Below, one piece after another: positions 1 to 64,000 of a stretch of DNA of 64,000 bases; positions within the stretch are counted from its first letter, which is position 1, and each line of letters starts with the position of its first letter. The stretch is from Octopus vulgaris (Eukaryota), in contig OX597818.1 in assembly GCA_951406725.2 (NCBI GenBank), positions 99,820,001-99,884,000 of the forward strand, read 5' to 3'. The translations under genes and the position numbers were made by a program. A model generated the notes under the pieces. The model was not told where the DNA came from, made no database searches, and saw only the letters and a list, made by a program, of their open reading frames with translations.

Positions 1-250
1 TATATATATATATATATATACATAGATATATATGTATATATGTGTTTCTACATATGTAAGTATATCTTGGCACAGAGATTTGGGGAAACTAACAAATATA
101 GTGCAAACTTCACTCTAATACACTCGCATAATTACGCATATCATATTGATACATACATTCACTTATCTGCAAAGGAAACTTTACAAATATACATAAATAC
201 AGTTCTATATTTAAGAGATGAGGAATTATGTACATTATTTACATTATATA

Positions 251-505
251 CATTTGCCGGGTATTTGTCCTCATCTTGTTTGTTGTTAACACACGAGCAT
301 ATCGGCGGGCTACTAAACCCAAGATTCCGTGTTCAATTCCAGGCAGTAATAATAATAATAATAATAATGATAACTTCGACAAATACCTTAGGCATGAGAA
401 CCCAGGTTCGAAATTTCCTCAAGACACCCGACGAAGGCTGGATGGTATATCAGCCGAAACGTTGTGTTAACAACAAACAAGATGAGGAAAAATATCCATC
501 AAAAG
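251..505 (+). mobile_element. Penelope-type non-autonomous repeat with inverted terminal copy, tRNA-like segment, (AAT)n and hammerhead-like motif
   Basis: ~43-nt inverted repeat 251-293 / 463-505 (catttgccgggtatttgtcctcatcttgtttgttgttaacaca vs tgtgttaacaacaaacaagatgaggaaaaatatccatcaaaag); B-box-like GTTCAATTCC at 331-340; hammerhead-like core at 424-467. Confidence 0.6.
424..467 (+). ncRNA. Minimal type I hammerhead-ribozyme-like motif (U4C variant core)
   Basis: acac-CCGACGA-a-ggctg...cagcc-GAAAC-GUU-gugu: stem I acac/gugu, stem II ggcug/cagcc, palindromic ACGU stem III; core deviates from CUGANGA. Confidence 0.55.
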
Positions 506-580
506 AAAATAATGTGCATAAATATATCCACTTTATAAATATACACAACTATATCCGCACAGACGCATACATACAAACGT

Positions 581-599
581 GTGTCTATACATACATACA

Positions 600-671
<72 letters not shown>

Positions 672-1070
672 TACGATACAAATGGGATGATTATTTTTGA
701 TATGATCGCAGAAACGCCGTTAAGACAATAGAAATATTGGGTAAATTACTCTTACAAAGCGGAAAAATTTATAAATAATCAGCCATGGGATTCGAACACG
801 CATATATGCACGTATATGTGTGTATGTATGCGTGAGTACTTGTATCCTTCCTTTTCATCCTCTATTCATGTTTTTCTGACGAAGGACTAATATGGGCAAC
901 ATCAAATAGCTAGACTAATAAAACCTTTGTGTCAAATTGTCTTCTATCTTTCTCATTCGTTATCTCCCTCCCCTCCCCTCTTTCTCTGTCTGTCTGTCTG
1001 TCTGTCTCTGTTTCTCTGTCTGTCTCTCTTTCTGTATCTCTCTCTCTGTCTTCTCTCTCTCTTCTCTCTC

Positions 1071-1118
<48 letters not shown>

Positions 1119-1150
1119 TTATATATATATACATACGTATATATACATAA
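581..1150. repeat. Compound microsatellites (TACA)n,(TA)n,(TCTG)n,(TC)n
   Basis: Directly visible simple repeats at about 590-668 and 981-1150; source of spurious ORFs. Confidence 0.95.
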
Positions 1151-1692
1151 ACTTACTATTTCATAACTAGGGCTAGATATTTTATCTATTAATTCGGCTT
1201 GATTAATATACAGACTCACAGTTACATAAACGTATATAAACATATACAAGTGTGCAATTCTGAGTTCATGACATTCACGAAACGTGTATTCCTTACGATA
1301 TGATAGTACATACACCGTACTGTACGTTTTCTACCGAAAGGTCGATAAATTAAGTACCATACACATCTACTTTGTGTACTTGATATGACTGAATAAACCG
1401 ATGGTGAGAGAACATCACAATAGTCGCAGTCAAATCATCTAAACCATTAAGAGATTAGTGGACTAAAATTATTCTCTTTTGTGCTGTATATCTTCCACAC
1501 GCTCTCTCTTTTCATGTACACACACACGCATATATGTATGTAGTTGATGCACACGAATAATATGGATATATGCGCGGTTCCCTCTTCTGATGCCAGTTTT
1601 TACAAAGGAGATAATAATAATTATATACCTACATGCACACATACGTGCACACAAACGTACGTGCATATATGCATATGTATCTATAATATTCA

Positions 1693-1732
<40 letters not shown>

Positions 1733-1942
1733 CATGAATATTATAGATACATATGTATGTATATACGTATTTATATATGTTTATCTATATATTTATACAT
1801 ATATATGTATATACATACACATGCAAAGACACACTCACACACACACATATATACATGTGCGTGTGTGAACGTGTGTGTGTGTGTATGTAATGCATATTAA
1901 TAAATATTTATGCATAACTCTCTCTATCACGCATTCTCTCTT

Positions 1943-1982
<40 letters not shown>

Positions 1983-2682
1983 GTATAAGAAACGATGATA
2001 GATGGAGAGAGAAAGGAGGGGGGAGAAGAAGGAATGAGAGAGAGTAATAGAGTAAGAAGAGAGTGAATGAGATAAAGAATTTAAAAATACCAAGAAGGCA
2101 TGAACATGTAAAAGTTTAGATCCGTTTGCTGATCTAAAGATGAAACTTTTCCAAAATTTCCACTCTAGGCTAATGTACGGAATCAAGGTAAAGAAAGTAT
2201 ATATAAAAACGTCTATATTCGTCAAAAGTCTCTAAATATAGAACGTATCTATTATATTAAATCTTTGACCTTTTGCTTATACAAGACACTTTCAGTCAGT
2301 CACGCAGTTTTCTTCCTTTCTTGTTCATTCCTTTCTGTTCTACTTTATCGTGCTCTGTTTTGCTCTAGTTGACTATCTCTGTCGATCAGTCTGTTTCTCT
2401 CTTCACATGTCTGTCTGTCTGCCTGTGTCTCATTCACGCATAATCCCACTAGCATGGTGCTGTATATGTATTTGTGTATGAATCCCGCTATATAATTTGT
2501 GCGTAAGTACATGAATGCATACGTAACTTATACATTAAATATATAAATACACAGATATAAAGATGCGTACATATACACAGAGACATACATATATACACAC
2601 ATACATATATACATATATACATATACAGAAGTAAATGTAGGACGAAGCAAGTTAGACAGATCAATATATAAAGTATATTCAA

Positions 2683-2867
2683 TACTCTTTTACTCTTTAC
2701 TCTTATTTGTTCCAGTCATGTGACTGTGCCCATGCTGGAGCACCACCTTTGGTCGAGAAAATCAACCCCAGGCCTTATTCTTTGTAAGCCTTATACTTTT
2801 GCCGAACCGCTAGGTTACGGGGACGTAAACACTCCAGCATCAGTTGTCAAGCGATATTCTGGACACA

Positions 2868-2880
<13 letters not shown>
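2683..2880 (-). mobile_element. tRNA-derived SINE family A, 3' half ending at the internal microsatellite
   Basis: Matches the tail seen at 3610, 48824 and 59646 (catgctggagcacc...gccgaaccgcta...ttacggggacgtaaacac). Confidence 0.85.
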
Positions 2881-2945
<65 letters not shown>

Positions 2946-3054
2946 TACGCCTTACAATTGTGGAAATGATTTAAGGCGAAGCGTTTTGTCGCTTCGGCGT
3001 CGAAACACTTTTACAATTGTAAGACATGTACCCCTTTTTTTTGTAGAGTCGTTT

Positions 3055-3215
3055 ACAAGGATCCCAGTGCTCACCCGTCACTTGTTTTATCAACTCCGGA
3101 AGGGATTAAAAGCAAAATAGACCACGGTGGGATTTGCATTCAGAATGTAAAGAGCCGGAATACATGTCACAAAGCATTTTATCCGGCATGTTGGCTATTC
3201 TACTAGCTCGATGTC
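3055..3215 (-). mobile_element. SINE family B, degenerate copy
   Basis: Similar to the reverse complement of 8517-8745 (atcaactccggaagggattaaaagcaaaatagaccacggtgggatttgcattcagaatg). Confidence 0.7.
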
Positions 3216-3571
3216 TTCTATAAGTCATATATGTATATAATAGTTTATACACTATTTCTTGACTACTGTTCTTTTATTTGTCTAGTTTTGTTGGTTGTAA
3301 TTTATGAAATTCTTCCTTATACATAGGCGGGAATATATACACCTCCACACACACACACACACACAATAAGCGTGTGTATAGCGAGGCTGTGTTTTCCAGA
3401 ATGGAAGCGAACAACTTTCTCCATGTGATTAGCTTGAAAAGATTGCTCAGAGACAAAGATATTTTCCTACATTTCTTAACATAAAAAACAATGGTAGCCG
3501 TAATTCACAAATAAATAAATTATATCCTCCAATGCGGTGTTGTGCACTTATTTTCATCGTTCGACGTTTTC

Positions 3572-3609
<38 letters not shown>

Positions 3610-4063
3610 TTCTTTACTCTTTTACTCGTTTCAGTCATTTGACTGCGGCCATGCTGGAGCACCGCCTTTAGTCGAGCAAATCGACCTCAGGACTCATTCT
3701 TTGTAAGCCTAGTACTTATTCTATCTTACTCTATTCTAACTTTGCCGAACCGCTAAATTACAAGGACGGAAACACACCAGCATCTGTCGTCAAGCGATGT
3801 TGTGGGGACAAACACAGACACAGACACAGACACACACACACGCACACACACACATACACACACACACACACACATACACACACACACACATATATATATA
3901 TATACACAAATACATATATACGACGGGCTTCTTTCAGTTTCCGTCTACCAAATCCACTCACAAGGCTTTGGTCGGCTCGAGGCTAGAGTAGAAGACATTT
4001 GCCCAAGGTGCCACGTAGTAGGACTGAACCCGTAACCATATGGTTAGTAAGCAAGCTACTTAC
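3610..4063 (-). mobile_element. SINE family A, near full-length, with internal (TA)n(TG)n
   Basis: On the minus strand: tRNA-like head (ggttcagtcc), body ccttgggcaa..gtcttctact, internal microsatellite, tail ggcggtgctccagcatggccgcagtc...(gtaaaaga)n. Confidence 0.9.
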
Positions 4064-4104
4064 TAATGTGCATGTTTGTGTATGTATACATATATAAACA
4101 TATG

Positions 4105-4166
<62 letters not shown>

Positions 4167-4475
4167 TATCTGTGTATGTATATAGGTATTTCACGCAAGA
4201 GAGTCTGTATTTTTGTAATTAAAACACTAGTGTGTACCTTTTTCATAGTTCTTAATTGACGTTTTTATTCATATTTTCGTTTCATGATTTCCTTACACGT
4301 TGTTTGAGGATTTAGTATGAGCTCGTACATAGACATGTCTCCGGACCTTTGAGATTCCAAATATTTTTAGAAATCAAAAATGTAGAAGATGCCTTTCTAC
4401 TCAGAATATTAATGAGTTTCTAAAAAGTTCTCGCGCAGGTACGTGTGCGCGCTTGCATAGAATCTAGCAAACACA

Positions 4476-4508
<33 letters not shown>

Positions 4509-4571
4509 TACACATTCCATGAATATTTATGTACGTTTATTCTAAGACACGTTCATCTATCTATTTACCTT

Positions 4572-4621
<50 letters not shown>

Positions 4622-4623
4622 AA

Positions 4624-4698
<75 letters not shown>

Positions 4699-4989
4699 TA
4701 TATAATATATGTATATGTATGTCTATATATCTACATAAGTGTATATATGTACATACTACACACACATGCACTCATATTTACACACATACATAAACACAAA
4801 CACAGACACTGAGACACACACATGTATGTGTTTATGTGTTTGTGTCCATGCAGAAAATCAATTGGGATATGTAAAGATAAATTTTCCCTTTCACCATCAC
4901 GTTTGGAAACTTTCAATGAATAATGAAACCCTGTTTTCTGAGAATAAAAGGAAACAACGCAAAAAAGCGCAACAACTTTGCAGTATGCA

Positions 4990-5038
<49 letters not shown>

Positions 5039-5174
5039 TCACCATTCGTTGCCCTGTCATCAATATAATCGGATGAACGTACAAATACCTCTATTGACAA
5101 CATGATGCCAACTCTTTCTATCTATAATATTATTTCTTTCAATGTTGTCATCATTGCGATCGGCGCAGCCTCTC

Positions 5175-5355
5175 CAAGATCAAAGTATCCACTAGCAAAA
5201 GAAGTAAAGTCTCATTCAAAAACAGCTACGTGTTTGTATAAAAGGGGAACCATTTTGAAATGTCGTACATATGCGTAAATGGTGTTGATATTTTAGGATT
5301 GGATATCCTGTTCTTCGTTTGCCGACTGGATCAGTAGGGACCTTGGGTTGAACAA
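5175..5355 (+). mobile_element. Old interspersed repeat family C (ends ...gacctagggct/aaacaac), degenerate
   Basis: Related segments at 6400-6615(+), 7850-8000(-), 20800-21050(+), 55790-55900(-) and 58820-59040(-) share ctagaaatarcagc..atctc and the gacctrgggct terminus. Confidence 0.5.
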
Positions 5356-5602
5356 ATGAAATAGTGTGTCATTATCAGTATTAATGTCATCATAATAATA
5401 ATGAGCCAGAAGTAGTGAAAGAATTAGTAAAAAAATCAATTCAAAATCTAATCGTTCGTAAATTTGGTGACTGCAATGGATGGATGGATGGAAGTTGATG
5501 TCGAGAGAATCTAAAAAGTTGTTTTTCTAACCTTATTTACTTAGTCACACGTTCTTTGTCACATCATCTTCTCTTTGGCTTTGAATGTTTGTCCGATTCT
5601 TT

Positions 5603-5659
<57 letters not shown>

Positions 5660-6399
5660 TCTCTCTCTCGTTCTCTCCTCTATTTCACTTTCTGTCACAG
5701 TCTGTGTATATTTACTAATGATCTACATTGTCAAGGTGTGTATATATGTACACACACATATATATGTATTTATGTATGTATATGTATGTGTGTGTATGTC
5801 TGTATTTATGTATGTATATATATGTATGTGTATGTGTAAATATTTATCTATCGACCAGGTACATAATACACATTTATATGCATAAATATATGTGTATTTA
5901 TAGGCACAAATGAACATATGTATATATTCATACATCTGTATATATAAATGTATAATGTATGTATGTGTACATATATCGATACACACGTATATGTACACAC
6001 ATACACACTCACACACACACACATATATACATACATACATATACATACATACATACGTATATATACAGACACACAAAACACACAGACACACACTCACATG
6101 TATATATGTATGTATTTTTGTCTGTATATCCATATAGTTCTGTGCGTGTAGGGAATCAATTGAGACACGTAAAGATGGAAATGCCTTTCAACGTCACGTT
6201 TGGAAACCTTCTATGAATAATGAAAGCTTGCTTAAGAGCGAGAAAAACATGGTAACCACCACCCACCAACACCACCACCACCTCCACCACCACATTCATG
6301 TATATAATCAACGCAATCTTTTTCCAAGTAGAACTATATTCAATGAGAAACCAACTACTACAATCGCCATTATTCTCACTTTTTCTCCTCTACTCAGAG

Positions 6400-6615
6400 C
6401 CATCTAAGGAACTACTAAGTGGTCATTATAATTATTAGAAATAACAGCTAATTCTCTCTAATATCGTAAATCTCTCTCTAAGTGTTTCTCTCTCTCTCTC
6501 TCTTAAAGGACATACTGTAAATCCTGATCGAGCATATGACTAAAACGACTGGATAGTTATGGCTGGAACGCCGTTGTATATGGCTGCTGGATTACAGCTG
6601 ACCTAGGGCTATGCT
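6400..6615 (+). mobile_element. Repeat family C copy
   Basis: tagaaataacagcta...atggctggaacgcc...cagctgacctagggct. Confidence 0.55.
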
Positions 6616-6699
6616 CCTACAAAGTTGTATGGTTACCCTTATTTAGTGCCTTTATGATAGTAATTAGAGAAAAAAAGTAGCAATACTAATATTCGGTCC

Positions 6700-6910
6700 A
6701 GATTTTGGTACAAGGCCAGCAATTTCGAGAGAGCGGTCAGTCGATTACATCGATCTTTGTGATTAACTGGTTCTTATTTTAACGACCGTAAAAGGGTAAA
6801 AGCAAAATCGACCCCGGCGGCATTTGAACTCAGAACGTAATGTCGGACTGAATGCTGCTACGCAATTTGTTCGACGTGGTAACGCAGTTTTCGCTAGCGA
6901 CATTCCTTCA
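6700..6910 (-). mobile_element. SINE family B, diverged copy
   Basis: tttggtacaaggccagcaattt...gtcgattacatcga...tttgaactcagaacgtaa. Confidence 0.8.
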
Positions 6911-6990
6911 TAAAACAATTGTCGACTTGTAACTCTAGTTAGAAGCACTTGCCGAACCTACCACACACTAGAGGTGAACATATATATATA

Positions 6991-7250
6991 TACTCTTTTA
7001 CTTGTTTCAGTTATTTAACTGTGACCATGCTGGAGCACAGCCTGTAGTCGTGCAAATCGACCCCAGGACTTATTCTTTGTAATCCTACTACTTATTCTAT
7101 CGGTCTCTTTTCCGAACCGCTAAGTTACAGGAACGTGTACACACCAGCATCGGTTGTCAAACGATTTGGGAGGTGGGCAAACACAGACACACAAACGTAT
7201 ACACACAAGCGGTTCGTAAGCAAGCTACTTACCACACAGCCACTCCTACA
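6991..7250 (-). mobile_element. SINE family A with internal deletion
   Basis: Tail (6991-7200) joined directly to the head fragment gcaagctacttaccacacagccactcct. Confidence 0.85.
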
Positions 7251-8289
7251 CCCATAAAGAATTTAAGGTATATATATATATATATATAAATTAAATTTAA
7301 AGAAATGACCGTCCCTTCTCTTCCTTGTTCCTCTTTCTCTTCGTCATATTTTACCACATCTTCTGAAATATATCATAAGCTGTTTGTTTGCTTCTTCTAA
7401 AACCTACTTCTGTTTCCATCGAGATGGAATCTAGTCTGAAGCAGAATTCAGTTTCACGGTAACCTCACAAATGAAATTAAATAATGATCTTATAATTATA
7501 GTATTTATCTATTGATGTTTATCAGAACAGAAGATAATTTGCTTCAAAGTTCTCAGTAGAACACCAACTAATGAAATAATAAATAAATGTGATAGATTCT
7601 TTTTAAGGGGATCTAAATCCATTAGAAATAAAGGGAAGTAGTGAGAGCTCTATAAACGAGATGCAAGCTGAAGTGATAATGCAGAGAAAGATGTATATAA
7701 AATAAAACAGATGTGCCTAAGAAAATTTTCAAAGAAGGAAGAAGATTAGAGGGTCTGCTAGCTGTGGAATGAAAATGTAAATAATGGTCAACGTGAAAAA
7801 AATAGCACCAGCCTTTGGTTCCTAAAGTATTATGTGCGCTTTTGCCATTGAACTATAGGCCTGCTCTAAATCAGTAGATCTCTGATCGATATTACACAAG
7901 CCATGACCATCGGAAGTAGTGTATCTAATGTGCACGCTTATACTTTCTGAAAATGCGGTAGGATTTGTTATGAGGGAGATTACGCTGCTATTAGCAAGTG
8001 GCTGTTACCAATACACACAGCGAACGTGCATTAGCACCCGTGTTGGCTGAATTCCGTAGAATATGTGTAGTTGACGTAAGTGATAAAAACAAATGCTAAT
8101 TACAATGACTAAATCCAAACATACTTTAGCGAAACATACTAATTCTGTTAATCAATAAAATCTCACTAAACTTCCAGTTCGTTTACTTTTAACGCTGTTT
8201 AATTGATGAGGAGATGAATATACAGTGGTACATAGCTTTTTGTTTAATACTTAACCGTTATTTATGTCTCCGAATTCACTATCAGAAAT

Positions 8290-8498
8290 TACTGGTTTCA
8301 AGTTTTGGCACACGGCCAGCAAGTTCGTGGGATGGGACTAGTAGATTAGATCGACCTTATTGCTCGACTGGTAATTATTTATCAACCCCGAAGAATGACA
8401 GGCTATGTTAGACTCGGAGTAATGTAAATTCAGAACGTCAAGGCGAGCGAAATGTCGCTAAGCTTTTAGTCCGGTGTGCAAACGATTCTACTAGCTTA
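8290..8498 (-). mobile_element. SINE family B, older copy, head-to-head with the next copy
   Basis: ttttggcacacggccagcaa...actggtaattatttatcaaccccgaag...ttcagaacgt...aacgattctactagct. Confidence 0.8.
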
Positions 8499-8516
8499 AC
8501 AGAAGTATTAGTAATA

Positions 8517-8745
8517 AAGGCGGCGAGCTGGCAGAAACATTAGCACACCGGGCGAAATGCTTAGCAGTATTTCGTCTGTCGCTACGTTCTGAGTTCAAAT
8601 TCCGCCGAGGTCGAGTTTACCTTTCATCCTTTCGGGGTCGATTAATTAAGTACCAGTTAGGCACTTGAGTCGATGTAATCAACTTAATCCATTTGTCTGT
8701 CCTTGTTTGTTCTCTCTGTGTTTAGCCCCTTGTGGGCAGTAAAGA
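8517..8745 (+). mobile_element. SINE family B, young monomer with probable TSD
   Basis: aaggcggcgagctggcagaaac...gagttcaaattcc (B-box)...; flanked by agaagtattag at 8501-8511 and 8743-8753. Confidence 0.9.
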
Positions 8746-8989
8746 AGTATTAGAAATTATTAATAAGAGAAAGGGAATATTAGGCAATGCTTCTGAAACT
8801 ATCGTATGTAATAGCCAATCTACATCGTAGAACACCACACCGTAATTTTCGTTCTGAAAACTCCTTTAAGTCCAACAATCTTCATGTTGATGTACTATAA
8901 TGAATGTGATTTGACTCATGATGAATCTATTAATATTCTGAGCTCCGAAATATCACAAAATGCAGATTTCGAGCCAAATCGACCGTAGA

Positions 8990-9880
8990 GCACGAGTAAA
9001 GCAAGTAAAATCGTTAATGCGTTGGAATTTCTTCCGATTCTCTACGTTCTGAGTTAAAATACCACCGAGTAAAATAAATACCTTTTATCTTTTTATAGTT
9101 GGTAAAATAAATACCAGTTGAGCACAGGAGGTCGATGTAATTGTCTTATCTCTTGCCTAAAATTCCTGGCCATTTGCCAAAATTTGAAAGCATTTTAAAT
9201 GCGGTGAACAAGCAGAATATTTAGCATGCCTGACAAAAGGCTTAGCGTCATTTCAAGAATAGATTTAACTTCTATCAATTCAGGGTTGAGAAAAAAAAAG
9301 AGCCCCACCTGAGCACAGAGTTTTATGTAATCGACTTACACTCCGCATCAAAATTGCTACCTTGTGCCAAAAATTAGAAAAAAACCCCTATTATTTTTAA
9401 TTGAAAACGTGACATTCATTCTGATTGTTAATGTCCTGAGTTCAAATTCTATGTTGGTTAACTTTGCTATCAAAGTTTTTCGAGTTAAAAATATAAAGTA
9501 CGAGTTGTGCGCTGTGGTCGATGTGACCGGTGAGCCAGATTCCCCACCATTTCAGGCGTTGTAAAGGATTGTTATTGCTGTAATGAATCGTGGCCGATGA
9601 AAAAAGTACCAGTTGAGTATTGCAGTTGATGTAATCTGCGATCACTCTCCCACAAATTTCTAATCCTGTGCCTATAGTAGAAAGGATTATGATTGTTATT
9701 ATTAGTACGGTGAGCTGGTAGAACCGATAGCACGTCTTTACGTACTGAGTAAAAATTCAATCGAGATCGACTTTGCCTTTCATCTTTCTGCGATCGTACC
9801 AGTTGAGTGCTGGAGTCGATGCAATCTACTAAATTCCTTCTCCGATCTTGCTGCCCTTGTGCCACAATTTCAAACCATTA
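8990..9880 (+). mobile_element. Cluster of about five degenerate tandem SINE B copies
   Basis: Recurrent ctgagttcaaat / taccagttgag / gtcgatgtaatc / cttgtgcc..aattt motifs. Confidence 0.75.
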
Positions 9881-11006
9881 TTATCATTGATTGTTATTTT
9901 CTTTAAGCTATTAAAGCTAATTTCATGTTCGATTCCCAGCGCCTCAGCATACGACATTTACCTTGAATACACTGCTGTTTCTAGGATATTCTGTATAAAA
10001 CAATCGCAAAAGGAATTTCGTCCCCGAAATATCACCAGGAGCAGATAATTGCTTGAAAAACTGCGTACTATTCAGGAAACTCGTCAAATAGCAACATAAG
10101 ATGAACCGACGTCTGGTAAAACTAAGCCAGACAATGAAAATGTATATATATCTGTTTTCGATAAAACTGATCGAATTAACCCGATGTTTAATTAAAATAT
10201 TTGTCCACTTGAAATAATTGTGAATTTAACAAGTAGTGTGTCATCTTTTCGTCGCTAGAAATTCTATGGCTGTGTGAATATTAGTTATTGATCATACGTA
10301 ATATGAATGACCCTAATTCGATTGTAATGCAATTTCACACACACACATATATATGTATATAAAGGTAAATGTATGGCTGGCCCATGTCAGCAAATACACA
10401 TATATATCCTAATTATACTGCTAAAACTTATACACATTCGTACAATTATACATATTCAATATACAAAAGTACTTACACTGTATTTATCTATCTATCTATC
10501 TATCTATCTATATATCTCTCTTCTTACAACACATACACACATAAACACACATACATAAAAACAAATATAAAAACGACAACAGTCAAAGGTATGTACGCTA
10601 TGAGTGTATCAGGTTAATGTCCAGTTTATGATGGAAAAAGATGATGTGACGCCTCGTGCAAGGCTCTTCGTCATAAAGAGGGTAGGACCGGAGAGAAGGT
10701 AAAGAAAAGCTCAAGAAAAGCTCAAGAAGAGCATGTGACTTATAAACACATGATGGCTATATCCTCCTGAACGTTGTAGGCCGTCACTGACCATCCAGAA
10801 CACTGTGCACCTAGTCAAAATTATAGTTTGTGCTTATAGTACCGCTGGTGAATAACGAGCCCGGCTTTTGATAAACATGTACGTCCAGAAATACTTTTTC
10901 TCTTTCACTACACTGGTAGAGCGCTTTCGAGGCAGCTCTCTTTAGTTCAGTATGAAAAATGCGCGTTTCTTTGGTAATACCATTTCCTTCCTTTAAACGT
11001 TACTAC

Positions 11007-11157
<151 letters not shown>

Positions 11158-11726
11158 TTTTTTACATTCAGCATCATATATTATAGCCCGCAAAGAAAGC
11201 TTATTTGGAAAATAACTTCAGAAGACGCTGACATATTTCCGAAAGGTTAACTCTGTTAAACGAGTTCCATTATATATTTGTATCTATAAGATGAGTTTGT
11301 TAGTAAATAAGGTTAATGAAAAAAGTAAAAATTAAATTAAAGACATCACAAGTCAAGAACTAAGGAAGGGAGCAATCGTTAGCAATAAATCTCATTGAAA
11401 ATGTCTATTTTTGTTATAAGAGGACTTCGAAATATTCGTATTCAGGTCACATATCTATCAATTTTTGTAGGAAATTAATCAAATTCTTGTCTAGATAACC
11501 AATTTATTTTGAAGGAAAAAATATCACTTGTTGAACCAAATCCAAATCTTATCATTTAAATTCTGAAAAATATAAATAATATTTTTACATGTTATATTCT
11601 GTATCTACGAAGGAAATCTGCAGCAGTTCAGAAATGTAGATTTATTTTAAATAATGCCAAACCGTTCAATTTTATATCACTGCCACTAAGAGGTGAAGAG
11701 GCATGGCCTACTTAGTGAGACAAGTA

Positions 11727-12598
11727 CGAAATGGTATCAGAACATTCCCGAACTAGTTCTCTAGCGTACCTACACATGACAGCACACGCATGCGTGCGTA
11801 GTGAGGGCTACCAGTAACATTCAAGATGTAATGTGCTGAGTGACTTTGTTGTGTTTAGTTTGCAAGTGAAATCAGTGTTTTTGTGATCACGTGTATGCTA
11901 TAAGGATTTTTGTCATAGACAGGAATTTAGAACAATGAGCCAACATGAAATTTTGCATTAAACTTGGGAAGTCTGCTACAGAGACATTGAGCATGCTTCG
12001 GCAAGCTTACGGCGATGAGGCACTGTTTTGAGGCAATGTTTTGTTTGGCATGTGTGCTTCAAAAGGCACGGCAGCGCCACAGCTCTATCAAGAGCATGCT
12101 CATCGCTTCTTTTTTCAACATCCGCTGTATTAAGCATCGAAAATACGCTCTCCAGTGCCAGAGAGTTCTCTTGCGATGTTTGAAGCGTTTGAGGGAAGAT
12201 ATTCGGCGAAAGCGACCGGGTTTGTGGAGCATGAAGAATTTGATTCTTCATGACAACAAATCGCCCTGTGACCAAGCTCTCTTCACTCTTGAGTTTCTCG
12301 CCAAAAACAACACGGTATCGCCACGGTGCCCGCCCAATTCGCCAGATTTAGCACCTGCGGACTTCCATATCTTCCACACGAGGAAAATGAAACTCTAAGG
12401 TTACCGTTTAATACCGTTCTCGAGATATGGACCGAATCGCAGAAGTTTCTCAACTCACCTACGGAAAACGACTTCCGGGTCAGATCCCCGAAGTACTGCG
12501 CAATCTGATTATTCCGAAGGAGATGATGCTAAAAGTCAGCTTAGTAAGTTATATTTTATTAAACATTACTACTCTGAGAACTTTTAGATACCATCTCG
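11727..12598 (+). mobile_element. Internally deleted mariner (DD34D-type) transposon remnant
   Basis: Imperfect TIRs cgaaatggtatcagaacattccc / gagaacttttagataccatctcg with TA at the left; N-terminal EQ*ANMKFCIKLGKSATETLSMLRQAYGDEAL and C-terminal LILHDNKSP...PPNSPDLAPADFHIF (HDNA and YSPDLAP motifs); stops and deletion. Confidence 0.9.
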
Positions 12599-12929
12599 GA
12601 AATAGCTTCGACATGGGAACTGAATTCATTTCGCTGTCTAATATAGAAAATATCTGATTAAAATATTGTACATGAATGAACCCAACTCATGTATCATAGA
12701 TGATAAATATTCATTTCATTAGGTTAACGATTTCAATTATGTCTCGTGTTTCTGTCCATTGTTTATCGGTCAATGGTCTTATGAAAATTACATTTATATA
12801 TTTTGTGTAGAATAGATGTCTTCGATTTTGCCCCATATTTGAACCACATATTCAATAACCTACATGTATGGTCCATAGCTGGTTTTTATGCATTTGAAAA
12901 TAGAGGAATATATGTTTAGATGATTCATT

Positions 12930-13200
12930 GTCTAGCGATTAGAGTGTTGACCTCTCACCCCTAAGACAAGGGGATTGATCACTGGAGGGAGAGTCTTGCA
13001 ATGTTTTCGAGCAACGAACCTCATTTCAAAGAGGTCCAATTCACTCAGCTGGAAATGAAGAATATCTAACTGATGGTGCAGCTCTCATTCCCGCTCGTTG
13101 TTACATCCTGAACTTCTGCAGTCCAAGGGCGAGAAGATAGATGGAGTGAATATGTTCTCGAGAAGATGTAACCATCGCAATAAGCAACCGCATAGTCTCA
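12930..13200 (+). mobile_element. Degenerate tRNA/CORE-like SINE
   Basis: tRNA-like start followed by tgttttcgagcaacgaacctcatttc...ccaattcactcagctg, similar to 41850-42125. Confidence 0.45.
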
Positions 13201-13631
13201 CTACCAAGGCATACATATATGCAAGTGACAGTTATGGTTGGTGTATTAGGATATCAAGCCATATTTTCACGAGGACATCACTATACACAATGTTCATCGT
13301 AAGTGAGTCATCATTAAGATCGTTGCCCTCTTTAAAAATTGACATTTGTTGCGTCAATCAGATTTTTGCTGTCTTAATGACTGATTCTCTAACTACGGGA
13401 GATAAGACTAACGGCCGAGATCAAAAGACATTTATTTTTCCTTTTGAATGAATTACATAACGACACACGTTGTGACTTGCAGATATAGCAATAGATGCTA
13501 ATAAAATAAACCACATAAACACACGAATACGTACATATATATATATTTATATTATATATATATATAAATATATACACATGCACATATACATATATACATA
13601 TATGCATATACATGTATATATACATATATAC

Positions 13632-13679
<48 letters not shown>

Positions 13680-13695
13680 ATGAGTCATTGCTTAC

Positions 13696-13773
13696 CTGGT
13701 TTTGTGATTTGGAAATTGATGGAATAATACAACATCCATGGTAACACGAATGGAAATTTGAAAATGAACTTAC
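13696..13773 (-). CDS. Candidate 78-nt exon (phase 1-1 frame [25 protein letters not shown]) or recursive-splicing cryptic exon
   Basis: Minus strand: tctttgttttctcatttaattgtAG|GTAAGT...aaaacCAG|GTAAGC; frame is open. Confidence 0.45.
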
Positions 13774-14014
13774 CTACAATTAAATGAGAAAACAAAGACA
13801 AATAATTAGAATTGGTGAAACTTCAGGTAAAGTAGGTACAGCAATAATACAAAGACACACAGGGTATATATATATATATTACTGATCAGTGGAGAATTTC
13901 ATGCGTGGACAACAGTTAACTTCGTACAAACAAACGTAGCCTTGGATTGTCGTAGGTGGCAGATATACGGACATACATGGATGTTGCAGGGGTCTTGCAA
14001 CATCCATGTATGTC

Positions 14015-14015
<1 letters not shown>

Positions 14016-14113
<98 letters not shown>

Positions 14114-14128
14114 GTCTATCTATCTATC
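14016..14128. repeat. (TATC)n microsatellite
   Basis: Directly visible. Confidence 0.95.
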
Positions 14129-14927
14129 AATCGGTACACATGCCTACTCACACTCAATCGCACTTACATAAACACAACATACATTCAGACGCGCATACAC
14201 ACATAGGCACACATAACTGAAAATCATTGCTGACATTATTGGCTACTGTAAAACATTTCTTTCGTTTCTACTAATAACCTTTACTCTTTTCTCTTAGTTC
14301 CTAGACCACTAGCATAAGCTGTAGAGAGAAAAAAAAGCACATTCCATAAATTTTTACAAAATTGTTATTAATTTCGTCTTCAATCAAATCTCTCGCTTCG
14401 TAAAATAAGGTTTAGTTAAAAAGTCACATGTTATACCATTCTGAAGCCTTCTAAAAAGAATGAAATAATAATATATAGGATTACCAGTAGCTATAAATGG
14501 TAACAACTAAGTAATACGGTAACAAATAAATACATAAATATATAAATATTTGTGGATTATATGTGTCCCTTTCCTCATAATTTCTTAATATCAAATTCAA
14601 ATGTTTAATCTAGCCTCAGGATATGAGGCGATGATACCTTCCTTGTAATGATAGCCATCAATATCTGTTACAAGAAAGTCAATAACCGCCTCTGAATTCC
14701 CCCCACACATACACACTCATATACATGAATATATGTATGTACATACTCACAAACACACTATTGGTGTTTTTCATTGAATAAGCGTCTATTGGAAGTCAAG
14801 ATAGTTTGAACGCAGTATTATTCTAGGCGTTGTCTGTAGAGTTAGAAGCGCTCGTAGACATACACACACATACATACATACATACATACATACATACATA
14901 CATACATACATACATACATACATACAG

Positions 14928-14960
<33 letters not shown>

Positions 14961-14965
<5 letters not shown>

Positions 14966-15127
14966 TTTATTTGAAAGCAGCAGAAATATAACAAGAGCTG
15001 TTACTCATAGTTTCACGTTGCCGTTCGTCGGACAGTCTTGTTAAAAAAATAAATGTCCGGCGAACGGGAACATGAAACTCTGAGTAACAGCTTTTGTTAT
15101 ATTTCTGCTGCTTTTAAATAAAGTATA
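14961..15127. repeat. Long inverted repeat (~74-bp arms, 19-nt spacer), Penelope-type ends
   Basis: 14961-15034 is nearly the reverse complement of 15054-15127; embedded between (TA)n tracts; each arm has a CCG(A/G)CGA-acg-GNRA-c(g/a)t-GAAAC motif. Confidence 0.9.
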
Positions 15128-15191
15128 TTACTTTACCTCTATTATTTGAGTACTCTTTTCCCCACCTTGTTTCACATTTATGCGCTTACTC

Positions 15192-15256
<65 letters not shown>

Positions 15257-15744
15257 AGTATGTACATGAGGAGAAAGAGAAGGGAGAGAAAGAGAACGAG
15301 AGGGTGAGAGAGTGTATGTGAGGAAGAGTGCAGCAAATGACCATAAGCCAATCGCATTACATTGAGAACTTTGTGAAATATAAATCCGTAAACTATCTTA
15401 AGACTAAGAATTGAAGGGACATGATAAATATATCATGTTACCACATAGAAGTATCAGTGCTCTAATTTATAATTTATTATATCTAACATTTTCATTTCTC
15501 CTTCTCGTTTCCTCCTTCGATCATTCGTTTATGCACAGATCGGAGAGGCAGAAAGAAACAAAGACAAGGGGAGATAGAAGTAAAACAGAAAGATAGTGAG
15601 ATACAGATTCTGATGTGGGAGCAATATCAAGGCAAGATAACTGTGATAACGACTAATATAGCATTACATATTAAGGATGCAAATTTAATAAATTGCTGTA
15701 AAGATTAGGGTTTCAGTCCCAGTGCAGCCAACTGAAATAGTTGT

Positions 15745-15905
15745 TACAGAATAAGACAAAATGCTTTGCGATATTTGTTCCGGCTCTCTACTTTCTCGGT
15801 TCAACTCCCGCTAAGGTCAATGCAATAGAATACCCGTCAAGAGTAAATGGCATCGATTAACTATCACCAGCCAAAATTACTGCCCTTTTGCTAAATTCAA
15901 AATTG
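15745..15905 (+). mobile_element. SINE family B, degenerate
   Basis: aaatgctttgcgatatttgttccggctctctactttctcggttcaactcccgctaaggtcaa. Confidence 0.6.
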
Positions 15906-16186
15906 TTACATCTTTATATATATATCTCATTACACTCACACACAAGCGCACACACACACACACACAAACTCTCACACACACACGTATACACACGCGTACA
16001 CCAACACATCTACATGCATAATGGATATGTGTGTCTCTTTTGTGTAAGTAATAGTATCATTCTGTAAGACTATCTGTCATGTCATGTGTCAAAATTTCCT
16101 TATATATATACATACATACATACATACATACATTTATATATATATATGTATGTATGTACATTCATATATATATATATGTATGTATG

Positions 16187-16243
<57 letters not shown>

Positions 16244-16325
16244 ATATTTATACAAACATACATGCACATACACATTCACGCGTACAAATGTGCATATACA
16301 TACATACTCACGTAGACAGAAATAT

Positions 16326-16376
<51 letters not shown>

Positions 16377-16397
16377 CTACGTGAGTATGTATGTATA

Positions 16398-16441
<44 letters not shown>

Positions 16442-17684
16442 AAAGTAAACATAATTTTTCTCTGACAACCACACGATGAAACAAGACACTTGTTGACCTC
16501 ATGTCAATTTGTTCTGTTTGGACAACTCTCCTGCCAGTTAAGATTTGTTTATGCCTCTTAACTCCTCATACAGTCACGTTCGATCGCGTCACGCCATCAC
16601 ATCAAGAAAAACAAGTCAATTTTTGCAATACACAAGCACAATAACGAAGAGAAATGTATCAATGACTGCAATAACATTAGGTGTTTAATGAGTTTTCTCA
16701 CTATTTTATATTTCATTTAGCCGTTTATTTATTTCATGTAATTAGCGTATTTGTGTTGTTGCTCTTACTCTCCGAAATATTATTTGGTTCAGGTTGCAAT
16801 GTTTGGCTCTTCGCTTGTTTGTTTAATTTTTAGCTTGTTATTATTTAAGTTCTTCTAGATACAATAATTTCAGAAGCTGTTATTCTCTCTCAGTCTTTTC
16901 CTTTCTTACGTTCATCTTCCTTTTTGTTTCTCTTCTTCCCTCACTGTCTTTCTTAATCATAAATGTTGTCGATTTAGCTCAAGAATACATTACGTATCAT
17001 GAAAATAAAAATAGAATTAACTCTGCCTATATGCTCGGCGTGATGAAGGATTAGGAAGTGTGAGCGCGCTCTATATTGTAAGCGTGAGCTAATTTTTATT
17101 GGATATGGCTATAGCATCTTGTTATAATAACTATCATACGCCATTATTTATATATGAAAACCGAGAAGAAACTCTTTAGAACAAAACGTCACTATAATGC
17201 AGAAATTGAAGTTTAAGCCGAAAACCTGAAAATTGTCAATGTAACAAATGCAGCCAGTAAGCTGATTCAGCTAAGTGGTAAATGCTTCGTTATTTGAAGA
17301 AATATATCTGCTGTCATTAAAATGAGACTAATTTGCTACAATATTCCAAGTAACTTCTAATTAAAAAAGGATTCGAAATATAATAGGTTTGCTTTGTGTT
17401 CAAACGATTTTGATATACTATTCTTTTCCATGTTTTAGATTTACCTAAAGCCCACACATTTACATAATTAATAGAACCGGCGTATTAATGCTATGACGAA
17501 TATTCATCTTAATATGAAACACTGTTACCATCAGATATGTTAGTGTTTCTTAAACAAATGCAACAAATCAGTTGTCAAAAAACCCTGCTGAAAATAATAG
17601 TCAAAGCACTCATAAATGAGAATTTCTAATTACAGGCTTTTATATAGACGAAGGAATGGGTCACGACGTTCTACCATGACTCAC

Positions 17685-17796
17685 CTAGAACTACAACACA
17701 GTACCAAAGTTTACATGGAACCAACAAGATAAGACCTCTGTGCACGAGCGTGAACGGCAGAACTGATAAGACAATTTTACTTAAAACTTCGGCCAT
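17685..17796 (-). CDS. Candidate N-terminal exon encoding hydrophobic [37 protein letters not shown](G), signal-peptide/anchor-like
   Basis: ATG at 17796, 37 codons + 1 nt, consensus donor TAG|GTGAGT (phase 1); non-repetitive sequence. Confidence 0.45.
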
Positions 17797-17949
17797 ACGT
17801 CTTATTTTATGAAAGAATACTTTGAAAATGAAAACCCCCCACACACATACACACATACAAATACAATTATTACAGATAAATTCCTCTATTTACATAATAT
17901 CGTGGTCTCTTTCATTCTTTTGTTATCTTACCATTTTTATCAATATATA

Positions 17950-17985
<36 letters not shown>

Positions 17986-18108
17986 TGTATATATATATAT
18001 ATATACATACATATATATATATATATACATACATACATATATATATACATACATACATATATATACATACATACTAATATATATATATACATACATACAT
18101 ACATACAT

Positions 18109-18145
<37 letters not shown>

Positions 18146-18146
<1 letters not shown>

Positions 18147-18326
18147 TCCTTCAAACAGTACCGGACAAACCATCCACACCCGGATATGTCTCCGCAAACA
18201 ATAACTCTCTGCTCGAATGGGCCTTGGTGCCCAAATCCTGAACTGAAAGACTTCGCCAGGTGGTGCTATTAAGTTAGACATGGCCTGGGCCAATACTGGC
18301 CAAAAACCTTTCTAAGTTATTCTAAG

Positions 18327-18329
<3 letters not shown>
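18146..18329 (+). mobile_element. 5'-truncated CR1/L2-type LINE 3' end inserted in (TA)n
   Basis: Encodes [25 protein letters not shown] (typical FL..VPD.P ORF2 C-terminus), short 3' UTR ending (ttctaagtta)2; (TA)n on both sides. Confidence 0.7.
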
Positions 18330-18376
<47 letters not shown>

Positions 18377-19022
18377 TATATATAAATATAAAGTAATTAA
18401 TGTATATCCCGGTCATAATAACGCGTAGAAAATCGTGCGAATGCTCGAACGGAGAGGTTTCTGCGAGAAACATTAATGAGTGCAGTTACTTGTATATCAT
18501 GGGTATTAACAAAAGGACAACTGTTCAGTGAATGTAACACACACACACAAAAAAAAAAACCTAGCCTAAGTGCATTATGAAGAATTAAAAAAAAAACCCA
18601 CGTCTTTTTTCCAGTTGTTACTTTGAAAGCAATGTTATTGGTGTAAACTTCTGCACATAACATTAAATTTAAATATTGGTCTAGAAGCTGTATAGATTCC
18701 ACAATAAAATCCTAAACTCTATTAATGCATTTTCCATTATAACCTATTAGGGTCTATTCAACGCTCAATATAACATTAAATTCTCTTTCTCTCTCCAAGT
18801 TCTGAATACAAACTGCCCAAAGATGTGTGTGTGTGTATGTGTGTGTGTGTGCATGTGTGTGTGCGTGTGTGTGTCTGCGTTTCTGTGTCGGTGTCTATGG
18901 ATGTATATTTGTATGACTGTGTGTAAGTACATACACACGTACATATGACTGCACTGATACATTGTCTCCCTAAATATAGATATGTGTGTATGTATATAAT
19001 ACACACACGCGCACACACACAC

Positions 19023-19082
<60 letters not shown>

Positions 19083-19098
19083 ACACACACATACATAG

Positions 19099-19137
<39 letters not shown>

Positions 19138-19222
19138 TATATACATACATATATATATATATATATATACATATATATATACATATATACATATATATAT
19201 ATACATATATATATACATATAT

Positions 19223-19272
<50 letters not shown>

Positions 19273-19729
19273 TTGTGTGTGTATGTTTTTGTATGTAAAT
19301 GTTTTCTCTCGTGTAATATGTACTTTATAATTTGTTTTTCGTTACATATTTTTTGCATATTTTCCATACTGACTCATTACGACAGTACGTTTTTGTTCAC
19401 GAATAATTTATTAGCGCCTATTTCATTCAGGCATATCATGCATGCGTAGTTATAATTGTATATTTATGTAACTATCGCTCTGTTTGTGTGTCAGTCGTTC
19501 CATCTGTTTCGTCAAGTATTCTCTGCCTGTAGTTATCCATGATCCTAAACAGCAAATACGTACTTACTCACTCACTCTTGCTTATTTCGACACCTCACCC
19601 CACAACACACATGCACAGGCGTGCATAAGTAGCAGCTAATAAAAGTAATTTATTGGCTTTTAATAATTTTGTTAAAATATTCTGTTCGTCTTTAGCAGCC
19701 TATGACATTGCTATTCAATTTACATACAC

Positions 19730-20015
19730 ATATGTATGTGTGTGTGTATGTATGTATGTATGTGTGTGTGTGTCTGTCCGTCCGTCCGTCCGTCCGTCCG
19801 TCCGTCCGTCCGTCCATCCGTCCGTTCATCCATCCATCCATCCATTCATCCATCCATCTATCTATCCATCCATGTATCTCTCTCTCTCTCTATCTATCCA
19901 TCTATCTATATATCTGTCTCTCTATCTATCTATCTAACTACACATACATACATACATACATACATACATACATACATACATACATACATACATACATACA
20001 TTCATACATACACAC
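19730..20015. repeat. Compound microsatellite (TG)/(TCCG)/(TCCA)/(TATC)/(TACA)
   Basis: Directly visible graded series of tetramer units. Confidence 0.95.
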
Positions 20016-20157
20016 ATTAAAGTAACTTTGAAAAAAACATGAATCGTAAAACAGATGAAGAGACTCGTATAACAGTCGTCGGATAACACAAGAAAAAGAT
20101 TTCTTTCTGAAGTTCAGTAATTATTTACAGCTGCATCAACCTGAGAAAAGCACGTAC

Positions 20158-20236
20158 ATAACGTAAAGGAGTTCTTTCCATTTTGATCATATCCTTCTTT
20201 AGGCATAGTTCTGCCAGATGTCTCCATCCCCTCCAT
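20158..20236 (-). CDS. Candidate coding start MEGMETSGRTMPKEGYDQNGKNSFTL within exon 20158-20655
   Basis: Kozak acgATGG with an in-frame upstream stop; donor T|GTACGT (phase 1); upstream acceptor ctaac...ttaacttttattaCAG| at 20656-20657. Confidence 0.45.
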
Positions 20237-20799
20237 CGTGTCGAAAGAATTATTTAATCGGTATGAGTATCCAAAGATTTTAAGAGGTTAAAAAATAGTT
20301 TCGGTAGCTGTTGTTGTTAAGCAACAAGACGGGTAAGGGTGATTAAGTGATGGTTTAGGGCTTAGGAGCGGGAGACCCCAGACCTTGGAAAAAAAAAATT
20401 TGGTCGTCTTGTTGTAGTCGAGGGCTCTTCGTTGACGCCCGACATCACTAGGAGGTGGCCCTCGAAATCGCTGTAAATGGAGATCTCCAGGTCCAAATTC
20501 TTGAACGGCTACGGTAACTGTGGTTGAATTACAATCAGGTCGAACGAATACATAGCCGTTTTATCAATAGCTGTCCTTAGTTTCTCACCAGTGCCCTCTT
20601 CAACTAAAACTAAAAGATACATTATTTCAATCGCTTCAATACCGACTGATCCATGCTGTAATAAAAGTTAATGTAATCATGTTAGTTATCAATTTTTCGG
20701 AAATATTTAACGTTGATGAAAACCAACGCACAGAGAACACTCTCTTAGTAATATATCCACACAAAAGAAGTAATTCTGCTAAAAGATCACTGAGGCATT

Positions 20800-21050
20800 T
20801 GTAAAGCTACCTGGATAGTACTAAATACTCCCTTTACACACAAAAATTAACTATTCTATGTGTGGAGAAACGAGATGATAGAAACACATAGAAGCACGAG
20901 CTGATAGAAGTAACTGCAAAATATCTCGAAGATCACACATTACTCTTCTAATGAACACAAGACAGGATATAAGGATGCGTTGCTCAAGACTGGAATGGAA
21001 ATGGTCGAATTATCTGCGGCATCAAATCAAACCTAGGGCTAAAAATAATA
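20800..21050 (+). mobile_element. Repeat family C copy
   Basis: gatagaagtaactgcaaaatatctc...ctggaatg...acctagggctaaaaataataac. Confidence 0.5.
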
Positions 21051-21774
21051 ACAAAAAATATCACGCAGTGTTATGTTTTTGGCTGTATATTTAATGTTGC
21101 GTATTATAATTTTCGTGAAACAGTATAGAGTGAATGGAGTTCTACTTTTAAACAAGCAGTTCTTAATCTTTCGAACACAGTCTTCATACACAAGAGAGCC
21201 GATATGGTAGCTCTAGTTAATTATGAAAACGAACGGAAATTCGAAATCCTAATGGACTTTAAGATCCAAAACTGATTAAAGTATTTCAGATAATAGAACG
21301 AACGCATTCAATTTGATTAGGGAATAGCTCAGCTCACAAAGTAAAAAGCGAAAAACTAAAAATATTTTAAATTTCAGGAGACTTCACCTCAGAATACACG
21401 GAGGCACACGCATGTGGCAACATACCGAAGGAGGTGGACTCATGACACGCACACCTAATAGAGACTTACGGACAGACATAGTCAAACACATGCACACTCA
21501 AATGCAAGAACACATACACACACATTAACGCACACATTCACACGTATACATCTCACACACTCATATACATGCGCACATACTTTGAAGACCGATTCAATTT
21601 CATCTTCTCAAAAAATTTGACTCTACTTTTAGCATGGAGTCAAACCATTAATAAGGGTTCCGTTGCTATGCGTCATATTCCTGCAGAATAGCATCATTTT
21701 AACGTTTTCTTCCACACGCGAGTACTCACATACACGTACGAGAACATATACACTTCTATATATATATATATACC

Positions 21775-21995
21775 TTCTTTCGTTTACTTGCTTCAGTGAT
21801 TTGACTCCAGCCATGCTGGAGCACTGCCTTGTAAAGTTTTGTTCGAACCATTCACAACCAGAGCTTCATTTCTTAAGTCTGGTACTTATTGTATCTCCTC
21901 TTTTGCTGAAGAGCTAAGTTACGGGACATAAATAAAGCATCACCGGTTGTCAAGCGATGATAGCGGACAAACACAAATATAAAGACACACATATA
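21775..21995 (-). mobile_element. SINE family A, 3' half
   Basis: cagccatgctggagcactgcc...gctaagttacggg...caccggttgtcaagcgatg. Confidence 0.8.
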
Positions 21996-22719
21996 CATTG
22001 TTAAGAAATTAAGTTTTTTTAAATTAAAATATGCCTGTTTTATGAGAATATTATGAAATAATATTACTATTGGGCAGTGTTATTTACTCTGCATTATAGA
22101 TTTTAACAGGTAAACAGACAGTTTTGCATGCTGCACAGTAAGGTCAGGATGAAGTCCATTGTCAAAACGGGGTAAGTTAGTGGTAAATAGCTAAATTGTG
22201 AAACTAACAAATTGGCTAGGCCTTAGCAAACTTTTATAAGAAGAGATAATTGAACACTCAGTTTTTGTAACAGTTAAAGTATTTTTTTCTGTAAGACAAG
22301 GTTGTTCAATTGGAGCCTGGAAGCTATGATTGCCTGTTTAGTATATGCACTTTGTGCTTTGTATTAGGCATTTATGAATTTATTTTATGCTTCAGGAATT
22401 CGCCAGAACTTTTGCTTATCAGATTTAAATAATTTCTCTGTCACATCTGGGTGAGTACAACAATCTCTTAAGTTAGGTTATTGTAATATTTGTGTGAGAG
22501 TTGAACCCTGCATTTGTGACCGGTTGTCTAGTAATTTTGCTAGCTATTTTCTGTTAAGACAAATGTTGAAAAGCTTTTCACAGCTTTTCATATTCTAAAA
22601 GAATTATAATGGTGACGAAAGAACGATGTTCAACATTATCAAGAAAATTACACACACAATAACAACTGTAGCAGCAATAAACGCCAATGTCGGCCAGTAA
22701 GAAATATATAGAATAATAT

Positions 22720-23259
22720 TCTTTTCTACTCTAGGCACAAGGCCCAGTACGTAACTGGTACTTAATTTATCGACTCCGAAAGGATTAAAGGCAAAGTCGA
22801 CCTCGGCGGGATTTGAACTCAGAACGTAAAGACAGACAAAATACCTATTTCTTTACTACCCACAAGGGGTCTAAACACAGAGGGGACAAAAAAGAACAAG
22901 CGGATTAAGTCGATTACATCGACCCCAGTGCATAAATGGTACTTATTTAATCGACCCCGAAAGAATGAAAGGCAAAGTCGACCTCGGCGGAATTTGAACT
23001 CACAATGTAGCGGCAGACGAAATACCTATTTCTTTACTACCCAGAAAGGGCTAAACACAGAGGGTACAAACACGGACAGACAAACAGATTAAGTCGATTA
23101 TATCAACCCCAGTGCGTAACTGATACTTAATTTATCGACCCCGAAAGGATGAAAGGCAAAGTGGGTCTCGGCGGAATTTGAACTCAGAACGTAACGGCAG
23201 ACGAAATACGGCTACGCATTTCGCCCGGCGTGATAACGTTTCTGCCAGCTCGCTGCCTT
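22720..23259 (-). mobile_element. SINE family B tandem trimer
   Basis: Three repeats of atcgac(t/c)ccgaaag...aaaggcaaagt...gaactca with linker cctatttctttactaccc. Confidence 0.9.
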
Positions 23260-23705
23260 GACAATTTAAAGGGAATTCAAAGTTGTGTGTTTCATTCGTT
23301 TTTCTGGGTGTGTATATTAAATAGAGACAAATGACTGAACATCGGCTAATAACCAATTGCTTGCGAAATTGATTATCGGTGCATGAGTAGTGGCAAATTC
23401 TTCGCTTCAACACACGTATGTTTTAAGATGATCAACAGCGTGAAAATGAGCATCAGTTACAACATTAGCAACTCACTTCATTTAGAATAATTGCAATAAC
23501 GAGGAGAGCAACACGTTAGCCATCACAATCAGTGACCTTACCTACATACGAACGAGAATAGATGCGAAAAGATACTACGGGTAAAGTAGAGAAGTGCCTC
23601 ACCTGATCAAAATACAGATACGCAACAAACTTTACACACACACACAACAGGCCCACACACATATATATGTAGGAAGTTATAAGTGTGAGTATGTGTGTGT
23701 ATGTG

Positions 23706-23736
<31 letters not shown>

Positions 23737-23854
23737 CCACATACACATCCTTGAAAGAAACTTAAGCAATGAACAATTATTAATAAATGTATATATATAT
23801 ATAAAAATAGGTACTCACATATATATACACATATATATTTATTGCACGTAATCA

Positions 23855-24400
23855 CTATCACCATATTATCATTACCATCGCCAGGAATAACGTTTTTGTC
23901 ATTGTCCTCGTTGTCACCATCGTCGTTATCATCATCATCATCATCATCACCTCCACCTTCACCATAACCACCACCACCTTCACCGCTATTACCACCGACA
24001 ATACCACACATAACACTAAACGAAAACAACATGTATACAATTAACAGCTGAGTTTAGCAAGATCAAAAAGTACATCATTAAAAATAATTGCCGCAAGAAA
24101 AATCACAAGAACCTCATTAGCACCCTAATCACCACCATCACCACCACCTTCACTACCACCATGACTACCATCATCAACATCACAGCCATCGTCAACACCA
24201 CAATTATGAGCGCCATGAAACCACTGCCACCACCATTGTGCCGATGTCACTACGACAGCCACCACAAACTGATCACGCCATTGTCTTCTCTTATACAATG
24301 AACAGCAACAACAAGAACAACAATAACAACAACAACAACAACAACAACAGCAACAGCAGCAGCAGCGAGAGAATGACAACAACAGCAACAACGTGTCTGA
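23855..24400. repeat. Degenerate trinucleotide low-complexity tract (CAT/CAC/CAA/CAG)
   Basis: Directly visible; no coherent reading frame. Confidence 0.85.
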
Positions 24401-24583
24401 CCAAATCAGCCAAGCAAGGTGGCAATAAATAGAAACTTATACAAAGTAGCGACATAATAGAAATGTATAGGTTTGGAGGTTGAACAAGCAACGTTGCAAA
24501 GACTGCTTGATTAGATCGCACAGAGGAAACAGCTGGTTTGCTACGATAACCTCAAAATTTCAGATGTATGGTTTATGTGTGTA

Positions 24584-24614
<31 letters not shown>

Positions 24615-25099
24615 CTGTGTGTGTATGTGTGAGTGTGTGTTCTCACCGATAGAGGCAGAGATAGAGAGATAGAGAGAGAGAGAGAGGAATGGAGAGACAA
24701 GATACTCACATTTACAAAGAGATGCACTGAACCTTCTCTCTGTCTGTCTGATTGACTCCATTCCTGTCTTTCTTATTCTTATTCATTCTCTCACTCTTTC
24801 TCCCTCACTCTCTCTTGTCTTAAACACATGCACATTACACCTACCGACTTCCTATACAGGGTTGCTTTTTCGGTTAATTCTAGGTGTTATCAATCTCTCT
24901 GTCACTCCGTCTGTTCTTCAGTCTGTTTGTCTATCTATATATCCATCCAACCACCCACACATATGTCTATCTACACACACACACATTCATCATTTATTCA
25001 TTCACTCATTCACTCATTCACACATACACACGTACATAAATATATACACGTTTGCAGTGCCTGTCCTTGCACCTACGTTTGATCTTCTGATCTGAATCA

Positions 25100-26220
25100 G
25101 AAGTGAATGAGATAGTTGTACGAACTCACAAGCGGCTCAGATTCAGGAAATGTCAGCATCAATGGAGATGTAGATAGGCTAACCTTCCCACGAATGGATG
25201 GTGGTAGCGGTCTCAGATCTGTATTCATGTTATATGAAGCACTACGGTGACACTGAAACAACATCTGCCACCAAAGAAAGAGACCAGTACCCATCTTACC
25301 CAAGATTCCGACCTGGAAATCAATGATATAATTAGTATAGCTAATGAACTTAAGAAGCGGTATGAAATAAGAGCTGATACAGATCTTTCGCAAAATCTGT
25401 TTATCAGAAGAATAAATTACAAATGATATGGACCAGTTCACTGAGAAAATAGCACATGGGTATTTAGCACGAAAACGCGAACCATAGCCGGGATTGAACT
25501 TGTCAAGAGTTTTGGTATAGAGTACCGACAAGTTTATAACATCTCTGTTCAAAGGTTACTTTCATGCAATAAAAGCATAGGATGTGAAATACCAAGACTA
25601 ATGCCGTCAGACACATTATTGCCAACTGTGAGAGAGTGCCATCCAGATATTATCTTTCCATGAGGCATGATGTCGTGGCCAGAGCGATTTAGAATAGAAT
25701 AACAAAGAAGAAATCGCCTACGAAGTTGGGCATAATGAGACCGTGGGACACAAGGATATTGGAGGTTAAACCACATCTGGCCAGGTATTGTTGTGTGAGA
25801 CTAAAAGGTCTCACAAAACAATATTCTGTGTGAGATTTGTCCTGTAGTGGAAATCAATCGCCCTCTGGATTCCAGTGTGGTTTGAAAAACTACAAGAGAA
25901 AGAGGACATCTATGGATCATTAATGAGTTTGGAAATCGAGTATCGAAGATATCCTTTGGGCATCATATTATTTATTAGTGGAGTAACAAAATACAAACTA
26001 ATACATGGAACAAAGAATGCCTGATCATAGGGATCTTGGGGAGAGGACGCAAATCTCCAATTCATACACAGCGAATGATCTCAATGTTGGAAACGATCAG
26101 AATCTGAGAGACCTTCTTGAAAATTAAAGGCTGATGGACAGAGTAAGATGGTTTCCTTTACAATCTTGCTAGCAAGTAGCTGAGCGGTCAAAATTTACTC
26201 TAAAATAAAAATAAAAAGAG
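25100..26220 (+). pseudogene. R4/Dong-like RLE-type non-LTR retrotransposon, decayed 3' ORF
   Basis: Fragments DVDRLTFPRMDGGSGL (RLYxPRxxGGRGL), YLSMRHDVVARAI (RHD), HIWPGIVV*D (RPDIVVWD), VVEINRPLDSS..QEKEDIYG; many stops and frameshifts. Confidence 0.8.
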
Positions 26221-26289
26221 AATATACACACATACATAAATACACACACATACATACCTATATACTTACACACATATTCATACATACAC

Positions 26290-26426
<137 letters not shown>

Positions 26427-26578
26427 TGGACTCAGTCCAACTAAAACTCATATGCCACGGGCGTTATTAAAAGTTGCAAGAGAGAAGACCAACATAAAAT
26501 ATATTATTAATCCTTATTAACGTATTTGGTGCCCATTTTTCCATATTTATGTATACATACATACATACATACACACAC

Positions 26579-26632
<54 letters not shown>

Positions 26633-26656
26633 CTATATGTATATATGTATTCATAT

Positions 26657-26707
<51 letters not shown>

Positions 26708-27111
26708 TAAATAGATAGCTAGATAAATATATATACATATCTAGATAGATAGATAGATAAATAGACACACGCACACTCACACACGCGCTCACGCGCACAC
26801 TTGTAAACAGAGTAGAGGACTTACGGTTCACAGAAAACAGTTCTACAGCATGATAGATCTAATTTTGAACTATAAAGTGTCTCCTTCTGAATGTTTTTGA
26901 TTCAAACGCTCTTTCAAACACAACATCACCATACTTGTAATTCTCTGTAGTTTCTACAAACAGTGTTTAGTTAACTAGTTTCGATCTTAAATATTCAATA
27001 TTTCCATATTTTTCGAGTAATGTTAATATTGGTCATTTGAATAAAGTTATTTCGAGACATCTGGCCTCATGAAAAATTATGTACTAAATTTATGAGGCGT
27101 ATACAGATCAT

Positions 27112-27162
<51 letters not shown>

Positions 27163-27165
<3 letters not shown>

Positions 27166-27250
27166 TGGGTTGTCCAGAAAGTTCGTGCCGAGTTTTGAAG
27201 GAAAGAAAAAGGTCAATAAATACTTGCCATTACATTTTTAATCAACCAAA
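27163..27250 (+). mobile_element. Mariner terminal inverted-repeat fragment
   Basis: TA-ttgggttgtccagaaagttcgtgccg resembles mariner TIRs; adjacent to (TA)n. Confidence 0.5.
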
Positions 27251-28349
27251 TGTATGTACGTATGTACGTATGTGTGTATGTATGTATGTATGTATGTATG
27301 TATGTATGTATGTATGTATGTATGTGTGTGTGTGTTTACAAGAGTAAGTCAAGAAACGAATAAAAGCAACTCTACACGTTTTGTTGTATTCATTGAGTAA
27401 TAATTTGAGTTCCTAATGCTATCTTCAGTTTCGCATGTGTATATACACACACATATATACATACATATATATAGGCATACATATACAAATATGCAAACAT
27501 ATATATAAGTATATATATATATATGCATATATATATATATATATACGCATGTATATATATTTATGTTTTGTTGTTTGAGTATGTTTATTCGTATATATAA
27601 TCAGTTAAGGAGTTTGTATTCTGTATAGACCTTTGGCCACAAGCTAATTTAAACATAACATCTTTAGCAGGAGAACACTTGCTGAAAATATATAATAGCT
27701 GTTCACATTTTAGGACGGTATAATTAGAAACGAAATTAGTTAAGAAAAATAACTTCACCGCTTATTGATGGCATATTTTTATTAAATTTATGTAACTTCG
27801 AGGGTAATTACAATTAATTAAAAATATTTTTTGTATGTCATCGAGTACCTCATTCTTCAATTTAATTATCTAATTTTTTTTTTGCTTTTGGCGCATATGG
27901 GCTCTATCTCTTTGCTTATTTAATATTTAAGTGAGTTATTCTGCTCAAAATTATATTTCATTCAACGACAACTGTAACGGTCGCTTAGGTTAAGCGACCA
28001 TACTGGTAAGATAAAATACGCTGAAACTTATCCGTAGTTTTGCCCTCCCTATGAATCAGACTGGATTACACTTCTCATTGTGCCAATTAAATTTGAGAGG
28101 TAACTTCTTAATTACTTGAAGTTATATTGCCCTTGTCTTCCAATAGTGTATATTTGGATAATTAATTTGAGGAGTGATGTACTCGACTTTTAAGCTTCGA
28201 AAGAAAATTGAGAAAAGTGGCTAACGTCAATAAGTAGCTGTGTTGTTCCCTTTGGGTCATTTTGTTATTTGTTTTGCAGACTCTAAAAGTCGTTCATTGA
28301 TTTGATATTCTAGGGAAATATCCCATGGCCAGAACTCGTTCAGAACAGT

Positions 28350-29110
28350 AATTGCTCGTAAACTGTGGCTATACTGGTGCACCACCATTGGTATTGCTAC
28401 ACTTTATTGAATCTCCTTCTATAATTGGCATTTGGTGAATAAATGAAGTTCGAATTCACTGCAATCACTTATTTCTTGATACGGAGTAATTTCATACAGA
28501 ACTATTGACAGGAGAAGGTGCAGTTGCTTTTTGAAGGCATCTACATCCCCACTAAGGTTTTCTCTAAGATATTGAATAACCATGGGTCATTGAAACGTAA
28601 GCTATTGAAGTATCCGGTCCTAAATCCCAATGGTTCGGATAATATCTTTGGAACTTTGCAGTGGCACTGTGTCCAGGGTATAGCATAGATTTCAATGACA
28701 ACGTCTAGTGCAAATCCTGCCAGGAACTTCAGTCGCACGTGTCACTTCGCTCTAGGGTTTCCACTCTTTTTATCCCTTCCGAGCAGGTAAAGAACTGTCG
28801 TGAAGCAATCTTCTTTGTATAGTAGCGTTGAATTCCTTAAGTTCCGCCATGATTTTTATGCAATATGGTCACCGTAACTAGCAATAATAATGCAGAAGGC
28901 TGAGTAGAAATGACCCCACCGAGAACCATGATATTTTCCTAAACATAAGTTCTAAAGTTTCTTACAATATCACCCGGCTGGTCATCTATGTTGATGCCTT
29001 ATCAGTATGCATCTGAAATGATGTCTCATTACTCATACTAATTCTCAGGTCACGTAATGATTATGATTCTCGAACTCCAATCCTTTCTGCTGCCAAGTTT
29101 GCACAGTATC
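28350..29110 (-). pseudogene. CR1/L2-type LINE ORF2 C-terminal remnant and 3' tail
   Basis: Minus-strand fragments LRDLRISMSNETSFQMH (VRDLG..S...F..H), CHCKVPKI...YFNSLRFNDPWLFNIL (NSL...GP.LFN.LP); tail ggtggtgcaccagtatagccacagt. Confidence 0.8.
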
Positions 29111-30826
29111 TAACTTTGTAGCCTGATAACAGGGGATTTGGAATTTCCAGTATTACATTGCATGTTAGTCTTCTGCCATTTTGTAAATCGTTTAGCAGAC
29201 TTATTTCCACACGCGTTCGCGCGCACACACACATACATACATCAGTATCTATGCATGTATTTAATATATGTTTGTGTGTGTACGTGTGTATGCATAGACA
29301 TAAGTATATATATGCAATAAATGACCTGTAAGATAAGTATATTGGAGTCAATCTAGTAATGAATACAAAAGTAGTAAGGCATACGATTATATTTACTAAC
29401 GCACTAACAGGAACACGCTCATACACAGACACGCAGACCTGCATACATGCATACATATATAGATACACACATATATACGGATACAGCTAAATATATGCAA
29501 ACACATATACACATGAAAATGTAGCAAATAATTGGGCTTAATTTCGTTGGAGATTTCTCCAATTAATTAAGCATTGAATAACGTAAGCCATTCTAGAAAC
29601 AGAGACGTTAGGCCTAAGTGCGCAACATACAGAAGCTTAGTAGCCGTCGATTCTCTGCATCCATTTTAATGTCGGCCATTGTTGTCGACATTGTTTTGTC
29701 TGCGGAGGCTGCTACATGGAGATAACAATGTCAGATTCCCCGGGGAAATAGGCTAATGTTTCTAGAGTAAGGAAATACGTAAAAACAGTGAAAAGAGATT
29801 GGCAATGAGAAATGTTATTTACTATCAATATATGTTCTATCTCTATGAATCTATTCACTTCCTTTTCCTCATTCCCCTGGCTTCAGTGGCTCCTAGGCAT
29901 GCAACGTTTTTCTAGTTTCTTTATAATGACATGATGCGTTGATAGAAATGTTTGTTTGGATAAATTCCTATTCTATCATGAGTTAAAGTTCTCATCTGAT
30001 AAATTTATTCTTCAATTCCATTATATTAGTACTTAATTTTTGGCTTTGATATTTCTAATAAATCTACATAGTTATTAACCTTGTGTTTATTCATGATATA
30101 TCGCAGTGTGTCTCATTATGAACGAACTCTGACTTGTGTGTCTATTTTATACGACTTTCTGACTCCAGGATAACGAAATAGATATTTGCGGGAAATTTAA
30201 AGCGCCTACAAAATGTTATCTACAAAATTAGATATCTTTCTGCATGGAGAGGTTGTTATACTAACTCAGTTATTACATTTACATATCAAACTCCAACATA
30301 TACTTTTACAGAAGTAAAAATCTGCAACAGAATTTTGATTTCATGCGGAAACCACGTTTTCATTCACGTCGTTCACGCATCTGATAAAAGAATGTAATAC
30401 CCTAATCAAATAAAGTTGGAGTGTAGTGCTTAAATAAGAAGGAAAAGAATGATTATTCCTTTACTAGGTGCATTCCCCTGTGATTACCATCCGCAATAGA
30501 ATATCCTTCGGTGTTATTTTTCCTTTTCTCTAATGTCAATAATTCAAACGGTTAATGCATGAACATCGTAACGTTTGATTTTTCATAATATGAATTTAAT
30601 TTCTCATACATTAATGGAAAAAAATATAGCAGTTAAACACACACAAGCTTGTTGTGGACATGTATGTGATGACTTGTATTTTAACTACGACTGGAAAACG
30701 TTGGGCGCCTCTAAGACGCATGATACACACACACATACACTCACTCACACAAACGCACACATACACTTCCACACACAATTATCATATATATAACAACTTT
30801 TCAATCTATATTGATAGCTATAGCAT

Positions 30827-30865
<39 letters not shown>

Positions 30866-31331
30866 TCAGAGAGATACATATATAGACAAAGAGAGAGAGA
30901 AAGAGAGAGAGGGAAGAAGCGAGAGGAATGAGAGAGAGAAAGTAATGAGAGAGAGAGAGAGAGAGAGAGGAGAAAGTGATTAGGAGACAGACAGCCACTC
31001 ATACCAACAATAGGTGTACGCAGTTATTGTTAGAAATATTTTTAAATATTTAATTAAAATGCTAAAACCAAGTGTTTAAGTGTTTGCAGATGAATGGGAA
31101 AAAAAGAAATAAAAAAAGTCATTATTAACATAGTAACAAGAAAAGAAAGCTGAACAAAAATAATGATTGAATTTAAGAGAAAAATAAATCAAAGGCAAAA
31201 TCAGCTTCTTAAGAGCAACTATCGCTGTTTTCCTCATTTCTATTTGATATTAAATTAAATTAAAATAAATTTCAGATCAGTAGGATTTGCTTGAATTGCT
31301 AAATGCAAGAAATCCAGTGTGTTGGAATATT

Positions 31332-31980
31332 CTTTTCTACTCTAGGCACAAGGCCCGAAATTTTGGGGGAGGAAGGGCAGCCGATTAGATCGACTCCAGT
31401 GCGCAACTGGTACTTAATTTATCGACCCTGAAAGGATGAAAGGCAAAGTCGACATTGGCGGAATTTGAACTCAGAACGTAAAGAAAGACGAAATACTGCT
31501 TGGCATTTCACCCGGCGTGTTAACTTTTCTTATTTCTCTACTGCCCACAAGGGGCTACACACAGAGGGGACAATTAATGACAGACAAATGGATTAAGTCG
31601 ATTATACCGACCCTAGTGCGTAACTGGTACTTATTTAATCGACCCCGGAAGGATGAAAGGCAAAGTCGACCTTGGCGGAATTTGAACTCAGAACGTAAAG
31701 AAGGACGAAATACTGCTTAGCATTTCGCCCGGCGTGTTAACGTTTCTTATTTCTCTACTGCCCACAAGGGGCTACACACAGAGGGGACAAACAAGGACAG
31801 GCAAAAGGATTAAGTCGATTATACCGACCCCAGTGCGTAACTGGTACTTATTTAATCGACCCCGGAAGGATGAAAGGCAAAGTTGACCTCGGCGGAATTT
31901 GAACTCAGAACGTAAAGGAAGACGAAATACTGCTTAGCATTTCGCCCGGCGTGCTAACGATTCTGCCATCCCGCCGCCTT
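31332..31980 (-). mobile_element. SINE family B tandem trimer with 16-bp TSD
   Basis: Three units; agtgtgttggaatatt at 31316-31331 and 31981-31996. Confidence 0.92.
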
Positions 31981-32278
31981 AGTGTGTTGGAATATTGTTG
32001 CTTGTGTTTACAACAGAGGGGGTACAGTGAGTGGGCTGAGCAGTGCAGTCTAGCATGCTGGGTAATCAGATTACTTCCTCTTGTTCAAGGATAATTTTGT
32101 AAAGGAAATAAAATGATACATAAAATAATTAACAAAAGAAAAATACAATGACTTCTAAAATTAGCTTATAATCAACATTAAAGCGATGGAAAATAAAAAA
32201 AAACAAAAACAACGCAAAGCATTTAGCTTGACTCTGTCTTCTCAACCACCGTTAGTAACGCTAATAATGAATAAGAGT

Positions 32279-32503
32279 AAGGCTGTAAGTTGGCAGAGTC
32301 GTTAGCACGTCGGGAAAATGCTTAGCGGCATTTGTTCGTCCTTACGTTCTGAGTTCAAATTCTGCTGAGATTGGCTTTGCCTTTCATCTTTCTGTGGGAG
32401 GAGAAGGGCGTCGAAAAAATGAGTACCAGTTGATCAGTAGGGTCAATATTGTCGACTATTCCATTTCACCGAAATTGCTGGCCTCGCGCCGAAATTTGAA
32501 ATT
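32279..32503 (+). mobile_element. SINE family B monomer
   Basis: ttggcagagtcgttagcacg...ttacgttctgagttcaaattct...gaaattgctggcctcgcgccgaaatttgaa. Confidence 0.85.
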
Positions 32504-32647
32504 TGATTAATATGGATCATAATGCTAATGATAACAGAAGTATTATCCGACCCAAGGCCATAATGTATCGAAGTTGCCTTTCTAAAATGCTTCCATATAA
32601 TTCTTCACAATATCTGAGTTCAGGGTGGTCTCGTTGTTTTCTGCAAC

Positions 32648-32859
32648 ATGTGGGCGCTGAAAAGTTTTGGGCTTTAAGGGTATCACTAAAGGCCTGGTTG
32701 GAGGCCCACACTTTCGAGTTCTTTTACAAAGTTGAGTATGACTGTAGGACCATTGCAATAAGTGTATGAATCTGAGAGGGAAATATGTTGGATAAAATCA
32801 CAATTAACTTATCCTCCTGTATTTTCTTTTAAAGAAAATGAACTTTTCAGCACTGCTCG
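32648..32859 (+). mobile_element. Mariner-derived MITE (~210 bp)
   Basis: TIRs gcgctgaaaagtt / aacttttcagcac..cg-TA; interior encodes mariner C-terminus-like AWLEAHTFEFFYK...CNKCMNLRGKYV. Confidence 0.8.
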
Positions 32860-33202
32860 TATGTAGCGAAATAATATTCCAATACTTCCTGCATGTACAG
32901 CAACCTTGTTTAAGCAAAAGTTTGCATCCCCAAATCATTCAATTCGCGTGGAAACTTATCGCTTCATATATTATTTAGGACACTTAACACAAGACCCGGT
33001 TTAACAACACCGCTTAAATGACCGTTGTTAGATTCAAGTTCATTTGTTGTTGTGCCAGCTTTCGGAACAGTCTCTTATCACCCTGAGTTTCCATCAAATG
33101 TCATGGTCACTTCCATTTCCTCTGTTGATTAGCATACACATACAGACATGAATTCATACATACGCTTTCTCCCTCCCTCACACACACATGAACTTATATA
33201 CG

Positions 33203-33273
<71 letters not shown>

Positions 33274-34583
33274 CACACATATACATATATATATATATAA
33301 ATATACACACATATACATATATATGTATACATATACATATATATATATATATATATATGTATATGTATACATATATATGTATATGTGTGTATATTTATAT
33401 GTATATATATATATATATGTATATATATTGTATGTATATATATATATGTGCACATATACATATATATATATATATACACATATACATATATATGTATACA
33501 TTTACATATATATATATATATATACTGAGATATATATGTGTGCGTATGTTTGTCTCTATGCCTGTGTCTTTGTATGCGTGCACGTGTGTAAATCGAATAC
33601 TAGATAAATATTTAATCCTTACTGCCTAGTTCTTTATCCATGGAATAATTCATAATTCATATGAGTTAAATGCTTATTTCCTACTGGAGGTCTATAAGCT
33701 TTTGTTTAGGAGTAATTAATGACTATTACTCAACAAAACAAGATCACTCATTAATCATGAGTCACATGTCTTAGAAATTCAATAAAGCCTATCGTATTCA
33801 CCATGTGATTGGATTATTGATAAAAAAATAAGAATAAAAAAAGAAATGTACAAATACAAATATAATCAAAACAACCATCTCTGCAACAAAATAAATCAAC
33901 TGATAAACCATTATTATCATATTCTAATCAACCTATAGCCATTGTAACCATTACTACACAAGCGGAAGGAAAAATAAGAAGAACGAAAAAACCAAGTACA
34001 ACAGAAGCTACAAAGAATTAAAGTTAACGGATTCAAAGAACTTTAAAGAATCATATTGTGTCATTTTGTATTCGATGCATAAATATGGAAAAAGGTTTGC
34101 GCATATTGACAAATATCAACGCATCAAACAAACATTGTTGCATAATGATTAGGCATCTTTGTGAAATATAGACGGATTAAATAAATGATTTGTCATTGAA
34201 ACCTGATTTGCATGCGTTTGCTGAGATATTAAGCATAAATTTTGCAACTACATAAACTCGATACAAGATTTGGTAAAGACGCTCAATCACGAGCCTTTAG
34301 CACACTCCTACTGATGTTCTCGCTTCCTCCCACTTTCTCTGTTACTTTCACTTTCTCTCTCTATCTCTATCTCTCGATCTCTCTTTGTGTCCTCTTTTAT
34401 CTCATGTACACAAGCAGACATTTTCATATTTACATGTATCTTTCTTACGTATACATATGGGCACACGCGCGCGCACACACACACACGCACGCATACACAC
34501 ACACGCACGCATAGGTATATATATATATATATGTATGTATGTATATATGTATATATATGTATATATCTATGTAAATATATATG

Positions 34584-34630
<47 letters not shown>

Positions 34631-35297
34631 ATATTCGTGCGATTTACTTTAATATCTAGTAATGTACACACAGAGCCACATTCATGTAATATATACATTC
34701 ATACAAATATATACAGATATACATGAATATATATATATATGAGTGTGCGTGTGTGTGTGTTTGCTTATATGTGTAAATATTTATTGCAGAACACATCTAC
34801 GTATAAGCGTGTACATACGCGAACATCGCACGTACACATGCGCACTCACACACTCATACACACACACAAACACAAACACACTCGCATACTACACTTGCAA
34901 GCTAGATCGATATGAAGATAGGCAGAATTTGGGAATAAGTTCAAAATGTCACCTTCTTTCGGATTTCTCTGTCATAGAAGTTAGGTAATCTCAGAGATCA
35001 GCGAACAAAGTTATAGATCAGATCAAGTATTAGTAAAGATTTAGAGGTCGAAAGGGACTAACAGATAAGGATGAGTTGCTTACTGTACCAGAAAGAAGGA
35101 TTAATCACAACTTGATAAGCCCTGACCTCAGTCAAAATTTACATAACCAAACCTAGCCTGGACCTACACTTAAAGTAACATGTACACATACATACACACA
35201 CATGCACATATATTCATTTAATATAAATAAATTAGATGTATGTGAGTGTATGTATATATAAATAAATATATATATATATTTATATATACATTATGCA

Positions 35298-35380
<83 letters not shown>

Positions 35381-35959
35381 ATATATATATATGTATGTAT
35401 ATATATAATGTATATACGTATACATATATACATAAACATATATATATATATGTATATATATACATATATATATATATATTCATTGATATACATGTAAACA
35501 TGCAAATACGTACGCGCACGCACGCACACTTACGTGCAAGGCGAATAGATCGATTGGTCTTGTTACACTGATTTAACTCCCCTCAGTACAAATGCCATCG
35601 CGACTAACTTTGCTTTTCATCCTTTGTGGATCGATAAATAAAGTACCAATTATTTTCAGCCGTATATCATTCGCTTATCTCTTACTACTCATTCTTTCAG
35701 TTTGACTCTCTTTCTTCTTCAAAAAAACTGCTTTATGGTCAAAACGAAAAGAAACGGGGAAATCCGTCTGCTCCAAATGCCTATGTCACGCTGTGTATCA
35801 CCGAGGCGCATCTACAACTCCTTCAACGAGTTAAGAGTTATTGTTATTTAATGTGCATACTTCTGCGTGGGCATGTGTGTTTGATGTCGGTCAGTGTGCT
35901 TGTACGTTTGTTAATATGTTATATTTCGTAGTAAAATACATACGCTATTGGAGAATAGT

Positions 35960-35994
<35 letters not shown>

Positions 35995-36689
35995 CACTAT
36001 CTGCACACAAACATATATATATATATACAGATACATATATCACTATATGCATGTATGTATGCATATATGCATACATACACACACATACATGCTTGTATAC
36101 ATTCATACATACATACCTATACATATATATATACATAGATGCATATATATAAATATATACACACATGTCTATATATACTTATATATATATTCATATATAT
36201 ACATATATATGTATATATATGAATATATTTACATGTATATATATATATATGTATATATATGTATGTATATATATATATATATACATGTATATATATATTT
36301 GTATGTGTGTATAAATGTATGCATGTATAAGCACCTGATCTTAATATTTTAGTCTGTTAAGTGTTCACTGCCAAAAACACCTTTGACACCGCCTTCTTAT
36401 ATATATTTTATATATATATTTATTCAGGTATACATAAATGATATGCCGGCGTAGTGTATGTGAACATGCACACAATCATGTGCACACACACACACAAACA
36501 GACACTTCCGAAACGCAAGACACTGATGTAGATAGACATATAAATACGTCTTACATTTTAGATGCCAATTGTAGATATATACGGATACATCGCTCCCAAA
36601 TAAGTGAGTGTAACACAAAACCTTAGAAATAGTTGGTGATAAATTCAATTAATATACTGAAAGCAGCGGATGGAATGTAGGAAGCTTAC

Positions 36690-36814
36690 CGGAACAGTGA
36701 ATTTTAATTAATAAACTAGCAGTATTCCACTCCATCATATAAGATCTCACTTCACTAACGATTCGGCATGGTTTGCTGCACCGTACCGTCTGACTACCTG
36801 CTGACTAACTGACT
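36690..36814 (-). other. Candidate first exon (125 nt) containing uORF MPNR* and ATG frame MMEWNTASLLIKIHCS, phase 1
   Basis: Begins at Inr TCAGTC (A at 36814), ends at donor CCG|GTAAGC; ATGs at 36738 and 36735 (atgATGG). Confidence 0.5.
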
Positions 36815-36846
36815 GATCGCATATGGTTTTGAACGGCAGTTATATA
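36805..36846 (-). promoter_or_regulatory. Pol II core promoter: TATA box plus Initiator
   Basis: Minus strand TATATAA (36846-36840) lies 32 nt upstream of the A in TCAGTC, followed by TCAGTT/TTAGTC Inr-like repeats; canonical spacing. Confidence 0.55.
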
Positions 36847-36871
36847 GTGAAAAATAGTGATTGAGTAGATG

Positions 36872-37285
<414 letters not shown>

Positions 37286-37388
37286 TATACAACAAACACA
37301 TATACAGAAGTATTTGTATACTTATTCATACATAAACTTGGGAACACAGACAGGCATATAAATAATTATATATAATAAATAATCATAT

Positions 37389-37448
<60 letters not shown>

Positions 37449-39062
37449 TGGCGGGCGTGCAGATAGGCATGTGGAGAGTGCGGAAGCTTAAATGCCAATG
37501 CATTTAATGTATTTGCAAATCCAGCTTAAAGCATGCTTTTCATGTTGAATGGAACAACTTCTGAGTCTTTGAAAGAAAGCACAAATTTAGATGTCTTAAA
37601 CCAATTACCCATTGGCAATTAGATCCAAACTAGGTGCTTTAAATTTAACGACGCAGTTCTCGGAGTAGTATGCATATAGAAATCCGACGAGAGGTCCTTT
37701 ACAAAGTCGCTAAACTAACTTGAATATCAACCAACATCTGATATTAGACAATGCCATCTACAATGTCGTAAGTTCTACATCTTCATCAAATCTATTTTTA
37801 AAAAATTCCAAAGGTGGTACTAGGATATTCTTGAGTGATTTTATAAGAAAAAGGGAATATTAACCAATCAGGGAGCTTTTCTGATCTTAATGTAATTTTT
37901 ATAGAATATGATATTCCTTTCAGTGGATTTTTTTTTTTGATGTAGGTAATTGCGTCGTTTCCATTATTTTTTTCTGGCCAAACATAGCCTCTCTGTATTT
38001 TGAATCGATTGAGAGTGAAAAACAATGGATTTATGTTGCTTAATCCATTCTAATTCTGCGGCGTTTTGATACGGGATTGTATTACTTGATATATCTCCTG
38101 AATAAAACAGAAAATATTTCGGATTATTTCCAATCGTGTATATCACGAGTTCTTTCAAAGGTTGCTCTTCGCGAATTAAAAAAAGCGATTTTGTGAATTA
38201 TTTCTGGAAAGTTTCGTTTGATATGAAAAAGTTCCACGAACATAGGCAGAATAACATTTTCACTCGTCTTTTTCGTACAATAGTCCATTCTTTTTCAATG
38301 AATGATTGTAGGTGAATGAACTCTTTGCGTTTTGTTTCTGGTCAGCAATGTGAATAACATCTGGTCTATGTGAATAACATTTCTATTTCATATCGGATGA
38401 GAGATAAGACTCATGGATATGTTGTGTATAATCCATCTTCATTCCGTGACAGTTTAGAATGAGATTTCATTACAAGAAATATGTGTCACGTGAATAAAAC
38501 CAGAAGACTTTCGAGTTATAAATAATTGTTTATGCAACGAATTCTTTTAGAGATTGCTCTCATTGACGGAGTCTTCGTTGTTTTTCTTTATCATATATCT
38601 CGGTAAGATTCCTCTTCATGTGAACTAATGTAAGAAGGGTTAATTGATTTGTCTGTTCAGTCTCTTGCTTCTTCTTTACGTATAGATTCCATTATACTTG
38701 GAATCGATGAACTTCATCCAGATAGGTTCATGCTAAGAAAGAATACGAACGACTTGGATGCGAAATGTCCAATGTTGACAGAACGTCTCACTAGATTAAA
38801 GAACATAAATCTTAGGGCTGCAGTGAATACATTATCAATGTCTACTTTTGTTGGCATCAGCCATTATAATTTAAGGTGAATGACATGGTCTCTGTTATGT
38901 ATGTTTTTCTTTTTTAAAAACGCTTTAAATTATATTTACTTTATACATTTGCATCTAAAATATCATCCAATAGCTAACGTCTGCCTTCGGCTCGTACATT
39001 TCGTTAGAGAAAATATATGTGTGTCTATGTGTCTGTATACACATGTTCGCATATATGCATGG

Positions 39063-39230
39063 TTAAAGGAAGCACTGTGCAATTAAGAATTTCATTTTTC
39101 AGTTACGTGGATACGAGTTCGAAGCCACTGAGCGCTAATTTAAGCAATTGTTTCCTACAATAGAATGAAGTTAACTAATGGTTTATAAGTGAAATTTGAT
39201 AAACGGAAACTGCATAGAAGCTTGTCGCAT
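39063..39230 (+). mobile_element. SINE family A head, highly degenerate
   Basis: gagttcgaagccactg...taagcaattgtttcctacaatag...gataaacggaaactgcatagaagcttgtcg. Confidence 0.6.
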
Positions 39231-39619
39231 ATACGCATATACATACACACAAATACATTCCTACATAGAGGTATGCACACATACACACACAAGAACCCAA
39301 ACATATACGTATGTTTATATGTACAAGAGCGTCAAAATCAATAAAGACATGATTTCTGGACCCAGTACCTACGATGATGTTAGTCCTGGATCAGGCAATA
39401 GGTTCATACTCTTATAGAAATCATTGTCGAAATGAAAAATCAACCAAGTTGATCCACTGCAAAAGTTTATAATCAATGACGCTATAATTCAGATATGGCG
39501 TTATAAAATGAATCACAATAAAATGCACGTATCTCTTCTTGTAGCCATCTCTATATCTTGAAGTTTTATTACCACACCATTTATTTATCTATCCAGCCAC
39601 ACAGACACACAGACACACA

Positions 39620-39725
<106 letters not shown>

Positions 39726-40237
39726 CAAACCCAAATATATATTCATCTGTATGTGTGTGTGTGTGTAAGAGTAGAGAACAACATCTCAACAATATTCTGT
39801 ATGAATTTTGATACTGGAATAGAAGCATATATCTTCTCAAACGTCTAGTGAAAGATTGCACAGGTCGGAAAAGTAACGTTGTGCGCACTATACAATTTAT
39901 ATCTCATAAATTTCCTTGTTCAGTTTTACCAAAAGATTTTCATTTCAATTTAACAATACATCAGTCTCTAATTTTCATATTCTCAATGATCTTACACAAG
40001 CCCACACGCGCACATAAATACACACTAATTTTGAGCAATAACAAGAAAGTGTAATTTTATGTAGACTTTGAATTATAGCATATATCATATAGTTTGAAAC
40101 ATTGTTACGAAGGTGTTCATGTTGCGAATTTATATCCACAGCGTAAAGTTGCGAATTCAATATGAACTCTATGAATGCATGAATTTATGTATGCAATGCC
40201 CTCCCTACATCTCTCTCCCTAAATATACATACACACG

Positions 40238-40283
<46 letters not shown>

Positions 40284-40367
40284 GATATATATGTATGTAT
40301 GTAAGTCCATGCTGGATAATTCATAAGTACATTTACCGTTAATAAACAGAAAAAGGTTCATTAATAA

Positions 40368-40600
40368 CCTATTTCTTTACTATCCACAAGGAGCTAAACA
40401 CAGAGAGGATAACAAGGACAGACAGACGAATTAAGGCGATTACATCGACTCCAGTGCGTAACTGGTACTTATTTAATCGACCTCGAAAGGATGAAAGGCA
40501 AAGTCGACCTCGTCGGAATTTGAACTCAGAACCTAGGGGCAGATGAAATACTGCTAAGCATTTCGCCCGGCGTGCTAACGTTTCTGCCAGCCCGCCACCT
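40368..40600 (-). mobile_element. SINE family B monomer
   Basis: Close reverse complement of 8517-8745. Confidence 0.9.
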
Positions 40601-41849
40601 ATATTGGTGTCAGTTAAGCTTGTTGTTGTACATCTTGTCTTTTATATCTCTATCCACACCGTTCACCTCCTCATCGCAACCGTCAACTATCTCCGCCATA
40701 TTCATTCAAACTCTATTCTACAGTCTCTCTGCCGAATGGAAAGACAGGGATTATTGGTCTTCTACCATACCGTCCATTATGTCAGTCGCCCCGAACGCCC
40801 TAGACAATGGATCAAAACGTATCCTTAAATCTGCACAAATTTACTGTTATATTACTCCATATTTAGCACAATCGACTGTTCTCTAATATTTTGATAACAA
40901 CATTTTCCTAGACATACAAAGAGAGGCATATTTCAAATGTTATTTCTAACAAGATAACAAAGGTATATTAAAAATGCATAGCGACAAAATTGCATTAAAA
41001 TTATAAGATTTTCTATAAATCGTTTAAAAACTAAGCACATGGAGAATAAAGATGTAAAATGGCTTGTGCACACACTCAGGCAAACAACACATATGCATAA
41101 TACACTTAAATATATATCTATACACACACACACCAATATATATGTGTGTGTGTAGTGTGTATCCATTCATGTGTGTGAATATATATAATATATATACATA
41201 TATACACTATGTCTAACAGTATACATACACACACAAATATAAATAAATGAATGTATATATATATGTATAAATATATATATATATATATATATATCCATTC
41301 ATAAATACATATAATATGTCTGCGCATCTATATTACATTATCTCCGGTTTTATTTTGGCGTTGGCATCTGTATAAGTTAGCCAAGCATGCGCAGTGGGAT
41401 ATTGCTTGAGTAAGCACGCGATGTGACAAAACGCCCGGAGGTCAATAACTTAGTCTTAATAATAAAACTAGAAATAGTGTGAAGGAAGATGGAAATTATT
41501 TGAAAAGGCGGAAAATAAATAAGTTTTCGGGTTAGTCAAGCGAACTAAATATCGAACACCTCTTCAATATTCCCGAACGCAAGACTATTGTTTATGAAGA
41601 AAACGGAGAAAATAAAGCAAACAAATAAACAAAGAAATAAATGAAGAAATAATAAGACAAAGAAAAGAAAAAGCGAGCTGTAATAAATAGGAAAATATAC
41701 TTGGAAAATGATACTTGGAAAAAACAAACAAATCAAGAGATAAAGAAACATGAAAACATAAAGAAAGGCAGACAACACGAAAATATCCAAAGACTAATCA
41801 TAAAATTTATGCTGTTTGTATTTGTGGTACGTATCCTCATGGATGATAA

Positions 41850-42125
41850 ACGCTCCTTGTGTACTGATTTGGATGTTGGGCATTCAATCGTTATGTCATG
41901 TATTCGATTCTCGGACTGAGAGTGGAGAGAGTGACCATGAGTCCATGATCAAAGAACTCTATTTCACGCTGGTTCGGACCGGTCAGTTGAAAATGGAAGA
42001 AGTTAAACATTCGGCAGTTTGGCGTCTCATTTGGAAGAATGTATGTTTCACTCTCAGTGGCTTGATCGCCACGGGGACCTAAAATAAACTATGACTTTCC
42101 GGGCCTGCATGTTCGTGCCAGAATT
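41850..42125 (+). mobile_element. Degenerate tRNA/CORE-like SINE
   Basis: B-box-like attcgattctc, then gtccatgatcaaagaactctatttcacgctggttc...ggtcagttgaaaatg (CORE-like). Confidence 0.5.
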
Positions 42126-42297
42126 TACATTATTTACTCATATATATATGCATGTATTTGTGTATATGTAACACGTTTTAGCCCATGCTATAACACTCAC
42201 GCACATGCGTTTACATACATACAGACACATAGCCATGCGCACGCATATACATATACATACACACACACATATATATTTAGTTATAAATTTATATGTA

Positions 42298-42347
<50 letters not shown>

Positions 42348-42394
42348 CATACATAAATTTATATATATAGATATAAATGTATAAAGTTAATCCA

Positions 42395-42598
42395 AACATG
42401 AAAACACAAAGAGAAAACACAACAGCGCGAGGACGTGAAACAAGTATAGTGTTACTGGACGCTCAGGAAACGAGAGAAAGGAGGAAGGAGGATTTAACGT
42501 TTCGAGCGGAGCTCTTCGTGAGAAACATAGGAAAAGGAAAGATCCAAGGAAGGGAAGACGGAGGAAAAAAATCGCCAACGATACATACGCGGTCACAT

Positions 42599-42600
<2 letters not shown>
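42395..42600 (-). mobile_element. Penelope-type repeat with hammerhead-like motif
   Basis: Minus strand ttt-CTCACGA-a-gagc-tcc-gctc-GAAAC-gtt-aaa; related to the 43790, 47225 and 61140 family. Confidence 0.6.
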
Positions 42601-42666
<66 letters not shown>

Positions 42667-42669
42667 CTA

Positions 42670-42826
42670 TACGACGGGCGTCTTTCAGTTTTCGTCTACC
42701 AAATCCACTACCAAGGCTTTGGTCGGTTTGATGCTATATTAGAAAACACTTGCCCAAGGTAACGCGCAGTGGGGCGAAATACCGAATCAGGCGGTTAGGA
42801 AGCAAGCTTCTTACCTCACAGCCACA
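42670..42826 (-). mobile_element. SINE family A, 5' half
   Basis: acgacgggcgtctttcagttttcgtctaccaaatccact...cttgcccaagg...gcaagcttcttacctcacagccac. Confidence 0.85.
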
Positions 42827-43669
42827 TAAATGAGATAAACCAATACTTGAAGAGACTATAGGTTCTTCTTCTTGTTCACTTTCCCAGATTTGTGCATAGT
42901 CTCAATGAACATGATGAAAATAATGAAGTCAGAATATTAAAATCCAATGACATAGAGTGTGAACGACATAGACGTCTTAATAGACATATTATAAAACATC
43001 GTATATCGTGGAAAACAACACTGTTCTGGCAGTTAATAGACCTACATAAGAAATAGCTAAATATGATGAAGAGCATTGACTGGATAAATGATAACTATAT
43101 ATTGTTATTGATAGATAGAACAGACAAGAACAGAAATGGTATTGATATGAATATAAGATCCAGAAAACTTATGAAAAAAAAATATCAGAAAGCGATTCTA
43201 AAGTAAAAGAACATTTTAAAAGACGGGTGTTAAAAAAACTTTAAAAATGGAAATCTTCCTCCACCAAACAAAAAAAAAAGTGTGAATAGAAGCCCAAAAT
43301 GGTATCAAGAAGTACCATTTCTTCTAAAAAAAGTTCTCAGAGTTACTTAGTGTCAAAGTAAATATATTCAATCGTGTCAACAAGATCTCAAACGGCAGAC
43401 TGTTCATTCAGACCGTGTGAGGCAGATAAAAATCTTCAAAGTACGAATCTGCTTAAATTTCAGGTGAAAAATGCCTTGAATATATAGAGCTAGCACATTC
43501 TAAATTATTCTTTACCAGGGAATTTAAAATCCAAAATGAAATACAAGATATACATGTAATTTATACATACGTACATATATATATATATGTATGTATATTT
43601 GATCCATAGATGTAACTCTCAATAAATGTGTTGAATGTCTTTCGTTTGTCTGCTCACTCGTATATATAA

Positions 43670-43754
<85 letters not shown>

Positions 43755-43789
43755 TGTCTGTGTGTATACATATACATACATATAACAGG

Positions 43790-44180
43790 AAAGTTTACGA
43801 AAATAAACAAAAGACGAAGGCAGGTTGAGTACAAACAAACAAATGTATTAGTATAGCGCTCAGGAATAGAAATAGAAAAAGTCTTTTACGTTTCGAGCCT
43901 ACGCTCTTCGACAGAAAGATACACAGAAAAAAAACAAGGAGAGAAAAAAATGCGTATAGGAGCTAACGATCTATCATGGCGTCCTGACTTCGGACAGTGG
44001 TCAGACGCGAGAAGGACAGTAGGGGAGATAACAGGGTCAAGTGACTTCCAAAACGAAGGTGCCCCCAACATAAAGGTGCGTGTGTGTATAAGAGAGTATG
44101 TATGTGCGTGTGAAAGAAGGCTGGTGGTCTGGACGTGTGTGTGTATGTGTGGGTGTGGAAATGTGGGGATACGCACACAC
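43790..44180 (-). mobile_element. Penelope-type repeat (family P) with hammerhead-like motif
   Basis: Reverse complement aligns with 61140-61520 and 47225-47455; minus strand cttt-CTGTCGA-a-gagc-gtag-gctc-GAAAC-gta-aaag. Confidence 0.7.
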
Positions 44181-44189
44181 ACACACACA

Positions 44190-44998
44190 TTATGCAAACT
44201 GAACCAAGTTATTACTTGAGAGAGACAGAGAGAGAGCAGTTTATTAAAATTAGCCGTCCTCAGCTTTCGCCATGCTCTCAAGACCGCTCATGAACCTGCC
44301 CCATGCTTTCCTCGCTGTGTCGCTGGGAAGATCATCGAACACCACCTTGATCATAGTAACAAGCTCGGCTTTCGTGTGGCAGGTAGTTCGGTTGGCATCT
44401 CTTTTAATTACCTCCCCTCCCCACACAGAACTGTTGGAATTAAGGGGACAAAAATTAGGGCTAGTGAAGTCGTAGAAATTCTCCGACAACCAATTTTGAC
44501 GCATTCCGGTTGTATGGTGAGCAGCCCAATCCTGTTGCCATGCATGTGACCATCCACCAACAACGCTCTCTAGTCAGGGATTAATTAAGCATTCCAGCAG
44601 TTTTATATGACTGTCTGAAGTGAGTCTAAGTCCCTGTTTAAAGATGCGGGGTGAATTCTGGCGTGCGTACGTAATGAGAACGGTTGTTATGCCTACTGGT
44701 CACGGTTTTGTAGTCTCCATTGCAGATGCCTATGCTACGACTTACAGTCTTTACACTGTTCACAGAGCATTAAGTATCAGCTATGAGGTCGGCAACTTGA
44801 TAGCCGGCGCAAATCCTTATGATACAGGTAACTGTTTTACAATATTCAATGGCATCCAGTCCCCCACGTCAGCTAAAGATTTTCTATAAAACATCTTTAA
44901 TCTCCATGCTCAGCAACGTCGTTGACTCTTCACCGATACATTATAACTGTTCCCGAAAAAAGGACACATAAACATATTCAAATGTAACCCGAACAGCC

Positions 44999-45002
<4 letters not shown>
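44190..45002 (-). mobile_element. Internally deleted Tc1/mariner-superfamily (maT/DD37D-like) transposon
   Basis: Minus-strand frames: RSHYVRTPEF (N-terminal), then WQQDWAAHHTTGMRQNWLSENFYDFTSPNFCPLNSN..SVWG...AELVTMIK...RFMSGLE; TIR-like TA-taggctgttcgggttacatttgaa at the right end. Confidence 0.8.
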
Positions 45003-45083
<81 letters not shown>

Positions 45084-45468
45084 AGACAGCCACTCCTGCG
45101 CCTATATAACATATGTATTATATCAATGTTAATATTTATTTTTTATCCATAACGATTTAAGATTTATTCACAATTCCAGCGATTTCGTGTGAAAGGTTTA
45201 GCCAATTTAATCGACTGAAGTACTTAACTCGTACTTTATTTCACCGACACCGAATGGGTAAAAAATAGCTATCAGACATCGATTGGAGAATCACCAAATA
45301 TACTTTTGCAGAAAATATGTCGAATGTGACTTCGAAATTTCGACGACTGATCTCTTTTTCAGAATGTGTGGCAAAGCCAACTTTCGGTACATTTCAAATC
45401 TCTTAACTCTTTCCTTGTAAACATGCAAGTACATACACACACACACACACACACATACACACACGCAC

Positions 45469-45523
<55 letters not shown>

Positions 45524-46241
45524 CACACACACACACCGTACATTCATACAAAGACACTTACACACTTATGTGAATTTAACTAAAGATATTGTGTAAGTGA
45601 TTTTGAACGCAACAATACACCAATTTTGCCACGTATTAATGGCCGCTTATTGATTGTTTGACTGCAGCATTCAAAACAATCAGTAAACACAGAATGAAAA
45701 ACAAAATTCAAAGAAACGAATTTTAGAAACTTGTTTTGAAAGTTGCTGTAAGCTATAGACTGCTCAGTTGTCAAGTTCTCTTTTATGCCAGAAGAATGAT
45801 CCTGAAAACCATCTGCTATAACCTTTACCAAAATGCGAAGCACACTTTTTATTTTGAATCAGGTCGACTATATATAAAAGTGATAAAATTGCTAAAGGAG
45901 ACCTGTTTTGAACAATGCTTCTATAGTAACTCTCTGAGCCTTATTTTTTGTTAGACTAGCTTCTGTCGTTGTTGTTCATGTGTTATGCATTTGTAGTTTT
46001 GCTTTTAGCGAAATTGAAATTTCTAAGGGATGATATTCGTGGATGATTTCTTTTCTAAACTGTTAATTGTCAGAATGAACCTGCAGGCCATTTATACCTC
46101 TACATTTTGAAACATTGTTTCCTATCAACCAATGAGTGAAGTTGCCTATCTCTCTCCGCAATTATACAAATATATATGCATATATATATATACAAAATGG
46201 GACAACAACGCAAAACATCCTATGCTTTTGTGTGTTTGAAT

Positions 46242-46297
<56 letters not shown>

Positions 46298-46395
46298 AAA
46301 AATGAAGTTCGAAAATTGTATATTATATAAATTTTTAATTTTTATATATACATTATAACATGTTTCGGTTCTTGAAATGAACCTATCAAAAAAAG

Positions 46396-46439
<44 letters not shown>

Positions 46440-46885
46440 ACAGGCACTCAAACACACAAAAACATTGGATAAGTTAGATTTAATTATTAACAGTACGGAA
46501 ACCAAATAATTTTTTAATATAGTCTGACTTTATTTTCCTAATTTATGAATGTTGTACTAATGTTAATATTTGTTTGAGCAAAATATGGAATTACACAGAA
46601 TCAGAATATGGGCTTAGACTATACAAGTGTAAAGGAATCTATATTTTCATAGGACTTTGAACTCCTTTTTACTTTTCAGTGATGACTGCCCCCTCTCATA
46701 TTTTCTCACCTTTCCCATCCTACATTCTAAAATTGACAACTTGAAAGGTCACCAGCCCTTGTGAGAAAATGTATTTATTTACAAATATGTTGATAGGTGT
46801 ACAATGAGAAAAAAGGGAGAAAAGAAAAAGGAAAAATGCACTGTTATGAAATTTCAATAGGTTGACCACATCACATTGAAAAGAA

Positions 46886-46970
<85 letters not shown>

Positions 46971-47017
46971 CATATATATATATATGTAATATATATATAT
47001 GTATATATATATATATA

Positions 47018-47068
<51 letters not shown>

Positions 47069-47085
47069 ATATATATATGTATATT

Positions 47086-47145
47086 CAGCGGTGGTGCCCC
47101 AGCATTGCCGCGGCCTTCGGGCTAAAACATTTTTAAAGGATTTAA

Positions 47146-47148
<3 letters not shown>
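47086..47148 (+). mobile_element. Very short LINE/SINE 3' tail inserted in (TA)n
   Basis: ggtggtgccccagcattgccgcggccttcgggctaaaac...(tttaagga)-like end; shares the tail motif with SINE A and the LINE at 28.4 kb. Confidence 0.65.
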
Positions 47149-47199
<51 letters not shown>

Positions 47200-47224
47200 C
47201 GTGATCGTTAACCTTACTATTTTT

Positions 47225-47452
47225 TTATCTCCCCTTCACCCTACCTCTCCTGTGTGACCAGGGTGTCCGGCCTTCGCCATGATAGATTGCTAGCGACTAC
47301 GCATTCTTTTTTTTTCTCTCCTTGTTTCTTTGTGTTCCTTCTGTGGAATAGCGTAGGCTCAAAACATTAAAGAATATTTCACTTCCCGAGCGTTATACTA
47401 ATACATCTGTTTGTTGTGTACACCACCTGTCTTCGTCTTTTTTGTGAATTCT

Positions 47453-47455
<3 letters not shown>
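47225..47455 (+). mobile_element. Penelope-type repeat (family P)
   Basis: cgccatgatagat...CTGTGGAatagcgtaggctcaaaacattaaaga...actaatacatctgtttgttgt. Confidence 0.7.
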
Positions 47456-47496
<41 letters not shown>

Positions 47497-48775
47497 GTGT
47501 GTATGTGTGTGTGTGTGTGTGCGTATGTGAGTGTGTTCGCGCGCGCGTGTGTGTGTGTGTTTGTGTATTGAGGTAGTTGTTTCCAAAAGATGAATATACA
47601 TTGAAATGTTTTGAATGGAAAATCTATACTTTGCCAGTTTATCATAATTCAAGTAATACTATATTAAATATGAAATTCTTTATTATTTTTGAACTACAGC
47701 ATAGGTTTGTGTTTTGAAGTTGTCATCTCTAAATTTTGTTGCAACTGTTGGAAAAGGGATCGTTAACCTTACTATTTTTAGATTCCAAAATTCATTTAAA
47801 TGGGAAGTGTTTTTCTTTGAGGGATTTGTATTTTATCTACATGGTTTTGTCATGCTTACATTTCTAAACATTCTAATTGCTGTATTGACGTTCAAAAACT
47901 CTTTAGTTTACTGAGGAGTGAAAATTTAAATAAACAAAATCAAAAAGACTAAAATTTGCTCAATTGTTATCTGTTCATATATTGCGAATATAGATAACCA
48001 AATAAGGTATACATTGAAATAATGTTTCACCGTTGTCAAGTTGAATTATAATGTTTTAGGTAAAGGAAAATGTCAGAAACGGAAAATGTTTCATTTATAA
48101 AGGAAGGCATTTCAAACAGCTATTTTATATGAAGCACCTTCCAAAATATTAGCTATTTGTCATGTTGGTCGTACAGGTTATTTTTTAACTCTTGAATGCT
48201 ACTGGGAAAAGATCTGTCAAAAGCCTTAATTTTTGCTGACCCAAACCCTTTTGGATTCCTCTTATCTAAGATAATATGCATATGTAAGAATAATATTTTC
48301 TATAGATATAAATAGTAGCTTACATATATAGTGTTCTACATTAGGTTTTCATTAATCGTTTTCACAAATCTACGGAAGTAAGTCTTCCAAAGCACATAAA
48401 ATATTGCAGACACTTTAAAGTCGAAACGAGTGTATGCATGAGCTCATGGCAAAGAGAACTGACTGTTTTCCTCCTATTTCCAGTGACCACAATGTTTGAT
48501 TAAACCTAGCCTTTGTCTCAACTATGTTAATCATTGCTTTCATTTCCTGCGCGGCTTGTCATATTAGTAATATGCATACGTATCTTGATCGTAAACATCA
48601 TCTTGTCTAATAATCCACAGAATAATTAAGCACCAGGAAGTCTTCTCGAAAGTTAATTAATCTACACAATCTACATGTTTACTGACACACCATATGTACC
48701 GAAAAAAGTCCCAACTATATATTTTTCCATGTATTTTTGTATGTGCATGCATTCACATACACAGGTGCGTGCGCG

Positions 48776-48808
<33 letters not shown>

Positions 48809-48823
48809 GTACACATATAAATG

Positions 48824-49288
<465 letters not shown>

Positions 49289-50030
49289 GGTTATGAGTTT
49301 ACATAAAAACAGAGATGCAAACATGTGTGATTTCAAATCAGTCGTACATTCGGTGGTGCGAATATTTTACTCTAGCCAGTATTCCATGGCAAAAATTCTA
49401 CCTAATATATAAAATGATAATTAACAGATTAAAGACTTTTGCACAGTTTCCGCCTACCGAATTTCACTGACAATTTGTCAAACAGCCTGAAGCTACAACA
49501 GAAGACATTTGCCTAAGGAGACACTCACATACGCCTGCGACACAAGCGTATTAACCAAATGGCTATTTTAAAATCGGTATGATGCAACATACGTACATCA
49601 ATTTTATACGTCTCATTCTTTGCTGTGTATAATTACATAAACTCATATATTATTCATTATACACACATACACAATGTATATTTAACGTTGAAACACTTTT
49701 ATGATAAATACAAAGCCAAACACAGACAGAAACACATATAGATGCACACTCGTACACATACATTTAGCACATATGGATACACCGCACAGCTATTCATTTA
49801 TTAAATATACAAATACATGTATTGACAAAATGTGGAGACGTTTATGTATTCTCAATATTTACAGACCTTTTCATAAGCGCCCGCAGCATATAATCTGCAT
49901 TACATAGACAATCTAATATTTCTTTACACAGCTGCTCCAGTCCTCTGTTGTCAAAGAAATTGGTCGCCAAAAAGATTTCGGTTTTGACCAGTTTTTCTTC
50001 GCTGTGTGCGTCTAGGCCAAGACAAGTCTA

Positions 50031-50111
<81 letters not shown>

Positions 50112-50259
50112 TACTACTACTACTACTACTACTAATGCCACTACCACAGCTGCTGCTACTACTACAATTACTACTACTACTAATATAGCTGCTACTGCGG
50201 CTGCAACACCTCCTCTTTCTCTTTCACCTATCATCACCACCACCACCATCATCGAGCCC

Positions 50260-50320
<61 letters not shown>

Positions 50321-50325
50321 TACTT
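50031..50325. repeat. (TAC)n/(GAC)n trinucleotide microsatellites
   Basis: Directly visible; produces poly-T/poly-L/poly-V pseudo-ORFs. Confidence 0.95.
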
Positions 50326-50752
50326 ACTGACACGATAAAGCTTATAATCCATTTTATCCTTCCTCACATCTATAGCCTTTAACATGTGTTACTCTGATAG
50401 GAAAATGAAATGCTGCTCTTCATGTTAAAGTAATTACTACATTTGTTTTGCATTTACTATTCGGACATTCTTTGCTTTTACACGCATAGTGTACCCTAGA
50501 AAAAGCAATACAATATGTGCCTTATTTTTATGGTCAAAATTTGCAGGTTGAATCAAAAGATTTTTCGTATAATAGTTTAAATATAACTTTAGAGGGACTT
50601 AGAAATAATAATATTTTTCTAAGTCTCTCTAGGGGGGACTACGGCAGCGGTACTGGATATTAATAGTTATCATCAAGCTAATATGGCAGTCCGTAAATAT
50701 TTGACGAAAGCTGCCGTTGATTAGCTCCAAGAGGCCATCGCCTCTAGCTAGC

Positions 50753-50811
50753 TATGTGACACACGAACCTGTGTCGAAGGTTATAATGGACACAGGTTCG
50801 TGTGTCATATA
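50753..50811. repeat. Perfect 19-bp inverted repeat with 13-nt loop
   Basis: tgacacacgaacctgtgtc (50757-50775) / gacacaggttcgtgtgtca (50789-50807). Confidence 0.95.
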
Positions 50812-51217
50812 ATGTGTTCATACATTATACCGAAACGTAACTATGTAATCAGCCATATAATGATCAGGTTGTTTGTTTCCTTTAGTATGTACGCCTACAC
50901 GAGGAATTATTCATAATCTCTATAAACTCTCACCACATTTGCTACTGAGTCACTAAGAGTTTTAAAGTATTGTTTTCTCTCTTCGAATCAAAAGGAAGTT
51001 TGAAAATTAACTATGTATTCTGTCGAATTAATTATCAAAAGTTATACCACTGTTCTCTTTCAGTTACAGCTATCTCTACACACACATACACACACACACA
51101 CATATGCACGTGTGTGTGTGCATGTATATATATGTATATATATATATATTTGAGTATATAAATATATCCATACACACACACACATACATATATATATACA
51201 CACACACACACACACCC

Positions 51218-51262
<45 letters not shown>

Positions 51263-51464
51263 TATATACATATGCTTTTCTCTATATGTGTGGAGCTACG
51301 AGTGAGGAAAGAGAGAAACAATCTATTCGTTTTAGAAATGGTACATAATATTATATTCCATCATTATTTCGTCAAACAAATCAGAGACCATGTGTCCTGT
51401 CAAAACGTTATAAGTCTGTCTATATCTATACTTCTCTCTATATATACATATATGTTTGTGTGTC

Positions 51465-51542
<78 letters not shown>

Positions 51543-53130
51543 TCCATTTATCTTTTGCTCTTTCTTTTCTTGTCTTTCTCTGTATATGTTGTTGTGTGTA
51601 TAAGGTGTATAAATATGTGCATATGTGCATACATTGCAAAATTTCACCCACACACCCAAACGGATGTAGATACTCTTAATGTCCTCAACGCTATCCAAAA
51701 CATATATGATAAATCTTGCGTATAAACATTAGACCGGTTTCTTATTGTCTAGAAACACATGATTAGACATATATGTAAATATACGTATACGCCAACAATA
51801 TCTTGCTGTGGGATATTGTTAAACAAATGATAATGAAACAGAATACGCCAGACATCTACTTCAATATAGGATTCAGTCACTTGTTTAGATTCTCGAGACG
51901 ATGTAAAGCATCAGATATGTCCTTTAATTATTGTTGTTTCAATAGATATTTCTTGTTTGAATTCATTCGACTGTAACGATGAACATCTATCATTTCTATC
52001 GTGAGTTCTTCATTTTGATACGGACAATGCTCACCGAGCGACTCCGCTAACTGCGCATTCTTTTTCCTCTTGTAAACTAAAATCCTTTATGTGCAGAAAC
52101 ACCATAAATACTTTATTTCTAAAGCACTAGTGCTAATGTTTGTAAATGTCTGTCTGTATAATATTCCAACATCGGATATCCTAAGTAAATAGTAAAAATA
52201 TCTGAACTATTTAGCTCTTCTGTAAACTCACCATTCTATAATTGCCACTCGTTCTGTAGAAGAGAAATGCAGGATAAAAAAGAAAATCCTTGGAAAAACA
52301 TGACCAAAATATTTTCTTTTGTTGAATACATCAAAGTATATGATGTGTAAATAAAAATCATATTTTTATTAGTTATGCTTTCAAGTAGGTGTTAGAAGAA
52401 AGAAGACCATGTATGAGGTAAGGTTGGCAATGGATGCTTATATGTTTCAATATTTGCATGTATATATGTATATGTGTACGTATGCATGTTCTGAAGGTAT
52501 AAATGTATTTCGCCAGGTGTGCTAAAGATTCTGCCAGCTTACTTCATTCTATTATAATAACTATAGAAATGTGGTAGCCCTTAATTATTTTTGTCCTTCA
52601 TAATGCAACATTAAAAAGAGCCCGTAGGTTTAAAGCTCTTGAATAATCTTGGTTTCCTAGACAAATTTGAAATTTATTCTCAAATACCCTACCAACATAA
52701 GATTTGCCTTCAGAAGGATGCTGAAAAACGCTTTCATTCTACTACACATGAAGCGAGTTCAATAAAGTGGCAAGCTAACATCGACTGGGTGAAAAACCTT
52801 CCAACTTTTTTTCATATACCTATGTACGAATGAATTTCATTCTTGGAGGTTCGTGCATTAATCTTCAATCATTTAGTGACCGCCTGCGAAATGCCTAGAG
52901 AAGGTTTTTAATAGCTGAAACAGATCAGAACGCTTGTGCAGCTGCGTCTCATTGAAAGATTTATATCTGTCTGAATATTCTGCGGCGTGATTGTTACAAA
53001 TGTCAAGCTCGTAATATTAGCTTTGTCAGGTAGAAGAAAAAGAAACAATTTTTAAAGTCTCTAACACCTAAAGAGAACCAATGAGTGCTTTCATTCGGTC
53101 AGCAATAAGTGGCTATATACCTTCCGGGTT

Positions 53131-53198
<68 letters not shown>

Positions 53199-53762
53199 TG
53201 AGCGAAACTGTATCGAAAACTTTGCTGTTCACTTTCTTTAAAAGGGTTCATTGACATGGGTGGTTTCGAAATTTTTATAGCGGAATACGTTGCGTGTAGC
53301 GAAAGGTTTCTGACTAAAATATATAAAATTACAATATCAATGTCTCCAGTTAAATTGACTTTAGTAGTCAAGAAATATTCTGAATGGATTCAATGAGAAA
53401 AGATCGCTTGCACAGCCATATATATTTCCTTGAACTACCTGACTTCTATTTAAACATTATTGTTGGTTTTTCATTTCTGAGCAAACAGTCGTCTGGTAAA
53501 GTTAAATAAAGGACCCCCTCCACCAAATAGTGTTGGAGTTTTGCTCTCTGGTCTTACTAAAAATCAATATGGTTAGAGTCCTCTCTAATCTCTCGCCAGA
53601 TATTAAACCTGTAATTACGAAAATGTTATTCAGGAAGGAAAATAAGAAAAGATGACTAGATTTGTGTTCTTAGACAATTGTCGAGCAGCATTACTCTATT
53701 TCCTCCTACGTCCTCTCGTGCTCTATCAACCTCATTTCTCCCTCACAATACATTCCTGCTTG

Positions 53763-54327
53763 AAGGTGGTGAAATGCCTAGCGGTATTTCGTCTGCCGTT
53801 ACGTTCTGAGTTCAAATTCTACCGTGTTCGACTTTGCCTTCTTTCATCCTTTCGGAGTCGATAAATTAAGTACCAATTACGCACTGGGGTCGATGTAATC
53901 GACTTAATCTCTTTGTCTGTCCTTGCTTGTTCTCTCTGTGTTTAGCTCCTTGTGGATAGTAAAGAAATAGGTATTTCGTCTGCCGTTACGTTCTGAGTTC
54001 AAATTCCACCGGGGTCGATAAATTAAGTGCCAGTTACGCACTGGGGTCGATGTAATCGACTTAATCCGTTGATCTGCCCTTGTTTGTCCCCTCTATGTTT
54101 AGCCCCTTGTGGACAATAAAAAATTAAGAAACGCTAGCACGCCGGGCCAAATGCTTAGCGGTATTTCACCTGTCTTTACGTTCCGAGTTCGAATTTCACC
54201 GAGTTCGACTTTGCCTTTCATCCTTTTAGGAGTCGATAAATTAGGTACCAGTTGCCTACTGGGGGCGATCAATTCGACTGGCTCCCCCCAAAATTTCGAG
54301 CCTTGTGCCAAGAGTAGAAAAGAACAT
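53763..54327 (+). mobile_element. SINE family B tandem trimer with 10-bp TSD
   Basis: Three units; attcctgctt at 53752-53761 and 54328-54337. Confidence 0.9.
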
Positions 54328-54572
54328 ATTCCTGCTTCATAACATGTATCTTAGAATTCTGCAATTAAACGATTCAAAGTAACTGAATGTTGGCTTTAGA
54401 AACTCTGTCAACTATTTGGTCACTATCTTTCTCCAACTCACTACTCTAAAGCAGATATGGTACTTACGATATCTTGGAGTTTGATGAAGCAAACCAGCGG
54501 GGAAAAATAAGCATTATACTCTACATATACGTACTGAATAGCTTTTCAGTAAATGTTTTACTCTAATATATA

Positions 54573-54623
<51 letters not shown>

Positions 54624-54656
54624 ACCCGTACATACATGCATATATATATATATATC

Positions 54657-54942
54657 ATGTGATCACGTGACCGACCAGACCATCAGATGTTGTTACACAT
54701 CGCTGGTCACAATGCTTTCGTATTGTTTTAGCCTTTGAATGACACCATCCCGCTGGCTAAGCGACCAGGCCAACAGAAGGAAGAGTGGGAGAAAGAGTGG
54801 TGAAAGAGTACAGCAGGGATCACCCCCCCCTGCCGGAGCCTCGTGGAGCTTTTAGGTGTTTTCGCTCAATAAACACTCACAACGCCCGGTCTGGGAATCG
54901 AAACCGCGATCCTACGACCGCGAGTTTGCTGCCCTAACCACT
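54657..54942 (-). mobile_element. tRNA-derived SINE (third family; tRNA-Arg-like head, CORE-like body)
   Basis: Minus strand agtggttagggcagcaaactcgcggtcgtaggatcgcggtttcgattcccagaccgggcg (A/B boxes), then gtgtttattgagcgaaaacacct. Confidence 0.8.
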
Positions 54943-57229
54943 ATTTATATGAGCATGTCCAAATATGTAACTATATGCATGAGAATACATACACAAAACA
55001 TATGTACATACATATATCCGAAGAAGAATACTCTGTTGTTGATGTTGAAATTCCAATAAAGGAAACTTGGATCTAGGTTAGAAACCTGTTCTTTCTCTGC
55101 TGGCAAGAAATCGTTAAATAAACTGAATGATGACAAACATACATCCCTACGTACATACATACTTTAGTACGTACGTTCGTGTGTGTGTGTGTATATATTA
55201 ACAACCAACAGCGTATTCTTCCCCAAAAAAAACAACAACAAAAAAAGAGTATCTACGGAGAAATATATCTAACGAACAGAAAACAAACGCTCATCACTTT
55301 AGAATATGCCCGCGTTGTCGTTGTTACTTACTTTTCATGGAGTAGTTCTATCATTAACAGGAATCTCAATAACACCAATTTTTCAGATATATACTTGGTC
55401 TACATGAGATTTTATGTATGCATTACTTCTACTACTAATAGTTAAAGTTATCGCGTACGTGTCTCACACTACATTGTTATAATTTCTGTAGATATTAATG
55501 CCTACTTTTATTTTATGAGGCATCTCATACGTCATACACGAAGTCTGGTCAGTTATTTCCTGAGCCAAGACATATTGGTTCCTATTTGTTGCAAGCATTA
55601 ATACAATTGTCGTTAATAAAATATTTGTCTTTGTTCTAAAAATTGTTATAATTATTCATGTGAATATTTAGTTTTCTCTTGCATTTACTGTTAGAATTAT
55701 TGCCATAATCGAATGCATCTATACAAACATTCTCAACACAAGCTATCCAACCATCTTACATTCTAGCATAGTGTTTCTAAAATTACACTGGTCTTTGTAT
55801 CATCTCCTTAATTTTTGAAGACAATTGAGAGTGATTTGAAGAATTCTTATCTATAATTTCTAGCAGGCACACACATCGGCTCCTGCTTGTTGGTGGCATA
55901 AATACAGGTGTCTCTAATAATATTTTACTCTTTGTTCTTAAGAGCTTCAACATTGTTCGTGTTAGTGTTGTATTTTGTGATACATTGAAATTATTGCTGT
56001 TATTCGGGCAATTGTCTTCTATGCACAAAAGATTCACAATATCCTTTTCTCTAGTCAGAAGAAAGAAATTAGCTACCATTGTTAGGGATTCATAACCTAC
56101 CGTCAGCACTTTAACCATGTTGAATTCAATATTAGCCGCGAATTCACAGAACAAAGTACACTAAAAATCGACATCATTTTTTCCACCTAAATTTAGAAAT
56201 ATAGAACAATTAATGTTGCCTCCTCTTCCTTGATACACAGTATGATACAATCAATACAGCAAACACTAAATTAGAAAGAACAAATATCGCAAATCAAAAT
56301 GTAGGTGTACAACTAATATTTTCATTATAAAAAAAATCAATCCACCCCCACAAGAATCTGCTAAATTATTGATTATTGGCAAAAAGTCAGATATTTTTTG
56401 GAGAAATTAAATTCGATTACGCCAACCTTCGAATATTACAGCTATTTAATATACCAATAAAAATATACGAGCCACAGAAGGAGGCCTTTACGTAATGGCG
56501 TAACCTACTACACTTACCAGCCAAATCTCCGTCAAATCAGACTCTGCATTTCTACAGAGAATTGTACTGTCTAGGGCACACTAAAAGTATTTTTCAACTG
56601 AAATTGTGAAATTTTCTTACAGAGCAATGCCAATCCTATCTTGCTCTTATTGAAGAACTTCATCCTACAAAAAGAACTAACAAACCAACTGAGAGACATT
56701 ATTTCTGATTCAATTATGTTAATTTATATAAAATAAAGTTGTAATTTCCGACAGATATTATGTTAGTGTCATAATCTCACAGGTCATTGCATTTCTTAAA
56801 GGATAAGTAGCTGGTTTTATTTGCCTTTACAACAAAGTATATGATCAACGATTTCACTCCCTTATTTACACCGGCTGTTGATTCGTAACATAACTCAGTA
56901 AATTTAGTCAGGGTATATGAATCTTTAATCTTCACATTTTGTGACATTGCACCATCACAATTATTATCAGGTTTATGTGTTAATTAGATTGACTATTTCT
57001 AATATATTTGCGACAACTGTTTACAGGACAGCACTTAAATGGATTGAGAAAATAACCTACGTTGTTCAAAAAATATATACAAAATAATAATCCTAGAGAC
57101 AAAATGAGATTTAGCATTTAAAGGACATTCCAATGTTTAATGCACATATACACCCCACTCCCTGAACACAGAAATATATGGTGCGTGTGTCTATACACAT
57201 ATATGCATATATATATGTATACACGCACG

Positions 57230-57480
<251 letters not shown>

Positions 57481-57952
57481 ATAAATGTGTGTGTATTAGC
57501 TTAGTCACATGAATGAACTTTGCTCGAGGATAACATTATGATGTATTGTAAAGTAAGATATTCAGAGAATCCAACAATTTGCGCCTATGCTTAGCAGATG
57601 TCGTAAGTAGCAGATGTCTGTAACAGATTGCTTTCAAATTGGTGTTTAATTTAGTGGTACATTGGAAACATTGTGCCCCAGAAATTAATTACAATGAATA
57701 TATTAGAGAACGCTTGTATGTATGTATTTGTGTTCGCGTCGTGTGTGTATGATCACCGATATACCGGGAATATTAATGCAAGTGATATTAGTATTATCAT
57801 AATGTAAATAATAATAATAATAATAATATATCATATATTGACACACAGACAAAATGTTGTGGAATATTAGATTGGCTTTCATTTACTTGATCCCGATCGA
57901 ATCAGAAGCCAAGAAATTGAAGTAAAGAAAGTAATTTTCTTTTCTGCCACCC

Positions 57953-58179
<227 letters not shown>

Positions 58180-58740
58180 GTAAAATATGCCCTGATGCAG
58201 TACCAGGCAGTGGCTCTCGTGGCTTCTGATCTTAACTGATTGGAAGTGTTATCATGCACATTGTTTTGTCTTGGTATAAAAGATGGGCTACAGCAAATAT
58301 TTTGTTCAATACCACAGATTTTCCTGTCAGTTGTTTGACCTTAACTAGTTGAGCATTCCCTTAGTTGCTGACGATATGTGCATCTCTAATCGCGAGTAGA
58401 AGTATCTGTAGGCATCATATCCATGTGTTGAGAGGAAGTCTTTGGATTTTAGATAATTCACCTCTGGAAACATTGGAGGTTCGTTCAACATCCTTAAACA
58501 ATCCTTATTCAGGGACCTTTTGAGCGCGATGGGTTACTCGACCAGAAGAAAATTCTAACTGGGCCCCAGCTGCAAGGTCATGTTCTGTTTATCTTGATAT
58601 GAGATCACCATGTCGCGCACATATGGTTGTGATGCATGTGCCTAGTGTACACTTATCACACGAGTAGTCGTGATGGGTATACTGGGCTTCGTATATTTTA
58701 CCCCAGTGTCACTTTGATGGCATGCACTGCTCTCTCACCC
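58180..58740. mobile_element. ~560-bp non-coding insert bounded on both sides by (AAT)n; probable microsatellite-targeting retroelement end
   Basis: Sharp junctions with (AAT)n at 58179 and 58741; complex sequence with no recognisable ORF. Confidence 0.6.
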
Positions 58741-58814
<74 letters not shown>

Positions 58815-59645
58815 CAACAACCTTTTGTTGTCATTGTTTAACACTCAAGTCCTCTGTGACTGAGCATATCTATGATCAAAAATGCTGTAAGCACAATAAC
58901 GCCCTTATTCTTTTAGAAAGTGTGTGTATTGGGAAACCTTATCAAATCTATCCCGCCAATTTCTATTGTTTGTGCGTAATTTGAGGAAATGCGTTTACTA
59001 TTTCAGATAAGCCGTGTTATCACGTAGAGACCCCGCTGTTAATTGTAGTATCGGGGTCGTTGTTGTAAAGAGAATATGAAAGTATTGTGGCTATCAAATA
59101 TGTTATTTCTTTTAACATTTTAGAATTACTTTCAAGTAAAAAGATCAAGAAATATTATAATAAATATTTCTTTTATGTTCTGCAAAGAGATATAACACCA
59201 AACACAGAATGAAGTTAATGCTACTAATGTCATTTATGCTATTAATGTTATTGAATTTGGTAAACCTCACAAATTAACGTTAATTGAAGACTACCAAATA
59301 AAATGGTAAAAATGTAGCTTAAATATAAAACAAATCAAGAAGCAAAAGATGAATTAATTGGAAAGTTCCAAAGATGTGTGTATAGAGAAATTAAATTATT
59401 TCTTCTTTAAAATATTTGATTAACGACATAAGTAAACAACTATATGTATTTTACTGTTAGTTATTTGATAATATTCAGTCTGAGATCGTTGTGAACTATA
59501 TGGCTCAATAAATAATACACTCACGTATTTTCGCACATTTTACATACATTAGCTATGTGTGTTGTATGCACTTATATAATATTCTGTTTCAATGGTATAT
59601 AATGGACAAAGTGGTATGTTTAAGTAATATCAATATGATTTCATC

Positions 59646-59803
59646 AGGCGTGGCCGTGTGGTAAGAAGTTTGCTTCCCAACCACATGGTTTCGGGTTCAC
59701 ACCTACTCCGTGGCACCTTGGGCAAGTGTCTTCTAATATAGCCTCAAGCCGACCAAAGCCTTGTGAGTGGCTTTGGTAGACAGAAACTGAAAGAAGACCC
59801 TCG

Positions 59804-59856
<53 letters not shown>

Positions 59857-60056
59857 ATTTGGGTGTCTGTGTTTGTCTACCCACCATTGTTTGACAACCG
59901 ATGTTGGTGTTTTTATGTCCTCGTAAGTTAGCCGATCGGCAAAAGAAACCAATGGAATAAGTACTAGGCTTACAAAGAATAAGTCTTGGGGCCGATTTCT
60001 TCTACTGAAAGGCGGTGCTCCAGCATGACCGCAGTCAAATGACTGAAACAAGTAAA
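59646..60056 (+). mobile_element. SINE family A, full-length
   Basis: aggcgtggccgtgtggtaagaag...cgggttcac...ccttgggcaagtgtcttcta...(TA)n(TG)n...ggcggtgctccagcatgaccgcagtcaaatgactgaaacaagtaaaa. Confidence 0.92.
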
Positions 60057-60284
60057 ATTATATCGAATAATATATATACTTTAAGATTCATCTTTTACGA
60101 ATCTAGAACCTTCAAAACAACCCCACCCCAAAAAAGCCCCAAAATATACGATATATTCACACAGAAGAGTAATTTGAAACGTTTCATCGCATGAACACAT
60201 TGTACAATGACGTCAGTATACACCCTCACACTCAGTCAGTAGCGGGCGCACGAACACACCCACACGCACGCAAACACACACACA

Positions 60285-60347
<63 letters not shown>

Positions 60348-60558
60348 GAGTGTGCAAATATGTCTTCATTAACGATGTGTCTTGAGGTGGATTCTATAAG
60401 CAAGTACCGTCTGCCAATTTTCGATCTCATTGTTTTTTAAACCAAATTGCTGTAAGCTAGTATTTAATAGTTGCAGATATTTCAAGACTCATTGTGGATA
60501 AAAAAAAACAACTTATTTCTCGACGATTCTGCGTTTGTGCTGTGCGCATGTTTATATA

Positions 60559-60952
60559 TAATAGTGGTTTTATCTCTAATTTAATATAATATATATTTAT
60601 ACTATAAAATTAGATTTAATCCTAAATCTAATTTTTCCCTGTAGGTTTGGATTTATTCCCTAATATTATTATTATTATTAATTAATATATCGATAAATTA
60701 CGTATATTGAGTGTAATATCTCAATTTCGTAAATTATGGAATTTACAGTTAAAATAGAACCGCTATTTTGGAATTCATCTTTGAAGGATATTCCAATACT
60801 TTCTAATGTATTGGCTTATGATTTTCACTGTTTGATTTGCCTAATAGTGGTTTTATCTCTAATTTAATATAATATATATTTATACTATAAAATTAGATTT
60901 AATCCTAAATCTAATTCTTCCCTGTAAGTTTGGACTTACTCCCTAATATTAT
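60559..60952. repeat. ~110-bp direct repeat, period 283 bp
   Basis: taatagtggttttatctctaattt...ccctaatattat at 60559-60669 and 60842-60952, 4 substitutions. Confidence 0.9.
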
Positions 60953-61139
60953 ATATATATATATAAATTAGAAAAAACCAACCTTTTATCTATTCAAAAT
61001 GAACAGTTAAATTTTCCCTGTAAGTTAGGAATAATATTCCCTCAAATATATATATATAGCTCCCAACACCATCAAACCACACCGCACATCACTACACCTT
61101 ACACCACCATAAAACAACACATCACAACACACCACCACG

Positions 61140-61520
61140 TGCACATCAGCAGTGACCACTTCCCAGACCGATATTTTCACACCTACACATACACGCATGA
61201 ACACGTCAAGATCACCTGCCTTCTTCTACACGCACATACTAACTCTCTTATACACACGCACGCGCACCTTCGTTTTGGGATCACCACTACTTTATTACAT
61301 TACCTTATCATCTCCCTTTCTCCCTAGCTCTCCTGTGTGACACTTCGGTCTGGCTTTCGCCATGATAGATCACTAGCCACTACACATTATTTTCACTCCT
61401 TGTTTCTTTCTGTTTTCCTTTCTGTGGAAGAGCGTAGGCTCGAAACGTTAAAGATTTTTTCACATCCCAAGCGTTAAACTAATACATCTGTTTGTTGTTT
61501 ACACCACCTACCTTTGTCTT
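61140..61520 (+). mobile_element. Penelope-type repeat (family P) with hammerhead-like motif
   Basis: cttt-CTGTGGA-a-gagc-gtag-gctc-GAAAC-gtt-aaag at about 61418-61453; aligns with 43790-44180 and 47225-47455. Confidence 0.7.
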
Positions 61521-61559
61521 TTGCATATTTGCATGTTTGGATGTATGTATGTATGTATG

Positions 61560-61620
<61 letters not shown>

Positions 61621-61760
61621 AAAATAAGCAACAAGAATGACTCCGGTAATTTGTTGCTTATTTTGATGATAATCACCCAACGTATTTATATGGATAACAC
61701 CATACAGAATTCTGGTGCATCTAAATTAATTACCATATTCATTTGAATCTAAATTTGTAT

Positions 61761-61902
61761 ACTTAGCGGTTCGGCAAAAGAAACCGATAGAATAAGTACT
61801 GGGCTTACAAAGAATAAGTCCCGGGGGCGATTTGCTCGACTAAAGGCGGTGCTCCAGCATGGCCGCAGTCAAATGACTGAAGCAAGTAAAAGAGTAAAAG
61901 AG
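61761..61902 (+). mobile_element. SINE family A, 3' tail
   Basis: acttagcggttcggcaaaagaaaccgatagaataagtact...ggcggtgctccagcatggccgcagtc...(gtaaaaga)2. Confidence 0.9.
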
Positions 61903-61971
61903 TATATTTATATATGCGCATAGATATGTGTGTATGTATGTATGTACGTACGCATATCCGCATGTATGTAC

Positions 61972-62009
<38 letters not shown>

Positions 62010-64000
62010 GTGTGTGTGTGTGTATGTGTGTGTGTGTGTGTAAATCCAGAGAGACAACAAACAATTAATTTGAAAGAAACTGAAGAAGATAGACAAATGA
62101 TTGTCTTCTTTCGTTCCTTACGGAAAGCATTCAGATAAATAATCGTTCGTCTGCTTACAGGCTGCAATCACTAATTGTTTCTTCGTTTCCATGGTCCCAT
62201 AAAATTCCAATAAACAACCTTTTTGGCAACTTTCGAACACTCTGGCATATGAGCAAGGATTATTCTTTTTACTTTGTTTTTGACATTTTGCAATGTTTGT
62301 TTTCTGATAGAGATATGTTGAAAATAGATTACAGAACCGCTTGGATGAATTCAGTTAGCAATAAGCTTTCTGACTTCAGATTTAAAATTGGGGTTAAGGT
62401 TTTTTACTAAAGATTAACGTTATATTTTAAGGCCATTTTAATATGGTTTAAGATGTGGTCGATTATGGCTGATTACAGTATTTTGTTAAAAGTATAATTT
62501 AATGTTATCGTTAAATACTGAATGTCAGCTACTGAAATTTACATGAGTAGTCAGCCATGAAGAACAAATGAGCAGTCAGCTGGTACCATAATAGCCATCC
62601 ACTACCATTCATAACAGTCCGTCAATCACACTCTGGCAGCACACAACATGAGTCTATCACCTACTACTAAATTCAAATCAAGACGAACAGTGGGGATGGC
62701 CTTGAAGTCGATAATTTTAAACTAACGTGGATAACACTATAACACTAGAATACCGCCTGAGGAAACACGATCAGATATCATTATGCAAACACGCAGTTGC
62801 ATAATCATATACTTGTATTTTTGCAGAATTACGTTGCGTGGAAACAACTGTAGTGATTAAAAACTAATTGTCCAACCGTACTCCTTCTCGTTGACACCGA
62901 TTTCTTCAATTATGTATATGTATACACATACCTATAGACATGTACATATATATATACATATATAATGTATTTATATTGTGTATATATAATTTATTATATA
63001 ATTTATATTTAGTAAATATGTATTATGTACGTAGTATATACACAAATATGTATAAATGGATGTTTATACATTATATAAACGTATATACAATCTACGAATA
63101 TACACATAAGATGCATTATACTCGTGTGTGTGTATTCACAATCTATCTATCTATCTATATATCGATCTATATATCTATCGATCTATCTATTTATACATTT
63201 GCCTATGTAATATTTTAATTTTATTTTCATACCGACTGTTTTCTTAGTTTGAAATCTATCAGAATAGAGATTTCGCTTTCATCCTTGCGAAGGCAGAATA
63301 AATAGGAACCAAGACGCCGTTGAATATATAGACCATACACACTCCTTTACGTTATATCACACTACGTCTATATTAACAGTTATCATTTCTCAGTACGAAA
63401 CCTGATTATTGTAGAATCCAAATAACATATAGAGTGATAACAATATTTAGATTGAAGCTCCACGTTTGGAGTTAAAATTGAATTGCATCTATACAGTATA
63501 TACCTATATAATAAATATTATTCCGGCACACATAAATATCACATATAAAACATGAAATTATATTTTTACAACTATAATTTTGTTAGTTTTGTTTCTCATG
63601 TTCCGTTTCGTGGGACGATTACATTCAAATATATTTTCAATGACTTTCAATGACATTCATTTCAAGGTTGAATAGTATATGAATATCTGAATTGAATATT
63701 TTCTATTATTTAAGTCATCGAGGATTTCTAAAAATATTCAAACGGATAAAATATTTCACATAAGCTTTGTTTCATTTAGAGAGAACTTTTTGACTAAAGT
63801 AGAATTTTGTGATATTTTACACAAGCCTAAAAAACCTATATAATAGACTTGTCTGTTTTGTTTTTCTTTCCAGAGGAAAAAAACCCTCATTTAAGTGGTG
63901 TATAACGTGACTTGGTTAAAATGACAACATGTTGTTTTTTTAATGTTGTAATTGTACTATTTAATTGTTATTTATTCTGTTTTAGCAATGACTATTTTAC

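Follow-up and report, generated by a model that had tools for sequence, protein, structure and literature searches.

A candidate recursive splice site with a cryptic exon in a giant 5′ intron attributed to turtle/IgSF9 of Octopus vulgaris

Ratchet points that carry cryptic RS-exons have been described in the Drosophila genes Ubx, kuz, Bx and luna (bioRxiv 10.1101/006163; PMC8605326), and the ratchet donors of flies and mammals are generally stronger than the donor of the cryptic exon (PMC8605326). The human gene CADM2 has a first intron of 767 kb that is divided by two recursive sites, RS1 and RS2 (bioRxiv 10.1101/2025.08.14.666599). Shepard et al. 2009 (PMC2773006) compared large introns of sea urchin, bee, beetle, mosquito and fly and reported, for the sense strand, an excess of 0.48-2.2 RP sites per 100 kb; the accessible portion of their text covers no mollusc and does not deal with cryptic exons. 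A literature search, which most subscription journals lay beyond, found no report of recursive splicing in molluscs or octopus. A site with the same anatomy is described here from Octopus vulgaris. Its sequence and surroundings make it likely that position 13773 is a recursive site in some transcript. With somewhat less confidence, it is probably a recursive site with a cryptic exon in a 5′-UTR intron of turtle/IgSF9 that spans at least 576 kb.

The window analyzed is a stretch of 64,000 nucleotides (C5:99,820,001-99,884,000) of the 2.8-Gb assembly, in which position 13773 is C5:99,833,773. Read directly on the minus strand from 13796 to 13690, it contains a tract, then TAG, GTAAGT and, after 78 nt, CAG|GTAAGC (Table 1). 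The preliminary description had reported an acceptor fused to GTAAGT and a second donor 78 nt downstream, and both were confirmed letter by letter. AGGTAAGT occurs once in the 64-kb window when both strands are searched. The region 13660-14000 is single-copy, its sole match in the genome being itself, which rules out a repeat origin for the site. The cryptic donor matches U1 at 9 of 11 positions. The intronic parts of the rebuilt and cryptic donors tie at six U1 matches each, and the full strength of the rebuilt donor would depend on the end of the upstream exon. The tract at 13773 is weaker than those at three of its four sister sites and falls outside the strict genome pattern considered below.

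Table 1. Features of the site at window position 13773 and of the series to which it belongs (positions without a prefix are those of the window)
Feature	Position	Strand	Remarks
Branch-point candidate CTAAT, A at -33 from acceptor	13805..13809	-	sequence; use putative
Polypyrimidine tract, 15/20 Y, AG-free, TT at -6/-5	13777..13796	-	sequence
3′ splice site TAG	13774..13776	-	sequence
Putative recursive 5′ splice site GTAAGT, fused to acceptor	13768..13773	-	sequence; one of five co-oriented sites in 1.064 Mb
Candidate 78-nt cryptic RS-exon	13696..13773	-	frame 1 interrupted by a stop; frames 0 and 2 open
Two ATGs inside the 78-nt segment, one in ACCATGG	13733..13739	-	sequence
Second donor CAG|GTAAGC, at the end of the candidate cryptic exon, GT at 13695	13690..13698	-	sequence
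Series site 1	C5:100,154,241	-	donor 48 nt downstream; stops in all frames
Series site 2	C5:100,061,974	-	donor 101 nt downstream; stops in all frames
Series site 3	C5:99,905,547	-	donor 137 nt downstream; stops in all frames
Series site 4 (window 13773)	C5:99,833,773	-	donor 78 nt downstream
Series site 5	C5:99,675,849	-	donor 54 nt downstream

Several other features of the window were recorded. At 13970-14015, some 200 nt before the acceptor is reached, there is a hairpin whose stem measures about 20 bp and whose loop measures 7 nt (region z -3.95). Pairing of the cryptic exon with an arm of this hairpin (11 nt in common) was considered and rejected: of 702 background positions, 32 gave as good a match, and the hairpin stays closed in the predicted fold. 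Two weaker fused sites occur on the minus strand 61 nt apart, at 23602 (CAG|GTGAGG) and 23541 (TAG|GTAAGG); they fail the TT rule given below, and a second cryptic exon between them is possible. By eye, 11979-12530 and 44250-44580 resemble decayed mariner-type transposase frames, with no Pfam match at 0.01.

The neighborhood of the site was searched with an acceptor rule that required TT-N-YAG, at least 13 pyrimidines in 20 and no AG nearby, a site being counted if GTAAGT followed. Across 1.064 Mb, GTAAGT followed 5 of 621 acceptor-like sites on the minus strand and 0 of 598 on the plus strand, with 0.16 expected per strand. The Poisson probability of this excess is 7.6e-7, or 2.4e-5 without the index site; these values are optimistic because the acceptor rule was set after the sites had been seen, and the donor rule and distance window were likewise post hoc, only a set of 40 genomic sites (below) being held out. 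Widening the region to 1.264 Mb added no further site (5 of 767 minus-strand against 0 of 734 plus-strand acceptors). The distances from the first site through to the first coding exon of turtle are 92, 156, 72, 158 and 98 kb, 576 kb in total, which is equivalent to 0.87 sites per 100 kb on the sense strand and none antisense. ATGs are present in four of the five cryptic segments.

To place the series in the genome, the strict pattern Y10-NNN-YAG-GTAAGT was used, and 188 matches were found (98 of them read backwards). Raw enrichment is only modest, because control patterns with GTAACT or with a purine tract reach 129 and 165 matches, respectively. The sites examined were 70 of the 188, comprising the first 30 and then the next 40 listed, with the one in the turtle locus left out. 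Class and controls differ more clearly in their anatomy. TT at -6/-5 was found at 49 of these 70 and at 4 of 41 controls with the same tract (2/30 and 2/11; p = 2.7e-10). The GTAACT control contains a repeat family; a further control, YAG-GVAAGT, had 389 matches, with a single repeat accounting for 20 of the first 30 loci, and only the 11 distinct loci were taken from it. At a distance of 25-105 nt downstream, a strong donor was present at 25 of 70 class sites and at 5 of 60 controls (2/30 and 3/30; p = 2.9e-4). The rule-making set contributed 14 of 30 to this count and the held-out set 11 of 40, the latter against a background of 7.1% (p = 7.8e-5); compared with the controls, the held-out sites alone gave p = 0.013. 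Branch-like motifs accompanied 36 of 70 class sites, compared with 10 of 30 and 8 of 30 controls. Among the class members with a downstream donor (n = 26), the cryptic exons have a median length of 49 nt (range 29-115), and their lengths modulo 3 are distributed 7/9/10, with no frame preference. Better acceptors were not richer in downstream donors (15/39 against 10/31), and gapped genome patterns, with 6 matches against 3, were too narrow to inform.

The strict sites are also clustered. Among 100 listed sites there were 17 neighboring pairs closer than 700 kb, compared with 4 and 4 in the controls once one tandem duplicate had been dropped, and 13 of the 17 were on the same strand (p = 0.025). 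Same-strand pairs or trios 117-390 kb apart were noted at C3:9.64/9.75 Mb, C5:10.73/11.00, C6:97.12/97.26, C8:15.10/15.24, C8:50.88/51.02 and C9:104.96-105.62, and such groups likely mark other giant introns. The strict pattern catches just one of the five sites at the turtle locus, and so by extrapolation the class may total several hundred. These observations are consistent with fly-type recursive splicing throughout the octopus genome, at somewhere between a hundred and several hundred ratchet points, with cryptic exons of about 50 nt and steps of 70-160 kb, and with removal of an at least 576-kb 5′ intron of turtle via five of them, in parallel with human CADM2; we give this general proposal an even chance of being right.

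Even if such a class is real, 13773 by itself could be a chance or decayed motif in AT-rich DNA: its tract is weaker than in most class members, scanning many windows for motifs will turn up such sites, and, judging by the controls, some of the 188 strict matches are background. This seems improbable, however, since only about 0.02 acceptor-like sites followed by GTAAGT are expected by chance per 64-kb window with both strands counted, and 13773 is on the correct strand, in a place where the series would without it have a gap of 230 kb. A strong donor at 78 nt, where the background is 7-9% per 80 nt, and the candidate branch point at -33 also argue against it.

The gene downstream of the series was examined as the possible host. 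A minus-strand Ig V-set exon was found at C5:99.402 Mb with Pfam. Of 185 candidate proteins, 9 matched it, including isoforms from octopus and a turtle homolog from Haliotis. This Ig1 exon is 100% identical to an octopus protein with Ig and FN3 Pfam families (P0001) and 51% identical to the Haliotis turtle homolog A-like protein, and a member of the same protein cluster is named turtle homolog B-like. A PDB search with the Ig exon gave generic Ig matches only. The turtle protein of O. sinensis maps by 13 exon matches to C5:98.91-99.49 Mb on the minus strand, and the exon that encodes its first 16 residues, also on the minus strand, lies at C5:99,577,875 behind a strong acceptor. By its Ig and fibronectin III families and its likeness to named homologs, the gene is assigned to turtle/IgSF9, a type marked by a signal peptide, Ig and fibronectin III domains and a transmembrane segment. 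The first coding introns of turtle measure 87, 88 and 198 kb, similar to the spacing of the series.

Some further features of turtle were observed. The gene is represented by three models in the O. vulgaris protein set (P0004, P0014 and P0013) and by a single full-length protein in O. sinensis and O. bimaculoides. An alternative first coding exon at C5:99,274,092-99,273,872, on the minus strand inside the 198-kb intron, has its own hydrophobic N-terminus and skips Ig1; it matches the O. bimaculoides protein P0020, and the start of protein P0024 is similar. The same 198-kb intron contains, on the minus strand, TTCAG|GTAAGA at C5:99,289,932 and, 124 nt on, a strong tract with TTTCAG|GTGAGT at 99,289,808. 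Either could be a ratchet point, the second being ambiguous. The acceptor of the first coding exon is itself followed directly by GT (AG|GTGTCA), which makes a weak fused donor.

The position of the turtle first coding exon behind an acceptor means that the transcript must start further upstream and needs an upstream donor. From this, and from the strand and spacing of the sites, we infer that the series belongs to turtle. The preliminary description had proposed a ratchet point, followed by a cryptic exon, inside a very long intron of a minus-strand transcript; that proposal is now supported at the level of DNA by a five-site series, a putative host on the same strand and a fly-like class. 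A start of the transcript at 36.8 kb, as had been proposed, was not supported: one has to go 71.8 kb upstream, out of the window, to meet the next such site, and the series reaches +334 kb, so that the intron probably begins far beyond 36.8 kb. Two of the upstream donors that had been named also lacked support: 20158 is at best weak (TAT|GTACGT) and 17684, the letters behind the donor given as 17685, reads TAG|GTGAGT with nothing further behind it.

Alternatively, 13773 could be a true recursive site of another minus-strand transcript, either non-coding and long or from a gene that lacks annotation; it might start at the TATA/Inr set near 36.8 kb, which includes the third of the donors named earlier, 36690. 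At 36846-36689 on the minus strand there is indeed a single-copy set of TATATAA, TCAGT about 30 nt on and CCG|GTAAGC, possibly a minor promoter and first exon. The turtle first coding exon is 256 kb from 13773, and neither the CpG profile nor scans for TATA, Inr and donor singled out a first exon. However, TATA-Inr sets are frequent by chance (57 in 1.264 Mb, 7 of them with a donor), the first coding exon of turtle requires an upstream donor in any case, and the series keeps the same spacing right up to that exon. A scan of reading frames of at least 60 aa with Pfam from C5:99.578 to 100.384 Mb took in 230 minus-strand frames (all retained) and 150 of 264 on the plus strand, after repeats and low-complexity frames had been prefiltered and 9 frames over locus borders dropped; within these limits, and with the scan blind to exons in shorter frames, no other cellular gene was detected between the turtle exon and 100.384 Mb. 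Its matches were to reverse transcriptase, endonuclease, transposase and GIY-YIG, with two CCCH-finger frames and four weak matches below the cut-off. The two CCCH zinc-finger frames are related, lie on the minus strand (L078:7231-7728 and L155:4165-4746) and are probably retroelement ORF1. A home-made exon predictor applied to 664 kb returned 118 candidates, 62 against 56 by strand, with no bias and no gene. Taken with these results, an origin in another transcript is unlikely.

The nature of the 78-nt segment was considered separately. An ordinary coding exon would be compatible with its length and its open frames 0 and 2, yet this reading is scarcely credible. The first coding exon of turtle has 27 untranslated nucleotides ahead of its ATG with an in-frame TGA among them, and the segment therefore cannot extend the turtle protein. 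The peptides of the segment begin none of the octopus turtle proteins examined, frames 0 and 2 match nothing in Pfam, and no partner coding exons were seen with the exon predictor or in the reading-frame scans. The frame-1 peptide presumably resembles a FAX/metaxin-like GST protein, and a first coding exon of such a gene was rejected, with no fitting next exon within 100 kb and five PF17172 matches on C2, C4 and C6.

A more serious alternative is that the acceptor is real and the segment is an expressed 5′-UTR exon of turtle, constitutive or alternative, which starts with GTAAGT and tunes translation through its two upstream ATGs. Expressed RS-exons are common in mammals. Partial inclusion is a live rival because the cryptic donor is strong; one ATG lies in the context ACCATGG, and the 78 nt, a multiple of three, exceed the length in 23 of 26 class members and so fall in the upper tail. 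Inclusion in a 5′ UTR would leave the frame intact, and Drosophila alleles of the Bx 5′-UTR ratchet point are viable (PMC8605326). Against this, five successive exons with a GTAAGT start are unexpected of ordinary exons (0.16 expected). With a junction to the first coding exon assumed, both ATGs are computed to be out of frame upstream of the turtle start and open two uORFs, one of 24 codons that stops on the main ATG and one of 64 codons that reads across it. An expressed exon is accordingly a minor possibility.

The preferred reading, a recursive site with a cryptic exon in the 5′ intron of turtle, implies the following course of events. As transcription proceeds, a first exon placed beyond 100.154 Mb would be joined to one site after another. 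At each, the donor further on, 78 nt away in the case of 13773, would define a short cryptic exon and so allow the acceptor to be recognized. The join would rebuild exon|GTAAGT, and the rebuilt donor would outcompete the cryptic donor, so that the segment is dropped and removed together with the next piece of intron. Six or more such steps, each taking out 72-158 kb, would remove at least 576 kb, and the 78 nt, if kept, would add two out-of-frame upstream ATGs. These steps are modeled on Drosophila; the site anatomy, the series, its strand and the acceptor-bearing host exon are what was seen directly in octopus.

If confirmed, recursive splicing with cryptic exons would reach molluscs and so be shared by insects, vertebrates and lophotrochozoans. 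This would suggest a way in which cephalopods process neural genes of very great length, with a ratchet spacing that grows with genome size, and it would imply a turtle transcription unit of more than 1.2 Mb. The analysis yields 70 candidate sites that were examined and exact coordinates for five predicted junctions.

In Drosophila, as in octopus, the acceptor is fused to a consensus donor and a downstream donor closes a short exon, of about 50 nt in flies and with a class median of 49 nt in octopus (PMC8605326 for the fly). There are multiple sites per intron in both, 1-6 in the fly and five here, and the Bx site, like the presumed octopus case, lies within a 5′ UTR (PMC8605326). The cryptic donor in octopus is strong (9/11), whereas in flies and mammals the ratchet donor generally wins (PMC8605326). 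The scale also differs: the fly segments reported are 2.6-63.6 kb in introns of up to 133 kb (bioRxiv 10.1101/006163), whereas those in octopus would be 72-158 kb over a span of at least 576 kb, with steps up to 2.5 times the longest fly segment. The octopus density of 0.87 per 100 kb, with none antisense, was obtained with a rule that differs from that of Shepard et al. 2009 (PMC2773006). The fly sites are backed by junction reads, saw-tooth coverage, lariats and conservation, whereas the octopus site was recognized in the DNA sequence.

CADM2 is a member of the Ig superfamily, as is turtle/IgSF9. Human CADM2 resembles turtle in being a neuronal cell-adhesion gene with a huge 5′ intron and a recursive exon after each site (bioRxiv 10.1101/2025.08.14.666599). 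It is a different gene, with two sites compared with five in octopus, and its RE1 poisons through a premature stop, whereas the penalty in octopus would be the upstream ATGs in the 5′ UTR. Because the mechanism is already known, the octopus locus would represent an extension of it rather than a new kind of system.
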